Shown here: positions 1 through 39,625 of the stretch, one piece after another
Position numbering within the stretch: the first letter of the stretch is position 1
How the letters are laid out: each line of letters starts with the position of its first letter
Source of the DNA: Escherichia phage nasanit
Length of the DNA: 39,625 bases
Sequence record: PV245933.1
Direction: 5' to 3' (one strand)
Made by a program: the position numbers and the translations under genes
The notes under the pieces: generated by a model
Databases searched by the model: none
What the model was told of the DNA's origin: nothing
The model's input: the letters and a program-made list of their open reading frames with translations, nothing else

Positions 1-44
1 TGGAATACAACGAGGCCACGGATGGCTGACACTAGGAGGACATA

Positions 45-251
45 ATGTTGTCATTGGATTTTAACAACGAGGTAGTGAAGGCTGCTCCGATTGTAGGGAC
101 AGGGGTTGCCGATGGTGCTGCCAGACTGTTCTTCGGCCTGTCACTTAACGAGTGGTTCTATGTAGCCGCAATTGCCTACACAGTGGCTCAAATTGGTGCC
201 AAGGTAGTCGATGTGATTATCAAATGGAAGAAGGAGGGTAAAGATGTCTAA
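45..251 (+). CDS. 17.5: Holin, T7 gp17.5-like (type II holin)
   Basis: 68-aa ORF with AGGAGG SD about 8 nt upstream; hydrophobic core and basic C-terminus; close resemblance to T7-group holin as I recall it. Confidence 0.85.
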   Translation: MLSLDFNNEVVKAAPIVGTGVADGAARLFFGLSLNEWFYVAAIAYTVAQIGAKVVDVIIKWKKEGKDV

Positions 252-513
252 TGATAAATCTTTGATTCAATTCCTTGAGATGCTGGACACTGAGATGGCT
301 CAACGTATGCTGAAAGACCTTCAGGATGACGAGAAGCGCACACCTCAACTGTACAACGCAATCGGGAAACTATTAGAGCGCCACAAGTTCCAAGTCTCCA
401 AGTTACAGCCAGACCGTAACATCCTTGGTGGACTGGCAGATGGACTCGAAGAGTACCAGAACATGGTAGGTGCCGACGGTCTCACTGAAGATGAGAAGTA
501 CACGCTGAACTGA
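244..513 (+). CDS. 18: Terminase small subunit (DNA maturation protein A), gp18-like
   Basis: 89-aa ORF starting MSNDKSLIQFLEMLD, overlapping holin stop by 8 nt; T7 gp18 size and sequence pattern. Confidence 0.88.
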   Translation: MSNDKSLIQFLEMLDTEMAQRMLKDLQDDEKRTPQLYNAIGKLLERHKFQVSKLQPDRNILGGLADGLEEYQNMVGADGLTEDEKYTLN

Positions 514-516
514 TGG

Positions 517-560
517 AATAACTCAAGGCCACTACATCTAGTGGTCTTTATGATATTTCA
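517..560 (+). promoter_or_regulatory. Conserved processing hairpin (RNase III site-like, R18.5 position)
   Basis: AACTCAAGGCC...TAGTGGTCTTTATGATATT; member of an 8-copy hairpin family; stem pairs with G-U wobbles at RNA level. Confidence 0.45.
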
Positions 561-611
561 ACACAACTCACGGTGACGCTACGTGAAATCTGAAAATACG
601 GGAGGGTAGTT

Positions 612-1055
612 ATGCTCAAGAATTTAAAGAGCTACGCCATAATCGCTGCGTTTGCCTTGGGTATTACCCTTGCGTATAACCACGGATATGACAAAGCTAA
701 CACTAAATGGGAACAGGAGGTGCACAATGAGTACGTTAAGAAAGTTGAGGCGACTGCGGATAAACAGGCTGCTCTCAATGAAGTCTCACGACAATACCAA
801 GAAGACCTTGCGGCGCTGGAAGGCAGCACTGATAGGGTCATTAATGATTTGCGTAACGATGGTAAGCGGCTGCGTGTCAAACTATCAGCCACCTCACGAG
901 AACTCCAAGCTAACGGTGGATGCCTCGTTGATGGTCGAGCCGAACTTGACGAAGAGTTTAGTAAGCGTCTTATCGGAGTAACTCAAAGAGGGGATGCGTG
1001 GATTAAAGCGCTCCAAAATACAATAACTGAAATACAATCTAAGAAGGAGAAATAA
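612..1055 (+). CDS. 18.5: i-spanin (Rz-like), gp18.5
   Basis: 147-aa ORF, N-terminal TM helix then coiled-coil periplasmic domain; motif WEQEVHNEYVKKVEA typical of T7 gp18.5. Confidence 0.85.
   Translation: MLKNLKSYAIIAAFALGITLAYNHGYDKANTKWEQEVHNEYVKKVEATADKQAALNEVSRQYQEDLAALEGSTDRVINDLRNDGKRLRVKLSATSRELQANGGCLVDGRAELDEEFSKRLIGVTQRGDAWIKALQNTITEIQSKKEK
727..981 (+). CDS. 18.7: o-spanin (Rz1-like lipoprotein), gp18.7, embedded in +1 frame of 18.5
   Basis: 84 aa starting MSTLRKL inside ORF 652-981; lipobox-like VSGC followed by Pro-rich segment; embedded arrangement as in T7. Confidence 0.75.
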   Translation: MSTLRKLRRLRINRLLSMKSHDNTKKTLRRWKAALIGSLMICVTMVSGCVSNYQPPHENSKLTVDASLMVEPNLTKSLVSVLSE

Positions 1056-1056
1056 T

Positions 1057-1614
1057 ATGGCTGCTACAAACTCAAGAACCCGCACACTCTGGACCATCAA
1101 TGGTCGCTCACCAGACAGTCGTGATGTGTATGACCACAACAATATTGGTATTCGCGTTGGGCGTATCGACATCCCAGCTTCGGAGATGGTCAAGGTAGAT
1201 GGCTACTCTAAGGTTGAATACGTTGTTCAACTTAGCGATGGCACCACTGAGCAACATGCTACGTTCGAGACCCTTATGTCCACTTGGGGTGGCTCCGTCG
1301 AGTCTAAGCCGGGAAGCGGGTTCATGACGGTGTTCCTGAATGAGCAAAGCACTGAGCGACTCGGTATGGTTCGAATCGACGTATACAAAGAGTGGACTGG
1401 TGCTGACCCTGAACCTGAAGGTGGCATGGCTTCCTTAGTTAGCGCAACGCTTTCTGCGTCTGATAGTGAATTTGGTACACAGTTCGTGGATAGCGAAGGG
1501 AAGAGCGCTTCCGTTATGTTCCAACCTAGTAACATCGACGGGGCTGTATCTAAGACCGACACTATCAAGGCTCTTGAGAAGCGCATTGATGCCTTAGAGA
1601 AATCTGCCAAGTAA
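1057..1614 (+). CDS. Hypothetical protein, 185 aa, no family recognised
   Basis: Intact ORF; ATG 1 nt after 18.5 stop with AAGGAGA SD; ends 15 nt before gene 19; codon usage like neighbours; no TM segment; amphipathic C-terminus KALEKRIDALEKSAK. Confidence 0.6.
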   Translation: MAATNSRTRTLWTINGRSPDSRDVYDHNNIGIRVGRIDIPASEMVKVDGYSKVEYVVQLSDGTTEQHATFETLMSTWGGSVESKPGSGFMTVFLNEQSTERLGMVRIDVYKEWTGADPEPEGGMASLVSATLSASDSEFGTQFVDSEGKSASVMFQPSNIDGAVSKTDTIKALEKRIDALEKSAK

Positions 1615-1629
1615 CAATAGGAGGCCACA

Positions 1630-3387
1630 ATGTCTACTCAAGCAAACAAGAATGCGCTCATCGTGGCGCAACTTAAGGGTGACTTCGTGGCCTTCCTGTT
1701 CGTCTTATGGAAGGCTCTGAACTTACCTAAACCAACCAAGTGTCAGATTGATATGGCACGTACACTCGCTAATGGCGACCACAAGAAGTTTATCCTACAG
1801 GCGTTCCGTGGTATCGGCAAGTCCTTTATCACCTGTGCGTTCGTCGTGTGGGTCTTATGGCGTGACCCTCAACTTAAGGTGCTCATCGTGTCTGCCTCTA
1901 AGGAACGTGCTGATGCTAACTCCATCTTCATCAAGAACATCATCGACCTCCTTCCGTTCCTCTCTGAGTTGAAACCTCGACCGGGACAGCGAGACTCCGT
2001 GATTAGCTTCGACGTTGGCTTGGCGAAACCAGACCACTCACCCTCTGTGAAGTCTGTAGGCATTACTGGTCAGTTGACTGGTAGCCGTGCTGACATTATC
2101 ATCGCAGATGACGTTGAGGTTCCCGGCAACAGTTCTACAAGCTCTGCTCGTGAGAAGCTGTGGACACTGGTAACTGAGTTTGCTGCGTTACTTAAGCCGT
2201 TACCTACCTCTCGTGTTATCTACCTTGGGACACCTCAAACCGAGATGACTCTCTATAAGGAACTTGAGGATAACAAAGGGTACAGCACGGTAATCTGGCC
2301 AGCACAGTATCCACGTAATGATGCTGAGGCTCTCTACTATGGGGACCGCTTGGCTCCGATGCTTAAGGCTGAATACGATGAGGGCTATGAGTTACTTCGT
2401 GGTCAACCTACTGACCCTGTTCGATTCGATATGGATGACCTCCGTGAACGTGAACTCGAATATGGCAAAGCTGGCTACACTCTTCAGTTCATGCTTAACC
2501 CGAACCTTAGTGATGCCGAGAAGTACCCGCTACGGCTCCGTGACGCTATCGTGTGCGCTGTGGACCCCGAACGTGCCCCATTGTCTTACCAGTGGTTGCC
2601 GAACCGTCAGAACCGCAATGAGGAACTCCCTAACGTTGGTCTTAAGGGTGATGACATCCATGCGTTCCATACGTGCTCTTCTCGTACCGCTGAGTATCAG
2701 TCTAAGATTCTGGTCATTGACCCAAGTGGTCGTGGTAAGGATGAGACCGGGTACGCAGTCCTCTACTCACTTAACGGTTATATCTACTTGATGGAAGTCG
2801 GTGGGTTCCGTGGTGGTTACGATGATGCTACCCTAGAGAAGCTCGCTAAGAAGGCCAAGCAGTGGAAGGTACAGACAGTCGTCCATGAGTCCAACTTCGG
2901 TGACGGTATGTTCGGTAAGATTTTCTCTCCGATTCTCCTGAAGCACCATAAGTGTGCCTTAGAGGAAATCCGTGCTAAGGGCATGAAGGAGATGCGAATC
3001 TGCGATACTATCGAACCGTTGATGGGTGCGCACAAGCTGGTAATTCGTGATGAGGTTATTCGTGAGGACTACCAGACTGCTCGTGACCTTGATGGGAAAC
3101 ATGATGTTCGCTATAGTGCGTTCTATCAGATGACCCGTATGACCCGTGAGCGAGGCGCTGTGGCACACGATGACCGACTTGATGCTATCGCATTGGGTAT
3201 CGAATGGCTACGCGAGGGGATGCTTGTAGACAGCCGTGTAGGTGAAGAAGAGATGACCCTTGAGTTCCTTGAACACCACATGGAGAAACAGACCATTGGT
3301 GGCGACCAGATTCATAGCTATGATGTAGGAGGTGTGGACATCTACTATGAGGACGATGGGGACTCTAGCAGCTTCATTGAGTGGTAA
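1630..3387 (+). CDS. 19: Terminase large subunit (DNA maturation protein B), gp19
   Basis: 585 aa; Walker A-like AFRGIGKSF; strong overall similarity to T7 gp19 (T7 is 586 aa). Confidence 0.95.
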
Positions 3388-3476
3388 TATAGATAAGTAT
3401 GCGGGAAAGGTGCATAGGTAAGCACTTAGTACCGCTACGTTACCGTTAAGTAACTTACTGATATACATGAAGAAAT

Positions 3477-3499
3477 TAATACGACTCACTATTGGGAAG
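3477..3499 (+). promoter_or_regulatory. Phage RNAP promoter (phiOR position)
   Basis: TAATACGACTCACTATTGGGAAG; matches T7 promoter core except T at -1. Confidence 0.8.
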
Positions 3500-3655
3500 G
3501 GCACCCTAAGACAACTTAAAGACACTTAAAGACTGCATATGCAAAGTGCATACTTAGTGACTACTCTTAGAGACCCTTACAGTGTGGGATGATAGTAATT
3601 GTAATTACATCCCTACTATCAGTGTAACCATCAAGTATAACAAGGAGGACGCTCT

Positions 3656-3811
3656 ATGCGCTTACTATCCGTGCTCAAGACACTGGCAACGCATCGAGTG
3701 ACCTACAAATTTCTCGCTGTACTTGCTGCTTCCATCGGTCTCGCATCTAGTGTTGAACACATCGGTGAACTGGAGACTCTGCTTTGTTCTCTACTCACTT
3801 GTGTTCCTTAG
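3656..3811 (+). CDS. 19.5: gp19.5-like small protein (51 aa)
   Basis: ORF MRLLSVLKTLATHRVTYKF... with AAGGAGG SD; last gene before genome right end as in T7. Confidence 0.6.
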   Translation: MRLLSVLKTLATHRVTYKFLAVLAASIGLASSVEHIGELETLLCSLLTCVP

Positions 3812-3839
3812 ACTGCTCGTTGGCGCTTAACGCGCTCTT

Positions 3840-3877
3840 AGTGATTATGGTCGATATACATCTTCCCTATAATCACT
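3840..3877. repeat. Inverted repeat (9-bp arms AGTGATTAT / ATAATCACT) near genome right end
   Basis: Perfect 9-bp arms separated by 20 nt, read directly from sequence. Confidence 0.5.
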
Positions 3878-4084
3878 GTAAGAAGTCAACTCTAAGAGGT
3901 AGCCTTATGTATTCCTTAACGGTCTACAGGGTCTCTTAGGGTCTCTCACGTGGTCTAACCTTATGATAGCCACTCCAAGGATAACCTTATGAGAGACTTG
4001 ATGTACCCCTTTAAGAATCCTACAGAAAAATCTGAGTGGGTATCTCATAGTTCATACCAAGTGGTTTCCCCCTGTAGGTAACTC

Positions 4085-4187
4085 TGTGGATAACCTGAGG
4101 ATAACTCTGTGGATAACTTGTGGATAACTCTAGGTTAGAGGCTGTGTGGATAACTTTGGGTGAGACTGTTAGTAACTCTGTGGATAA
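4085..4187 (+). repeat. Array of five perfect TGTGGATAA 9-mers (complement TTATCCACA = consensus DnaA box) plus one imperfect copy
   Basis: Perfect copies at 4085, 4108, 4119, 4145, 4179; TGAGGATAA at 4096; all in the same orientation. Confidence 0.6.
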
Positions 4188-4207
4188 CTCTGTGTCTCTG
4201 TGTCCCT

Positions 4208-4214
4208 ATCTGTA
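4208..4214 (+). promoter_or_regulatory. Candidate phage-RNAP pause site (concatemer-junction type), ATCTGTA
   Basis: CCCTATCTGTAAG resembles the T7 class II pause/termination signal ATCTGTT at the T7 concatemer junction; one mismatch. Confidence 0.3.
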
Positions 4215-4366
4215 AGTGACCTTTGAGTTATCACCTTATGTTATCACCTTATGACCCTTTAAGTATCACCTTATGGCTGGTTATCCTTATGTTAACCTTC
4301 AGTCGGTGCCTTCAGTCCATAGACCTATCGTTGCCACTCTTAGACCAGCCTTAAATACCATACAGC

Positions 4367-4389
4367 TAATATGACTCACTATTGAGGAA
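4367..4389 (+). promoter_or_regulatory. Phage RNAP promoter (phiOL position), variant
   Basis: TAATATGACTCACTATTGAGGAA; degenerate relative to the other copies. Confidence 0.65.
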
Positions 4390-4472
4390 TAGCTAATACT
4401 GGTCATCTTCCTTATAGGGATAACTTAAAGACTACTAAAAGAGATACTTTGAGAATTCTTTAAGATTGAGTA

Positions 4473-4501
4473 TTGACATTGATAATAGCTTATGAGACTA
4501 T
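4473..4501 (+). promoter_or_regulatory. Sigma70-type early promoter (A1-like)
   Basis: TTGACA, 17-nt spacer, GACTAT. Confidence 0.5.
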
Positions 4502-4607
4502 AGCAACCGTTGAGAGACACAACGCTACCAACCACTAGACAAGACCGAGAGTTATCTAGTGAGGCTGAAGAGTCTCAAGTAGTCATCAACCAGACACACG
4601 AAAGTGG

Positions 4608-4636
4608 TTGACTCAACGAAAGCAATAACGTAGTAT
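4608..4636 (+). promoter_or_regulatory. Sigma70-type early promoter (additional)
   Basis: TTGACT, 17-nt spacer, TAGTAT. Confidence 0.45.
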
Positions 4637-4697
4637 AGCAGTCGTCAACAACTGGTCGCCCTCTGAAACAACATGAGGTGTCACGGTGAGAAAGGTG

Positions 4698-4727
4698 TTG
4701 ACAAGCAGTAAAGATAAGATGTAAGAT
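4698..4727 (+). promoter_or_regulatory. Sigma70-type early promoter (A2-like)
   Basis: TTGACA, 18-nt spacer, TAAGAT. Confidence 0.55.
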
Positions 4728-4857
4728 GTACGACATGCAATAAGAGAGAACGGATAGGAACTGCGAAACCTGCCGGATACTCGCCAAGGATGAGGCACTG
4801 CTTATTGGAGTATGCAGACACGATAAGCACCACGTTATCTTCTAGTCAAATTAAGTG

Positions 4858-4886
4858 TTGACACGGTAACGAAAGCACGATAAGAT
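4858..4886 (+). promoter_or_regulatory. Sigma70-type early promoter (A3-like)
   Basis: TTGACA, 17-nt spacer, TAAGAT; downstream sequence GTACCAC..AGTGAGTCACCACACTGAAAGGTGATGCGGTCTAACGAAACCTGACC resembles T7 A3 region. Confidence 0.55.
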
Positions 4887-5004
4887 GTACCACGAAATGA
4901 CGGAACAGTGAGTCACCACACTGAAAGGTGATGCGGTCTAACGAAACCTGACCAAAGACGCTCTTTAACAATCTGGATAATAGCTCTTGAGTGTACCGTA
5001 TAAG

Positions 5005-5050
5005 CGAATAACTCAAGGTCGCACTGAAAGCGTGGCCTTTATGATATTCA
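5005..5050 (+). promoter_or_regulatory. Conserved processing hairpin (RNase III site-like, R0.3 position)
   Basis: ATAACTCAAGGTCGCACTGAAAGCGTGGCCTTTATGATATTCA. Confidence 0.45.
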
Positions 5051-5079
5051 CTTAACGAACTAACATGAGGTAACACCTA

Positions 5080-5538
5080 ATGATTTTCACTAAAGAGCCT
5101 GCTAATGTCTTCTATGTACTGGTGTCAGCTTTCCGTTCCAACCTCGACGATGAGGTGAATATGAGTCGTCACCGCCACATGGTAAGCACTTTACGTGCCG
5201 CACCGGGTCTTTATGGCTCCGTTGAGTCAACCGATTTGACCGGGTGCTATCGTGAGGCAATCGCAAGCGCACCGACTGAGGAAAAAACGGTTCGTGTACG
5301 CTGCAAGGACAAGGCGCAGGCACTCAATGTTGCACGCTTAGCTTGCAATGAGTGGGAGCAAGATTGCGTACTGGTATACAAATCACAGACTCACACGGCT
5401 GGTCTGGTGTACGCTAAAGGAATCGACGGTTACAAGGCTGAACGTCTGCCGGGTAGCTTCCAAGAAGTGCCTAAAGGCGCACCGCTTCAAGGTTGCTTTA
5501 CGATTGATGAGTTCGGTCGCCGCTGGCAAGTACAGTAA
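5080..5538 (+). CDS. 0.3: S-adenosylmethionine-cleaving enzyme (T3 gene 0.3-type SAM hydrolase/lyase), anti-restriction
   Basis: 152 aa starting MIFTKEPANVFYVLVSAF; matches my recollection of T3 gp0.3 (152 aa), not T7 Ocr (117 aa, acidic). Confidence 0.8.
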   Translation: MIFTKEPANVFYVLVSAFRSNLDDEVNMSRHRHMVSTLRAAPGLYGSVESTDLTGCYREAIASAPTEEKTVRVRCKDKAQALNVARLACNEWEQDCVLVYKSQTHTAGLVYAKGIDGYKAERLPGSFQEVPKGAPLQGCFTIDEFGRRWQVQ

Positions 5539-5540
5539 GT

Positions 5541-5585
5541 GATAAACTCAAGGTCGCTCAATATGAGTGGCCTTTCATGATTATC
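5541..5585 (+). promoter_or_regulatory. Conserved processing hairpin (RNase III site-like)
   Basis: GATAAACTCAAGGTCGCTCAATATGAGTGGCCTTTCATGATTATC. Confidence 0.45.
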
Positions 5586-5611
5586 ATTTAACATGCAATA
5601 GGACTAACACC

Positions 5612-5812
5612 ATGAGTAAACTTCTGGCAACATCTAAAATCAAAGGTCAATGCACTGTAACACTGCGAGAGTATGATCACGGGGCAATGGGTAGCACCTA
5701 CGTTGTACGATACGGTAAACAAGTCACGCATTGGGTGAACGAGGTTTTGGCGCAAGAAGAATACCAAGCCTGCGTGATACACCAAGCAACATGTGCAGGC
5801 TGGAATGACTGA
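5612..5812 (+). CDS. Hypothetical early protein, 66 aa
   Basis: ORF MSKLLATSKIKGQC... with AGGA SD; the track start at 5567 lies inside the upstream hairpin and is rejected. Confidence 0.5.
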   Translation: MSKLLATSKIKGQCTVTLREYDHGAMGSTYVVRYGKQVTHWVNEVLAQEEYQACVIHQATCAGWND

Positions 5813-5859
5813 TGGCGCGATTTGCACGCACTGGACAATAGCCTTTTAGTCTAACCAGT

Positions 5860-5905
5860 GATAAACTCAAGGTCGCTCCTAGCGAGTGGCCTTTCATGAT
5901 TATCA
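5860..5905 (+). promoter_or_regulatory. Conserved processing hairpin (RNase III site-like), near-identical duplicate of 5541-5585
   Basis: GATAAACTCAAGGTCGCTCCTAGCGAGTGGCCTTTCATGATTATC. Confidence 0.45.
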
Positions 5906-5933
5906 CTTTGAAACAACGCACGGGATTAATATC

Positions 5934-6071
5934 ATGCTGAAACATTACGTCATGCCTATCCACACCAAGAACGGCGCTACAGTTTGCACACCTGATGGCT
6001 TCGCAATGAAACAACGAATCGAACGCCTTAAGCGTGAACTGCGCACAAATCGCAAGATCAACAATATCTAA
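5934..6071 (+). CDS. Hypothetical early protein, 45 aa, basic C-terminus
   Basis: ORF MLKHYVMPIHTKNG...; weak SD; track start at 5886 lies in the hairpin and is rejected. Confidence 0.4.
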   Translation: MLKHYVMPIHTKNGATVCTPDGFAMKQRIERLKRELRTNRKINNI

Positions 6072-6176
6072 ATCTAATTACATTTGACACTGGATAATGC
6101 ACGAAGTGAGCGCTAGCGACATCATGGGCGCTCTCTCTCCCTCTTAAAGTAAACTAACTAAATAGGACACAATCTA

Positions 6177-7274
6177 ATGAACTACACCGACATTCAGGCA
6201 CGTCTGGCAATCATCAAGTCTCTCCCGATTAGTGAACTGGACAAGCGCCAGCCTCTTTTGGTTGCACTGGCTGCTGACATCGTGAACGGTGAAACATGCG
6301 ATGGTGACGATACAAACGGGTCGCAGTGTCTTGAGTATCAGGACTGGTGGAACACCTTGGGCGCTCTCATGCGTGATGCAGGTTTTCGTATGTTGGGTAA
6401 TGGTCATTTTAGTGCGGCCTACTCGCATGAACTGTTACCGGGTCGAGTCGTCAAGGTTGGCTTTAAGAAAGAGGATTCAGGCGCTGCGTACACTGCGTTC
6501 TGTAGGATGCACCAAGGCCGAGCGGGTATCCCTAACGTCTATCACGTAGCACGTCATGCAGGTTGCTATACGGTCGTACTGGACCACTTAAAAAGCTGTG
6601 ACGACGATAATTATGACCATGAGGCATACGCTGACCTCGCACGTTACTTTGTGGAGTCGGATTGCCATGACGCAAGCGACTTTGCACCGGGTGACTACGA
6701 GTTCATCGAGACTTGCAAAATGATTCGTGAGTTCTTCAAAGGGATTGCATCTTTCGACATGCATCGCGGGAACATTATGTTCGACGATAACGATGTTCCG
6801 TACATCACTGACCCGGTTAGTTTCTCACATGACCGTGAACGTGAGGGCGGTTTGCCTCTGGACCCTGAAGAACTGCTGGCTGAGGTCGAGGCTGTAGCGC
6901 AAGAACGCATGATTGAACGTTGCCGCAACCGCAAGGCCAAGTGTGACCCTAACGGCTCCTTTCAGGTTAACCGCAAGGCCGCAATGAAACGCCGCAAGCG
7001 TAACCGTAAGTTACGTGCTAAACATGCAGCGGAAGGAATGCACCAGTTTGTCAAAGGGCGGCTTGAGCGTAGAGCTATTGACCGAAATGAACGCCGTGCT
7101 GAGATGTTTATGGGGTCTGCATGGCATTACGCATGGTTGCATAATGGTAACGCAACGTTCCGCAAGGTTGAACAAGTGAACGGCCTCAAGTGGCAACTAG
7201 GGGACCGCCTAGCAATCCAAGCGGGTCTCCCTTTGAACATCGACAAGTTACTTGACGCACAACTGAAAGGCTGA
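6177..7274 (+). CDS. 0.7: Ser/Thr protein kinase and host transcription shut-off protein, gp0.7
   Basis: 365 aa; N-terminal kinase region with MLGNGHFSAAYSH, KVGFKKEDSGAAYTAFCRM, FDMHRGNIMF; Arg/Lys-rich C-terminal domain as in T7 gp0.7. Confidence 0.9.
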   Translation: MNYTDIQARLAIIKSLPISELDKRQPLLVALAADIVNGETCDGDDTNGSQCLEYQDWWNTLGALMRDAGFRMLGNGHFSAAYSHELLPGRVVKVGFKKEDSGAAYTAFCRMHQGRAGIPNVYHVARHAGCYTVVLDHLKSCDDDNYDHEAYADLARYFVESDCHDASDFAPGDYEFIETCKMIREFFKGIASFDMHRGNIMFDDNDVPYITDPVSFSHDREREGGLPLDPEELLAEVEAVAQERMIERCRNRKAKCDPNGSFQVNRKAAMKRRKRNRKLRAKHAAEGMHQFVKGRLERRAIDRNERRAEMFMGSAWHYAWLHNGNATFRKVEQVNGLKWQLGDRLAIQAGLPLNIDKLLDAQLKG

Positions 7275-7277
7275 TAA

Positions 7278-7322
7278 GGTGTATCTTCAAGGTCGGCACT
7301 GACTGCTGGCCTTTATAGATAA
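7278..7322 (+). promoter_or_regulatory. Conserved processing hairpin (RNase III site-like, R1 position)
   Basis: TCTTCAAGGTCGGCACTGACTGCTGGCCTTTATAGATAAAC. Confidence 0.45.
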
Positions 7323-7347
7323 ACTTTCTTAACAACGTGAGGCAACA

Positions 7348-9999
7348 ATGACTAACGTAATCAACGCACCAAAGAACGACTTCTCTGACATCGCTAACGC
7401 AATCATGCCGTACAACATTCTGGCTGACCATTACGGTGCACAGCTTGCAGCTACGCAGTTACAGCTTGAGCACGAAGCGCACACTGAGGGTGAGAAGCGT
7501 TTTCTTAAGGCAATGGAACGTCAAATCAAAGCGGGTGAGTTCGGTGATAACGCAGTGGCTAAACCGCTCCTGTCATCTCTCGCACCGAAGTTTATCGAGG
7601 CGTGGAACACTTGGTTCACTGAAGTGGAAGCGAAGCGTGGCAAGCGTCCAGTGGCTTACAATCTGGTACAGAAGGTTGCACCTGAAGCTGCTGCATTCAT
7701 CACACTGAAGGTCACGCTGGCTTGCTTGACGAAAGAAGAGTTCACCAACCTGCAATCGGTCGCTACTAAGATTGGTCGTAGCATTGAAGATGAACTGCGT
7801 TTTGGTCGCATCCGTGACGAAGAAGCGAAGCACTTTAAGAACCACGTACAGGAGGCACTGAACAAGCGCGTTGGCATCGTCTACAAGAAAGCATTCATGC
7901 AAGCCGTAGAGGGTAAGATGCTTGATGCTGGTCAACTGCAAACCAAGTGGACTACATGGACACCTGAAGAATCAATTCACGTTGGTGTGCGCATGTTGGA
8001 ACTGCTCATCGGGTCTACTGGTCTCGTTGAGTTACACCGCCCGTTCGCTGGGAACATCGAGAAGGATGGCGAGTACATCCAGTTAACAGAACAATATGTA
8101 GACCTGCTGTCTAAACGTGCTGGTGCACTGGCTGCAATCGCTCCGATGTATCAGCCTTGCGTGGTCCCTCCGAAGCCTTGGACTTCTCCGGTTGGTGGTG
8201 GCTATTGGGCGGCTGGTCGCAAGCCTCTCTCTCTGGTTCGTACTGGTAGCAAGAAGGGACTGGAACGTTACAACGATGTGTACATGCCTGAAGTTTACAA
8301 GGCGGTGAACATCGCACAGAATACTCCTTGGAAGATTAACAAGAAGGTTCTGGCAGTGGTCAACGAGATTGTGAACTGGAAGCATTGCCCGGTTGAAGAT
8401 GTACCTGCTCTCGAACGTGGTGAACTGCCTGTCAAACCTGAAGACATCGACACGAACGAAGCGGCTCTGAAAGCGTGGAAGAAAGCGGCCTCCGCAATCT
8501 ATCGCAAAGAGAAAGCACGAGTTTCTCGCCGCATGAGCATGGAGTTCATGTTAGGTCAGGCCAATAAGTTCGCACAGTTCAAAGCTATCTGGTTCCCAAT
8601 GAACATGGACTGGCGCGGTCGTGTGTATGCTGTGCCGATGTTTAACCCGCAAGGCAACGACATGACCAAAGGCTTGTTGACGCTCGCTAAAGGTAAACCA
8701 ATCGGTGTCGATGGGTACTACTGGCTGAAGATTCACGGTGCTAACACTGCTGGCGTGGACAAGGTGGACTTTGCAGAACGCATCAAGTTCATTGATGACA
8801 ACCATGAGAACATCATGAGCGTAGCTGCTGACCCGATTGCTAACACTTGGTGGGCCGAGCAAGACTCTCCGTTCTGCTTCCTCGCGTTCTGCTTCGAGTA
8901 TGCAGGAGTCCAGCACCACGGGATGAACTACAACTGCTCTCTTCCGCTGGCGTTTGATGGTAGCTGCTCCGGTATTCAGCACTTCTCCGCAATGCTTCGT
9001 GATGAAATTGGTGGTCGCGCTGTTAACTTACTGCCGAGCAAGGAAGTCCAAGACATCTACCGCATCGTAGCGGAACGTGTCAACGAGATTCTGAACCAAG
9101 ATGTTATCAACGGGACCGACAACGAAGTAGAGACCGTGACCAACAAGGACACAGGGGAAATCACTGAGAAGCTCAAGCTGGGTACTAAAGAACTAGCTGG
9201 TCAGTGGCTGGCCTACGGTGTGACCCGCAAGGTCACTAAGCGTTCGGTTATGACGTTGGCTTACGGTTCCAAAGAGTACGGATTCCGTGACCAAGTTCTT
9301 GAGGATACCATTCAGCCAGCTATCGACGATGGCAAGGGCTTGATGTTCACTCAACCGAACCAAGCGGCTGGCTATATGGCTAAACTGATTTGGAACGCGG
9401 TAACGGTGACAGTGGTCGCAGCGGTTGAAGCAATGAACTGGCTGAAGTCTGCGGCTAAACTTCTAGCTGCTGAAGTCAAGGACAAGAAGACCAAAGAGGT
9501 TCTCCGCAAGCGCTGCGCGGTACATTGGGTTACTCCTGATGGCTTCCCGGTCTGGCAGGAATACAAGAAGCCAGTACAGACCCGCTTGAACCTGATGTTC
9601 TTAGGCCAGATTCGTCTACAGCCTACCGTGAACACCAACAAGGATAGCGGAATTGATGCTCGTAAGCAGGAGTCAGGCATCGCACCTAACTTTGTCCACT
9701 CAATGGATGGAAGCCACCTGCGCATGACTGTGGTCCGCTCCAATGAGGTCTACGGTGTGGAATCGTTCGCACTGATTCACGACTCCTTTGGTACTATCCC
9801 TGCTGATGCTGGCAACCTGTTTAAAGCAGTGCGCGAAACGATGGTCAACACTTACGAAGAGAACGATGTACTAGCAGACTTCTATGAGCAATTTGCTGAC
9901 CAGTTACATGAATCACAGCTTGACAAGATGCCTGAGATGCCAGCTAAAGGTTCTCTGGACCTGCAAGAAATCCTTAAGTCAGACTTTGCGTTTGCCTAA
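7348..9999 (+). CDS. 1: Single-subunit DNA-dependent RNA polymerase, gp1
   Basis: 883 aa (same length as T7 RNAP); C-terminal ...SDFAFA; specificity loop PTVNTNKDSGIDARKQESGIAPNFVHS retains Asn at the T7 N748-equivalent position. Confidence 0.97.
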   Translation: MTNVINAPKNDFSDIANAIMPYNILADHYGAQLAATQLQLEHEAHTEGEKRFLKAMERQIKAGEFGDNAVAKPLLSSLAPKFIEAWNTWFTEVEAKRGKRPVAYNLVQKVAPEAAAFITLKVTLACLTKEEFTNLQSVATKIGRSIEDELRFGRIRDEEAKHFKNHVQEALNKRVGIVYKKAFMQAVEGKMLDAGQLQTKWTTWTPEESIHVGVRMLELLIGSTGLVELHRPFAGNIEKDGEYIQLTEQYVDLLSKRAGALAAIAPMYQPCVVPPKPWTSPVGGGYWAAGRKPLSLVRTGSKKGLERYNDVYMPEVYKAVNIAQNTPWKINKKVLAVVNEIVNWKHCPVEDVPALERGELPVKPEDIDTNEAALKAWKKAASAIYRKEKARVSRRMSMEFMLGQANKFAQFKAIWFPMNMDWRGRVYAVPMFNPQGNDMTKGLLTLAKGKPIGVDGYYWLKIHGANTAGVDKVDFAERIKFIDDNHENIMSVAADPIANTWWAEQDSPFCFLAFCFEYAGVQHHGMNYNCSLPLAFDGSCSGIQHFSAMLRDEIGGRAVNLLPSKEVQDIYRIVAERVNEILNQDVINGTDNEVETVTNKDTGEITEKLKLGTKELAGQWLAYGVTRKVTKRSVMTLAYGSKEYGFRDQVLEDTIQPAIDDGKGLMFTQPNQAAGYMAKLIWNAVTVTVVAAVEAMNWLKSAAKLLAAEVKDKKTKEVLRKRCAVHWVTPDGFPVWQEYKKPVQTRLNLMFLGQIRLQPTVNTNKDSGIDARKQESGIAPNFVHSMDGSHLRMTVVRSNEVYGVESFALIHDSFGTIPADAGNLFKAVRETMVNTYEENDVLADFYEQFADQLHESQLDKMPEMPAKGSLDLQEILKSDFAFA

Positions 10000-10006
10000 C
10001 GGAATC

Positions 10007-10029
10007 TAATACGACTCACTATTGGGAGA
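10007..10029 (+). promoter_or_regulatory. Phage RNAP promoter (phi1.1A position)
   Basis: TAATACGACTCACTATTGGGAGA. Confidence 0.8.
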
Positions 10030-10090
10030 CCCTTGGGGGTTTCCCTACTTTAAGATAACTTTAAGTTTAACTTTAAGAGGAAACATAATC

Positions 10091-10648
10091 ATGTTTACTT
10101 TCATCACTTCAGTAGGCGCTCTCGTAGCAACCATTCTTGCAGCAACATACTACAACCGTTCAAAGGTATTTCTCACCAAGCTAATCAAAGAAGAGAAGAA
10201 CTCTCACGCACTCAAAGAGAGACTTGAAGATGGGTGGCGAGAGAGGCAGGAACTAGCTGGTCGAATCCGTACTTTAGAGTTCGAACAACAATATGACATG
10301 TCGAACCAACGAGAACTCATTGAGCGTCTACGCGCTGAGGCAATGGAGTACCGCAAGGAACTTAAAGAGGCAAAGAGTACCATCCGTGAGTACACATACA
10401 GTGACATCACGTCTATCAAGTTTACTGCTCACATCCCGGATGCTGGATGGAAGCGCACTGAGTTCAAGCTAGGCATAGGGTCTTGCGGCAAAGAGGTTAC
10501 GTGTTTGCACTGGAAAGAACAGTCGGACCGCTACCTGCTGACACAGACGTGCACTGATGGTGAGCGCAAAGAGTTCACCTATTATAAGAAAGACGTAGCT
10601 GGTCGCATTGAGATTGCACGTAAGGTTGCAGACAATACGACTCACTAA
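10091..10648 (+). CDS. Hypothetical membrane-anchored protein, 185 aa (gene 1.05 position)
   Basis: Start MFTFITSVGALVATILAATYY (TM helix) after AAGAGGA SD; coiled-coil-like middle; Cys-containing C-terminus; track start 10022 rejected (no SD, inside promoter leader). Confidence 0.6.
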   Translation: MFTFITSVGALVATILAATYYNRSKVFLTKLIKEEKNSHALKERLEDGWRERQELAGRIRTLEFEQQYDMSNQRELIERLRAEAMEYRKELKEAKSTIREYTYSDITSIKFTAHIPDAGWKRTEFKLGIGSCGKEVTCLHWKEQSDRYLLTQTCTDGERKEFTYYKKDVAGRIEIARKVADNTTH

Positions 10649-10655
10649 TGGGAAA
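10633..10655 (+). promoter_or_regulatory. Phage RNAP promoter (phi1.1B position), overlaps 3' end of the preceding ORF
   Basis: CAATACGACTCACTAATGGGAAA. Confidence 0.75.
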
Positions 10656-10663
10656 CACTGAAA

Positions 10664-10708
10664 GTTAAACTCAAGGTCATCTACATGGTGGCCTTCATGA
10701 TTAACTGT
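10664..10708 (+). promoter_or_regulatory. Conserved processing hairpin (RNase III site-like, R1.1 position)
   Basis: GTTAAACTCAAGGTCATCTACATGGTGGCCTTCATGATTAAC. Confidence 0.45.
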
Positions 10709-10737
10709 CAACGATACTACCAAGAGGAAATAACATT

Positions 10738-10887
10738 ATGCGTACCAACTTTGAACCAACCACTAAGCGCAACAACATCATCAATGAACATGGTGCTGAA
10801 TGGCAGGAACGTAAAGACCGCATGAAGAAACGTCACAAGACACAACGTGGCAACTCTGAGAAACGCAACTGGAAGGAGGCACTCTAA
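10738..10887 (+). CDS. 1.1: gp1.1-like small basic protein (49 aa)
   Basis: ORF MRTNFEPTTKRNN...; AAGAGGA SD; stop overlaps start of 1.2 (TAATG). Confidence 0.55.
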   Translation: MRTNFEPTTKRNNIINEHGAEWQERKDRMKKRHKTQRGNSEKRNWKEAL

Positions 10888-11159
10888 TGGGTCGCTTATA
10901 CAGTGGTAACTTAATAGCATACAAAGACGCTATCGAACGGCTTAAAGAAGACCACGATGCAAATGTGGTCGTTGAGACTTATCGCTATGAGGACTTCACA
11001 CAGCGACGGATGGTCGCCGGAGAGACACTTCGAGTGGTCTTACGGGATGGCTTAATGCTGACCGCTAAGTGTTTCGAACAGGACGACGAAGACGTTCGTT
11101 GCAATGCACAGACTGAATGGCTTCGTAAGGTACACAACGACCTGAAGCACTGGAAGTAA
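10887..11159 (+). CDS. 1.2: gp1.2-like protein (host dGTPase inhibitor in T7)
   Basis: 90 aa starting MGRLYSGNL, ending ...DLKHWK, as in T7 gp1.2. Confidence 0.8.
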   Translation: MGRLYSGNLIAYKDAIERLKEDHDANVVVETYRYEDFTQRRMVAGETLRVVLRDGLMLTAKCFEQDDEDVRCNAQTEWLRKVHNDLKHWK

Positions 11160-11179
11160 TACGACTCACTATTGCGAGA
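11157..11179 (+). promoter_or_regulatory. Phage RNAP promoter (phi1.3 position)
   Basis: TAATACGACTCACTATTGCGAGA, overlapping the 1.2 stop codon. Confidence 0.75.
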
Positions 11180-11180
11180 G

Positions 11181-11222
11181 GTAAACTAAAGGTCATCTAC
11201 ACGGTGGCCTTTGTGATTAACT
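11181..11222 (+). promoter_or_regulatory. Conserved processing hairpin (RNase III site-like, R1.3 position)
   Basis: GTAAACTAAAGGTCATCTACACGGTGGCCTTTGTGATTAAC. Confidence 0.45.
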
Positions 11223-11264
11223 TTTGCTTAAACATTAACCAATACACACTAAAGGAGTTCCATT

Positions 11265-12296
11265 ATGGAAATCACATTCAAGACTAACCCATTCAAAGCA
11301 GTATCCTACGTTGAGTCTGCCATTAAGAAAGCACTCGACAAGGCTGGCTACCTGATTGCTGACACTAAGCATGATGGTGTACGTGGTAACATCGTGGTTG
11401 ACAATACGGCTGACTGCCTGTGGCTGTCCCGTGTCTCCAAGACCATCCCCGCGCTTGAGCACCTTAATGGGTTCGACCAACGCTGGGCTAATGTTCTCAA
11501 AGATGACCGCTGGATTTTCCCTGATGGCTTCATGCTTGATGGTGAACTGATGGTCAAAGGTGTTGACTTCAACACAGGGTCTGGCCTACTGCGTACCAAG
11601 TGGCTCAAGAAGACGAACTGTGGATTTGATATTGGTGGAGTAGAGCCTCTCAAGGGGAGTAAAGTAGACTTCTGCTTAGACCCTAAGAAACTTAAGGTTG
11701 TCCTGTATGCCGCTATGCCGTATCACGATATGGTAGAAGGCAAAGAGTATGGCGTTATGTCCCTCCTGATGCAAGAGCATGTGCGTTCCCTCATTCCGGT
11801 TCTTAGTGAACACTTCCCGGAAATCACTTGGGAACTCTCTGAGGCCAAAGAAGTCTACGACATGGTAGAACTTCAGGAACTCTACGAGAAAGCCCGTGCC
11901 GATGGTCATGAAGGTCTGGTCGTCAAAGACCCGCTTGAAGTCTACAAGCGTGGCAAGAAGTCTGGCTGGTGGAAGATGAAGCCTGAGAATGAAGCTGATG
12001 GTATTATCGTTGGCCTCAATTGGGGTACTCCGGGTCTGGCTAATGAAGGTAAAGTGATTGGCTTCGAGGTTCTCTTGGAGTCCGGTCGTGTAGTCTCTGC
12101 CAACAACATTAGCCAAGCGTTGATGGATGAGTTCACTGCTGCCGTCAAACATGCTGAGTCTGTGGGTATGGGTATGCCGTACACTGGCTTCGCCTGTCAG
12201 GTTGCCTACATGGAGGAAACTCCAGACGGTTCTCTGCGTCACCCATCGTTCGTTATGTTCCGTGGAACTGAGGATAACCCAAAGGAGAAAATGTAA
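11265..12296 (+). CDS. 1.3: ATP-dependent DNA ligase, gp1.3
   Basis: 343 aa; adenylation motif KHDGVRG near N-terminus; overall T7 ligase pattern. Confidence 0.92.
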   Translation: MEITFKTNPFKAVSYVESAIKKALDKAGYLIADTKHDGVRGNIVVDNTADCLWLSRVSKTIPALEHLNGFDQRWANVLKDDRWIFPDGFMLDGELMVKGVDFNTGSGLLRTKWLKKTNCGFDIGGVEPLKGSKVDFCLDPKKLKVVLYAAMPYHDMVEGKEYGVMSLLMQEHVRSLIPVLSEHFPEITWELSEAKEVYDMVELQELYEKARADGHEGLVVKDPLEVYKRGKKSGWWKMKPENEADGIIVGLNWGTPGLANEGKVIGFEVLLESGRVVSANNISQALMDEFTAAVKHAESVGMGMPYTGFACQVAYMEETPDGSLRHPSFVMFRGTEDNPKEKM

Positions 12297-12478
12297 TGCT
12301 TATCTTTGACGAGAACGGTTGGAGAGTGTATCAACACCCACACCTGATGATATTCCACATATCAAAGTGGATGGAAGGAGATGACCGGAGAAGCTACGGG
12401 AGAACTTGGGACTACTTTACTGTCCATGAGTGCCATAGTATTAAGGAAGTCAAAGAGTACCTACGAAACAATATGTAA
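12296..12478 (+). CDS. Hypothetical protein, 60 aa (gene 1.4 position)
   Basis: ATG overlaps ligase stop; intact ORF. Confidence 0.45.
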   Translation: MLIFDENGWRVYQHPHLMIFHISKWMEGDDRRSYGRTWDYFTVHECHSIKEVKEYLRNNM

Positions 12479-12486
12479 AGACAAAT

Positions 12487-12520
12487 GGTCAGTCCTTAAC
12501 GGGCTGGCCTTTTTGTGTTT
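12487..12520 (+). terminator. Intrinsic terminator (early terminator TE position)
   Basis: RNA hairpin GGUCAGUCC-UUAAC-GGGCUGGCC (G-U wobbles) followed by UUUUUGUGUUU. Confidence 0.6.
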
Positions 12521-12543
12521 CTATACGACTCACTATGGAGGAA
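12521..12543 (+). promoter_or_regulatory. Phage RNAP promoter (phi1.5 position), variant
   Basis: CTATACGACTCACTATGGAGGA. Confidence 0.6.
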
Positions 12544-12550
12544 CTACCTC

Positions 12551-12631
12551 ATGCTATTTCTAATTGCTGCTGCTATCTTTGCCACGTTTGCCTTCGTTAT
12601 CATTGACGACAACTGCTGGCCGGATTGCTAA
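12551..12631 (+). CDS. Possible 26-aa hydrophobic peptide (gene 1.5 position)
   Basis: MLFLIAAAIFATFAFVIIDDNCWPDC; GGAGGA SD; very short, weak evidence. Confidence 0.25.
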   Translation: MLFLIAAAIFATFAFVIIDDNCWPDC

Positions 12632-12651
12632 TACGACTCACCTATGGAGGA
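12629..12651 (+). promoter_or_regulatory. Phage RNAP promoter (phi1.6 position), variant
   Basis: TAATACGACTCACCTATGGAGGA. Confidence 0.55.
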
Positions 12652-12658
12652 CACAACT

Positions 12659-12922
12659 ATGTTAAGACTTCACTTCAACAAATCTAATGGCATCTTCTCT
12701 GCGCGTGGCGCTGACCGCTCTACGGTTCTGGCCTCTGAGAAACACGCAGTCATCCCTAAAGTGCTTGGCTCGACCATTGAGTTAGCACCTCGTGTTCACG
12801 CTGTAATCACCACTGGCTTATATAAAGAAGCGACCACTGGCTCCCGGCCTTTCATTCCGGTTCTCGTCACCCGTTTTCCTAAAGTCCGTCTGGTAATTGC
12901 GCGTATCAAGGAGGTGTTCTAA
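12659..12922 (+). CDS. gp1.6-like hypothetical protein (87 aa)
   Basis: Start MLRLHFNK with GGAGGA SD; track start 12644 lies inside the promoter. Confidence 0.55.
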   Translation: MLRLHFNKSNGIFSARGADRSTVLASEKHAVIPKVLGSTIELAPRVHAVITTGLYKEATTGSRPFIPVLVTRFPKVRLVIARIKEVF

Positions 12923-13233
12923 TGGTCTGCATGGCATGTTTAGAGAATGATGACCGCTACCCTCACACCTGTGAACCTGTAGCTAAACCACAAGATATAG
13001 AGGGTGTTCGCAAGCCGAGCCACTATATGTTGTTTGATGACATTGAGGCTATCGAGGTGATTGCCCGTTCGATGACCCGTGAACAGTTCAAAGGGTACTG
13101 CTTAGGGAATATCCTTAAGTACCGCCTCCGTGCTGGTAAGAAATCCGAACTGGCATTCTTAGAGAAGGACATGGCGAAAGCTGGGTTCTACGGTGAACTG
13201 TACGAGAAACATAAAGGTAAATGCCATGCTTAA
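12922..13233 (+). CDS. 1.7: gp1.7-like nucleotide kinase, short form (103 aa)
   Basis: ACLENDDRYPHTC and KPSHYMLFDDIEAIEVIARSMT..KGYCLGNILKYRLRAGKK match T7 gp1.7 N- and C-terminal blocks; central part of the 196-aa T7 protein absent. Confidence 0.7.
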   Translation: MVCMACLENDDRYPHTCEPVAKPQDIEGVRKPSHYMLFDDIEAIEVIARSMTREQFKGYCLGNILKYRLRAGKKSELAFLEKDMAKAGFYGELYEKHKGKCHA

Positions 13234-13324
13234 ACCTAGCGAATGGTGTGAGCGTATGTTTGAAAAGACAGGTAACACCGACTACCTTGAATTATATAAT
13301 CACTGGAAGGAGAGAGGACAATGA
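13226..13324 (+). CDS. gp1.8-like small protein (32 aa)
   Basis: [32 protein letters not shown]; overlaps 1.7 end and gene 2 start. Confidence 0.45.
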
Positions 13325-13512
13325 GCACTCTGAATAAAGGGTCACTGGTAAACGGTGACAAGAAGTTCTTCGCTACGGTAGAAGGCCAAGGCCAATCGTT
13401 CGAAGTACCTGTGTTCGCTACGTCTCTTGAAGAGGCCAATGAGTTAGCTGAGTGGCAATACGTCCCTGCTGGCTTCGCTGTAACACGCATCCGTCCAGAC
13501 CGTAAGGTTTAA
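13321..13512 (+). CDS. 2: Inhibitor of host RNA polymerase, gp2
   Basis: 63 aa; ...[33 protein letters not shown] very close to T7 Gp2. Confidence 0.9.
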
Positions 13513-13532
13513 TAGGACTCACTAATGGGAGA
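13510..13532 (+). promoter_or_regulatory. Phage RNAP promoter (phi2.5 position)
   Basis: TAATAGGACTCACTAATGGGAGA. Confidence 0.7.
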
Positions 13533-13582
13533 CACTAACGTTTCCCCACTTTAACTTTCAGAAACTTTAAAGGAGAATCATT

Positions 13583-14287
13583 ATGGCATTCGCAAAACGT
13601 AAAGTATTCACTTCCGCTCGTGGTGTTGCTGAACCTTACTGCTATCTGGCAAAGCCGGACTTCGGTAGTGGCGACTTCAAGAACGAACGTGGTGTCTACA
13701 AGGTGTCACTTACTGTATCCAACAACGACCCTCGCTGTCAGAAAATGATTGACGAGATTGTCGAAGCCCATGAAGCGGACTATGCTGCTCGTCTTGAAGA
13801 GTACGAAGCGAACCCGCCGAAAGTTGTCAAGGGTAAGAAACCGCTGAAGCCGTATGTTGGCGACATGCCTTTCATGGATAACGAAGACGGAACCACTACG
13901 TTCAACTTCAAGTGCTACGGCTCGTTCACTGACAAGAAGACTGGTGAGAACAAACCAATCGACTTGGCTATTGTGGACTCCAAAGGTAAGCGCATCCGTG
14001 GCGAGCGTCCAGCTATCTCTGGTGGCTCTGAACTGAAGATTAAATACACTCTGTTCCCTTATGGTTGGTCTGCTGTGGCAGGTGCTTCCGTTAAGCTGCA
14101 ACTGGATTCCGTGATGCTGATTAAGCTGGTCGAGTTCGGTGGTGGTGATGACGATTGGGGTGATGAAATCGAAGAAGATGGCTACGAAGCTGATGAAAGC
14201 CAGACCAGTCAACGTCCTAAAAATGATTCTGGTTGGAACGAAGAACCGGAAGATGAAGGCGACGAAGATGAAGATGGCGACTTCTAA
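13583..14287 (+). CDS. 2.5: Single-stranded DNA-binding protein, gp2.5
   Basis: 234 aa; acidic C-terminal tail ending DEDEDGDF with terminal Phe; T7 gp2.5 pattern. Confidence 0.95.
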   Translation: MAFAKRKVFTSARGVAEPYCYLAKPDFGSGDFKNERGVYKVSLTVSNNDPRCQKMIDEIVEAHEADYAARLEEYEANPPKVVKGKKPLKPYVGDMPFMDNEDGTTTFNFKCYGSFTDKKTGENKPIDLAIVDSKGKRIRGERPAISGGSELKIKYTLFPYGWSAVAGASVKLQLDSVMLIKLVEFGGGDDDWGDEIEEDGYEADESQTSQRPKNDSGWNEEPEDEGDEDEDGDF

Positions 14288-14733
14288 TGGCTAAGGGATA
14301 TGCAGGTCGAGGCACTCGTGTGGGTGCCTTTCGCTCTGGCTTGGAGGATAAGGTAAGCAAACAGCTTGAGTCAAAGAACATTAAGTTCGACTATGAGCGC
14401 TGGCGTGTACCATATGTTGTCCCTGCAAGCAACCATACCTATTGCCCGGACTTCCTGTTACCTAATGGCATCTTTGTGGAAACCAAAGGTCTGTGGGACA
14501 GTGATGACCGCAAGAAACACTTACTGATTCGTGAACAGTATCCTGAACTTGATGTGCGCATCGTGTTCTCTTCAAGCCGCTCCAAGCTGTACAAAGGGTC
14601 TCCGACCAGCTACGGTGAGTGGTGCGAGAAGCATGGCATTCTGTTTGCTGATAAATTAATTCCAGTTGATTGGCTGAAAGAGCCTTCTAAGGATGTTCCA
14701 TTCGATAAATTTAAAGAGGTGAAGAAGAAATGA
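14287..14733 (+). CDS. 3: Endonuclease I (Holliday junction resolvase), gp3
   Basis: 148 aa; conserved blocks PASNHTYCPDFLLPNGIFVETKG and KLYKGSPTSYGEWCEKHGI. Confidence 0.93.
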   Translation: MAKGYAGRGTRVGAFRSGLEDKVSKQLESKNIKFDYERWRVPYVVPASNHTYCPDFLLPNGIFVETKGLWDSDDRKKHLLIREQYPELDVRIVFSSSRSKLYKGSPTSYGEWCEKHGILFADKLIPVDWLKEPSKDVPFDKFKEVKKK

Positions 14734-15185
14734 GTAAGGTACAATTCAAACCACGCGCTGTGACAGAAGCAATCTTTGTCCACTGTAGCGCAACCAAGGC
14801 GTCCATGAATGTTGGACTGCGTGAAATCCGTCAGTGGCATAAAGAACAGGGCTGGCTTGATGTAGGCTACCACTTCATTATTCGCCGTGATGGTACAATC
14901 GAAGAAGGCCGTCCGGTCGGAGTCGTTGGGTCTCACGTTAAGGACTGGAACAGTAAGTCGGTCGGTGTGTGCCTCGTTGGTGGTATCGACGATAAGGGCA
15001 AACACGAAGCTAACTTTACGCCAGCACAGATGCACTCTCTTAAAGAGAAACTCGCAGACCTGCTGGACATGTATCCAGATGCAGAAGTAAAAGCGCACCA
15101 CGATGTGGCACCTAAAGCGTGTCCGTCATTCAACTTGAGCCGCTGGCTGAAGACTGGTGAATTAGTAACTAGTGATTGGGGTTAA
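14730..15185 (+). CDS. 3.5: N-acetylmuramoyl-L-alanine amidase (T7 lysozyme) / RNAP inhibitor, gp3.5
   Basis: 151 aa; AIFVHCSATK, GYHFIIRRDGT, HHDVAPKACPSF motifs of T7 lysozyme. Confidence 0.95.
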   Translation: MSKVQFKPRAVTEAIFVHCSATKASMNVGLREIRQWHKEQGWLDVGYHFIIRRDGTIEEGRPVGVVGSHVKDWNSKSVGVCLVGGIDDKGKHEANFTPAQMHSLKEKLADLLDMYPDAEVKAHHDVAPKACPSFNLSRWLKTGELVTSDWG

Positions 15186-15189
15186 TATT

Positions 15190-15282
15190 ATGATGGTTAT
15201 CCACGAGATGGGTCTGTACGATTTGATTTATCGCCTCGCGTTCATGCTGGCAATGGTCTACATTCTTACCCGCAAGGATTAA
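15190..15282 (+). CDS. Possible 30-aa hydrophobic peptide
   Basis: MMVIHEMGLYDLIYRLAFMLAMVYILTRKD; short, weak evidence. Confidence 0.3.
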   Translation: MMVIHEMGLYDLIYRLAFMLAMVYILTRKD

Positions 15283-15301
15283 TAGAACTCACTATGGGAG
15301 A
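15280..15301 (+). promoter_or_regulatory. Phage RNAP promoter (phi3.8 position), variant
   Basis: TTAATAGAACTCACTATGGGAGAG followed by 5' hairpin GGGAGAG..TCTCCC. Confidence 0.65.
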
Positions 15302-15352
15302 GCCGAAAGGTTTCTCCCTTTGTTCGCTAAAATTGTATAAGGAGTAATCACT

Positions 15353-17304
<1,952 letters not shown>

Positions 17305-17306
17305 AT

Positions 17307-17329
17307 CAATACAACTCACTAATGGGACA
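17307..17329 (+). promoter_or_regulatory. Phage RNAP promoter (phi4.3 position), variant
   Basis: CAATACAACTCACTAATGGGACA. Confidence 0.65.
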
Positions 17330-17372
17330 GACACTCTGTTCCCATTTATCAATCCGCTTAAGGAGAATCACA

Positions 17373-17585
17373 ATGTTTAAATTCATCAATACTCTTGGTA
17401 AGCTGTTAGTTAAAATGTACTTCCGTGAAGCTAAACGTCTGAACGACAAGGCACGTAAGGACGCTGAACAGGCTCAACGCTTGGCGAAGCAGGCACGTCT
17501 ACTGTCTGAAGATGCAAGTGCTGGCGTTACGTCTGCTGCTAAGATTGCAGCGAAAGCAACCGACCTCAACAAGTTCTTCCTGTAA
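17373..17585 (+). CDS. 4.3: gp4.3-like protein (70 aa)
   Basis: Start MFKFINTLGKLL after AAGGAGA SD; same length as T7 gp4.3. Confidence 0.65.
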   Translation: MFKFINTLGKLLVKMYFREAKRLNDKARKDAEQAQRLAKQARLLSEDASAGVTSAAKIAAKATDLNKFFL

Positions 17586-17764
17586 TGGTTACGATAACCC
17601 TTGTGCTCACTCTGATAACTGTGAGCGGACAAACAATAAGTCAAGTCCCTATCACGGCACCGAAGGCTGAGGCATACGAAATATGCGAACAGCAAGGGCG
17701 CTCATGGTCTAAGGACTTGATGAAGAACGGCAGGGTTTTCACTGCCAACTACAACTGTATCTAA
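17585..17764 (+). CDS. Hypothetical small protein, 59 aa, N-terminal hydrophobic segment
   Basis: MVTITLVLTLITVSG... (signal peptide or TM-like), 3 Cys; ATG overlaps 4.3 stop. Confidence 0.45.
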   Translation: MVTITLVLTLITVSGQTISQVPITAPKAEAYEICEQQGRSWSKDLMKNGRVFTANYNCI

Positions 17765-17778
17765 TAGGAGTACACAAC

Positions 17779-18081
17779 ATGGCTATTAAATTCCCCGGTA
17801 ACACTATCCGTCTGTCCGACACCATCGACCAGTATGCTCGTCGGGTGCACATCAACGTCCGTAATGGCAAGGTCACTTTGGTCTACCGCTGGAAGGACCA
17901 TAAGTCCACCAAGGCGCACACACAGCGTGTGACTCTGGATGACACACAGGCAGGTCGTCTGCTGGCTTCCGTTGCTGTAGCCGCTACTGTGGCTGTAGGT
18001 GAAGACAATGTGCGTCAGGTTCTGCTGGGTAAGACCGTGGAGTCTGAGGGCAACATGCTTGCTGACAAGTGTGAAGAGTAA
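17779..18081 (+). CDS. Hypothetical protein, 100 aa
   Basis: Intact ORF with TAGGAG SD. Confidence 0.6.
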   Translation: MAIKFPGNTIRLSDTIDQYARRVHINVRNGKVTLVYRWKDHKSTKAHTQRVTLDDTQAGRLLASVAVAATVAVGEDNVRQVLLGKTVESEGNMLADKCEE

Positions 18082-18082
18082 G

Positions 18083-18127
18083 AGTTAAACTAAAGGTCAT
18101 CTTAACGGGTGGCCTTCGTGATTAACT
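18083..18127 (+). promoter_or_regulatory. Conserved processing hairpin (RNase III site-like, R4.7 position)
   Basis: GAGTTAAACTAAAGGTCATCTTAACGGGTGGCCTTCGTGATTAAC. Confidence 0.45.
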
Positions 18128-18138
18128 TTTGTATGAAA

Positions 18139-18162
18139 TCTATTCAACTCACTAATGGGAGA
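18139..18162 (+). promoter_or_regulatory. Phage RNAP promoter (phi4.7 position), variant
   Basis: TCTATTCAACTCACTAATGGGAGA. Confidence 0.6.
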
Positions 18163-18170
18163 ACAACAAT

Positions 18171-18569
18171 ATGCGTAATCGTAATGTAATCGAAGCTGAA
18201 ATCTCTAAGCTGCAAGCTGAACTGGCTGATGTCAAAGAGTATGAATGTGCTCGTGACTCTGCGGTACACATCCTGAAGAACTTAGGGTGGACTCGCTCCC
18301 GTGGTCAATGGGTGAAACCTGCCAAGGCAAACACCAAGCTGTTCGATAAGGACACCATGACCCACATTAAGGCTGGTGACTTCTGCGCATCAACTGAGAC
18401 ATCATCTCTATGGTACGTGCGCACGGTCGATGGCAACATCTGCTGGTGCTCACGAGTGTCCCGCATTACTCCTAACGGAACCTTAGTGACCAGCAACAAC
18501 GTTGGAATCAAAGCTGAGAACCTGAAGGTAATCAACGTGAAAGACTATATGGGATACACCCATCGTTAA
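18171..18569 (+). CDS. gp4.7-like hypothetical protein (132 aa)
   Basis: Intact ORF directly downstream of promoter; size close to T7 gp4.7 (135 aa). Confidence 0.6.
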   Translation: MRNRNVIEAEISKLQAELADVKEYECARDSAVHILKNLGWTRSRGQWVKPAKANTKLFDKDTMTHIKAGDFCASTETSSLWYVRTVDGNICWCSRVSRITPNGTLVTSNNVGIKAENLKVINVKDYMGYTHR

Positions 18570-18588
18570 ACTTTAAGGAGTAAACACA

Positions 18589-20703
18589 ATGTTACTATCC
18601 GACATCGAAACAAACGGGTTGCTGCACAACGTTAGTCAATTTCACTGTGCGGTGACTTACGACTACACAACTGACCAGTACATCCGTTACCGACCTGATG
18701 ACTTTGGGGCGTACATTGATGCACTCGAAGCCGAGGTTGCTCGTGGTGGTCTCATTGTGTTCCACAACGGTCACAAGTATGACGTTCCTGTTATCGAGAA
18801 GCTGGCGAAGCTGATTCTGAATCGTGACGTTAAGTTCCCGAAAGAGAACGTCTTGGACACCTTAGTGATGTCCCGACTGATTTACTCTAACATCAAAGAC
18901 ACTGATGCTGGTCTGCTGCGTTCTGGCAAGCTGCCAGGTAAACGCTTTGGCTCTCACGCTCTTGAGGCGTGGGGCTACCGCTTAGGCGAAATGAAGGGTG
19001 AGTACAAGGACGACTTTAAGAAGTCACTGGAAGAGTCTGGTGATGAATACGAAGACGGGATGGAGTGGCTGTTCTTCAACGAAGACATGATGGAATATAA
19101 CGTTCAAGACGTTGTAGTCACCAAGGCACTCTTTGAGAAACTGTGTAGCAACACTTTCTATTTCCCGAACGAGACACCCGCTGGAAGCACAGAAGCAGAA
19201 CGTTTCTGGAACGGTAGCCTTGAGGCTGTCAAGCTGGAACATGATGCTGCATGGTTGTTAGCTAAGATGGAGCGTAACGGTTTTCCTATTGACATTAAGT
19301 CTCTTGAGAACCTGTACGCAGAACTCGCTGGTAGACGTGGTGAGCTACTCGTAGAGTTAACCAATACGTTTGGCTCATGGTACTCCGCTAAGGGCGGTAC
19401 TGAAGCATTCAGGCATCCTCGTACCGGAAAGCCGCTCACCAAGTATCCTCGTGTGAAGTACCCGAAACAGGGTGGTATATTTAAGAAGCCTAAGAACAAG
19501 AAGCAACGTGAAGGCTTAGAGCCATGTGAGTTGGATACCCGCGATTACGTTGAGGGTGCTCCGTATACTCCGGTTGAGCACGTTGTGTTTAACCCTTCGA
19601 GCCGAGACCACATCACTCGTGTTCTCACCAAGGCTGGTTGGGTTCCCGTTGAGTTCACCCCAAGTGGTGCACCAAAGGTAGACGATGAGGTCTTAGAGCA
19701 CGTTAAGGTAGACGACCCTGATGCACAGCGTTGCATTGAGTTGATTAAAGAATACCTTATGATTCAGAAACGTATCGGTCAGGTTGCTGAGGGTGATAAC
19801 GGCTGGCTCCGAATGATTGGAGAAGATGGTCGTATTCACGGAAGCGTTAACCCTAACGGTGCGGTAACTGGACGTGCAACCCATAGTTTCCCTAACGTGG
19901 CACAGGTGCCTTCTATCCGTGCTGCTTATGGCGAACCTTGCCGTGCTGCTTTCGGTGCCGAGCACAACATGAAAGACGGTAAGCCAGACCCTTGGATTCA
20001 AGTTGGTGTGGATGCGTCCGGCCTTGAGCTACGTTGCTTGGGCCACTTCATGTATCGTTATGATGAGGGTGAGTACGTTGAGACTATCCTCACTGGTGAC
20101 ATCCATACGAAGAACCAATTGGCTGCGGGCCTACCAACTCGTGACAACGCTAAGACATTTATCTATGGGTTCCTCTATGGTGCTGGCGCTGCGAAGATAG
20201 GACAGATTGTTGGTGGTACTGCCGAAGACGGTAAGCGACTCATAAAGAACTTCCTTGAGCAAACCCCTGCTATCGCTGCATTACGTGAAGCAATCACAGG
20301 GACACTCGTCAAGGACTCTAAGTGGGTTGGTGGTGAACAGAAAGTAACTTGGAAGCGCCGTTGGGTTCGAGGCTTGGATGGTCGTAAAGTACACGTCCGT
20401 AGTCCTCACGCTGCGTTGAACACCTTGTTGCAATCTGCTGGTGCTCTGATTTGTAAACTGTGGATTGTAGAGACTGAGCGTCTGTTACTGGAAGCTGGCC
20501 TGAAGCATGGCTGGGATGGTGACTTTGCGTATATGGCTTGGGTACACGATGAGATTCAGGTAGCTGCACGTACTCAAGAGATTGCCGATAAGATTGTAGA
20601 GTTGGCACAGCAAGCAATGCGTAATGTGGGAGACCACTTTAACTTTAGATGTCAGTTAGATACCGAAGGTAAGACTGGCGCAAACTGGAAAGATTGTCAC
20701 TAA
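18589..20703 (+). CDS. 5: DNA polymerase (family A, with 3'-5' exonuclease), gp5
   Basis: 704 aa (same as T7 gp5); N-terminal exo motif MLLSDIETNGL; overall T7 gp5 pattern. Confidence 0.97.
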   Translation: MLLSDIETNGLLHNVSQFHCAVTYDYTTDQYIRYRPDDFGAYIDALEAEVARGGLIVFHNGHKYDVPVIEKLAKLILNRDVKFPKENVLDTLVMSRLIYSNIKDTDAGLLRSGKLPGKRFGSHALEAWGYRLGEMKGEYKDDFKKSLEESGDEYEDGMEWLFFNEDMMEYNVQDVVVTKALFEKLCSNTFYFPNETPAGSTEAERFWNGSLEAVKLEHDAAWLLAKMERNGFPIDIKSLENLYAELAGRRGELLVELTNTFGSWYSAKGGTEAFRHPRTGKPLTKYPRVKYPKQGGIFKKPKNKKQREGLEPCELDTRDYVEGAPYTPVEHVVFNPSSRDHITRVLTKAGWVPVEFTPSGAPKVDDEVLEHVKVDDPDAQRCIELIKEYLMIQKRIGQVAEGDNGWLRMIGEDGRIHGSVNPNGAVTGRATHSFPNVAQVPSIRAAYGEPCRAAFGAEHNMKDGKPDPWIQVGVDASGLELRCLGHFMYRYDEGEYVETILTGDIHTKNQLAAGLPTRDNAKTFIYGFLYGAGAAKIGQIVGGTAEDGKRLIKNFLEQTPAIAALREAITGTLVKDSKWVGGEQKVTWKRRWVRGLDGRKVHVRSPHAALNTLLQSAGALICKLWIVETERLLLEAGLKHGWDGDFAYMAWVHDEIQVAARTQEIADKIVELAQQAMRNVGDHFNFRCQLDTEGKTGANWKDCH

Positions 20704-20718
20704 TAGGAGACACATATC

Positions 20719-21021
20719 ATGGCTATTACTAAACGTTTTAAAGTATCATTCGAAGTCACCGCTGTAATTGATAGCGAGTCTGAGAACAACCTGAATGATT
20801 TACTCGTAGACATCGCTAAGAAAGCTGCCACTGGTGAGGAACTTAACCCGTTTAAACGTGAGTTGCTAGTTCAAGGTCTAACCTATGGACCAGAAGGTGC
20901 TGCCGCATTCTGTATCAAGCAGGGTCTTCGCAATTTTATTCGTGAGGGCCACGGCGAACTGAGTTCAACCGAGCGAAAGCTCATGCGATTCTCTCCAGCT
21001 ACTATTCGTGAGGTGAAGTAA
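20719..21021 (+). CDS. 5.5: gp5.5-like protein (100 aa)
   Basis: Starts MAITKRFKVSFEVTAVIDSE; position and size as T7 gp5.5. Confidence 0.65.
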   Translation: MAITKRFKVSFEVTAVIDSESENNLNDLLVDIAKKAATGEELNPFKRELLVQGLTYGPEGAAAFCIKQGLRNFIREGHGELSSTERKLMRFSPATIREVK

Positions 21022-21230
21022 TGGGTGATTATCTACGTGTACTGGCGGCTATCAAAAGCTGCCCCAAGACCTTTCAGTCGAACTATGTGCGCAACAATGC
21101 GTCACTGGTGGCTGAGGCTGCGAGTCGTGGTCATATCTCTTGCCTATCAGTCGATGGGCGTAATGCTGGCGCTTGGGAAGTAACAGGCGCTGGTGTCCGA
21201 TTCCTGAAGAAGATGGGAGGTTGCGTATGA
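21021..21230 (+). CDS. 5.7: gp5.7-like protein (69 aa)
   Basis: Same size as T7 gp5.7; start overlaps 5.5 stop; stop overlaps gene 6 start. Confidence 0.65.
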   Translation: MGDYLRVLAAIKSCPKTFQSNYVRNNASLVAEAASRGHISCLSVDGRNAGAWEVTGAGVRFLKKMGGCV

Positions 21231-22141
21231 GCGCAATTACACTGAAGGAGTTCTACGAGTTACGCCAAGGGAAATCCGATAAGGGTGTTCTCGTAATGGA
21301 TGGTGACTGGCTGGTATTCCAAGCGATGGCAGCAAGCGAAGTCGAGACCGATTGGGGTGACGATGTGTGGACCTTAGAGTGTGACCACGGGAAAGCGTGG
21401 AACATTCTGGTTGACTCTATCAAGTCCTATGCGAGTCGTAAGAAGGCTTGGCGTGATGCACCTATCGTACTGGCCTTCACGGACGCTGTGAACTGGCGTA
21501 AGGAACTAGTGGACCCAACCTATAAGGAGAACCGTAAGGCATCCCGTAAGCCTGTAGGATACCGTGCGTTCGTCGAGCGTGTTCAAGCATGTGAGGACTG
21601 GATGTCTATCCTTGAAGACCGACTTGAGGGTGATGACGTAATGGGAATCATTGGGTCTGGTGCTAAACATTTTGGTTTCAAGAAGGCTGTACTGGTCTCC
21701 TGTGATAAGGACTTTAAGACCATCCCTGATTGTGACTTCTTGTGGTGCACGACTGGTAACATCTTGACTCAAGACCAGACTACTGCTGACTACTGGCACA
21801 TCTATCAGACCATTAAAGGTGACTTGACGGATGGTTATGGTGGCATTCCGGGCTGGGGCGAGACTACCGCTGAGTGGCTGGAGAACCCGTATGCCTTTGA
21901 ACAGGTTGAGAAAACTTTCAAGTCTGGTGCCCGTAAGGGACAGACAGTTCTCGAATGGAAAAAGGTTGACATGGGTGAGCGAACCCTATGGGAAGCCATT
22001 GTGACACTTGGTGCAAAAGCTGGGATGACCGAAGAGGAAATCATTAAGCAAGGCCAGATGGCTCGTATACTTCGATTCGAAGAGTACAACTTTATCGACA
22101 AGGAGATTTACCTATGGTCGCCGGAACAGTTGCGTTCGTAA
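21227..22141 (+). CDS. 6: 5'-3' exonuclease, gp6
   Basis: 304 aa from MSAITLKEFYELRQGKSDKGVLVMDGDWLVFQAM; T7 gp6 pattern. Confidence 0.93.
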   Translation: MSAITLKEFYELRQGKSDKGVLVMDGDWLVFQAMAASEVETDWGDDVWTLECDHGKAWNILVDSIKSYASRKKAWRDAPIVLAFTDAVNWRKELVDPTYKENRKASRKPVGYRAFVERVQACEDWMSILEDRLEGDDVMGIIGSGAKHFGFKKAVLVSCDKDFKTIPDCDFLWCTTGNILTQDQTTADYWHIYQTIKGDLTDGYGGIPGWGETTAEWLENPYAFEQVEKTFKSGARKGQTVLEWKKVDMGERTLWEAIVTLGAKAGMTEEEIIKQGQMARILRFEEYNFIDKEIYLWSPEQLRS

Positions 22142-22200
22142 TGTTCGCAATCGTAGCCTTCGCTATGGTGTGGGCTGCATTTATAGCTAAGAGTGTGTAA
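22141..22200 (+). CDS. Possible 19-aa hydrophobic peptide (gene 6.3 position)
   Basis: MFAIVAFAMVWAAFIAKSV; ATG overlaps gene 6 stop; very short. Confidence 0.2.
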   Translation: MFAIVAFAMVWAAFIAKSV

Positions 22201-22228
22201 CTCTAGGCATTCTTCTCGACAGTGAAAT

Positions 22229-22251
22229 CAATACGACTCACTATTGAGAGG
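22229..22251 (+). promoter_or_regulatory. Phage RNAP promoter (phi6.5 position)
   Basis: CAATACGACTCACTATTGAGAGG. Confidence 0.75.
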
Positions 22252-22302
22252 GGTGCCTATATGATACCTACTTTAAGTTTAACTTTAAGGAGAACATTAA
22301 TT

Positions 22303-22548
22303 ATGTTAACCCCTATCAAGAAGTATATGGAGAACCCACAAGATATTCCTAACGTTCCTCGTGCAACTATGGAGTACCTACAGGTTCAATACAATGCTGG
22401 ATATGCTATTCAGTCAGGACTAATCAACCGATTGAAACAGGCTGGATGGTCTGAAAGCTACATCGCTGGGTTCCTCGCGGGTCTCAACTATGCGTCTCAA
22501 ACTCTGGACGACATGGAGGCAATCCGTAAGGAACAGGCTGAGTCGTAA
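22303..22548 (+). CDS. gp6.5-like hypothetical protein (81 aa)
   Basis: Start MLTPIKKYMEN after TTTAACTTTAAGGAGA leader; track start 22222 rejected. Confidence 0.6.
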   Translation: MLTPIKKYMENPQDIPNVPRATMEYLQVQYNAGYAIQSGLINRLKQAGWSESYIAGFLAGLNYASQTLDDMEAIRKEQAES

Positions 22549-22557
22549 GGAGGTCTT

Positions 22558-22833
22558 ATGTGCTTTTCGCCAAAGATTAAGACACCTAAAGTAAAGACTG
22601 AATCCATCCGAGCTATCGACCCTGCGCCACTGACGGAAGAACCGAAAGGTATTCTCTTTGGTGGCGAAGAGGACAATGATAGCGGGACCTCTTCTGAGGT
22701 GCCAACGGGTGGCAAGAAGTCCCTGAAGGTGAAACTGGATGACTCCGTTGAGAAGTCCAAGAAGGCAGACTCCGATGCTGCCAAGAAGAAGTCTAAATCT
22801 GGTATCCGTACCAGTATCTTTAAGAAGAAATAA
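22558..22833 (+). CDS. 6.7: gp6.7-like virion protein (91 aa)
   Basis: Starts MCFSPKIKTPK; Lys-rich C-terminus. Confidence 0.75.
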   Translation: MCFSPKIKTPKVKTESIRAIDPAPLTEEPKGILFGGEEDNDSGTSSEVPTGGKKSLKVKLDDSVEKSKKADSDAAKKKSKSGIRTSIFKKK

Positions 22834-22847
22834 ATAGGAGGTCTATC

Positions 22848-23216
22848 ATGGGTTGGGGTAAAAAGATTCGCAAATCAGTTAAGAAGGCTGTCAAGAAAGT
22901 AACCAAGCCTATCGAGAAGGTAGTCAAGGAAACTGGTAAGGCAGTTGAGAAGGTCGGTAAGGAAGCTGGTAAGGTCGTTGGTGGCGTTGCTGGTGCACTT
23001 GCTGGTGGTGGTAAGCCTGATGTACAGGTGGTTGAACAAGCTGCTCCTGTAGCTGCTCCGGCCCCGGCTGCTGCACAGATTATTGAGCCACCGAGTAAAG
23101 ACGATGTGGATACCGATGATGATGCACAGACCGAATCTGGCAAGAAGAAAGCCCGTGCTGGCGGTAAGAAATCTCTGAGTGTCGCTCGCAGTTCTGGCGG
23201 TGGTCTGAATATCTAA
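22848..23216 (+). CDS. 7.3: gp7.3-like virion/tail-associated protein (122 aa)
   Basis: Lys-rich repetitive N-terminus, Ala/Pro-rich middle, basic C-terminus; position between 6.7 and 8. Confidence 0.7.
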   Translation: MGWGKKIRKSVKKAVKKVTKPIEKVVKETGKAVEKVGKEAGKVVGGVAGALAGGGKPDVQVVEQAAPVAAPAPAAAQIIEPPSKDDVDTDDDAQTESGKKKARAGGKKSLSVARSSGGGLNI

Positions 23217-23229
23217 TTAAGGAGGCACT

Positions 23230-24837
23230 ATGGCAAGCTCACAGAAACGTGAAGGCTTCGCGGAGAATGGTGCCAAGGCGGTGTATGACGCATTGAAGAA
23301 CGACCGGAACTCCTATGAGACCCGTGCGGAAAACTGTGCGAAGTACACCATCCCTTCGTTGTTCCCTAAAGACTCCGACAACGCCTCTACTGACTACACC
23401 ACTCCGTGGCAAGCAGTTGGCGCTCGTGGCTTGAACAACTTGGCCTCTAAGCTCATGCTCGCTCTGTTCCCTATGCAGACGTGGATGAAGCTGACCATCT
23501 CTGAGTTCGAAGCGAAACAATTGGTTGCACAGCCAGCCGAACTAGCGAAGGTCGAAGAAGGTCTCTCAATGGTCGAGCGAATCTTGATGAACTACATCGA
23601 GTCCAACTCGTACCGTGTGACACTCTTTGAGACCCTCAAGCAGTTGGTCGTTGCAGGTAACGCTCTGCTCTACATTCCTGAACCTGAAGGTGCTTACAAT
23701 CCGATGAAGCTATACCGACTGTCTTCTTATGTTGTCCAACGAGACGCATTCGGCACGGTGCTACAGATTGTAACCTTAGATAAGACTGCCTATGCAGCAC
23801 TTCCAGAAGACGTTCGAAACTCTATGGACTCCGGTCAGGAACATAAAGGCGACGAAATGATTGATGTGTACACTCACATTTATCTTGACGAAGAATCTGG
23901 TGAGTACCTCAAGTACGAAGAGATTGATGGTGTTGAAGTCGATGGTACAGATGCTTCTTATCCGGTGGACGCTTGTCCTTATATCCCGGTTCGCATGGTA
24001 CGCATTGATGGAGAATCATATGGTCGTTCTTACTGTGAGGAATACTTAGGTGACTTACGGTCCCTTGAGAACCTCCAAGAAGCTATCGTTAAGATGTCAA
24101 TGATTAGTGCTAAAGTTATTGGCTTGGTTAACCCGGCTGGTATCACACAGGTTCGTCGTTTGACCAAAGCACAGACTGGTGACTTCGTGTCTGGTCGTCC
24201 AGAAGACATCTCGTTCCTTCAGCTTGAAAAGGCCGCAGACTTCTCTGTAGCGAAAGCTGTGAGTGAACAGATTGAGGGCCGACTGTCCTATGCCTTTATG
24301 TTGAACTCCGCTGTGCAACGCACTGGTGAGCGTGTGACTGCCGAAGAGATTCGATATGTTGCATCTGAACTCGAAGATACCCTTGGTGGTGTCTATTCGA
24401 TTCTCTCACAGGAACTTCAGTTGCCAATGGTTCGTGTCCTGCTGAAGCAACTTCAAGCGACCAATCAGATTCCTGAGCTACCGAAAGAGGCCGTTGAGCC
24501 TACTATCAGTACCGGGATGGAAGCATTGGGTCGTGGTCAAGACCTCGATAAGCTGGAGCGTTGTATTGCTGCTTGGTCTGCTCTTGCTCCTATGCAGAAT
24601 GACCCGGACATCAACATTGCGACCATTAAGTTGCGCATTGCGAACGCTATCGGCATCGACACTTCTGGTATCCTCAAGACACCTGAAGAGAAACAACAGG
24701 AGATGGCTGAGGCTGCTCAAGGAACTGCACTGGAGAACGCTGCTGCATCTGCTGGTGCTGGTGCTGGTGCACTTGCTACTGCAAGCCCTGAGAACATGCA
24801 AGCGGCTGCTGAACAGGCTGGAATGGTTCCAAATTAA
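23230..24837 (+). CDS. 8: Head-to-tail connector (portal) protein, gp8
   Basis: 535 aa (T7 is 536); AAGGAGG SD. Confidence 0.96.
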   Translation: MASSQKREGFAENGAKAVYDALKNDRNSYETRAENCAKYTIPSLFPKDSDNASTDYTTPWQAVGARGLNNLASKLMLALFPMQTWMKLTISEFEAKQLVAQPAELAKVEEGLSMVERILMNYIESNSYRVTLFETLKQLVVAGNALLYIPEPEGAYNPMKLYRLSSYVVQRDAFGTVLQIVTLDKTAYAALPEDVRNSMDSGQEHKGDEMIDVYTHIYLDEESGEYLKYEEIDGVEVDGTDASYPVDACPYIPVRMVRIDGESYGRSYCEEYLGDLRSLENLQEAIVKMSMISAKVIGLVNPAGITQVRRLTKAQTGDFVSGRPEDISFLQLEKAADFSVAKAVSEQIEGRLSYAFMLNSAVQRTGERVTAEEIRYVASELEDTLGGVYSILSQELQLPMVRVLLKQLQATNQIPELPKEAVEPTISTGMEALGRGQDLDKLERCIAAWSALAPMQNDPDINIATIKLRIANAIGIDTSGILKTPEEKQQEMAEAAQGTALENAAASAGAGAGALATASPENMQAAAEQAGMVPN

Positions 24838-24857
24838 TACGACTCACTAATGGGAGA
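24835..24857 (+). promoter_or_regulatory. Phage RNAP promoter (phi9 position)
   Basis: TAATACGACTCACTAATGGGAGA overlapping gene 8 stop. Confidence 0.8.
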
Positions 24858-24913
24858 GACAATACGTCCTCCCTTTGAGTTCAACTTTATGAAATCTAAA
24901 GGAGATAACAATT

Positions 24914-25825
24914 ATGGCTGGTGAATCTAACGCTGACGTATACGCATCTTTTGGTGTGAACTCTGCGGTTGTCGGTGGGTCTACTCCTACTGACCACGAA
25001 CAGGCTATGCTTGAACTCGACGTTGCTGCCCGTGATGGTGATGACGCAATTGAGTTAGTAAGTAACGATGACCCGTATGGTAATCCAGACCCGTTCGGTG
25101 AAGAAGACGAAGACCGCACTGAGATTCGTATCTCCACTGATGGTGAACCTGAAGTAACCGAAGAAGGTGAAATCGACTATGAAGGAACCGAAGATGAAGG
25201 CTCCGAAGAGTTTGAACCAGTTGGTGACGTTCCAGATGAACTGAACGAAGCCTCAAGTCAACTCGAAGAGCACGAAGCTGGTTTCGAAGAGATGGTCAAT
25301 CAGGCTGCTGAACGTGGTCTGTCTGAAGAAACCATCGTGCGTATCCAACAGGAATACGGAGAGGACGGTCTGTCTGAAGAGTCTTACGAAGAGTTAGCCA
25401 AAGCTGGTTACTCCAAGTCGTTTGTTGACTCCTACATCCGTGGTCAGGAAGCACTGGTAGAACAGTATGTTCAGTCCGTTATGGAGTACGCTGGCGGTGG
25501 AGCACAGTTCCAAGCAATCTACAATCACCTCGAAGTGTCCAACCCGGATGCTGCCGAGTCTCTGATTAGTGCCTTGGAGAATCGTGACCTCGCAACAGTT
25601 AAGGCTATCGTTAATCTCGCTGGTGCAAGCCGTGAGAAGACTTTCGGTAAACCTGCTGCCCGTAGCATTTCTAAACGTGCCGTACCTGCTGCACCTGTAC
25701 GAGCCAAACAGTCTGGCTTTGAGTCACAGGCTGAGATGATTGCTGCAATGTCCGACCCTCGCTACCGTTCGGACTCTAAGTTCCGTGCTGAAGTTGAGCG
25801 TAAGATGATGTACAGTAACTTCTAA
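24914..25825 (+). CDS. 9: Capsid assembly (scaffolding) protein, gp9
   Basis: 303 aa, highly acidic, T7 gp9 pattern. Confidence 0.93.
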   Translation: MAGESNADVYASFGVNSAVVGGSTPTDHEQAMLELDVAARDGDDAIELVSNDDPYGNPDPFGEEDEDRTEIRISTDGEPEVTEEGEIDYEGTEDEGSEEFEPVGDVPDELNEASSQLEEHEAGFEEMVNQAAERGLSEETIVRIQQEYGEDGLSEESYEELAKAGYSKSFVDSYIRGQEALVEQYVQSVMEYAGGGAQFQAIYNHLEVSNPDAAESLISALENRDLATVKAIVNLAGASREKTFGKPAARSISKRAVPAAPVRAKQSGFESQAEMIAAMSDPRYRSDSKFRAEVERKMMYSNF

Positions 25826-25828
25826 AAT

Positions 25829-25851
25829 TAATACGACTCACTATTGGGAGA
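25829..25851 (+). promoter_or_regulatory. Phage RNAP promoter (phi10 position), consensus copy
   Basis: TAATACGACTCACTATTGGGAGA. Confidence 0.85.
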
Positions 25852-26020
25852 GAGATGGAATCCCACGATTGGAGGTCACACAGACCATTAAGTTGCTGTG
25901 ACATCTGGCTTCCGGGCTTGTCGTGGGAATGCTCCCTTTGAGTGATACACAATGAGAACCAACTCGTTTCAAGTAGTACCTCACACATTTAAACTTTAAA
26001 TTAACAGAAGGAGATTCAAC
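25852..26020 (+). promoter_or_regulatory. Long structured 5' leader of the major capsid gene, with epsilon-like translational enhancer
   Basis: About 170 nt between transcription start and ATG; nested inverted repeats (CCCACGA/TCGTGGG, GTCACA(CA)G/CTGTGAC, GGGAG/CTCCC); TTTAAACTTTAAATTAACAGAAGGAGA before the ATG. Confidence 0.5.
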
Positions 26021-27064
26021 ATGGCTAAGATGAATGGTGGTCAGCAAATTGGTAAAGACCAAGGTAAAGGTATGTCTGCTGGTGATAAACTGGCTCTGTT
26101 CCTGAAAGTGTTCGGTGGTGAAGTTCTGACAGCGTTTACTCGTACCTCTGTTACCATGAACAAACACCTCGTGCGTTCCATTCAGTCCGGTAAGTCCGCG
26201 CAGTTCCCTGTGCTGGGTCGTACCAAAGCTGCTTACCTGCAACCGGGTGAGAACCTCGATGACAAACGTAAAGACATGAAGCACACTGAGCGTACCATTA
26301 ACATTGATGGTCTGCTGACTGCTGACGTTCTGATTTACGACATCGAAGACGCAATGAACCACTATGACGTGCGCTCCGAGTATACCGCACAGTTGGGTGA
26401 ATCTCTTGCGATGGCTGCTGATGGCGCGGTTCTGGCTGAAATGGCTAAACTGTGTAACCTGCCGTCTGCGTCTGATGAGAACATCGCTGGTCTCGGTAAG
26501 GCTCATGTACTGGAAGTTGGCAAGCAGTCTGAGCTTCGGGGAGACCAAGTTAAGCTGGGTCAGGCTATCATCGCACAGTTAACTCTGGCTCGTGCCAAGC
26601 TGACTGGCAACTATGTTCCGGCTGCTGACCGTGTGTTCTACACCACTCCAGACAACTACTCTGCTATTCTGGCTGCTCTGATGCCTAACGCTGCAAACTA
26701 TCAGGCTCTGATTGACCCGTCTACTGGCTCTATCCGCAACGTTATGGGCTTCGAAGTTATTGAGGTTCCGCATCTGACTGCTGGTGGTGCTGGCGAAGAC
26801 CGTCCAGAAGAGGGTGCAAATCCGACTGGTCAGAAACATGCGTTCCCTGAGACTTCCTCTGGTGACACCCGTGTTGCTCTGGACAACGTTGTCGGTCTGT
26901 TCAATCACCGCTCTGCCGTTGGTACTGTTAAGCTGAAAGATATGGCACTGGAACGTGCTCGTCGAGCTAACTTCCAAGCAGACCAGATTATCGCTAAGTA
27001 CGCTATGGGTCACGGTGGTCTGCGCCCTGAAGCATGTGGTGCGCTGGTTTTCAACAAGTCTTAA
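26021..27064 (+). CDS. 10: Major capsid protein, gp10A
   Basis: 347 aa; T7 gp10A pattern (T7 is 345 aa). Confidence 0.97.
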   Translation: MAKMNGGQQIGKDQGKGMSAGDKLALFLKVFGGEVLTAFTRTSVTMNKHLVRSIQSGKSAQFPVLGRTKAAYLQPGENLDDKRKDMKHTERTINIDGLLTADVLIYDIEDAMNHYDVRSEYTAQLGESLAMAADGAVLAEMAKLCNLPSASDENIAGLGKAHVLEVGKQSELRGDQVKLGQAIIAQLTLARAKLTGNYVPAADRVFYTTPDNYSAILAALMPNAANYQALIDPSTGSIRNVMGFEVIEVPHLTAGGAGEDRPEEGANPTGQKHAFPETSSGDTRVALDNVVGLFNHRSAVGTVKLKDMALERARRANFQADQIIAKYAMGHGGLRPEACGALVFNKS

Positions 27065-27198
27065 CTTCTCGCAAACTCGTAGGGGACACTGAGTCCCTTA
27101 CTGAAGTTGAGCAAGAGCTAACGCCACAACAGAAAGCTGCCCGTACCCGTGCGGCAAACAAGGCTCGAAAGGAAGCTGAGCTAGCTGCTACTGAATGA
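26021..27198 (+). CDS. 10: Minor capsid protein gp10B by -1 ribosomal frameshift near 27046-27052
   Basis: G GTT TTC slippery sequence just before the 10A stop; the -1 frame stays open for 48 further codons to TGA at 27196-27198. Confidence 0.55.
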
Positions 27199-27209
27199 TA
27201 ACTATATGA

Positions 27210-27248
27210 AACCCCTTGGGTGCCTTCACGGGTGCTTGAGGGGTTTTT
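27210..27248 (+). terminator. Intrinsic terminator (T-phi position)
   Basis: AACCCCTTGGGTGCCTTCACGGGTGCTTGAGGGGTTTTTT; GC-rich hairpin plus U-tract, very similar to T7 T-phi. Confidence 0.8.
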
Positions 27249-27269
27249 TCGCTACAAGGAGACACACTT

Positions 27270-27860
27270 ATGCGTTCCTATGAAACAACCCTAGAGACAG
27301 GTGAAGAGTTGGCTGCTGTCAATGACATCTTGGCCTCTATCGGTGAACCACCAGTATCTACTCTGGAGGGTGACTCTAACGCCGATGTTGCCAACGCCCG
27401 TCGAGTTCTCAATAAGATTAACCGACAGATTCAGTCTAAGGGCTGGACGTTCAACATTGAGGAAGGTCAACAGTTGGTCCCCGATGTGTTCAACGGTCTG
27501 ATTCCATATATGTCAGACTACCTGTCTGTGCTCTCTCAAGGTGGTGCGACTGCTTACGTCAACCGTGGTGGTTACGTCTTTGACAGGACCACTGGCACCG
27601 ATGTGTTCCAGAACCCTATCACAGTGACCATCATCAAACTGAGAGAGTTCTATGAGATGCCTGAATGCTTCCGCTACTGGATTGTCACCAAGGCCGCTCG
27701 ACAGTTCAACAACCGATTCTTTGGTGCACCTGAGATTGATGCTGTGCTGGCTGAAGAAGAACAAGAAGCGAAGATGCAGTGTCATGAGTACGAACTGGAC
27801 TTCGGTAACTTCAACATGCTTGATGGTGATGCCTTCACTGGTGGTCTACTGTCTCGTTAA
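27270..27860 (+). CDS. 11: Tail tubular protein A, gp11
   Basis: 196 aa (same as T7 gp11); AAGGAGA SD. Confidence 0.93.
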
Positions 27861-27879
27861 TAACTTAAGGAGGTCTCTA

Positions 27880-30258
27880 ATGGCTCTTATTTCACAATCC
27901 GTCAAGAACCTGAAGGGCGGTATCAGTCAACAGCCGAACATCTTAAGGTTCCCCGAACAGGGTTCCGAACAGATTAACGGTTGGTCTTCGGAGACCGAGG
28001 GCTTACAGAAGCGTCCACCTTTTGTCTTCACTAAGACCATTGGAGACCAGAATGCCCTTGGTGCCAAGCCTCTCGTTCACCTCATCAACCGTGATAGTGT
28101 CGAACAGTATTACGTTGTGTTCACCGGACAGGGAGTACGAGTGTTTGACTTGAATGGCAAAGAGTACGCTGTGAAAGGTGACTTGTCGTATGTCAAAGTG
28201 GGAAACCCTCGTGATGACTTGAGGATGGTCACGGTAGCTGACTATACGTTTATCGTAAACCGTAACATGGTTGTCCGTGCTGATACGGCCCCGCTGTATA
28301 CACTCAAGGAGAATGGCGACTGTCTGATTAACGTTCGCGGTGGTCAGTATGGTCGAACCTTAGCATTCACCATTAATGGCGTAAGGATTGCATATGAGAT
28401 TGCCCGTGGTGATAAACCTGAGCACGTAAACGAAACTGACGCACAGTGGCTAGTTAAGAAACTTGCTGGCCTAGCTCGTGCACATGGTTCCTTTAAGGAC
28501 TGGAAGTTCAACGAAGGGCCGGGGTTCATCCATGTTATTGCTCCGGGTAACAGCCAGATTAACTCACTGTCCACTGAAGATGGTTACGCCAACCAGTTGA
28601 TGAACGCAGTAATGCACACCAGCCAGTCATTCAGTAAGTTGCCTCTTGAGGCTCCTAATGGATACACGGTGAAGATTGTTGGGGACACCTCTAAGACTTC
28701 TGATATGTTCTACGTTCAATATGACAACGTGAAGAAGGTGTGGAAAGAGGTTGCTGGATGGGGAGTACAGAAGGGACTCAATGGAGGCACTATGCCACAC
28801 GCATTGGTTCGCCAGTCTGATGGTTCCTTCCAGATGCAGGTGCTACCGTGGGCGCAACGAACTTGTGGTGACATGGATACTAACCCGACTCCATCCATCG
28901 TTGACCAGAAGATTAACGATGTGTTCTTCTTCCGTAACCGCTTAGGGTTCCTAGCTGGTGAGAACATTGTGATGTCTCGTACCTCCAAGTATTTCTCACT
29001 GTTCCCTGCGTCAGTGGCTAACCTGTCAGATGATGACCCGATTGATGTGGCTGTATCTCACAACCGTATCTCAATCCTGAAGTATGCCGTACCGTTCTCC
29101 GAAGAGTTGCTGCTATGGTCTGACCAAGCACAGTTCGTCCTGTCTGCTTCTGGCATCCTCTCACCGAAGTCTGTAGAGTTGAACCTTACGACTGAGTTCG
29201 ACGTGTCCGACCGTGCGCGCCCTTATGGTGTTGGTCGGGGCGTGTACTTTGCGTCACCCCGTGCTTCCTATACGTCACTCAACCGATACTATGCAGTACA
29301 GGACGTTAGCTCCGTTAAGTCCGCTGAAGATATGAGTGCTCACGTTCCAAGTTACATCCCCAATGGTGTGTTCTCTATCCGTGGCTCAGGTACTGAGAAC
29401 TTCATCTCCGTGCTATCTGCCAACGCTCCTAGTAAAATCTTCCTCTACAAGTTCCTCTACTTGAACGAAGAGATTGCTCAACAGTCATGGTCCCATTGGG
29501 AACTCGGAAGTAACGTAACGGTTCTGGCTTGTGACTCTATCGGCTCAACGATGTACCTTGTGTTGCGCAATCAGTCACACACTTGGATGTGCCGAGCACA
29601 CTTTACGAAGAACAGCATTGACTTCCCTGATGAGCCTTATCGTCTGTACATTGACAACAAGGTCAAGCATGTGATTCCTAAAGGTGCGTACAACGATGAC
29701 ACCTACACGACCACTATCAAGCCTGTGGACATCTACGGTATGAAGTATTGGACTGGTAGGTTCTACATTGTGTCCTCTGATGGTCTGGTCTCGTGGTTCG
29801 ACCCTCCGCGTGGTGGTTGGCCTAATGGCGTTCCTGTGCTGTCAATGAGTGGGAACCGAGAAGGCGAGACTATCTATATCGGAATGGCAATCAACTTCCG
29901 CTATGTGTTCTCTAAGTTCCTCATCAAGAAGACCGCCGACGATGGCTCTACAGCTACCGAGGATATTGGTCGCTTGCAGCTTCGCCGTGCATGGGTTAAC
30001 TATGAGGATTCTGGTGCATTCGTTGTGGAAGTTGAGAACACGTCACGTCTGTTCAGCTACGATATGGCAGGTGCCCGTTTGGGTTCCAATGCTCTACGTG
30101 CTGGTGGACTTAACGTTGGCACAGGCCAGTTCCGCTTCCCGGTCGTTGGCAACGCACAGTTGAATGAAGTCCGTATTATCTCTGACCACACCACACCACT
30201 GAACGTTATTGGTTGTGGATGGGAGGGTAACTACCTTCGTCGTTCTTCTGGTATCTAA
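27880..30258 (+). CDS. 12: Tail tubular protein B, gp12
   Basis: 792 aa from MALISQSVKNLKGGISQQP with AAGGAGG SD; C-terminal IGCGWEGNYLRRSSGI; track start 27652 rejected. Confidence 0.95.
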   Translation: MALISQSVKNLKGGISQQPNILRFPEQGSEQINGWSSETEGLQKRPPFVFTKTIGDQNALGAKPLVHLINRDSVEQYYVVFTGQGVRVFDLNGKEYAVKGDLSYVKVGNPRDDLRMVTVADYTFIVNRNMVVRADTAPLYTLKENGDCLINVRGGQYGRTLAFTINGVRIAYEIARGDKPEHVNETDAQWLVKKLAGLARAHGSFKDWKFNEGPGFIHVIAPGNSQINSLSTEDGYANQLMNAVMHTSQSFSKLPLEAPNGYTVKIVGDTSKTSDMFYVQYDNVKKVWKEVAGWGVQKGLNGGTMPHALVRQSDGSFQMQVLPWAQRTCGDMDTNPTPSIVDQKINDVFFFRNRLGFLAGENIVMSRTSKYFSLFPASVANLSDDDPIDVAVSHNRISILKYAVPFSEELLLWSDQAQFVLSASGILSPKSVELNLTTEFDVSDRARPYGVGRGVYFASPRASYTSLNRYYAVQDVSSVKSAEDMSAHVPSYIPNGVFSIRGSGTENFISVLSANAPSKIFLYKFLYLNEEIAQQSWSHWELGSNVTVLACDSIGSTMYLVLRNQSHTWMCRAHFTKNSIDFPDEPYRLYIDNKVKHVIPKGAYNDDTYTTTIKPVDIYGMKYWTGRFYIVSSDGLVSWFDPPRGGWPNGVPVLSMSGNREGETIYIGMAINFRYVFSKFLIKKTADDGSTATEDIGRLQLRRAWVNYEDSGAFVVEVENTSRLFSYDMAGARLGSNALRAGGLNVGTGQFRFPVVGNAQLNEVRIISDHTTPLNVIGCGWEGNYLRRSSGI

Positions 30259-30288
30259 AATTAGAAACACCCCGACTCAATAAGTGAA

Positions 30289-30311
30289 CAATACGACTCA
30301 CTATTGGGAAG
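30289..30311 (+). promoter_or_regulatory. Phage RNAP promoter (phi13 position)
   Basis: CAATACGACTCACTATTGGGAAG. Confidence 0.8.
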
Positions 30312-30339
30312 GGGGTTTATACTTAAAGGGAGAAACTCT

Positions 30340-30753
30340 ATGTTAATAATCAGACCTACCAAAGAATCCGACTTCGATAGATTCACTCCGTCACCTGAAG
30401 ACATCGCTGAGGCTCACGCTTATGGTATTGAACCAGCATTTCCACCAGCCAATGAGTGCGTCACTATGTCACTTCATGGTATGCCAGTGGCTATCGGTGG
30501 CAACTGTGGGGACCAAGTGTGGTTCGTAACGTCCGCTCGTGTGTGGAAACTAAGTATGAAGACCCGAAGAGAGTTCCGAAAGCTCATTCTGGAATATCGT
30601 GATACCATGCTCAAACAGTATCCGATTATCTGGAACTACGTTTGGGTCGGCAACAAGTCCCACATTAGGTTCTTGAAGTCTATCGGTGCGGTGTTCCATA
30701 ATGAGTTTACTGGTGACAGTAATCAATTCCAACTATTCACAATAGGAGGTTAA
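30340..30753 (+). CDS. 13: Internal virion protein A, gp13
   Basis: 137 aa from MLIIRPTKESD; T7 gp13 is 138 aa. Confidence 0.85.
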   Translation: MLIIRPTKESDFDRFTPSPEDIAEAHAYGIEPAFPPANECVTMSLHGMPVAIGGNCGDQVWFVTSARVWKLSMKTRREFRKLILEYRDTMLKQYPIIWNYVWVGNKSHIRFLKSIGAVFHNEFTGDSNQFQLFTIGG

Positions 30754-30755
30754 CT

Positions 30756-31361
30756 ATGTGCTGGATGGCTGCAATCCCTATCGCTATGCAAGGCGCTTCC
30801 ATGATTATGGGAGGTATGCAGGGTGAACAGGCAAAGGCCGCACAGATTGACCAAGGTCGTCGCCAAAGTTGGCAGATGGTAAAGGAGATGAATTATAACG
30901 ATGCTAATCTCAAGTTAGAATCGCGTGACCTCATTGACTCCACTGTACAGGAGATGACCCAAGCGAATATGAACCGTGTGAGAAACATGGGGACTATCCG
31001 AGCGGCAATCGGTGAAGGGATGCTTGAGGGTAACTCTATGGACCGCGTACAGCGCGTGACCGAGGGTGACTTCCTTCGAGAGTCTCAAGGTCTCACTGAG
31101 AACTACCAACGTGACTACAGTGTCATCTTAGGGAAGCGTTTAGCTAACCACGAGAACACAGTAAGTCAGATTAAAGAAATCAACAACTCTGAGCCACGGC
31201 TTAAAGGCAAGCTGGAACAAATTATCGACCCATTAGGCTTAGGCTTAACGAAGCTGGTTGATGTTGCAACCGATGGTAGTCCTCTAACCAATAAGTTAGG
31301 TAAGAAGGCCGCTGCTAAGGTCAAGGCTTCAGATGCCAAGTCAACAGGCCAAGGTAAATAA
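30756..31361 (+). CDS. 14: Internal virion protein B, gp14
   Basis: 201 aa; start MCWMAAIPIAMQGASMIMGGMQG. Confidence 0.9.
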   Translation: MCWMAAIPIAMQGASMIMGGMQGEQAKAAQIDQGRRQSWQMVKEMNYNDANLKLESRDLIDSTVQEMTQANMNRVRNMGTIRAAIGEGMLEGNSMDRVQRVTEGDFLRESQGLTENYQRDYSVILGKRLANHENTVSQIKEINNSEPRLKGKLEQIIDPLGLGLTKLVDVATDGSPLTNKLGKKAAAKVKASDAKSTGQGK

Positions 31362-31375
31362 AGGAGGTACAGTTT

Positions 31376-33655
31376 ATGAGTAAGTTAGCTCAAGCATTGG
31401 GTAACATGAACGCTCCGGCTACCAGTCGTCTGCGTGGCACTGGTCGTATGGAAGTTAAGGCCGCAACAGTATACGAAGACCCTAAGTATGCCGAGAAGTC
31501 AAAGCTGATTGGCACTGTAGGTAAACTTGCTGAGATGGGCGCAGATGCTTACATGAAGTATGACCAGTATCAGAAGGATAAAGCAGACGAACGCTCAAAC
31601 GAGATTATTCGTAAGCTGACTCCTGAACAACGCCGAGAGGCCATTAAGAATGGAACCCTATTATATCAGGATGACCCATATGCGATGGAAGCTCTTAAGA
31701 TTAAGACTGGTCGTAACGCTGCGTATCTCGTAGATGACGAAGTGGCACAGAAGGTGAAGAACGGTGAGTTCCGTACTCGTCAAGAGTTGGAAGAGTTCCG
31801 TCACAGCCGACTGCAAGAAGCCGCTAAGAACTATGCGGAACAGTTCGGTATCGACGAGACTGATGAGCACTATCAGAAAGGTTTCAACTCCGACATCACT
31901 GAACGTAACATCGCCCTCTATGGTGCTCATGATAACTTCCTGAGTGACCAAGCTAAGAAGGGCGCTGTCATCAACAGCCGAGTAGAGTTGAACTCTGTGT
32001 TGAACGACCCGGACACTCTGCGTTCTCCCTATGCTGGAGAGTTCTTTGAGAACTACTTCAGTGCCGGATTGACTACAGGAAGTATCCCTAGTGATGACCA
32101 AGCGTTCACCATGATTAGCCAAGGTCTGTCTGACGTGGTTAACCGTGAAGGTGGTGGTCAGTTCCTGAAACAGATTGAGAACCGTAAGGTGAAACTCCAC
32201 GGAAAAGAGACTACCTTCAAGGAACTGATGGGTTCCGAACAGTGGAACAATCTGATGGTTAAGGCTCAACATAATGAGTTCCAGTTGAATGCTAAGAAGA
32301 CCGAGGCGTTCCAACTTAATGTGAACTCTGCGTTGAACCAAGAGAACGTGAACACTGGCTGGGAACAGTTGCAGTCCATCAAGGCTGAACTGGACACACT
32401 GCAACCGGGCGAAGAGATGACACCTGAACGTCAGGCGTTAATCAATGCACAGACGCAGATGCAGGACAGGATGAAGCGGGAGACCGCTGAGTTAGCCAAG
32501 CAGATGGACAAGCAACAGAAGTCGATGAACAAGATGAACGTCATTGACGCACAGTTCCAGAAGCGGCTCAATGGTCAGTATGTGTCTACTGCGTATGGCG
32601 ATATGCCTACCAACGAGAACACTGGTGAGTTCACCCATAGTGACATGGTTAACTATGCGAACAAGAAGCTGGCTGACATTGACGCTATGGACATCCCTGA
32701 TGCACAGAAGGACCGCATGAAGTTGGACTACCTCAAAGCTGACTCCGAGAAGGGTGCTTTCCGTACTGCGGTTGGTGAACTGATTGGTGACGCTGAGAAG
32801 GAATGGACGTCTGCTGTGATTAACGGGAAGATGCCCGAAGATGGTGGAGTGGCACTTAATGCTCTTCGTCGTGTTCGTAATGCTGACCCTGAGTTATTCG
32901 CTGCACTCTATCCTGATAAAGCCGAGATGTTCCTCACGATGGACATGATGGACAACCAAGGGATTGACCCGCAAATCCTGCTGGATGCAGATAAGGCTCG
33001 ACAGTCTCTTACCAAAGAGATGCAGTACGAGGATGACAAGGCTTGGGCTTCGCTGAAGAACAACTCCGAGTCTCCCGAACTGTCCCGTATGCCAGCCACC
33101 TTGGACGCTGGTGCTCGTAAGATTTATGACTCTGTGAAGTACCGTACTGGCAATGCTGATATGGCGATGCAACAGGTCGATAAGTATCTCAAAGAGAACA
33201 CAACGACTCTCACTGGTGATGGTGTTGATGGTGATACCATTGGTGTCTTAACGAGAAACTCCCTGCGTGTGACCGATGACCCGGACTCTTGGAAACAAGG
33301 TAAGGACATTATCGACACAGCCGCTAAGAAACTCGCTGAGACGAACAAGTGGATTACCAACAAGCAACTTACTGTGTTTGAGCGCGGTGGCTCTATCTAC
33401 CTGATGGACACGACCGGACAGGTAAACATTCGGTATGACAAGCAGTTGCTCTCTAAGATGTATCAAGAGAACCAAGCGAAGCTGGATGAGGAAGCCCGTA
33501 ATAAGGCACTCAAAGATGCCAACAAGCGAACCCTACATACACGAGCTATGAACCGCAAGCGTGAACGTGAAGCTAAGAAGCCTAAACGCTCTGGCAGCAT
33601 GTACGATAGCGTAAGTGGCAAAGGTATTCTGGATACGCTGACTGGTAAAGACTAA
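31376..33655 (+). CDS. 15: Internal virion protein C, gp15
   Basis: 759 aa, largely alpha-helical; position and size as T7 gp15. Confidence 0.93.
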   Translation: MSKLAQALGNMNAPATSRLRGTGRMEVKAATVYEDPKYAEKSKLIGTVGKLAEMGADAYMKYDQYQKDKADERSNEIIRKLTPEQRREAIKNGTLLYQDDPYAMEALKIKTGRNAAYLVDDEVAQKVKNGEFRTRQELEEFRHSRLQEAAKNYAEQFGIDETDEHYQKGFNSDITERNIALYGAHDNFLSDQAKKGAVINSRVELNSVLNDPDTLRSPYAGEFFENYFSAGLTTGSIPSDDQAFTMISQGLSDVVNREGGGQFLKQIENRKVKLHGKETTFKELMGSEQWNNLMVKAQHNEFQLNAKKTEAFQLNVNSALNQENVNTGWEQLQSIKAELDTLQPGEEMTPERQALINAQTQMQDRMKRETAELAKQMDKQQKSMNKMNVIDAQFQKRLNGQYVSTAYGDMPTNENTGEFTHSDMVNYANKKLADIDAMDIPDAQKDRMKLDYLKADSEKGAFRTAVGELIGDAEKEWTSAVINGKMPEDGGVALNALRRVRNADPELFAALYPDKAEMFLTMDMMDNQGIDPQILLDADKARQSLTKEMQYEDDKAWASLKNNSESPELSRMPATLDAGARKIYDSVKYRTGNADMAMQQVDKYLKENTTTLTGDGVDGDTIGVLTRNSLRVTDDPDSWKQGKDIIDTAAKKLAETNKWITNKQLTVFERGGSIYLMDTTGQVNIRYDKQLLSKMYQENQAKLDEEARNKALKDANKRTLHTRAMNRKREREAKKPKRSGSMYDSVSGKGILDTLTGKD

Positions 33656-33678
33656 CAGACCACGATAGGAGGTTCCAA

Positions 33679-36600
33679 GTGGATAAGTATAACCCGAACG
33701 AACCGCATGAATATGATGCGTTATTTCAACAAGCTGCTGACACACATGGAGTCTCCTATGGCCTTCTTCGGAAGGTCGGTTGGGTAGAGTCCCGCTTTAA
33801 ACCTACGGCTCAATCACCAACAGGGCCGAGAGGTGTCATGCAGTTCACTAAGGCAACTGGTCAGGCTTATGGTCTCCAGAACGATGAGGACTTCACTGAC
33901 CCGGCTAAGTCCATTGATGCAGGTGCTCGTTACCTCGCAGACCTCGTTAAGAAGTACGATGGCGATGAACTTAAAGCTGCCCTAGCGTACAACCAAGGTG
34001 AAGGGCGTAATGGTAAGCCACAACTGGAAGCCTACGATTCTGGTAACTTTGCTGGCATCGGTGATGAAGGTCGTAACTATCTGCGTTCACTTCTGGATGT
34101 CGCTAAGTCTCCTAAGAGTGGGGACATTGAGTCATTCGGAGGTATCACCCCAAAGGCTAAAGGGATTCCGTTTGATGCTGCGATGAGTGGTATCGGGAAG
34201 AAAGGAAAGGTAACAACTGAACTCCCTGAGTCTCACGAAATGTCCTTTCAAGGTAAAGAACAGGCCGCTCCCAATCAGCCGTTCGGAAAAGATTATTGGG
34301 AAGCCAAAGGTACAACTCTTGACGAAGCAAACGAGCGTTCAACCTTCTTCGGATTTGGTAATGCTGCCGAAGCAGAACTCTCTAACTCAACCTTGGGTGT
34401 TGCCTTCCGTGCTGGTAAGCGTGACAATGGTTTCGATGTTCTTACTGACGTACTTCAGCCGACACGGTTTAATAGCCACATTTGGTCGCCTGAAGAACTC
34501 GAAAAGATTCGCAACGAAGTGAAGAACCCTGCGTACATGAACGTTGTACTTGGTGGTTCCGCTGAGAACCTTGACGAGCTAATCAAGTTAGCCAATGAGA
34601 ACTTCGAGTTGGACTCTAAGGCCGCTGATGCTGGACTTGGTGCAAAACTATCTGCTGGGATTATTGGTGCTGGTGTGGACCCTCTGACCTACGTTCCAAT
34701 CGCTGGGTCTGCGGCTAAGGGATTCAAACTGGTGAACAAGGCGTTGATGGTGGGTGCTCAAGCTGGTGCACTTAACGTTGCCTCCGAGGGTCTGCGTACA
34801 TCCGTTGCTGGTGGTGATGCTCACTATGCGGAAGCTGCTCTTGCTGGTATGCTGCTTGCTGGGGGACTCACTGCGGTTGCTGATGGTGTTGCTGCTGGTC
34901 TCCGTAAGTCTGGTGCTGAACAGATTGAGAACCCGTTTGCTGCTGCGCAGATGCGTTTTGAGGCTCGTGAGACTGCCCGTAACACTGGTGGATATGATGC
35001 AAGTCGTATGCCTCCGAGTGAAGACCGAGTGTTCTCACAGCACAACGGCGTTGAGTATGCACCTCTCGAAACTGAACCGGGTGCGGTAGTTCTGAAGGAC
35101 GGCTCAATCATTAGTGATACCAACTTGGCTAACCCAATGACTGCCAAAGAGTTTGCCGAAGTAGACCCTGAACGTGCTGCATGGGGCTTGCCTATGCGTG
35201 GCCTGAGTGAAATCGGTTTGAGAACTCTACGTTCTGAACATGCAGAAATCCGTGGACTAGCTAAGGACTTAGTGCGCTCACCTACAGGTATGGAGTCTGG
35301 CTCACATGGTAAGTTTGGGGCTACCGCCTCAGACATCAAAGAGCGCCTACACAGTAACAACCAGCGAACCTACAATGACCTCTATGGTGCAATGAAGGAA
35401 GCTATGGCTGACCCTGAGTGGTCTGTGGGTATGTTCAAGCAGGGTGCCCAAGGTGCTCGTCAGGAAATCTATCGTCGTGTTGCAATCGCTATTGAGCGTC
35501 CAGAACTTCAGGCCAACTTAACGAAGGCTGAACGTAAGGTAATGGACATCATGAAGGAACATTTCGACCTCAAGCGTGAGATGATGGAGAACCCGTCGAT
35601 GTTCGGCAACAAGGCAACTTCCATCTTCCCTAACAGTCGTCACAAAGGGACTTACGTTCCTCATGTGTACTCACGGGAAGCCAAGCAGTTGTACTCACAG
35701 GCTCTCGGTGGCTCTGATGGTTTACAGGAAGCAATCGCTGCAAGCTGGATGACCTCTTACCGTTCACGTCCAGAAGTTAAGACTCGTGTGGATGAGCATT
35801 TAGCGGAGACATTAGGTATCGACCCTAAAGCTGTTACCGAAGAGATGGTGATGAAACATGCCAGCGACAAGGCTTATGGTATTGCGAAGACAGATGAGTT
35901 CAACTCTTCAAGTGTCATCGACGATAACATTGAGGGTCTGGTAGGGATTGAGAATAACTCGTTCCTTGAAGCCCGTAACCTGTTCGATTCTGACATGCCA
36001 GTCACGCTCCCGAATGGACAACAGTTCTCTGTGAATGACCTCCGAGACTTCGATATGAAGCATGTGATGCCAGCATATGACCGCCGTGTTGACGGTGATA
36101 TTGCTATCATGGGTGGTACAGGAAAGACGACTGCTGAACTCAAGGATTACATTATGGCTCTCGATAAGAAGTCTGAAGGTAAAGGCACAATGAAAGGTGA
36201 AGTGGAAGCACTCAAGGATACCGTTAAGATTCTCACAGGCCGTGCTCGACGCAATCAGGATACTATGGGTGACACTATGGTCCGCGCTATGTCCGATATG
36301 TCCTTCTTTACGAAGAACGCATATATGGGCTTGCAGAACCTAACTGAAATCTCTGGTCTCTTGGCGAAAGGTAACACCCGTGCGATGCTTCATGGCATTC
36401 CCGCTCTGCGTGACCTAGCATTCCGCAACAAGCCAGTGTCCGGTAAGGAACTTAAGGAACTACACTCTATGGTGTTCGGTAAAGAGTTCGATGACTTAAT
36501 TAGACCGACCCGTCAGGACATCATTCAGCGACTCCGTGAATCTACGGATACACCTGATGTTGCCGCTAAGGTTGTTGGTACGGTTAAGCACACCACTCAA

Positions 36601-37626
36601 GAGTTGGCTGCTCGCTCTCCGTTCACTAAGTTCCTCAATGGTACTTCCAACTACATTCTGGACATGGCCCGTCAAGGTGTCATGGGAGATGTGGTAACTC
36701 ATGCCATTACTGGTAAGGGTGCCAACAAGTGGATTAAAGGAGACATGCTGAAATCTGCGAGTATCTCTAAGGAACAATGGGAAGGCATTCAGAACCTCAT
36801 CCGCGAGAACGTCACTCAAGGCGCTGACGGCAAGTACACCTTCAAGGACAAGCGCAAGCTGGCTAATGACCCTCGTGCTATGGACTTGTGGCGCTTAGCT
36901 GATAAGGTTGCCGATGAGACAATGCTGAGACCTCACAAGGTTTCACTTCAGGATTCCCATGCGTTTGGTGCTGCTGCCAAGCTGGTGCTTCAGTTTAAGT
37001 CGTTTGTCATCAAGTCGATGAACTCTAAGTTTATCCGCTCTGGTCACGAGGCTATGAAGAATCACCGAGCTATGGACATGGCGCTGACCTACGCAATCTC
37101 TGGAGGTATCGCTGGTTCCTACTACGTGGCACAGGCCCACTTGAAGGCTGCTGGTCTACCTAAAGAGCAACAGAAGGACTACTTGAAGAAAGCTCTGGAC
37201 CCTAAGATGATTGCCTATGCTGCTGCGTCCCGAAGTTCACACTTAGGTTCCCCGTTGAGTATCGCAAACTTCGCTATGGGTGCTGCTGGTTACGACCAAG
37301 GTCTCATGGTCCGCTCTACTATTCTCCCGAAAGGTGAGGACAAGCGGGAACGGAATAAGGCGGTAACTTCCCGTGACATGAGTGAATCCATTATGGGTGC
37401 TATTGGTGAACAGGTTCCTGCTCTTGGCTTCGCGGGTGCTGCTCTAGCTACTGGTCGAAATGCTTATGGTGTCCTTACGGCTCCAAACAAAGTGACCGAG
37501 CGTGAGATGATGACTGGCTTAATGAACGCCCACCGAGAGATGATTCCTAACGACCCAATCTCTCAACAGATGCTCATTAAGTTCTATGAGGCCAACGGTG
37601 TTCACATTAAGGCTGACAAGAAGTAA
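33679..37626 (+). CDS. 16: Internal virion protein D with N-terminal lytic transglycosylase domain, gp16
   Basis: 1315 aa; apparent GTG start after AGGAGG SD; SLT-like motif GWVESRF..GVMQFTKATG..AYNQGEG. Confidence 0.95.
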   Translation: MDKYNPNEPHEYDALFQQAADTHGVSYGLLRKVGWVESRFKPTAQSPTGPRGVMQFTKATGQAYGLQNDEDFTDPAKSIDAGARYLADLVKKYDGDELKAALAYNQGEGRNGKPQLEAYDSGNFAGIGDEGRNYLRSLLDVAKSPKSGDIESFGGITPKAKGIPFDAAMSGIGKKGKVTTELPESHEMSFQGKEQAAPNQPFGKDYWEAKGTTLDEANERSTFFGFGNAAEAELSNSTLGVAFRAGKRDNGFDVLTDVLQPTRFNSHIWSPEELEKIRNEVKNPAYMNVVLGGSAENLDELIKLANENFELDSKAADAGLGAKLSAGIIGAGVDPLTYVPIAGSAAKGFKLVNKALMVGAQAGALNVASEGLRTSVAGGDAHYAEAALAGMLLAGGLTAVADGVAAGLRKSGAEQIENPFAAAQMRFEARETARNTGGYDASRMPPSEDRVFSQHNGVEYAPLETEPGAVVLKDGSIISDTNLANPMTAKEFAEVDPERAAWGLPMRGLSEIGLRTLRSEHAEIRGLAKDLVRSPTGMESGSHGKFGATASDIKERLHSNNQRTYNDLYGAMKEAMADPEWSVGMFKQGAQGARQEIYRRVAIAIERPELQANLTKAERKVMDIMKEHFDLKREMMENPSMFGNKATSIFPNSRHKGTYVPHVYSREAKQLYSQALGGSDGLQEAIAASWMTSYRSRPEVKTRVDEHLAETLGIDPKAVTEEMVMKHASDKAYGIAKTDEFNSSSVIDDNIEGLVGIENNSFLEARNLFDSDMPVTLPNGQQFSVNDLRDFDMKHVMPAYDRRVDGDIAIMGGTGKTTAELKDYIMALDKKSEGKGTMKGEVEALKDTVKILTGRARRNQDTMGDTMVRAMSDMSFFTKNAYMGLQNLTEISGLLAKGNTRAMLHGIPALRDLAFRNKPVSGKELKELHSMVFGKEFDDLIRPTRQDIIQRLRESTDTPDVAAKVVGTVKHTTQELAARSPFTKFLNGTSNYILDMARQGVMGDVVTHAITGKGANKWIKGDMLKSASISKEQWEGIQNLIRENVTQGADGKYTFKDKRKLANDPRAMDLWRLADKVADETMLRPHKVSLQDSHAFGAAAKLVLQFKSFVIKSMNSKFIRSGHEAMKNHRAMDMALTYAISGGIAGSYYVAQAHLKAAGLPKEQQKDYLKKALDPKMIAYAAASRSSHLGSPLSIANFAMGAAGYDQGLMVRSTILPKGEDKRERNKAVTSRDMSESIMGAIGEQVPALGFAGAALATGRNAYGVLTAPNKVTEREMMTGLMNAHREMIPNDPISQQMLIKFYEANGVHIKADKK

Positions 37627-37649
37627 ACAATACGACTCACTATTGGGAA
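37627..37649 (+). promoter_or_regulatory. Phage RNAP promoter (phi17 position)
   Basis: CAATACGACTCACTATTGGGAAG followed by 5' hairpin GGGAAGG..CTTCCC. Confidence 0.8.
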
Positions 37650-37696
37650 GGCTCACATAGCTTCCCTCTATTTACCTAACCGAAAGGAGGCTACAG

Positions 37697-39625
37697 ATGG
37701 CTAACAAAATTTCCACTGTGCGTACTTACCCACTTAATGGTGCCGTGAACTTCACAATCACCTTTGAGTATCTGGCCCGTAAGTTCGTGCAAGTAACCCT
37801 AATTGGTAAAGACCGTAAGGAACTGGTTCTCAATCAGGACTACCGCTTTACCTCTAAGACGCAAATCACAACATCTCGTACTTGGACTGCCGCAGATGGC
37901 TACCAGATGATTGAGATTCGTCGATTCACTTCAGCTACTGACCGTCTGGTTGACTTTGCTGATGGCTCTATTCTTCGTGCGTATGACCTGAACATCTCAC
38001 AGATTCAGACGCTGCACGTTGCTGAGGAAGCACGAGACCTCACTGCTGATACTATTGGTGTCAACAACGATGGTCACTTAGATGCCCGTGGTCGTAAGAT
38101 TGTGAACCTTGCGTTCGCTACCAATGACTATGATGCGGTCCCTCTGAAGCAGATTAAAGAGCGTGAGTCCTCTGCGTGGAGTGCTGTTACTAAGGCAAAC
38201 GAACATGCTGACCGTTCTAATCGAGAGGCTAATCGTTCTCGTGATGAGGCTAACCGTGCTCAACGTGAAGCTGACCGTTCAACTCAACAGGCAGGTATCT
38301 CTACGGCACAAGCGGTTGAGTCCAAGAAGCAAGCTGACCGTTCCAACTCTGAGGCTAACCGTGCTAAAGGTTATGCTGATAGTATGACCGCAAGTGTCGC
38401 TGAGGCCAAGAAGCAAGCTGACCGTTCCAACTCTGAGGCCAATCGTGCCCGTGATGAGGCCAATCGTGCTGCCGGAGAAGTGACTAAAGCTGCTGCTGAG
38501 GTTGCCAAGGCTGCTGCACATGTGGCTACAGCTAAGGGACATGCTGACCGAGCCAACACTGAGGCCAACCGCTCCAAGAGTGAAGCCGACCGTGCAAAGA
38601 CCGAGGCCGATAAGTTGGGGAACATGAATGACCTAGCAGGGACCATTGAGAGCATTGGAAGTAATGGTAAGGACATTAACTTCAAGGGAGGCGTTAATGG
38701 TAACACAATTCTTGCTAAGAACTCTGTACACGCTGGGGTTCAACCAAACACTGCGTTCTTCAGTGATAACACACTACGTCTTCGCAACCGTGACCACAAG
38801 GAACGCGCTTGGGACATCTTTGTTTGGGGTAATGATTCTGGACGGGGCAACGTACTGGAGTTCGGAACTAACTACGGTAAAGGGTATGGGATGTACTTGC
38901 AGTTTGCTAATGGTGACTCACAAGATTCCCAACTTCAGGTTAATGGTGCAATTGCAGCTAAGACAGATATTTATGGACGGGGCATCACAGCAAATGGGGA
39001 ATTAATTACCCGATCACAAAACCTTAAGCTGATTAACTCTGCTCGTCGACATATTCAGTTCATGACTGCCGATAACTACACCGATGGTTATCTCTATAAA
39101 GACCCCGGTGCTGGTGCGTGGAGACTTAACTTTGGTCATGCAGCTAACATGGAGTATACGTTTGCTTCAAACGGTCACTTGACATCTAACTCAGGGTGGA
39201 ACATCCCACCAGATGGTAACCTATATATCAAGAAGTACGGAATGTACATTGATGCTTGGGTCAACAAGCGTCTGTCCGAACATGCCTACAACAAGGGTGA
39301 AGTTAACAACTTGGTCAACGGTCGCCTCACTGCTGGTCAAGGTGATGGTCGCTATGTCCGCAAGAACGCTGGGTGGGCTGAGGTCTGGAAAGGCTCTGCT
39401 GGTGGTGGTGTCTCTGTAGGTCTCTCTCAAGATGTCCGCTGGAGAACCATCTGGATTCAAACACAAGGTCGTTGGAACCCTGTTCAAATTGGGGACAATG
39501 GGGCTTACTATATCTCGTCTATGGGTGGGTGGTTGCAGTTCACCATCTCTAATAACGGTAGGACGTTCCGTAACGATGCAGACAGAGCTTCTGTTCCTAC
39601 GAGAATCTTGGTTCAAACCCAATAA
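37697..39625 (+). CDS. 17: Tail fiber protein, gp17
   Basis: 642 aa; N-terminal tail-attachment domain MANKISTVRTYPLNG..FEYLARKFV..DGSILRAYDLN and C-terminal block GWAEVWKGSAGGGVSV..WIQTQ conserved with T7; repeat-expanded shaft; ends at last base of window. Confidence 0.93.
   Translation: MANKISTVRTYPLNGAVNFTITFEYLARKFVQVTLIGKDRKELVLNQDYRFTSKTQITTSRTWTAADGYQMIEIRRFTSATDRLVDFADGSILRAYDLNISQIQTLHVAEEARDLTADTIGVNNDGHLDARGRKIVNLAFATNDYDAVPLKQIKERESSAWSAVTKANEHADRSNREANRSRDEANRAQREADRSTQQAGISTAQAVESKKQADRSNSEANRAKGYADSMTASVAEAKKQADRSNSEANRARDEANRAAGEVTKAAAEVAKAAAHVATAKGHADRANTEANRSKSEADRAKTEADKLGNMNDLAGTIESIGSNGKDINFKGGVNGNTILAKNSVHAGVQPNTAFFSDNTLRLRNRDHKERAWDIFVWGNDSGRGNVLEFGTNYGKGYGMYLQFANGDSQDSQLQVNGAIAAKTDIYGRGITANGELITRSQNLKLINSARRHIQFMTADNYTDGYLYKDPGAGAWRLNFGHAANMEYTFASNGHLTSNSGWNIPPDGNLYIKKYGMYIDAWVNKRLSEHAYNKGEVNNLVNGRLTAGQGDGRYVRKNAGWAEVWKGSAGGGVSVGLSQDVRWRTIWIQTQGRWNPVQIGDNGAYYISSMGGWLQFTISNNGRTFRNDADRASVPTRILVQTQ
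38207..38610 (+). repeat. In-frame tandem repeats within tail fiber shaft (ADRSN-x-EANR units)
   Basis: About 34-bp direct repeat AAGAAGCAAGCTGACCGTTCCAACTCTGAGGC at 38328 and 38403, plus degenerate copies; protein motif ADRSN(R/S)EANR(S/A) repeated 4-5 times. Confidence 0.6.

Follow-up and report, generated by a model that had tools for sequence, protein, structure and literature searches.

Genes 1.5 and 6.3 of phages T7 and T3 are the closest described relatives of two of the ORFs analysed here. Gene 1.5 lies after the promoter phi1.5 and before gene 1.6, and encodes a protein of 25-29 aa made of a helix and a DD(N/D)x(W/M)PD tail. In T3 and T7 deleted for ligase, selection repeatedly favoured knockouts of gene 1.5 (PMC2696425). 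T7 Gp1.5 inhibits growth in minimal medium, an effect suppressed by stringent-like RNAP alleles, and since 34 of 53 T7 proteins are toxic in this medium (PMC13483052), this toxicity is not specific to Gp1.5. A missense change in T7 gene 6.3 shortens lysis time (PMC2680503), and the gene was described as poorly conserved by Heineman et al. A T7 proteomics paper detected about 50 T7 proteins and does not name 1.5 and 6.3 in its main text; our literature search for T7 Ribo-seq data found none. Among cellular proteins, YohP of E. coli (27 aa) partly dissipates the membrane potential and induces (p)ppGpp and the stringent response (bioRxiv 10.1101/2025.05.06.652344). It resembles three of the ORFs described below (A, C and E) in its similar size, its single transmembrane helix and the lack of a catalytic domain, and the toxicity of T7 Gp1.5 is genetically linked to stringent-response physiology. 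Yet YohP and these ORFs have no sequence relationship, the membrane insertion of the latter is predicted, and the link is one of analogy alone.

The window, i.e. the whole stretch of 39,625 nucleotides from Escherichia phage nasanit (PV245933.1), is a complete Berlinvirus genome with about 95% identity to Escherichia phage 285P. The initial annotation proposed five micro-ORFs encoding short hydrophobic peptides. All five are present on the plus strand where they had been placed, once the start of the last one is corrected. They are listed here with the transcription signals around them.

12487 to 12519, plus strand: early terminator TE, a stem-loop followed by a T run, found by terminator scan; same relative place in BA14 and Yepe2.
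12523 to 12545, plus strand: promoter phi1.5, tctatacgactcactatggagga, read from the sequence; annotated in BA14 and Yepe2.
12551 to 12631, plus strand: ORF A, 26 aa, MLFLIAAAIFATFAFVIIDDNCWPDC; gp1.5 in 285P and BA14; phrog_10145.
15190 to 15282, plus strand: ORF B, 30 aa, MMVIHEMGLYDLIYRLAFMLAMVYILTRKD; LXB_017 in 285P, AS7_0017 in BA14; phrog_25602.
15280 to 15302, plus strand: promoter phi3.8, taatagaactcactatgggagag, read from the sequence; annotated in BA14 and Yepe2, conserved in the alignment.
15353 to 15439, plus strand: ORF C, 28 aa; LXB_018 in 285P, AS7_0018 in BA14; phrog_25193.
17585 to 17764, plus strand: ORF D, 59 aa; LXB_022 in 285P, AS7_0023 in BA14; phrog_6794.
22114 to 22200, plus strand: ORF E, 28 aa; gp6.3 in BA14, BSP161 and CarlSpitteler.
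22228 to 22251, plus strand: promoter phi6.5, aatacgactcactattgagagg, matching the phi6.5 annotated in BA14, TTAATACGACTCACTATTGAGAGG.

The open frames are conserved and the expected signals for transcription and translation are present for the five ORFs. We think that they are probably genuine, with predicted translation, and that they are non-essential accessory genes of the Berlinvirus class II region belonging to small-gene families that are already annotated. This is not a new kind of system. The genes were recognised earlier by the annotators of BA14, 285P and FE44, whose records carry all five, as gp1.5, three ORFs labelled 'unknown' and gp6.3. The BA14, 285P and FE44 versions of B, C and D are 72-100% identical to ours and occupy the same positions; nasanit is a new isolate carrying these very genes, with no difference of substance. 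Four of the five (A to D) match PHROG families, which have no assigned function, and a Pfam search with all five peptides gave no match. The idea that such ORFs fall below gene-calling thresholds thus applies to automatic annotation, as most records found by tblastn have 'none' at these places, but not to the three annotated records or to the four PHROG families.

The placement of these ORFs in slots transcribed by the phage RNA polymerase is well supported. TE, which the terminator scan placed at 12487-12509, upstream of phi1.5, marks the start of the region transcribed by this enzyme, phage promoters adjoin the ORFs, and the region is that of class II genes. The promoters phi1.5, phi1.6, phi3.8 and phi6.5 were read directly from the sequence, because register shifts make a scan with a fixed-register consensus miss them.

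To what extent are these frames constrained? We sorted substitutions as synonymous or nonsynonymous in each frame across 22 Berlinvirus genomes. The relatives compared were Berlinviruses, T7, T3, the Teseptimavirus JeanTinguely, Przondovirus, the Kayfunavirus Vec13 and the IMG/VR contigs L050 and L028. In the annotated frame, synonymous changes are in excess for each of ORFs A to D (P from 4e-6 to 0.03), and the two other frames give no such signal. Their synonymous fractions (0.53-0.65) compare with 0.58-0.87 in the accepted small genes gp1.8, gp4.3, gp5.7 and gp2. These counts show that A to D are under purifying selection on their amino-acid sequence. Comparative data matter here since a scan for micro-ORFs with a Shine-Dalgarno (SD) sequence, an apolar run of at least 15 residues and a GRAVY above 0.7 had a false-positive rate of about one per 13 kb, in gene 5 of both T7 and T3. 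A single genome is therefore not decisive, whereas the comparison is for A to D. ORFs A and E were recovered in relatives by local tblastn without the low-complexity filter; filtered searches of the phage collection gave no match for them because the filter masks hydrophobic helices, which is not to be read as absence.

The peptides differ in their hydrophobicity. ORFs A, C and E have GRAVY values of 1.5-2.1, apolar runs of 18, 14 and 25 residues, respectively, negative summed insertion free energies, Eisenberg means of 0.75-0.95 and low hydrophobic moments, and they are predicted to reach a membrane-spanning length, which B approaches and D does not, according to hydrophobicity scales. Calling the five peptides largely hydrophobic is thus right for A, C and E, borderline for B and wrong for D (GRAVY 0.12). 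The SD sequences attributed to all of them vary in strength, being strong in A, C and E, weak in B (GGGG) and absent in D. By these predictions, three or four of the ORFs would encode one-helix membrane micro-proteins and one a small soluble protein. None of the five lies in a lysis cassette, and family searches with them gave no holin or antiholin match.

ORF A is the one with the clearest T7 counterpart. A GGAGGA in the transcribed part of phi1.5 doubles as its SD, and its TAA stop provides the first 3 nt of promoter phi1.6. The layout of phi1.5, ORF and phi1.6/gene 1.6, downstream of TE and ligase, is the same in T7, T3, BA14 and Yepe2, and in T3 and the IMG/VR relative L050 a promoter also directly precedes gene 1.5. 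The protein has an N-terminal predicted transmembrane helix of 18 residues and an acidic tail, DDNCWPDC, an architecture common to ORF A and the gp1.5 of T3 (MWLILFAIVATLGLMVADDNIWPDC), L050 and T7 (MMYLMPLLIVIVGCLALHCSDDDMPDGHA). It matches phrog_10145 over its full length (E=2.8e-17), and is 96-100% identical to gp1.5 of 285P and BA14 and 52% identical to that of T3. T7 gp1.5 is more distant: it is undetected by tblastn and has only the architecture and the motif in common with ORF A. The frame is intact in 22 of 22 Berlinvirus genomes, with 23 synonymous and 20 nonsynonymous changes (P=3e-4, this frame only). Almost all substitutions in the tail are synonymous: the codons of DDNxWPDC vary, but the motif itself is invariant in Berlinvirus, the T3-likes and a further T7-like contig. 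On these sequence grounds, ORF A is the orthologue of T7/T3 gene 1.5. It would insert into the inner membrane through its 18-residue helix and, since it has no basic residue and a tail with a net charge of -3, this tail is probably periplasmic. Early in the middle phase, it might perturb the membrane or energy state of the cell, or a membrane partner. The published phenotypes of gene 1.5 belong to the T7 and T3 proteins, which are about 30-50% similar to ORF A, and not to Berlinvirus.

ORF B starts 4 nt after the stop of gp3.5 (amidase), and its own stop overlaps promoter phi3.8. It matches phrog_25602 (E=2e-20) and was found by tblastn in 40 phage records, including JeanTinguely, where it occupies the same slot; it is missing from 6 of the 22 Berlinviruses. 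Its two alleles are 72% identical, with dN/dS of 0.05-0.14, and its changes are 18 synonymous and 16 nonsynonymous (P=7e-4). The peptide has a borderline hydrophobic helix (apolar run of 12), with conserved D11 and R15 inside it, and ends in TRKD. As its uncharged core spans only 12 residues, membrane insertion is uncertain, even if it is probably also a single-helix inner-membrane micro-protein.

ORF D departs from the description of these ORFs as membrane peptides in T7 slots. In T7, 4.3 and 4.5 are separated by no more than a short gap, and there is no counterpart of D. In nasanit, promoter phi4.3 precedes the group of gp4.3, D and gp4.5, the ATG of D overlaps the gp4.3 stop (TAATG) and the gp4.5 SD lies directly after the D stop. 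ORF D matches phrog_6794 (E=2e-25), is found in 11 of 22 Berlinviruses, and has homologues of about 50% identity in Przondovirus (same slot) and in the Kayfunavirus Vec13 (slot between 3.5 and 4A). Its changes are 22 synonymous and 12 nonsynonymous (P=4e-6), its dN/dS against pO103 is 0.12, and C34, G38, W41, Y56 and C58 are invariant. The best AF2 model has a pLDDT of 92.6, it being the one confident model among five (the others at 59-68) and built on an alignment of 3 sequences; BFVD models of the homologues superpose at TM 0.89-0.98. The models predict a soluble beta-beta-alpha-beta mini-protein, whose family spans three genera. A signal peptide or lipoprotein reading of the N-terminus was discarded: there is no lipobox Cys and no basic n-region, residues 2-25 form a beta-hairpin within the fold in AF2 and in the independent BFVD homologue models, and this end is as conserved as the remainder of the protein.

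Searches for relatives of D returned little beyond its own family. Foldseek against PDB gave no significant match to the model, the best hits (E of about 0.35) being generic beta-beta-alpha-beta pieces of Y-family polymerases. A profile search against 1.8 billion representatives found 4-5 true family members; four other candidates (P0004, P0007, P0008 and P0012) are spurious, as they are long repeat proteins that sum weak matches. ORF D is like gp2, gp4.5, gp5.5, gp5.7 and gp5.9 in being small (about 60 aa), globular by prediction, encoded in the same block and present or absent in the manner of an accessory cassette, but it has no sequence match or significant structural match with them. We suggest that it acts in the cytoplasm, most likely by binding a host protein as do its neighbours gp4.5, gp5.5 and gp5.7, and that it travels as a cassette from slot to slot and from genus to genus.

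The first 27 nt of ORF E were missing from the initial annotation, which started it at 22141 and thus took the C-terminal 19 aa of a 28-aa frame for the whole. P694 has GCG and D226 has GTG in place of the ATG at 22141, whereas the start at 22114 is preceded, 8 nt upstream, by an AAGGAG kept in all relatives. Hence, ORF E most likely starts at 22114. It overlaps the last 28 nt of gene 6 and is almost wholly a predicted transmembrane helix. The class II block ends at phi6.5, which makes E its last ORF. T7 and T3 have at this place transmembrane ORFs of 37 aa without sequence similarity to it: tblastn of E against the T7 and T3 loci gave no relevant match, and no PHROG matched below E=0.2. In T7 and T3, gene 6.3 likewise comes last among the class II ORFs, with gene 6 overlapping it at the 3' end and phi6.5 just after it, and encodes a single Trp-containing helix, but its product has a charged C-terminal tail that is absent from E. 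ORF E thus resembles T7/T3 gene 6.3 in position and architecture only. The expectation that the ORFs sit where T7 has small genes is therefore borne out for A, the counterpart of gene 1.5, and for the slot of E. The only link of this slot to lysis time is the T7 missense phenotype. By analogy, published T7 genetics (gene 6.3 and Gp1.5) fit the idea of membrane or lysis peptides for two of the ORFs, and E would most likely modulate the envelope or lysis timing.

ORF C encodes a predicted single-helix transmembrane peptide preceded by a strong SD (AAGGAG), and matches phrog_25193 (E=5e-20). It is intact in 22 of 22 Berlinviruses, including the Yepe2 type (MYNLKEHVFVILICVLIIGGACLRPFL), whose indels (-6 and +3 nt) keep the frame, and BP12A, with an in-frame 12-nt duplication. 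With 7 synonymous and 4 nonsynonymous changes (P=0.03), the signal of constraint is weak, since it comes from 11 changes in all. The TAG with which C stops is part of the gene 4A SD (TAGGAG), and the ATG of gene 4A is at 15450. As C ends on this SD, it might also be translationally coupled to the primase/helicase. In the alignment, the SD and ATG of C fall on those that T3 and JeanTinguely use for gene 4A itself, so that the ribosome-binding site of C would be the one that serves gene 4A in T3. The conserved 3' end of C could reflect the gene 4A initiation region and not the peptide. The phi3.8 leader with ORF C folds no better than shuffled sequences (z = -1.16), and we dropped an explanation by RNA structure for this ORF.

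These arrangements raise the question of whether the peptides have any function. C and E above all, and possibly D, might be translated merely as coupling or spacer devices that adjust the dose of a downstream gene, C setting gene 4A and D setting gp4.5. The stop of C in the gene 4A SD, 10 nt before the ATG, is kept even in the divergent Yepe2 version, and C uses the ancestral ribosome-binding site of gene 4A. The start of D overlaps the stop of gp4.3 and the SD of gp4.5 comes immediately after D, and the sequences of C and E drift freely while remaining hydrophobic. But a spacer has no reason to be hydrophobic, and yet none of the 27 changes in E adds a polar residue or a stop, while C keeps its transmembrane core across near-saturated divergence with in-frame indels. 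Amino-acid constraint is clear in A, B and D, what follows B and E is a promoter and not a coupled gene, and T3, JeanTinguely and half of the Berlinviruses lack C or D, yet their downstream gene looks unchanged. We regard functionless spacers as unlikely. The reading that we prefer is that C and E, and probably B, are single-helix inner-membrane micro-proteins in which the hydrophobic character matters and not the exact sequence.

For E, and for E only, one has also to consider a chance open frame in the spacer between gene 6 and phi6.5. Its 8 synonymous and 19 nonsynonymous changes show no synonymous excess (P=0.36), the synonymous fraction being 0.30 for a neutral expectation of 0.25. Conservation in relatives, the check proposed initially, is found for A to D but is weak for E. 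The ORF is intact in 19 of 22 Berlinviruses. In the Yersinia-phage lineage (Yepe2, Berlin and the Yepe2-like contig L028), a deletion of about 30 nt together with a stop has destroyed it, and in SPLA4, Carena and P694 an indel that changes the frame has modified its C-terminus. The absence of a PHROG family, the rate of false positives in the strict scan and the poor conservation reported for gene 6.3 all go in the same direction. Against this, 19 of 19 E. coli-type genomes keep the frame open although it has accumulated 27 distinct substitutions. Its strong SD and ATG do not vary, though they lie within gene 6, and no change breaks the hydrophobic helix (0 of 27, P=0.04). Pairwise dN/dS, at 0.15-0.7, is for the most part below 1, an equivalent ORF that is also transmembrane and overlaps the gene 6 end is present in T7 and T3, and the T7 one has a mutation with a lysis-time phenotype. 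A chance frame thus seems distinctly unlikely, and ORF E, judged by its substitutions, evolves almost neutrally apart from its kept hydrophobicity.

An explanation of the conservation by DNA or RNA elements such as promoters, RNase III sites or replication signals is hardly tenable and is largely refuted for A to D. It is true that phage promoters adjoin A, B and E and overlap the stops of A and B, that RNase III sites are annotated in T3 near the 3.8 and 6.5 promoters, and that C has nucleotide-level conservation at its 3' end. But substitutions are concentrated at the synonymous sites of one frame with no signal in the other two, the overlap with promoters is limited to stop codons, a search of 12000-22600 against Rfam gave no family with E up to 1, and the phi3.8 leader with C folds no better than shuffled sequences.

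Accessory genes encoding membrane micro-proteins and a small soluble protein thus remain the preferred reading of this set. One might go further and speculate that ORF C arose when about 95 nt were inserted and took over the ribosome-binding site that gene 4A used ancestrally, and that it tethers the phi3.8 mRNA to the inner membrane. A transmembrane nascent peptide encoded upstream of the primase/helicase and coupled to it could tether the mRNA co-translationally, and synthesis of the replication helicase would then be localised or tuned. More broadly, peptides of the gp1.5 and 6.3 types could be conserved 'membrane-state' effectors that tie membrane energetics to DNA metabolism and lysis timing. 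We consider these ideas very doubtful.

The T7 group is among the best-studied groups of phages, yet its micro-genes 1.5 and 6.3 and the Berlinvirus-specific ORFs have no assigned function. The invariant tail of gp1.5, the fold of D in three genera and the location of C on the ancestral start of gene 4A provide concrete targets for knock-out and tagging.

Over a 10.5-kb stretch around the five micro-ORFs, here ORFs A-E, identity is 95.1% with Escherichia phage 285P and 93% with BA14 (Autographiviridae, Studiervirinae, Berlinvirus), and the same stretch matches a total of 971 phage records. The window is thus the complete genome of a T7-like phage. The ORFs are located in the class II (DNA-metabolism) region, which is transcribed by the phage RNA polymerase. 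All five, picked out in the initial annotation from the sequence alone, are indeed present on the + strand, and the signals around them are those described there, except that the start of E had to be corrected and that D lacks an SD, its start sharing a TAATG with the stop of gp4.3.

ORF A: 12551-12631, + strand, 26 aa, MLFLIAAAIFATFAFVIIDDNCWPDC
ORF B: 15190-15282, + strand, 30 aa
ORF C: 15353-15439, + strand, 28 aa, with a strong SD
ORF D: 17585-17764, + strand, 59 aa
ORF E: 22114-22200, + strand, 28 aa; the initially annotated 22141-22200 (19 aa) is its C-terminal part
TE terminator: 12487-12509
Promoter phi1.5: directly 5' of ORF A, its transcribed GGAGGA being the SD of A
Promoter phi1.6: starts on the stop codon of ORF A
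Promoter phi3.8: starts on the stop codon of ORF B
Promoter phi6.5: 3' of ORF E

The start of ORF E at 22114 has an AAGGAG 8 nt upstream and is the annotated start of 6.3 in BA14, BSP161 and CarlSpitteler. Since the ATG at 22141 is replaced by GCG in P694 and by GTG in D226, 22114 is the conserved start.

Annotations of all five ORFs already exist for the closest relatives; as a kind of finding, they are ordinary. The 285P record names A gp1.5 and lists B (LXB_017), C (LXB_018) and D (LXB_022) as 'unknown'; BA14 has the same annotations plus E as gp6.3, and FE44 has A-D. PHROGs places A (phrog_10145), B (25602), C (25193) and D (6794) in families of 'unknown function' and has no family for E, while Pfam gave no match for any of the five. 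The ORFs are unannotated in many other phage records, so the remark that they fall below normal gene-calling thresholds was fair.

How often would such ORFs be picked up by chance? We scanned some 12-14 kb of + strand under strict conditions, requiring an SD, an apolar run of at least 15 and GRAVY >0.7. In the window only A and E qualified, and in T7, T3 and Yepe2 the scan recovered the annotated 1.4, 1.5 and 6.3 together with C-type ORFs. In T7 and T3 it additionally picked up a single out-of-frame ORF within gene 5. Hence, some false positives are to be expected within one genome, and the comparative evidence must carry the argument. We used 22 distinct Berlinvirus genomes (GenBank loci L001-L017 and IMG/VR loci L018-L030) and compared the distinct substitutions with a transition/transversion-weighted random expectation, in which about 0.25-0.3 are synonymous.

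Conservation of the micro-ORFs among the 22 Berlinvirus genomes (synonymous/nonsynonymous substitutions; P value of the synonymous excess)
ORF A: intact in 22/22; 23/20; P=3e-4
ORF B: present in 16/22; 18/16; P=7e-4
ORF C: intact in 22/22; 7/4; P=0.03
ORF D: present in 11/22; 22/12; P=4e-6
ORF E: intact in 19/22; 8/19; P=0.36

The synonymous fractions of A-D (0.53-0.65) resemble those of accepted small genes by the same measure (gp1.8 0.58, gp4.3 0.62, gp5.7 0.77, gp2 0.87), and neither alternative frame of these four ORFs shows a synonymous excess. By the Nei-Gojobori method, B alleles compared in pairs have a dN/dS of 0.05-0.14; the pairwise values are 0.12 for D, 0.2-0.9 for A and 0.15-0.7 for E. 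Amino-acid conservation in relatives, initially proposed as a check, is clear for A-D, with few events for C, whereas for E only an open and hydrophobic frame is kept.

ORF A is, by its sequence and position, an orthologue of gene 1.5, a family that dates back to the publication of the T7 sequence. Like gp1.5 of T3 (MWLILFAIVATLGLMVADDNIWPDC), of a further T7-like contig, L050 (MVYFIFAIILTFCLMVIDDNCWPDC), and of T7 (MMYLMPLLIVIVGCLALHCSDDDMPDGHA), its hydrophobic helix leads into DD(N/D)x(W/M)PD, and in all of them the gene lies directly behind a phage promoter. Changes in the tail codons are almost all synonymous (GAC/GAT, AAC/AAT, CCG/CCT, TGC/TGT), which shows strong selection on the peptide; residue 22 alone varies (C/I/Y), and the last Cys codon has become a stop in Yepe2. 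Upstream, a 60-aa ORF (12296-12478, +) has its start codon overlapping the stop codon of the ligase gene (ATGA) and stops short of TE. It occupies the slot of T7 gene 1.4 but is not hydrophobic; it is annotated as hypothetical in SPLA4, BSP161, S523 and pO103 and left unannotated in 285P and BA14.

The leader of ORF C suggests how the ORF arose. The phi3.8 leader, with TTAAGGA(G/A)TAACCA and then ATG, is common to the window, T3 and the Teseptimavirus JeanTinguely (window 15303-15452 in alignment A2, T3 being L010 and JeanTinguely L056). In the latter two phages the ATG orthologous to that of ORF C is the start of gene 4A itself, whereas in Berlinviruses about 95 nt, encoding a predicted transmembrane peptide, lie between the ORF C start and the gene 4A coding sequence. 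Given this orthology of SD and ATG, ORF C seems to have come in as some 95 nt inserted between gene 4A and its ancestral ribosome-binding site. The stretch ends in TAGGAG, 10 nt before the ATG at 15450, and the insertion would have given gene 4A this new SD and two extra N-terminal residues (MD-MEEQ). ATG 15450 is the conserved start of gene 4A, annotated so in all relatives; a mechanical ORF list has gene 4A at 15414-17162, from an upstream GTG (15414) overlapping ORF C. The Yepe2-type ORF C differs at most positions and carries in-frame indels of -6 and +3 nt, with the hydrophobic core kept and nucleotide conservation only at the 3' end (LRPFL and the SD). In Salmonella phage BP12A (L022 6892-6987) an in-frame 12-nt tandem duplication (MRNLFGKLFGEALPV...) extends it to 32 aa. 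The start-site orthology with gene 4A, the in-frame indels and the kept core make it very probable that ORF C is translated. Folding gave no explanatory RNA structure and Rfam no match; the selected function may be the peptide or its coupling to gene 4A.

ORF B exists as two alleles with 72% protein identity and saturated synonymous sites, and JeanTinguely carries it (MIIHEMGLYDLIYHLAFLLAMVYVLTRN) in the identical slot, from gp3.5 to phi3.8. In T3 this slot holds gene 3.7, which encodes a Cys-rich peptide unrelated to B. The hydrophobic core of B spans just 12 uncharged residues, one helix face bears the conserved pair D11/R15, and a basic motif closes the peptide, so that its insertion into the membrane is plausible but uncertain. 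The RefSeq name of its homologue in Shigella phage A7 (NC_048180, L016 3702-3794), 'carbohydrate ABC transporter permease', is almost certainly spurious for a 30-aa hydrophobic peptide.

In the region of ORF E the synonymous excess is in frame +1, that of gene 6 (P=0.017), and not in E's own frame. Among the 27 changes in E there is not one to a polar residue or a stop (0/27, P=0.04). Yepe2, Berlin and the Yepe2-like IMG/VR contig L028 have lost E through a deletion of about 30 nt and an early stop, and its last residues are altered by an indel in SPLA4, Carena and P694. T7 (VETVAYIGLGLCVLGVCLISWGLWDLARIIKSLHDTK) and T3 gp6.3 are, like E, single-helix ORFs overlapping the end of gene 6, but they share no sequence similarity with it. 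In T7, a missense change in gene 6.3 shortened lysis time, and the same study noted that the gene is poorly conserved (PMC2680503); it could not be deleted in a genome-reduction screen (PMC9825161). The idea of a role in lysis timing draws its sole support from these published gene 6.3 data, on a non-homologous analogue of E. Nearby, gene 5.7 (21021-21230) runs directly into gene 6 (21227-22141). Gene 5.9, the RecBCD inhibitor, is absent from the window, 285P and BA14 and present in PZJ0206, SPLA4, P694, Yepe2 and Berlin.

ORF D, initially listed with the largely hydrophobic peptides, is not a membrane peptide; it is predicted to be a small soluble protein. Its beta-branched-rich N-terminus (MVTITLVLTLITVSGQTISQVPIT) is conserved equally with the rest of the protein. 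With an alignment of only 3 sequences, the best AF2 model (strands 2-12 and 15-25, helix 30-47, strand 51-58) has a pLDDT of 92.6 and the other four reach 59-68. Independent BFVD models of homologues agree on this fold and superpose on it (Klebsiella phage vB_Kp168, TM 0.98; Escherichia phage Vec13, TM 0.89), and no PDB structure matches significantly. Homologues of about 50% identity are encoded in 76 phage records; those of Przondovirus sit between 4.3 and 4.5, that of the Kayfunavirus Vec13 between amidase and primase. A profile search found 4-5 clusters among 1.8 billion representatives, other matches being rejected as repeat-protein artefacts. ORF D is probably a soluble host-binding accessory protein, like its neighbours.

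Gene 4.2 (16882-17304, +) encodes 140 aa and overlaps, in a different frame, the 3' part of gene 4. The strong hydrophobicity of the N-terminal half suggests 2-3 membrane helices, and T7 Gp4.2 falls with Gp1.5 in a stringent-response-linked toxicity group (PMC13483052). Homing-endonuclease genes vary between collinear Berlinviruses in the same inter-gene slots (L005, L007, L013, L014, L017, L008, L011), the set including 2.8, 7.7-like and 5.3-like HNH genes, with gene 5 interrupted in Yepe2 and Berlin; the window region of ORFs A-E is free of them.

As a whole, the initial interpretation holds in part: for A, C, E and perhaps B, a single-helix membrane micro-protein is a credible reading. As to what they do, the phenotypes published for T7 and T3 are no more than suggestive. 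Gene 1.5 knockouts were found in parallel in ligase-deleted T7 and two T3 lines (PMC2696425). The growth-inhibitory effect of T7 Gp1.5 on E. coli in minimal medium is relieved by stringent-like RNAP alleles, though 34 of 53 T7 proteins were toxic in that screen (PMC13483052). An analogy is YohP of E. coli, a 27-aa transmembrane protein that reduces the membrane potential and induces (p)ppGpp (bioRxiv 10.1101/2025.05.06.652344). ORF A is probably a micro-protein of the inner membrane whose acidic tail faces the periplasm, and it would perturb the state of the membrane or a membrane partner.

Follow-up and report, generated by a model that had tools for sequence, protein, structure and literature searches.

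A covariation-supported 5' RNA domain in the capsid-gene leader of a BA14-like coliphage, an enlarged and swappable version of the T7 gene 10 hairpin

No gene of T7-like phages is expressed more heavily than gene 10, and the T7 leader of this gene is among the most used expression elements in biotechnology. Structured elements near the 5' end of a transcript are known elsewhere: the ompA 5' UTR is a 5'-terminal stabiliser hairpin, and in the PeSL promoter-stem-loop cassettes of T4-type phages a promoter-proximal stem-loop is tied to modular shuffling between related phages. In T7, the phi10 transcript starts, upstream of the capsid gene, with the "T7g10 stem-loop" also present in pET-type leaders, a hairpin of about 20–22 nt with a 5-nt loop (GGGAGACC-ACAAC-GGUUUCCC); this stem-loop stabilises mRNA and increases expression 1.5–3-fold (PMC6146998). 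Directional transcript decay shapes T7 expression, and lowered gene 10 expression leads to lower T7 fitness (PMC6938266). RNase E scans from the 5' end and bypasses orthogonal hairpins, whereas pseudoknots block its scanning in proportion to their size; a paired 5' terminus and a pseudoknot are two features shown to slow 5'-end-dependent decay (PMC9943677). The RNase E obstacles described, pseudoknots and bound proteins, are host or engineered cases, in which the structured 5' UTR element precedes a ribosome-binding region that is AU-rich and single-stranded. The T7/T3-type RNase III hairpins (R0.3, R1.1, R1.3, and others) also lie directly after a phage promoter; they measure 40–58 nt and comprise two helices, a 3'-side unpaired segment, and the motif GGUCA/UGGC(C/U) with a U·G pair.

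We investigated the capsid-gene leader of Escherichia phage nasanit in the window, that is, the whole 39,625-nt stretch of record PV245933.1; all features below lie on the plus strand. The phage is a BA14-like Berlinvirus of the T7 supergroup, and the 215 nt around the leader are 97.7–99.5% identical to those of phages PZJ0206, S523, BSP161, and BA14. Gene 9 (scaffold) ends at 25825 and is followed by the phi10 phage-RNAP promoter (−17 to +6; 25829–25851), in which TAATACGACTCACTATT at 25829–25845 matches the promoter consensus of this phage with 0 mismatches (the window has 10 copies vs. 0 expected); the curated BA14 record labels the same promoter position phi10. Transcription starts at G25846 (+1), and the leader spans the 175 nt from there to the capsid ATG at 26021. 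A first-pass annotation had considered it unusually long, which is true against T7 alone. Among 60 distinct GGGAGA-type phi10 leaders collected from IMG/VR and GenBank, lengths ranged from 58 to 260 nt: 63–68 nt in the T7 clade (T7 itself, 63 nt), 106–114 nt in Berlin, Kvp1, and FE44-like phages, 141 nt in T3 and 210 nt in K11 (both from curated records), 174–178 nt in window-type phages, and up to 260 nt in KP32-type phages. T7 is the short outlier in this set.

The leader is modular, comprising a 5'-terminal structured domain of 91 nt (module A, 25846–25936), a conserved two-stem hairpin (module B, 25939–25983), and an AU-rich translation initiation region, UUUAAACUUUAAAUUAAC (25988–26023), containing the Shine–Dalgarno sequence AAGGAG (26008–26013) and the ATG. 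A 145-nt query matched 602 phage records, of which only 78 reached a query coverage of at least 80%; most of the 602 aligned only to query positions 87–145, equivalent to window positions 25932–25990. Module B, delineated by these matches and by covariation, is common to Berlinvirus, T3-like, K11/KP32-like, and other lineages and is absent from T7. Its inner stem (AAUGAG 25951–25956/CUCGUU 25963–25968) was 100% paired in 17 variants, with double changes in three pairs, against 21–48% in slid controls, and encloses the loop AACCAA (25957–25962), which is UAUCAC in K11/KP32; the stability of module B alone was unremarkable (z = −1.1). The AU-rich initiation region is mostly unpaired in the minimum free energy (MFE) structure of the leader and, by eye, looks similar to the 3' portion of the gene 10 leader of T7 (UUAACUUUAAGAAGGAGA).

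Module A begins with GGGAG and ends with CUCCC, enclosing an insert of about 80 nt. The inverted repeats reported upstream of the capsid gene in the first-pass annotation were recovered mechanically: TCCCACGA/TCGTGGGA (25861–25868/25921–25928; 100% complementary), and GAGGTCACA/TGTGACATC (89% complementary); the outer GGGAG/CTCCC repeat lies at 25846–25850/25932–25936. The stability of the whole leader was not significant (z = −0.99), and that of the first 91 nt was higher than expected (MFE −34.9 kcal/mol, z = −2.33; 6 of 200 shuffles). The decisive sequence evidence for a fold beyond chance is covariation across 19 distinct insert homologues, which fall into window/BA14/PP74, Pila/L025, D226, 5OI88-type, and KP32-type subfamilies and, as blastn matches, are about 74–99% identical to the window; short-query blastn does not bridge the subfamilies. 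The RNAalifold consensus of their unbiased MAFFT alignment was an irregular rod, P1-P2-P2b-P3, of 26 pairs, 13 of which showed compensatory double changes. Standard pairs were formed in 98.0% of cells (slid controls, 33–54%), the covariation score was 0.473 (slid controls, 0.03–0.15), and none of 500 shuffles matched the rod in either respect. Folded as a single sequence, the 91 nt have this comparative rod as their MFE structure. Stability and covariation together indicate that module A is a real, evolutionarily maintained folded RNA domain. Under equilibrium folding of longer transcripts, the rod had a probability of only 0.04–0.55.

In the rod, P1 is the 5' clamp, in which GGGAG (25846–25850) pairs with CUCCC (25932–25936); its pairs are kept in 19 of 19 sequences, and nucleotides 1–5 have a pairing probability of 0.9 when the first 120 nt are folded and of 0.95 with the whole leader. 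P2 (UCCCACGAU at 25861–25869 with GUCGUGGGA at 25920–25928) carries compensatory double changes in seven of nine pairs across subfamilies, with variants such as CCCACGA/UCGUGGG, UCUACAG/CUGUAGA, and CCAUGA/UCAUGG. P2b (UGGAGGUC at 25870–25877 with GGCUUCCG at 25907–25914) is paired in 100% of cells and includes three invariant G·U wobbles; its pair A28–U66 changes to C–G and to U·G among homologues. P3 is a hairpin (25879–25900) of CACAG (25879–25883) and CUGUG (25896–25900) around an apical loop at 25884–25895, with double changes in four of six pairs and an entirely different sequence between subfamilies. A 5-nt bulge on the 3' side, GGCUU (25915–25919), variable in sequence, separates P2b from P2. 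Since the invariant U·G and G·U pairs would be A·C mismatches on the other strand, the structure is specific to the plus-strand RNA.

Only part of the originally drawn stem set agrees with this fold. The outer GGGAG/CTCCC and the CCCACGA/TCGTGGG stems stand, whereas GTCACA(CA)G/CTGTGAC and the small GCUUCCGGGC hairpin are displaced by the UGGAGGUC/GGCUUCCG helix. The alternative three-way junction, with GUCACA(CA)G/CUGUGAC and a GCU-UCCG-GGC hairpin, was 81.6% paired as against 98% for the rod; two of its pairs were broken in 13–14 of the 19 sequences, it had no specific double changes, and it cannot account for the A28–U66 to C–G to U·G covariation. We therefore do not retain it.

Conservation is unevenly distributed along the domain. 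Among five subfamily representatives, mean pairwise identity was 0.80–0.89 in P2b (0.86–0.88), both strands of a candidate pseudoknot, the GAA junction, and the 3' junction/P1 strand, and 0.39–0.46 in P2 and P3. The variable P2 and P3 are therefore under selection for shape, and the conserved P2b/pseudoknot core for sequence. The candidate pseudoknot would join GAUG (25854–25857), in the 5' internal loop, to CAUC (25902–25905), in the 3' bulge between P3 and P2b. All four pairs are kept in 19 of 19 sequences (15–42% of cells in slid controls), and both strands are invariant in 17 of 19; Pila and L025, and L319 outside the alignment, have GACU...AGUC instead, i.e., two adjacent compensatory pairs. 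This is suggestive of a pseudoknot, as one evolutionary event in one lineage, for which templated quasi-palindrome correction is a possible non-selective cause. With a linker of 3 nt (25858–25860), the pseudoknot would need a sharp bend at the 25915–25919 bulge.

The GAUG strand includes an apparent ATG that opens a 28-codon ORF inside module A (25855–25941). AUG-GAA is present in 17 of the 19 distinct sequences with GGAG upstream, as a translated leader peptide would have it. However, the ATG is CTG in Pila, L025, and L319, where the partner change compensates at the RNA level; D226 has a stop after three codons; the frame differs between subfamilies (window-type vs. KP32-type); and the spacing between Shine–Dalgarno sequence and AUG is just 2–4 nt. 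With neither start codon nor frame conserved among homologues, we rejected this ORF as a gene and regard its translation as a leader peptide as extremely improbable; the ATG would be conserved because GAUG is a strand of the candidate pseudoknot. Several GenBank records draw "hypothetical protein" genes across the RNA structure of module A.

Module A occupies a site that varies among close relatives. In L004, L007, L069, and others, it is replaced by a 22-nt hairpin equivalent to that of T7, GGGAGAGAC-AUUAC-GUUCUCCC (the L004-type short loop sequence is GACAUUACGUU), and about 80 nt of the window phage take the place of its 5-nt loop. Unrelated inserts are found at the same site in L009, L010, L015, L018, L029, and L082 types, T3, and K11; with model R1, a covariance model of module A run with filters off, no homology was detected to the inserts of T3, K11, L009, L010, L018, or L082. 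Berlinvirus-like phages with flanks 87–99.7% identical show at least six states (short loop, window-type, L009, L010, L015, and L082). The insert is found once per genome, and model R1 detected a single copy in the window (92.9 bits). L004 has only the short hairpin, with 97.2% identity in the upstream 600 nt, 97.7% in module B and the initiation region, and 99.7% in 900 nt of the capsid gene; PP74 has the insert, with corresponding identities of 88.0%, 97.6%, and 85.4%; and L025, a T7-like phage, has a Pila-type insert plus module B, with identities of 63.7%, 88.2%, and 73.2%. A pattern scan of viral sequences added solely L319, a second T7-like phage with a Pila-type element; that of metagenomes gave at least two true elements (L149 and L212) among the matches listed, with a loose pattern and many chance matches. 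Because L004 makes do with the short hairpin and the T7-like L025 and L319 carry the insert, the insert is dispensable and horizontally exchanged as a unit, and no linked gene was co-transferred with it.

These distributions partly bear out the suggestion that the leader holds a remnant of an inserted element: relative to near-identical phages, there is an insertion of about 80 nt in a 22-nt hairpin loop, but it is not a decaying remnant, because compensatory changes maintain the fold. The insert could still be a passenger with no function of its own, the clamp loop being a tolerant, recombination-prone site and the fold being kept only since a misfolded insert would leave the clamp open or nuclease sites exposed. 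At least six states at one site between similar flanks, the dispensability seen in L004, and the lack of homologues in E. coli genomes, plasmids, and Rfam (blastn of the insert against 5,426 E. coli genomes and PLSDB gave no match) are what a passenger would lead one to expect. Yet selection for any compact fold does not predict near-invariant P2b and pseudoknot strands beside fully turned-over P2 and P3, and two genera have kept the element while T7-like phages have acquired it anew; we consider a mere passenger quite unlikely.

Of the four roles offered in the first-pass annotation (stabilising 5' structure, different RNase III substrate, translational regulator, and inserted remnant), the first is the best supported. 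Module A is the T7 gene 10 5' hairpin in an enlarged, swappable form: it lies at the same position, phi10 +1 upstream of the capsid gene, and the GGGAGA start is paired to a downstream pyrimidine run in both, while module A differs in its 91 nt, three extra helices, probable pseudoknot, and conserved core, and its leader has module B, which T7 lacks. A clamp enclosing 18–94 nt is common to about 15 unrelated insert types, usually with a pairing probability of at least 0.9; an equivalent one is predicted in nearly all phi10 insert types, including those of T7-type, Berlin-type, T3, and K11, and it recurs at four other strong promoters of this genome (+1 at 10024, 13527, 24852, and 37645). We favor a stabilising role because the clamp is common to nearly all variants and because the T7g10 version stabilises mRNA (PMC6146998).

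We propose, with a probability of roughly 45%, that module A acts in cis to protect the capsid mRNA, by sequestering its 5' end and by blocking RNase E. The first 91 nt of the phi10 transcript would fold into an autonomous RNA domain acting in cis. Pairing of the 5'-terminal GGGAG with CUCCC in P1, together with the GAUG/CAUC candidate pseudoknot tying down nucleotides 9–12, would hold nucleotides 1–12, so that RppH and the 5' sensor of RNase E would find hardly any unpaired nucleotides at the 5' end. The rod and pseudoknot would present a large discontinuity that, unlike a simple hairpin, could stop RNase E scanning and so shield the AU-rich ribosome-binding region and gene 10. The arrangement parallels the known RNase E obstacles, with the difference that those are host or engineered cases and the phage pseudoknot is deduced here by comparing sequences. 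The stabilising effect and the nucleases involved are inferred, as is the pseudoknot.

The homologues both refine and temper this proposal. The clamp of KP32- and 5OI88-type homologues consists of GGG/CCC alone and has a weak predicted pairing (P = 0.2–0.5), and therefore clamp closure alone cannot explain the conservation; under the stabiliser model, KP32-type homologues would keep rod and pseudoknot despite such a clamp because the pseudoknotted rod also blocks RNase E. Movement of the insert with no linked gene is as expected of a self-sufficient cis element. The near-identical L004 does well with a 22-nt hairpin, and therefore any benefit would be modest or conditional. In addition, P2b is conserved in sequence as though some factor recognised it, and the stabiliser model names none. 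We hold our confidence at the level given above because the insert is dispensable and because P2b hints at such a binding partner.

The obvious choice for this partner is RNase III, because P2b shares GGUCA/UGGC with the upper stem of R-sites. Module A might accordingly be read as a divergent site for RNase III or another dsRNA nuclease, cleaved in or near the bulge at 25915–25919; such cleavage would split read-through transcripts between the gene 9 and gene 10 messages or take off the 5' domain. A promoter followed by a processing hairpin is standard in these phages (R1.1 and R1.3 of T3; promoters 10633 and 11157 of the window). The rod, of about 23 bp, has two or three stacked helices and a 3'-side bulge, like the lower-stem/internal-loop/upper-stem plan of R-sites: P2 (9 bp), the GGCUU bulge, and P2b (8–9 bp) are analogous to that plan, with the bulge placed, by analogy only, as the internal loop of T7-type sites. 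Moreover, P2b is conserved in sequence, and its GGUCA/UGGCU, including a U·G wobble, resembles the invariant GGUC.../...GGCC upper stem in 12 of 12 aligned R-sites. However, module A has no AAGGUC...UGGCCUU, no UAAAC/GAUUA lower stem, and no 5'-side loop; its register to the bulge is different, the motif-to-bulge distance being off by 2 bp; the helix is interrupted by two bulges of 5–6 nt; and it is longer, at 91 nt, than the known hairpins.

A covariance model of the canonical RNase III family (model R2), built from 12 sites (seven hairpins of the window and five curated T3 sites), also spoke against this reading. It recovered its seven training sites in the window and one additional site (508) at 31–73 bits, but, with filters off, scored nothing at E ≤ 10 at 25846–26020 and nothing in the phi10 leaders of BA14, Pila, D226, KP32, K11, and T3. 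This agrees with the earlier remark that the structure is not a copy of the processing hairpin family. The extra leader modules of K11 and KP32 likewise had no canonical RNase III site. In the stretches of the curated T3 record that were examined, RNase III sites are marked at other places and none in the phi10 leader, although the T3 insert is a different one; the lack of an RNase III label in the BA14 leader is uninformative because that record annotates none in the stretches examined. We regard nuclease processing in module A as unlikely.

The same conserved core allows for an autonomous functional RNA, i.e., a protein- or ligand-binding riboregulator, self-cleaving ribozyme, decoy, or anti-defence RNA, on the most abundant late transcript, with the phi10 clamp loop as a cassette site for such RNAs. 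A conserved core with variable helices and a probable pseudoknot would be the signature of a specific tertiary fold, the element is accessory and horizontally mobile, and other structured inserts occur at the same site, one of them with a tRNA T-arm-like GGUUCGAGUCC. On the other hand, Rfam gave no match in the leader at E ≤ 10, ribozymes and riboswitches included, and none in seven other leader variants at E ≤ 1; ARAGORN found no tRNA gene at 25700–26100; no gene was co-transferred; and there is no expression platform, i.e., neither a terminator nor conserved pairing with the ribosome-binding region. The 25600–26200 interval contains no terminator-like site, P1 being followed by UUU only, and the leader contains no sigma-70 promoter. 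It is distinctly improbable that T7-like phages swap structured non-coding RNAs in the clamp loop and that the one in the window is pseudoknotted and has a sequence-specific function in its own right (binding of a factor or ligand, self-cleavage, or decoying a host nuclease or defence system), brought to very high copy by the capsid transcript; an autonomous RNA in general is likewise improbable.

Pairing with the ribosome-binding region is found in one subfamily. Positions 25920–25940, the 3' half of module A, are complementary to 26005–26025 at 17 of 21 positions, the pairing appears in the MFE structure once 45 nt of coding sequence are included, and window-type sequences give the duplex a z of −2 to −2.8. 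With the rod opened, this could act as a translational switch that sequesters the gene 10 Shine–Dalgarno sequence and AUG and represses capsid synthesis. The complementarity is, however, confined to window-type sequences, being absent in Pila, L025, D226, 5OI88-type, and KP32-type sequences (z = −1.3 to +0.9), and the ribosome-binding region of KP32-type leaders lies 80–170 nt further off. Furthermore, the rod is local, would form first during transcription, and is worth −35 kcal/mol. The suggestion of a translational regulator thus found no conserved support; we rejected the switch as a conserved function and judge it very improbable.

The element is absent from Rfam, and no description was found in the literature searched; the hypervariable, cassette-like behavior of the clamp loop is, as far as we found, undescribed. 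PeSL cassettes offer the nearest parallel for shuffling, but they belong to another phage group and promoter type, have no sequence relation, and carry their variable part flanked by hairpins rather than inside a hairpin loop. For annotation, the consequence is that GenBank "hypothetical protein" genes overlap an RNA structure. The familiar 20-nt hairpin of T7 is the minimal form of a variable site. At this site, BA14-type coliphages and many Klebsiella phages of the KP32 type, which phage-therapy work makes use of, carry a 90-nt domain that is supported by covariation and probably contains a pseudoknot. Should this domain stabilise mRNA, T7-RNAP expression systems would have in it a portable 5' insulator of natural origin, and the RNase E scanning-obstacle model could be put to the test on an actual virus.

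A covariance model built from seven hairpins of the window and five curated T3 sites identified eight RNase III processing hairpins of the canonical T7/T3 type in the window, at 508-561, 4998-5055, 5533-5591, 5852-5910, 7272-7329, 10656-10711, 11172-11227, and 18076-18132; the hallmark of this type is the upper stem AAGGUC...UGGCCUU. None was found in the window past 18132 with this model, and the capsid-to-tail gene region therefore lacks one. A short 5' clamp hairpin also starts the transcripts of other strong phage promoters in the window, namely phi9 (24852-24873, GGGAGAGACAAUACGUCCUCCC) and the promoters with +1 at 10024, 13527, and 37645. The phi9 hairpin is nearly identical to the short hairpin found at phi10, the capsid gene promoter, in relatives.

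Within the phi10 leader, the 3' half of the 91-nt structured domain at its start (module A) could pair with the capsid start region: 17 of the 21 positions are complementary between 25920-25940 and 26005-26025, the latter covering the capsid SD/AUG. This complementarity was limited to phages with window-type module A. At the other end of the capsid gene, a short ORF (27034-27198) overlapping its end is the counterpart of the frameshift tail labelled gp10B in BA14. Overall, the window appears to represent a complete genome in circular permutation, offset by approximately 4.1 kb from the BA14 record: the phi10 coordinate is 25829 in the window and 21740 in BA14.

Leaders of relatives hold other contents. 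In the Berlinvirus-like sequence L009, the phi10 clamp encloses a different insert, of 60 nt (about 1354-1413), which includes GAAGGUUCGAGUCCUUC, resembling a tRNA T-arm, and for which neither ARAGORN nor Rfam gave a match. KP32-/K11-type leaders reach 210-260 nt because one or two extra GC-rich modules separate the second hairpin (module B) from the ribosome-binding site (L085, about 430-545; L104, about 1560-1660). These modules are not canonical RNase III sites: the covariance model of that family scored nothing in them.

In GenBank records, CDSs annotated as "hypothetical protein" are drawn over the phi10 leader on the minus strand (L002 and L003, both 1016-1147) or the plus strand (L084, 338-475; L106, 232-369; L110, 351-467). 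Because none of the five is conserved among homologues, these CDSs are probably annotation artefacts on top of RNA structure.

Two IMG/VR sequences, L025 and L319, carry a T7-type promoter (TATAGGGAGA) and have a Pila-type module A plus module B; L025 additionally has a T7-like gene 9 end and a T7-like ribosome-binding site. These leaders are clear recombinants.

Follow-up and report, generated by a model that had tools for sequence, protein, structure and literature searches.

Does the major capsid gene of Escherichia phage nasanit yield a single protein, or do some ribosomes change frame close to its stop codon and extend the product, as in T7, and if so, what makes them shift? The DNA analysed was the whole of sequence record PV245933.1, 39,625 nucleotides read on one strand and referred to here as the window. 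An initial annotation had proposed a programmed -1 frameshift at this place, giving a capsid protein with a C-terminal extension. Judged by its sequence, the window comes from a Berlinvirus (T7-like; Autographiviridae, Studiervirinae) and represents a distinct isolate of this known genus. Capsid-region identities are 99% with Enterobacter phage vB_SEqdws-315 and with Escherichia phage 285P, 96% with Kluyvera phage Kvp1 and 94% with BA14, each of which is a Berlinvirus. Over its first 25 kb the best deposited records show around 93-95% identity and none matches exactly; since no deposited record goes beyond about 95% in that region, we regard the window as a separate isolate.

The features of the locus are collected in Table 1. 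The gene 10 mRNA would be driven from the phi10 promoter, whose homologous 23-mer carries the annotation 'promoter phi10' in BA14 and Kvp1. The fold of the gene 10 leader was unremarkable (z = -0.95), and an Rfam scan of positions 25800-27400, with E values up to 1, matched no family. Gene 10A has the Shine-Dalgarno sequence GAAGGAG at 26007-26013. Its product matches the Pfam family PF21703 (Gp10A-like; 4e-107, residues 61-343) and the T7 10A structure 2xvr in the PDB (1e-166), and these matches identify the gene that hosts the slip site as that of a Gp10A-like, HK97-fold major capsid protein. At the other end of the locus, a terminator of the T-phi kind was said to lie just past the extension, and this is where we found it: it starts ten bases beyond the TGA of the -1 frame, with CCCC at 27212-27215 and GGGG followed by a U-run at 27240-27249, and its homologous counterparts in BA14, Yepe2, T7 and T3 carry terminator annotations.

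Table 1. Positions of the gene 10 elements in the window.
Feature	Coordinates	Strand	Details
T7-type late promoter phi10 (TAATACGACTCACTATTGGGAGA)	25829..25851	+	+1 at 25846
Gene 10A, major capsid protein	26021..27064	+	347 aa, 37,103 Da (37.1 kDa); stop TAA 27062-27064
Slippery heptamer G GUU UUC (0 frame Val343-Phe344)	27046..27052	+	Predicted site of the -1 slip
Predicted -1 frame tail of 10B	27052..27198	+	48 codons (27052-27195), TGA 27196-27198
Two-tier RNA hairpin, candidate proximal frameshift stimulator	27060..27111	+	MFE fold of 62 nt past the heptamer
T-phi-like class I terminator (phage RNA polymerase)	27208..27249	+	18-bp G.U-rich hairpin

The capsid ORF ends, over positions 27041-27064, with GCG CTG GTT TTC AAC AAG TCT TAA, where CTG occupies 27044-27046. 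GTT is codon 343 and starts at 27047 (26021 + 342x3), which places G GTT TTC in the X_XXY_YYZ phase. The slippery site claimed near the end of the ORF can thus be read directly in the sequence, and the 48-codon extension attributed to it proved exact: translation of the -1 frame from 27052 gives QQVLTSRKLVGDTESLTEVEQELTPQQKAARTRAANKARKEAELAATE, 48 codons up to the TGA. The predicted 10B would have 344 + 48 = 392 residues and a mass of 42,051 Da (42.05 kDa), 4.95 kDa more than 10A. Its tail is acidic in the first half and basic in the second and, taken alone, matches phrog_12582, 'head protein' (1.7e-19). Pfam yields a single match on 10B, PF21703, and since this stops at residue 343 the tail is free of Pfam domains. 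All PDB matches stop at about residue 345, so no solved capsid structure includes the tail. The parallel with T7 10A/10B drawn in the initial annotation was borne out as well, the heptamer being identical and set at homologous codons, and the tail homologous.

The bare heptamer is no rarity, as GGTTTTC occurs four times in the window versus 4.9 expected. The other three copies are read GGT TTT C in their genes, and only the one at 27046-27052 is in slippery phase. A -1 frame open for at least 48 codons is found at only 2.8% of the in-frame positions of the genome. What lifts the association of slip site and tail well beyond chance is the coding signature seen in comparisons, along with the conservation of the heptamer's position, both described below.

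Taken together, the data support reading the major capsid gene of this Berlinvirus phage as the site of a T7-type programmed -1 ribosomal frameshift that gives a C-terminally extended minor capsid protein, and we consider this very likely. Most ribosomes would read CUG GUU UUC AAC AAG UCU UAA and release the 347-residue 10A. In a minority, the P-site tRNA-Val (on GUU) and the A-site tRNA-Phe (on UUC) would together slip back one base, to GGU UUU. In such tandem slippage tRNA-Phe (anticodon GAA) re-pairs fully, going from UUC to UUU, while the move of tRNA-Val from GUU to GGU restores only part of its pairing. Decoding would then resume at CAA (27052) and run for 48 codons to the UGA at 27196-27198, and the resulting 10B, of 392 residues and around 5 kDa larger, would co-assemble as a minor capsid component, its tail lying outside. 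The T7 gene 10 site has been classed as a G_GU variant of X_XXY_YYZ and as a case of ribosomal tandem slippage (Atkins review, PMC5009743). With foreign 3' sequence, GGTTTTC shifts less than 1% of ribosomes, versus about 10% in native T7 (PMC1635266). The weak heptamer would probably be boosted by a two-tier hairpin with its base 7 nt downstream, at the mRNA entrance of the ribosome, and the T-phi terminator region some 165 nt downstream may contribute too, as in T7. By analogy, the efficiency of the shift in the window would be expected near the 10% of T7.

Conservation of the heptamer and of the tail was evaluated in 80 related capsid loci from IMG/VR. GGTTTTC is kept at the homologous position throughout the Berlinvirus and Teseptimavirus lineages of this set. 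Most tail-bearing relatives have the identical heptamer 16 nt before the stop, as in T7, and most tailless relatives carry synonymous non-slippery variants, e.g. GGTCTTC or GGTGTTC. Crossing GGTTTTC with a -1 frame open for at least 30 codons gave 29/30 versus 28/45 (Fisher P = 6e-4, non-redundant loci). Other slip sites, read-through into gene 11 and shared ancestry all confound this contingency, so that it deserves little weight.

The tail itself is more informative. The window reads LTPQQKAARTRAANKARKEAELAA where T7 reads LTPAQEAARTRAANKARKEAELAA, and the homologous block shared with T7 is LTPxQKAARTRAANKARKEAELAA. Across 28 unique tails, the codons of the segment LTPxQKAARTRAANKA, taken in the -1 frame, vary at the third position in all 16 cases, at the first in 6/16 and at the second in 2/16. 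Such variation, nearly confined to third positions, indicates that the block is translated in the -1 frame and under purifying selection across genera.

The slip site admits some variation around this tail. Relatives exist that have a T7-type tail with A GUU UUC or C GUU UUC, which implies that the match in the P site is not critical. ETEP21B has G GUU UUU, and in BA14 UUC is replaced by UUA AAA AAG (G GUU UUA AAA AAG), which places A_AAA_AAG in phase. The tail of Yep-phi is cut by a nonsense codon after 19 tail residues, and that of Yepe2 carries a 1-nt insertion near its end; other relatives have Ig-like tails and many have no tail. In these comparisons the 10B tail appears evolutionarily labile, yet the relatives that do have it conserve its C-terminal block strongly.

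The minimum free energy fold of the RNA beyond the heptamer starts after a spacer of 7 nt. Its lower stem pairs 27060-27068 (CUUAACUUC, which includes the UAA stop of 10A) with 27103-27111 (GAAGUUGAG); an internal loop of 10 nt (27069-27078) separates it from an upper stem in which 27079-27087 pairs with 27093-27101, closed by the apical loop ACUGA (27088-27092). Compared with dinucleotide shuffles this segment has z = -3.8, the lowest of 94 segments tiled over gene 10. In an alignment of 15 distinct Berlinvirus/Helsettvirus sequences 98.2% of the cells of the pairing are paired, with four two-sided changes, a result that none of 500 shuffles matched. The stems are held while the loops vary.

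The four two-sided changes are confined to the Helsettvirus fPS phages, a single lineage in which fPS-9 and fPS-89 are identical over the hairpin segment. With 27 of 77 positions changed relative to the window, this lineage still keeps 19/19 pairs and the shape, and the peptide encoded over the hairpin differs as well (LGADSTLAPD versus LVGDTESLTE in the window). The chance of keeping all the fPS pairs was estimated as P = 1.7e-4 under random substitution at the same columns, and as P = 0.009 when the observed new bases were permuted among those columns. In other lineages analogous hairpins of different sequence start 3-5 nt past the heptamer, each with the 10A stop in its 5' arm. The hairpin of fPS-59 (L018 in our set) has z = -4.0, with 0/81 of the upstream gene 10 segments at or below that value; the corresponding figures were z = -2.8 and 0/80 for locus L021, z = -2.5 and 4/80 for T7, and z = -1.7 and 1/80 for locus L079. 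The equivalent stem of T7 is GGAGUAAUGC...GUGUUACUUC, and in the T7 lineage the covariation consists only of one-sided changes from G.U to G-C and does not beat the shuffle control.

From these alignments, 27060-27111 is well supported as a conserved RNA structure. That it acts as a frameshift stimulator is about an even call, and only tentatively would we regard it as the principal proximal stimulator, hitherto undescribed, of gene 10 frameshifting of the T7 type, a role that is possible but somewhat short of probable. The alternative with most to be said for it accepts the frameshift and gives the hairpin some other function, in mRNA stability or processing or in modulating termination at the UAA it contains, and leaves stimulation to the distal terminator only. 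In T7, the CCCC of the terminator, more than 200 nt downstream, contributes to frameshift efficiency by an unexplained route and is the only 3' element documented in the literature consulted (PMC5009743); in the window the equivalent CCCC lies 165 nt from the heptamer. The lack of significant covariation in the T7 lineage points the same way, and so do the GGTTTTC loci with Ig-like tails, which have no comparable hairpin (z ~0), so that not every gene 10 frameshift goes with such a structure. Against this, -1 stimulators canonically sit at such a distance (7 nt) from the slip site, no other segment of gene 10 is as structured in the window, fPS-59 or L021 and few others are in T7 and L079, and the stems are kept while loops and encoded peptide change. 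Stimulation by the distal terminator alone also sits poorly with the GGGG partner for its CCCC, which is not universal among the tails. We give this alternative a substantial chance, if less than an even one. Should the hairpin prove to be the main stimulator, it would help to explain why the heptamer alone shifts less than 1% and would give a context to the long-unexplained distal effect of the T7 terminator.

Three other candidate elements were considered and discarded. A pseudoknot formed through the apical loop of the hairpin was set aside, the loop varying freely in the alignment (ACUGA, GCUGA, AAUGA, AAGGA, AUUGA, UCUAC). A conserved long-range pairing between a G-run close to the slip site and the terminator CCCC was not supported either, as GGGG is present within 45 nt in only 34/43 unique tails and its position drifts. 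As for an upstream Shine-Dalgarno-like stimulator, the window offers only a GGUG that arises from Gly-Ala codons and is not conserved (locus L032 has GGCGC). A literature search with the heptamer string returned primers and miRNAs only.

Direct evidence at the protein level comes from a close relative. SDS-PAGE of Kvp1 virions revealed a band of 43.6 kDa that ran above the major capsid protein, its tryptic MALDI peptides at m/z 2244.123, 2372.219 and 2692.310 covered Gp10B residues 327-372, and a programmed -1 frameshift was concluded (Lingohr et al. 2008, PMC2579914). Our recomputed masses agree with all three reported values: 2244.124 for LVGDTESLTEVEQELTPQQK (residues 353-372), 2372.219 for KLVGDTESLTEVEQELTPQQK (residues 352-372) and 2692.308 for the junction peptide YAMGHGGLRPEACGALVFQQGLTSR (residues 327-351), the last one within 0.002 Da under two assumed modifications, carbamidomethyl-Cys and oxidised Met. 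If these modifications hold, the junction mass makes Phe344 the last residue read in the 0 frame and Gln the first one in the -1 frame, that is, ...VF|QQ..., as expected for slippage on G GUU UUC. The Kvp1 heptamer is identical to that of the window, and the tails differ by one residue, at tail position 3, which is Val in the window and Gly in Kvp1. The stretch from heptamer to terminator differs by only a few substitutions between the window and 285P, and the tail peptide of 285P is that of Kvp1. It is likely, by comparison with these relatives, that nasanit itself makes 10B; its predicted junction peptide, YAMGHGGLRPEACGALVFQQVLTSR, would have MH+ 2661.339, or 2718.360 with carbamidomethyl-Cys, and its predicted tail peptide LVGDTESLTEVEQELTPQQK MH+ 2244.124.

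A gene 10 frameshift of this type is already known, being a textbook case in T7, demonstrated in Kvp1 by mass spectrometry and annotated in several close relatives. In GenBank, the Kvp1 10B entry reads 'results from ribosomal frameshifting' and that of BA14 'may be translated via slippery sequence', BSP161 is entered as 10A/10B, and BP12A has a 'potential frame slippage site'.

The slip site could also be an inherited relic, with shifting at background level (below 1%) and a tail without a role. T7 10B is reportedly non-essential in the laboratory, according to what is said of Condron's 1991 work and of the T7Select literature, and the nonsense codon of Yep-phi, the insertion of Yepe2 and the many tailless relatives indicate that the tail is dispensable in evolution. 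The heptamer by itself does shift at that low level (PMC1635266). On the other side, the window is separated by few substitutions from 285P, whose tail peptide is the one of Kvp1, where 10B is a visible band in virions; the tail frame is uninterrupted, with purifying selection across genera on its conserved block; and compensatory changes maintain the hairpin downstream. With a tail intact and apparently selected, and with such a hairpin, we judge a relic unlikely, and clearly so.

Less probable still is a separate small gene formed by the 54-codon ORF at 27034-27198 and read from an ATG of its own. It is annotated in this manner in GenBank, as gp10b in 285P, gp10B in Yepe2 and 'capsid and scaffold protein' in vB_SEqdws-315, and there is indeed an ATG at 27034. 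This ATG, however, is a by-product of the 10A codons GCA TGT and has no usable Shine-Dalgarno sequence, the nearest GGTGG being 15 nt upstream. Relatives of the T7 lineage share the tail yet lack any start codon in its frame ahead of the heptamer, and the junction peptide of Kvp1 runs from 10A sequence across the junction and into the tail, which speaks against a separate product. Transcriptional slippage of the phage RNA polymerase on the T-run, in which loss of a U from the mRNA could in principle give a -1 shift, has nothing specific in its favour and is scarcely credible, as the run counts only four T's and known slippage-prone homopolymers are far longer. Reviews of T7 mutagenesis also class the T7 site as ribosomal tandem slippage (PMC5009743).

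Programmed ribosomal frameshifting remains the preferred reading. Its practical consequence is for annotation: gene 10 needs a joined 10B CDS (26021..27052, 27052..27198) and not a separate small ORF named 'capsid and scaffold protein'. For phage engineering, the 10B tail would be a natural display site on T7-like capsids. The frameshift itself brings nothing new biologically, and the conserved proximal hairpin is a modest new lead on how a weak heptamer may gain useful efficiency on bacterial ribosomes.

As regards known systems, the likeness to E. coli dnaX concerns the mechanism only, i.e. a tandem -1 slip on the bacterial ribosome with a downstream hairpin at around 6-7 nt. The dnaX cassette consists of A AAA AAG, a Shine-Dalgarno sequence some 10 nt upstream and a stem-loop 6 nt downstream; the window has a downstream stem-loop but another heptamer and no convincing upstream Shine-Dalgarno-like element, the genes are unrelated, and the expected efficiency is about 10% here versus 50% in dnaX. 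T3 and phiYeO3-12 share a -1 frameshift near the end of the homologous capsid gene and a surface-exposed C-terminal extension, but they slip at CCC AAA G, on Lys codons, and their tail is unrelated, an 85-aa Ig-like domain. Ig-like tails similar to that of T3, in loci L053 and L060, match Pfam Big_2. These T3-type features are absent from the window, with no CCCAAAG at the end of gene 10A and no Pfam domain in the tail.

T7 is much closer. Its gene 10 frameshift is said to go back to Dunn and Studier in 1983 and to Condron, Atkins and Gesteland in 1991, with 10A reportedly of 344/345 and 10B of 397/398 residues. T7 10A ends with GCA GTG GTT TTC AAA GTG GAG TAA, and the T7 RefSeq record carries 10B as a joined CDS. 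The larger capsid species has been shown in T7 virions (literature cited in PMC5009743 and PMC1635266). Window and T7 have in common G GUU UUC, set on homologous Val-Phe codons and followed by the stop of 10A after 16 nt, the C-terminal tail block (LTPAQ.AARTRAANKARKEAELAA), a T-phi terminator with CCCC soon after the 10B stop, and the capsid fold. They differ in the tail, of 53 codons in T7 versus 48 in the window, with first halves unrelated in sequence; in the capsid proteins, about 77% identical; in the distance from heptamer to terminator, 185 nt in T7 versus 165 nt in the window; and in the proximal hairpin, which in the window has another sequence and a tighter two-tier shape. The closest systems are Kvp1 and the Berlinvirus records 285P, BSP161, S523, FE44 and BA14: their 10A ends in NKA where that of the window ends in NKS, but they share with it the genus and the heptamer, and their hairpin and terminator are essentially the same.

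Tail type and slip site were found in mosaic combinations across the capsid loci related to the window (L015, L024, L026, L060-L065, L069 and L082, together with the T3-type loci L006, L020, L025 and L027). The GGTTTTC heptamer occurs both with the basic tail of T7 type and with Ig-like (Big_2) tails, and the latter are also paired with CCCAAAG, the slip site of T3 type. A strong hairpin following the heptamer is absent from the GGTTTTC loci with Ig-like tails. Two of the loci compared, L042 and L071, inflate naive "-1 ORF length" statistics. Three more copies of GGTTTTC are present in the window, at 6381, 17734 and 19279, but all of them are read by their genes as GGT TTT C, and they were discarded as frameshift sites because they are not in the slippery phase.

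The slip site itself varies in close relatives. In BA14 (L001, 1546-1558), G GUU UUA AAA AAG replaces G GUU UUC AAC AAG, so that the Phe slip site is changed and, two codons further on, an A_AAA_AAG heptamer of the dnaX type is in phase; apparently the slip site has turned over while the tail has stayed the same. The heptamer of ETEP21B (L228, 217-223) is G GUU UUU, which allows perfect re-pairing in the A site, while tail and hairpin are otherwise unchanged. In the GenBank record of this phage the tail has an entry of its own, a "putative minor capsid protein" whose start lies 3' of the 10A stop. The 10B tail seems to be in decay among the Yersinia pestis Berlinviruses: in Yep-phi (L011, about 2290) a GAG to TAG change cuts it to 19 residues, and Yepe2 (L004, 1482-1610) has a 1-nt insertion close to the tail end and has lost the usual 10A stop, resulting in a 10A of 353 aa.

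Much longer -1 frames were identified in two metagenome contigs, where the capsid gene ends in ...CTG GTT TTT ACT... and the -1 frame remains open for around 395 codons.

Long -1 frames at the capsid gene end of metagenome contigs
Feature	Position	Source
L053 long -1 frame	about 1248-2450	IMG/VR metagenome T7-like contig
L068 long -1 frame	about 964-2170	IMG/VR metagenome T7-like contig

A Big_2 Ig-like domain (Pfam, 5e-11) is encoded in this frame, and the roughly 310 aa after it gave no match in Pfam or PDB. By eye, the latter part contains GDS(L)...GTNN...DGTHS motifs resembling SGNH-hydrolase blocks. If translated by frameshifting, the extension would place a large, possibly enzymatic domain at the capsid surface.

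With respect to the regions flanking gene 10, the leader (25852-26020) is about 69 nt longer than those of Kvp1 and 285P, a feature shared with BA14; structure prediction shows nothing out of the ordinary for this leader (z = -0.95). The 43-codon reverse-strand "hypothetical protein" annotated in this leader in vB_SEqdws-315 is probably spurious. On the other side, no phage promoter was found between the terminator and gene 11 (27250-27270), whereas a phi11 promoter is annotated at this location in Kvp1 and T3. Expression of gene 11 (27270-27860) would thus need read-through of the terminator, which is the arrangement of T7.

Follow-up and report, generated by a model that had tools for sequence, protein, structure and literature searches.

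The gene 17 tail fibre of Escherichia phage nasanit: a modular fibre of the BSP161/285P type

Gene 17 and its genomic setting

The window analysed here is a 39,625-nucleotide stretch of DNA from Escherichia phage nasanit (sequence record PV245933.1), a circularised assembly, and its right-hand end is occupied by a long open reading frame. We are highly confident that this reading frame represents gene 17 in the circularly permuted genome of a Berlinvirus, a T7-like podovirus, and that it encodes a tail fibre composed of five modules. The features of the locus are as follows.

37628-37650, plus strand: phi17 phage-RNA-polymerase promoter, CAATACGACTCACTATTGGGAAG, placed by base-for-base alignment with the annotated phi17 of Yepe2 and BA14
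37684-37690, plus strand: Shine-Dalgarno sequence AAGGAGG, 6 nt 5' of the ATG, read from the sequence
37697-39625, plus strand: gene 17, tail fibre protein; ATG open reading frame of 642 aa plus stop codon
37697-38158, plus strand: N-terminal tail-attachment domain, aa 1-154 (Pfam PF03906)
38186-38647, plus strand: coiled-coil shaft, aa 164-317, 21-22 heptads without a break
38322-38355, plus strand: first copy of the 34-bp repeat, inside the four-heptad unit aa 206-233
38406-38439, plus strand: second copy of the 34-bp repeat, inside the four-heptad unit aa 234-261
38585-38665, plus strand: conserved junction, ADRAKTEADKLGNMNDLAGTIESIGSN, aa 297-323, the module exchange point
38666-39154, plus strand: variable distal-shaft/pyramid module of the BSP161/PYPS50 type, aa 324-486, assigned from per-module identities
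39155-39373, plus strand: pre-tip module, aa 487-559, with a 27-aa helical linker, conserved in Berlinvirus
39374-39622, plus strand: beta-sandwich tip domain, presumed receptor-binding, aa 560-642, with a T7-like C-terminus

Upstream of gene 17 lies the 1315-aa open reading frame of gp16 (internal virion protein D; 33679-37626), and past the circular join a holin-sized open reading frame of 68 aa (45-251) occupies the place of gp17.5 and is followed by gp18, gp18.5, and gp19. This order of gp16, fibre, and holin matches that of BSP161, 285P, and T7. The core of the phi17 promoter is equal to that of T7 phi17, and the Shine-Dalgarno sequence is unchanged in an alignment with five relatives. 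A hairpin in the mRNA leader that follows the promoter does not exceed shuffled sequence in stability (z -0.64). Other-frame open reading frames, including two on the minus strand (38371-38706 and 39221-39622) and one on the plus strand (38646-39005), sit entirely within the conserved coding gene; these have no annotated counterpart gene in the relatives compared.

The exact 642-aa protein is absent from a collection of 15 billion sequences. The sequence-only reading had taken the protein for an expanded and divergent fibre; over its full length, it proved to be 94% identical to BSP161 gp17 (ATW58399.1), which also has 642 aa, five modules, and the same genomic context, and 90% identical to 285P gp17, in colinear and gap-free alignments. 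Recombinantly expressed 285P Gp17 binds Escherichia coli (PMC9202026). The sequence-only reading had itself named full-length near-identity to such a characterised fibre as its refutation. The fibres of the Yersinia phages PYPS50, PYps49T, and PYps50T likewise have 642 aa and the same modules, with 91% full-length identity and no gaps. For PYps50T, a layout of 320 conserved and 180 divergent amino acids with repeats at the transition has been described (PMC8762354), and the window fibre shares it. The ETEP21B fibre has been modelled with the same architecture as that found here, namely an adaptor, a coiled coil, a pyramid, two additional helices, and a tip (PMC11267873). The five-module architecture was thus known from published work on the PYps50T and ETEP21B fibres, and the gene is an ordinary gp17, because it is 94% identical to a known fibre and because its apparent repeats are the heptads of a shaft of fixed length.

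T7 gp17 (NP_042005.1; structures 4A0T, 4A0U, and 7BOZ) has the same gene position, promoter type, and domain order: N-terminal domain, coiled coil, beta-rich distal shaft and pyramid, and tip. The window fibre was said at the outset to exceed it by about 90 aa, and the difference is 89 aa (642 versus 553), with 42 additional residues in the coiled coil and 49 between junction and tip, including the 27-aa linker. The N-terminal domain had correctly been called T7-like. PF03906 matches aa 1-154 with an E value of 5.5e-49 (166 bits versus a cut-off of 25.2), and in phmmer searches the fibre N-terminus matches the solved T7 gp17 N-terminus (7BOZ and 8E4G), with an E value of 1e-94 for the whole chain. 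The domain is 71% identical to that of T7 and 94-100% identical to those of Berlinvirus fibres, and it would dock the fibre onto the tail.

The coiled-coil shaft and its repeats

The shaft heptads carry alanine or valine at position a and a small residue at position d and align with the heptad region of T7, in which the heptads are of the FRNEAE type rather than the EA[ND]R type of the window. The shaft (aa ~164-317) would form a three-stranded coiled coil with an alanine/valine core, in which the repeats are heptads. The motif ADRSN-x-EANR is found at aa 171, 213, and 241, followed by ADRANTEANR at aa 283, and the units are spaced by multiples of 21 nt. The longest exact direct repeat in the gene, CCAAGAAGCAAGCTGACCGTTCCAACTCTGAGGC, is 34 bp long and far beyond chance expectation, and its two copies lie in the same reading frame, 84 nt or four heptads apart. 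Thus, the proposal of tandem in-frame ADRSN-x-EANR repeats with a 34-bp DNA repeat holds for the motif and for the repeat, the copies of which begin at 38322 and 38406 rather than at 38328 and 38403, but it does not hold for a tandem array. A classical tandem array was rejected, as the sole array that Tandem Repeats Finder detects in the gene is a 21-nt unit in 3.1 imperfect copies (38546-38610) and the pattern is a seven-residue periodicity. The shaft segment of 225 nt that holds the 34-bp repeats is near-identical.

The length of the shaft does not vary in the fibres compared. The landmark ADKL falls at residue 304 in the window fibre and in those of BSP161, PYps50T, 285P, PZJ0206, BA14, ETEP21B, PhiV-1, P483, Carena, Yepe2, and SEqdws-315; at 305 in JeanTinguely and PcCB251, whose N-domains are one residue longer; and at 263 in T7 and T3. 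No shaft indel was found among 20 aligned Berlinvirus-type fibres, and neither these proteins nor the phage records listed show a change in repeat copy number. The listed phage records with at least 92% coverage of the shaft DNA, about 70 in number, all align in one piece, with query span equal to record span. The shaft exceeds those of T7 and T3 by a net 42 aa (six heptads), and this excess is a fixed trait of the lineage, of the same length across the genus. By inference, the six additional heptads would lengthen the rod by about 6 nm relative to T7.

The distal modules

The conserved junction follows the shaft, and its motif ADRA..EADKLGNxNxLAG is kept across all shaft types, including those of T7 and T3. 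Beyond it lies the variable module, which at the protein level is 91-94% identical to those of BSP161 and PYps50T, and 78-79% to those of 285P, JeanTinguely, and PZJ0206, but only 7-25% to those of the remaining Berlinvirus fibres and 12% to T7. Residues ~330-560 had been singled out as unlike T7, and indeed aa 348-541 yield no phmmer alignment to T7 gp17 and are 12-14% identical to it. The Pfam families PF20744 and PF12604, both matched by T7 gp17 (E value of 1.6e-40 for PF20744, the pyramid/trimerisation family at T7 aa 371-464; PF12604 is the family of the tip), are unmatched in the window fibre even at E<=10, and therefore the assignment of the distal half to the T7-group fibres draws on pairwise, profile, and fold comparisons. 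In an hhalign comparison, aa 377-528 align to T7 312-461 with 94.9% probability, the profiles being shallow (Neff about 1.4-2.1), and Foldseek aligns ~230 columns of the predicted model to the entire 4A0T/4A0U. That model represents a single chain of a trimeric protein, with a mean pLDDT of 71.9 and a pTM of 0.36, and within it the variable module is beta-rich with a pLDDT of 60-80. As judged from these sequence and model comparisons, the T7 counterpart of the divergent stretch is the distal shaft and pyramid region and not the tip, and aa 324-486 would be a highly diverged homologue of T7 aa ~312-447 that exists in several interchangeable versions.

We also weighed an enzymatic domain (depolymerase or hydrolase) in the divergent region and rejected it, as there is no Pfam match and the fold matches ranking below T7 gp17 are fibre and baseplate beta-structures and generic single-layer beta-sheets. 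At E<=10, a Pfam scan of aa 155-642 returned only low-complexity coiled-coil noise (Mitofilin and Borrelia_P83). A single-sequence homology search with aa 311-642 recovered only five proteins and missed the nearest relatives, so that a profile search was required, and an exhaustive search of representatives with aa 313-560 gave seven matches at E<=1e-3, mostly fibres with the pre-tip motif, and no functional lead.

The N-domain and shaft of 285P Gp17 (ACV32488.1) are 97-99% identical to those of the window, whereas its variable module is 78% and its pre-tip module 81% identical, and the protein has 643 aa, one residue more. The gp17 proteins of BA14, ETEP21B, and PhiV-1 have 655 aa and those of Yepe2, Berlin, and Yep-phi 569 aa. 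Fibres of the BA14 and Yepe2 types have the N-domain, shaft, junction, pre-tip, and tip in common with the window fibre (79-100%, 63-81%, and 70-96% by module), but the BA14 group carries another version of the variable module (21-22% identity) and the Yepe2 group a much shorter one (7% identity over about 73 aligned residues).

Across all 13 of the aligned Berlinvirus-type fibres, identity in the pre-tip module lies at 63-96%. At its linker, T7 and T3 have a 27-residue gap and lack the motif WVNKRL..EHAYNK..NNLVNGRLT..GDGRY. The monomer model predicts helices at aa 516-528 and 546-549 with low confidence (linker aa 515-557, pLDDT <50), and for the ETEP21B fibre two additional short helices have been described at the same place (PMC11267873). 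The pre-tip is a genus-conserved module bearing a 27-aa helical linker.

The C-terminal beta-sandwich tip of T7 (aa 465-553) has its counterpart in the window fibre. The last ~100 residues were expected to resemble T7, and they do: aa 552-641 match the T7 gp17 chain 4A0T with an E value of 6.7e-23, aa 542-641 match T7 452-552, and the tip is 53% identical. Scanning of the T7 tip has identified residues that do not tolerate substitution (PMC8043750), and the window tip keeps all 11 of those in the core, three of the five in salt bridges, and all four glycines. By contrast, the residues of the DE, FG, and HI loops differ from those of T7, and T7 host-range positions are altered: N501 is deleted, D520 is replaced by M609, and S541/R542 are replaced by R630/A631. 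The most variable tip columns in the genus are 590, 609, 614, 628, and 631, of which four (590, 609, 628, and 631) lie in or adjoin the positions of these T7 loops.

Module exchange, receptor binding, and host range

At the DNA level, similarity to BA14, ETEP21B, Yepe2, and others ends at gene nt about 935-955, and breakpoints in sliding identity fall around gene nt 830-900 and 1350. Over the N-domain and shaft, identity reaches 97-98% with 285P and ETEP21B, versus 80-92% with BSP161; over the variable module, it is 96-99% with BSP161 and PYps50T. The window allele, with its N-domain and shaft nearer to 285P and ETEP21B than to BSP161, is therefore a recombinant of known parts. Modules are swapped at the conserved EADKLGNxNxLAG junction, and the P0038 fibre joins the present shaft type to a T7-type distal half.

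T7-group gp17 is a homotrimer, present in six copies per virion, that binds LPS, and the window fibre would, assuming that it too forms trimers, be a homotrimeric side tail fibre. In T7, the experimentally mapped receptor-binding part of gp17 is the tip, in its loops (PMC8043750). ETEP21B depends on waaC and is thus LPS-core dependent (PMC11267873), and all Autographiviridae of the BASEL collection depend on the LPS core, including JeanTinguely (PMC8594841), which carries the same fibre type as the window. Exterior loops of the window tip (aa 560-642) would touch the host cell, with LPS core sugars as the most likely target. Binding of the LPS core by this fibre is, like the module responsible for host range, something that we infer, the source fibres being 78-83% (JeanTinguely) or 21% (ETEP21B) identical to it in the variable module. 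Given the differences in the exterior loops of the tip, a receptor specificity somewhat unlike that of T7 is plausible, and this would be normal for T7-group fibres.

The sequence-only reading proposed instead that an expanding and contracting shaft array generates polymorphism in fibre length and that residues 330-560 form a novel receptor-binding region with a new LPS specificity. The 42 residues by which the shaft exceeds that of T7 amount to complete heptads, the exact 34-bp core shared by two 84-nt units could allow unequal recombination with the heptad phase kept, the more distant CICC 80001 fibre aligns with a span 21 nt shorter, and aa 348-541 indeed lack a phmmer match to T7. However, outside the 34-bp core the two units agree at just 60 of 84 positions, and neither the 20 Berlinvirus-type fibres nor the listed phage records with the same shaft include a length variant; differing shaft lengths accompany wholly different shaft types only and are not copy-number variants. 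No length polymorphism is seen, because shaft length is invariant in these fibres and records. The proposed receptor-binding role fares no better, since the divergent region has its T7 homologue in the distal shaft and pyramid, whereas the receptor-binding surface of T7 maps to tip loops (PMC8043750), that is, to the part that is conserved. We therefore consider this proposal very unlikely. That the shaft repeats are an assembly artefact has a negligible probability. Short-read assemblers can collapse or duplicate repeats, and the window assembly was circularised, but the reading frame is intact and colinear with relatives without gaps, and the duplication recurs in the independent genomes of BA14, ETEP21B, BSP161, P483, and JeanTinguely, the duplicated unit occupying the same site and frame in no fewer than 11 independently sequenced phages. 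The artefact was rejected for this reason.

A different possibility is that aa 324-486 form a second, lateral receptor site that cooperates with the tip, and that this module rather than the tip sets a polyvalent host range. The module is swapped between otherwise near-identical fibres, with 7-25% identity versus 82-96% in most tips, and phages with the BSP161-type module come from Salmonella, Yersinia pseudotuberculosis, E. coli, and Enterobacter. PYps49T and PYps50T are polyvalent (PMC8762354), and a second binding region in the pyramid part of the ETEP21B fibre has been proposed from computed interface propensities (PMC11267873). We nonetheless regard such a second site as unlikely. The extended version, in which aa 324-486 are a second receptor surface that sets cross-genus host range and the 225-nt shaft segment is gene-converted as a landing pad for recombination, is quite unlikely; if true, a swappable module and not the conserved tip would set the unusually broad host range across Salmonella, Yersinia, E. 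coli, and Enterobacter. On our preferred reading, that of an ordinary five-module gp17, the tip would be the part that meets the host.

Collectively, these analyses allow the gene to be labelled with confidence as a gp17 tail fibre of the BSP161/285P type; beyond annotation, they have little significance. They also carry two lessons for reading fibre genes: a heptad coiled coil, judged by eye, can resemble a repeat expansion, and the greatest divergence from T7 within a T7-type fibre need not mark the part that binds the receptor. Furthermore, the module boundaries are useful for engineering: the junction (aa 297-323) and the beginning of the pre-tip module (about aa 487) offer natural swap points, and the tip loop positions 590, 609, 628, and 630-631 are obvious targets for the retuning of host range.

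Gene 17 and its genomic setting

The interval 37697-39625 (+) is a single long ORF with an ATG start, and its stop codon forms the last bases of the window. It is gene 17, encoding the tail fiber, an ordinary and correctly recognized gene of known type. The window's first 3.4 kb carries ORFs of 68, 89, 147, 185, and 585 aa, in sizes and order as in relatives, and its first 25 kb is 92-95% identical to Berlinvirus genomes (e.g., Carena, CarlSpitteler, P483, PZJ0206, and 285P). Given this identity and the order of the gp16 and gp17.5-gp19 ORFs, the window is a complete T7-like (Berlinvirus) genome of ~39.6 kb, circularly permuted and opened right after the gene 17 stop codon, presumably with a collapsed terminal repeat.

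Features around gene 17 (window positions)
45-251: gp17.5 (holin) gene, 68 aa
244-513: gp18 gene, 89 aa
612-1055: gp18.5 gene, 147 aa
1057-1614: ORF, unknown gene, 185 aa
1630-3387: gp19 gene, 585 aa
33679-37626: gp16-type ORF upstream of gene 17, 1315 aa, with a T7-type gp16 lytic-transglycosylase N terminus
37628-37650: phi17-type phage-polymerase promoter, 23 nt, alignable with the phi17 promoters annotated in Yepe2 and BA14
37697-39625 (+): gene 17, tail fiber gp17, 642 aa

A strong Shine-Dalgarno sequence lies between the promoter and gene 17. The leader also contains a hairpin after the promoter, GGGAAG...CTTCCC (window 37628-37666); the equivalent site in Yepe2 reads GGGGAG...CTCCCC, a compensatory change. 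The whole-leader fold showed no extra stability over shuffled sequence (z -0.64).

Modules of the fiber protein

The sequence-only reading described this protein essentially correctly, except for where the repeats lie and what they are. At 642 aa, the fiber does exceed T7 gp17 (553 aa). Its N-terminal domain is T7-like as claimed (Pfam PF03906, aa 1-154, E 5.5e-49; 71% identity) and matches the solved T7 gp17 N terminus, and so is its C terminus, where aa 552-641 match 4A0T, a T7 gp17 crystal-structure chain (E 6.7e-23; tip identity 53%). The middle was said not to resemble T7, and aa 348-541 gave no phmmer alignment to it; PF20744 and PF12604, the Pfam models over the T7 pyramid and tip, had no match in the window protein even at E ≤ 10. 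Per-module identities divide gp17 into five modules, and a tblastn search of 50,697 phage records with aa 330-560 as the query agrees with them. The stretch flagged as divergent probably corresponds to the distal shaft plus the pyramid part.

Modules of gp17 and their protein identities
N-domain, aa 1-154: T7 71%; Berlinvirus fibers 94-100%; JeanTinguely 75%, PcCB251 83%
Shaft, aa 155-310: T7 24%; Berlinvirus fibers 79-98%; PcCB251 64%
Variable module, aa 324-486: T7 12%; BSP161 and PYps50T 91-94%; 285P, JeanTinguely, and PZJ0206 78-79%; all others 7-25%
Pre-tip module, aa 487-559: T7 14%; Berlinvirus fibers 63-96%
Tip, aa 560-642: T7 53%; Berlinvirus fibers 70-96%; PcCB251 49%

Relative to T7, the shaft is a net 42 aa (six heptads) longer, which would add ~6 nm of rod at the α-helical rise of 0.15 nm per residue. 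The other 47 residues of the length excess lie outside the shaft, and the distance from the ADKL junction to the tip start is 256 residues vs. 207 in T7; 27 of the extra residues, absent from T7 and T3, form a single block directly preceding the tip (SEHAYNKGEVNNLVNGRLTAGQGDGRY).

Over its full length, the window fiber is nearly identical to a characterized T7-group fiber, the outcome that the sequence-only reading had named as refuting it. For Yersinia phages PYps49T and PYps50T, whose fibers are 91% identical to that of the window, Hammerl et al. described a first 320 aa very similar to Y. pestis phage fibers, a divergent next ~180 aa with repetitive sequences near the transition, and a C-terminal receptor-binding part that is similar again (PMC8762354); the layout observed here had thus already been published. 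The fiber of Berlinvirus ETEP21B, for which waaC dependence was shown, has been modeled as an adaptor, a coiled coil, a pyramid region, two extra short helices, and a tip, with the pyramid region 26.6% and the tip 52% identical to T7 (PMC11267873). All BASEL Autographiviridae, JeanTinguely included, are LPS-core dependent (PMC8594841), and recombinant Gp17 of 285P (90% identity to the window protein) attaches to E. coli cells but to neither Klebsiella nor Staphylococcus (PMC9202026).

Heptads and length of the shaft

Laid out in sevens, aa 164-317 form 21-22 consecutive heptads without a stutter; position 1 is always Ala or Val, and position 4 is small (Ala, Ser, Met, or Leu). All DNA repeat families in the shaft are spaced at multiples of 21 nt, and Tandem Repeats Finder gives only 3.1 copies of a 21-nt unit at 70% matching, contrary to the tandem array proposed earlier. 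Because the heptads are unbroken, the spacing follows 21 nt, and the array is weak, the periodicity is the signature of a coiled-coil shaft. T7 gp17 also has a coiled coil after its N-domain, but with heptads of a different type. The ADRSN-x-EANR motif recurs as reported (aa 171, 213, and 241; variant at aa 283), and the 34-bp repeat is real, exact, and in frame, although the two copies, 84 nt apart, begin at 38322 and 38406 rather than 38328 and 38403. It is the core of an internal four-heptad duplication (aa 206-233 and aa 234-261; units identical at 60 of 84 nt).

Both copies lie in a 225-nt segment (window 38297-38521; gene nt 601-825) with 94-100% DNA identity to BSP161, 285P, JeanTinguely, PZJ0206, BA14, ETEP21B, PhiV-1, P483, and Carena, whereas the flanking shaft DNA is merely 75-90% identical to most of these nine phages. 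In Salmonella phage BSP161, copy 1 reads AAEAKKQ, as in copy 2, and the exact run extends to 42 nt. The segment hints at recent spread, or at gene conversion between the 34-bp copies.

The repeats had been taken to suggest a length polymorphism, but shaft length is the same in all 20 Berlinvirus-type proteins and the near-full-coverage DNA records listed have no gaps. The 14 Berlinvirus-type proteins in an alignment of 16 fibers show no shaft indels, the set reaching 20 once metagenomic homologs are added, and the shaft-end motif ADKL stands at residue 304 (305 given one extra N-domain residue) vs. 263 in T7 and T3. Megablast of shaft DNA found 70 phage records with at least 80% coverage; among those listed, all with at least 92% coverage are single ungapped pieces of equal length. 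Other lengths occur only with entirely different shaft sequences, which fall into three types: T7/T3, Kvp1, and one more. The longer shaft is a fixed lineage character. An assembly artifact as the source of the repeats is ruled out, since the same duplication is found in independently sequenced genomes. Among the shaft alignments, a length difference of a heptad unit is hinted at only by the more distant shaft of Escherichia phage CICC 80001 (KM242061.1, 5-302; 77% identity, aligned to query nt 182-500), where the span in the record, which is cut at its end, is 21 nt, or one heptad, shorter.

Probable receptor-binding tip and mosaic structure

In T7, deep mutational scanning assigns the receptor-contacting surface to the tip domain, mostly to its exterior loops (BC, DE, FG, and HI), with G479, N501, D520, D540, and R542 as key positions (PMC8043750). 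Mapped through the alignment, the window protein keeps 11 of 11 hydrophobic core residues, all four substitution-intolerant glycines, and three of five salt-bridge residues of the T7 tip, the R508/D512 pair having become Q597/N601. At the specificity positions, N501 is deleted (leaving the DE loop one residue shorter), D520 is replaced by M609, and S541-R542 by R630-A631. The most variable columns among the 14 Berlinvirus-type tips are 590, 609, 614, 628, and 631, and all except 614 lie within or adjoin T7 specificity loop positions. The T7 mapping, the kept core, and the loop-position differences make the last 80-100, T7-like residues the likely receptor-binding domain, and the novel receptor-binding region proposed for the middle segment probably falls instead in the distal shaft and pyramid. 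A role in host recognition for the exchangeable middle module, as speculated for ETEP21B, is improbable. The raw observations of the earlier reading were largely right; its repeat-driven polymorphism and novel receptor-binding region are not supported. The R508/D512 site (window 39485-39499; aa 597-601), reported as substitution-intolerant in T7, combines Q, E, or P with N or D in the Berlinvirus tips, a pattern resembling a coupled change where tip and shaft meet.

Sliding-window DNA identity splits the gene into three segments. Over nt 1-830 it is 97-98% with 285P and ETEP21B; from nt about 900 to 1350 the high identity is with BSP161 and PYps50T instead (96-99%); and the final 580 nt reach just 73-92% with any of the 12 fiber genes compared. 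A further fiber, the 641-aa protein P0017, is 66% identical in the distal half; its annotation is that of a hypothetical protein (LI086_22130) from an E. coli assembly, where it lies on a 12-kb contig and probably represents phage DNA inside a bacterial assembly. Escherichia phage JeanTinguely (MZ501081.1, 1011-2942), a Teseptimavirus for which a Berlinvirus-like gp1.2 allele was noted in the BASEL paper (PMC8594841), has a chimeric fiber: its N-domain is of T7 type (75% identical to that of the window, T7-like residues occurring all along it), whereas its shaft is Berlinvirus-type and its distal half BSP161/285P-type. P0038, a metagenomic protein of 605 aa, combines a Berlinvirus-type shaft with a T7-type distal half, joined at ADKLGN, and in many Berlinvirus genomes the gene match ends at this junction (nt 935-955). 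Because matches end there and both chimeras exist, the conserved EADKLGNxNxLAG junction is a natural exchange point. The exact window protein is absent from a 15-billion-sequence collection, and the allele is therefore new: a new recombinant at 94% identity, all parts of which were already known.
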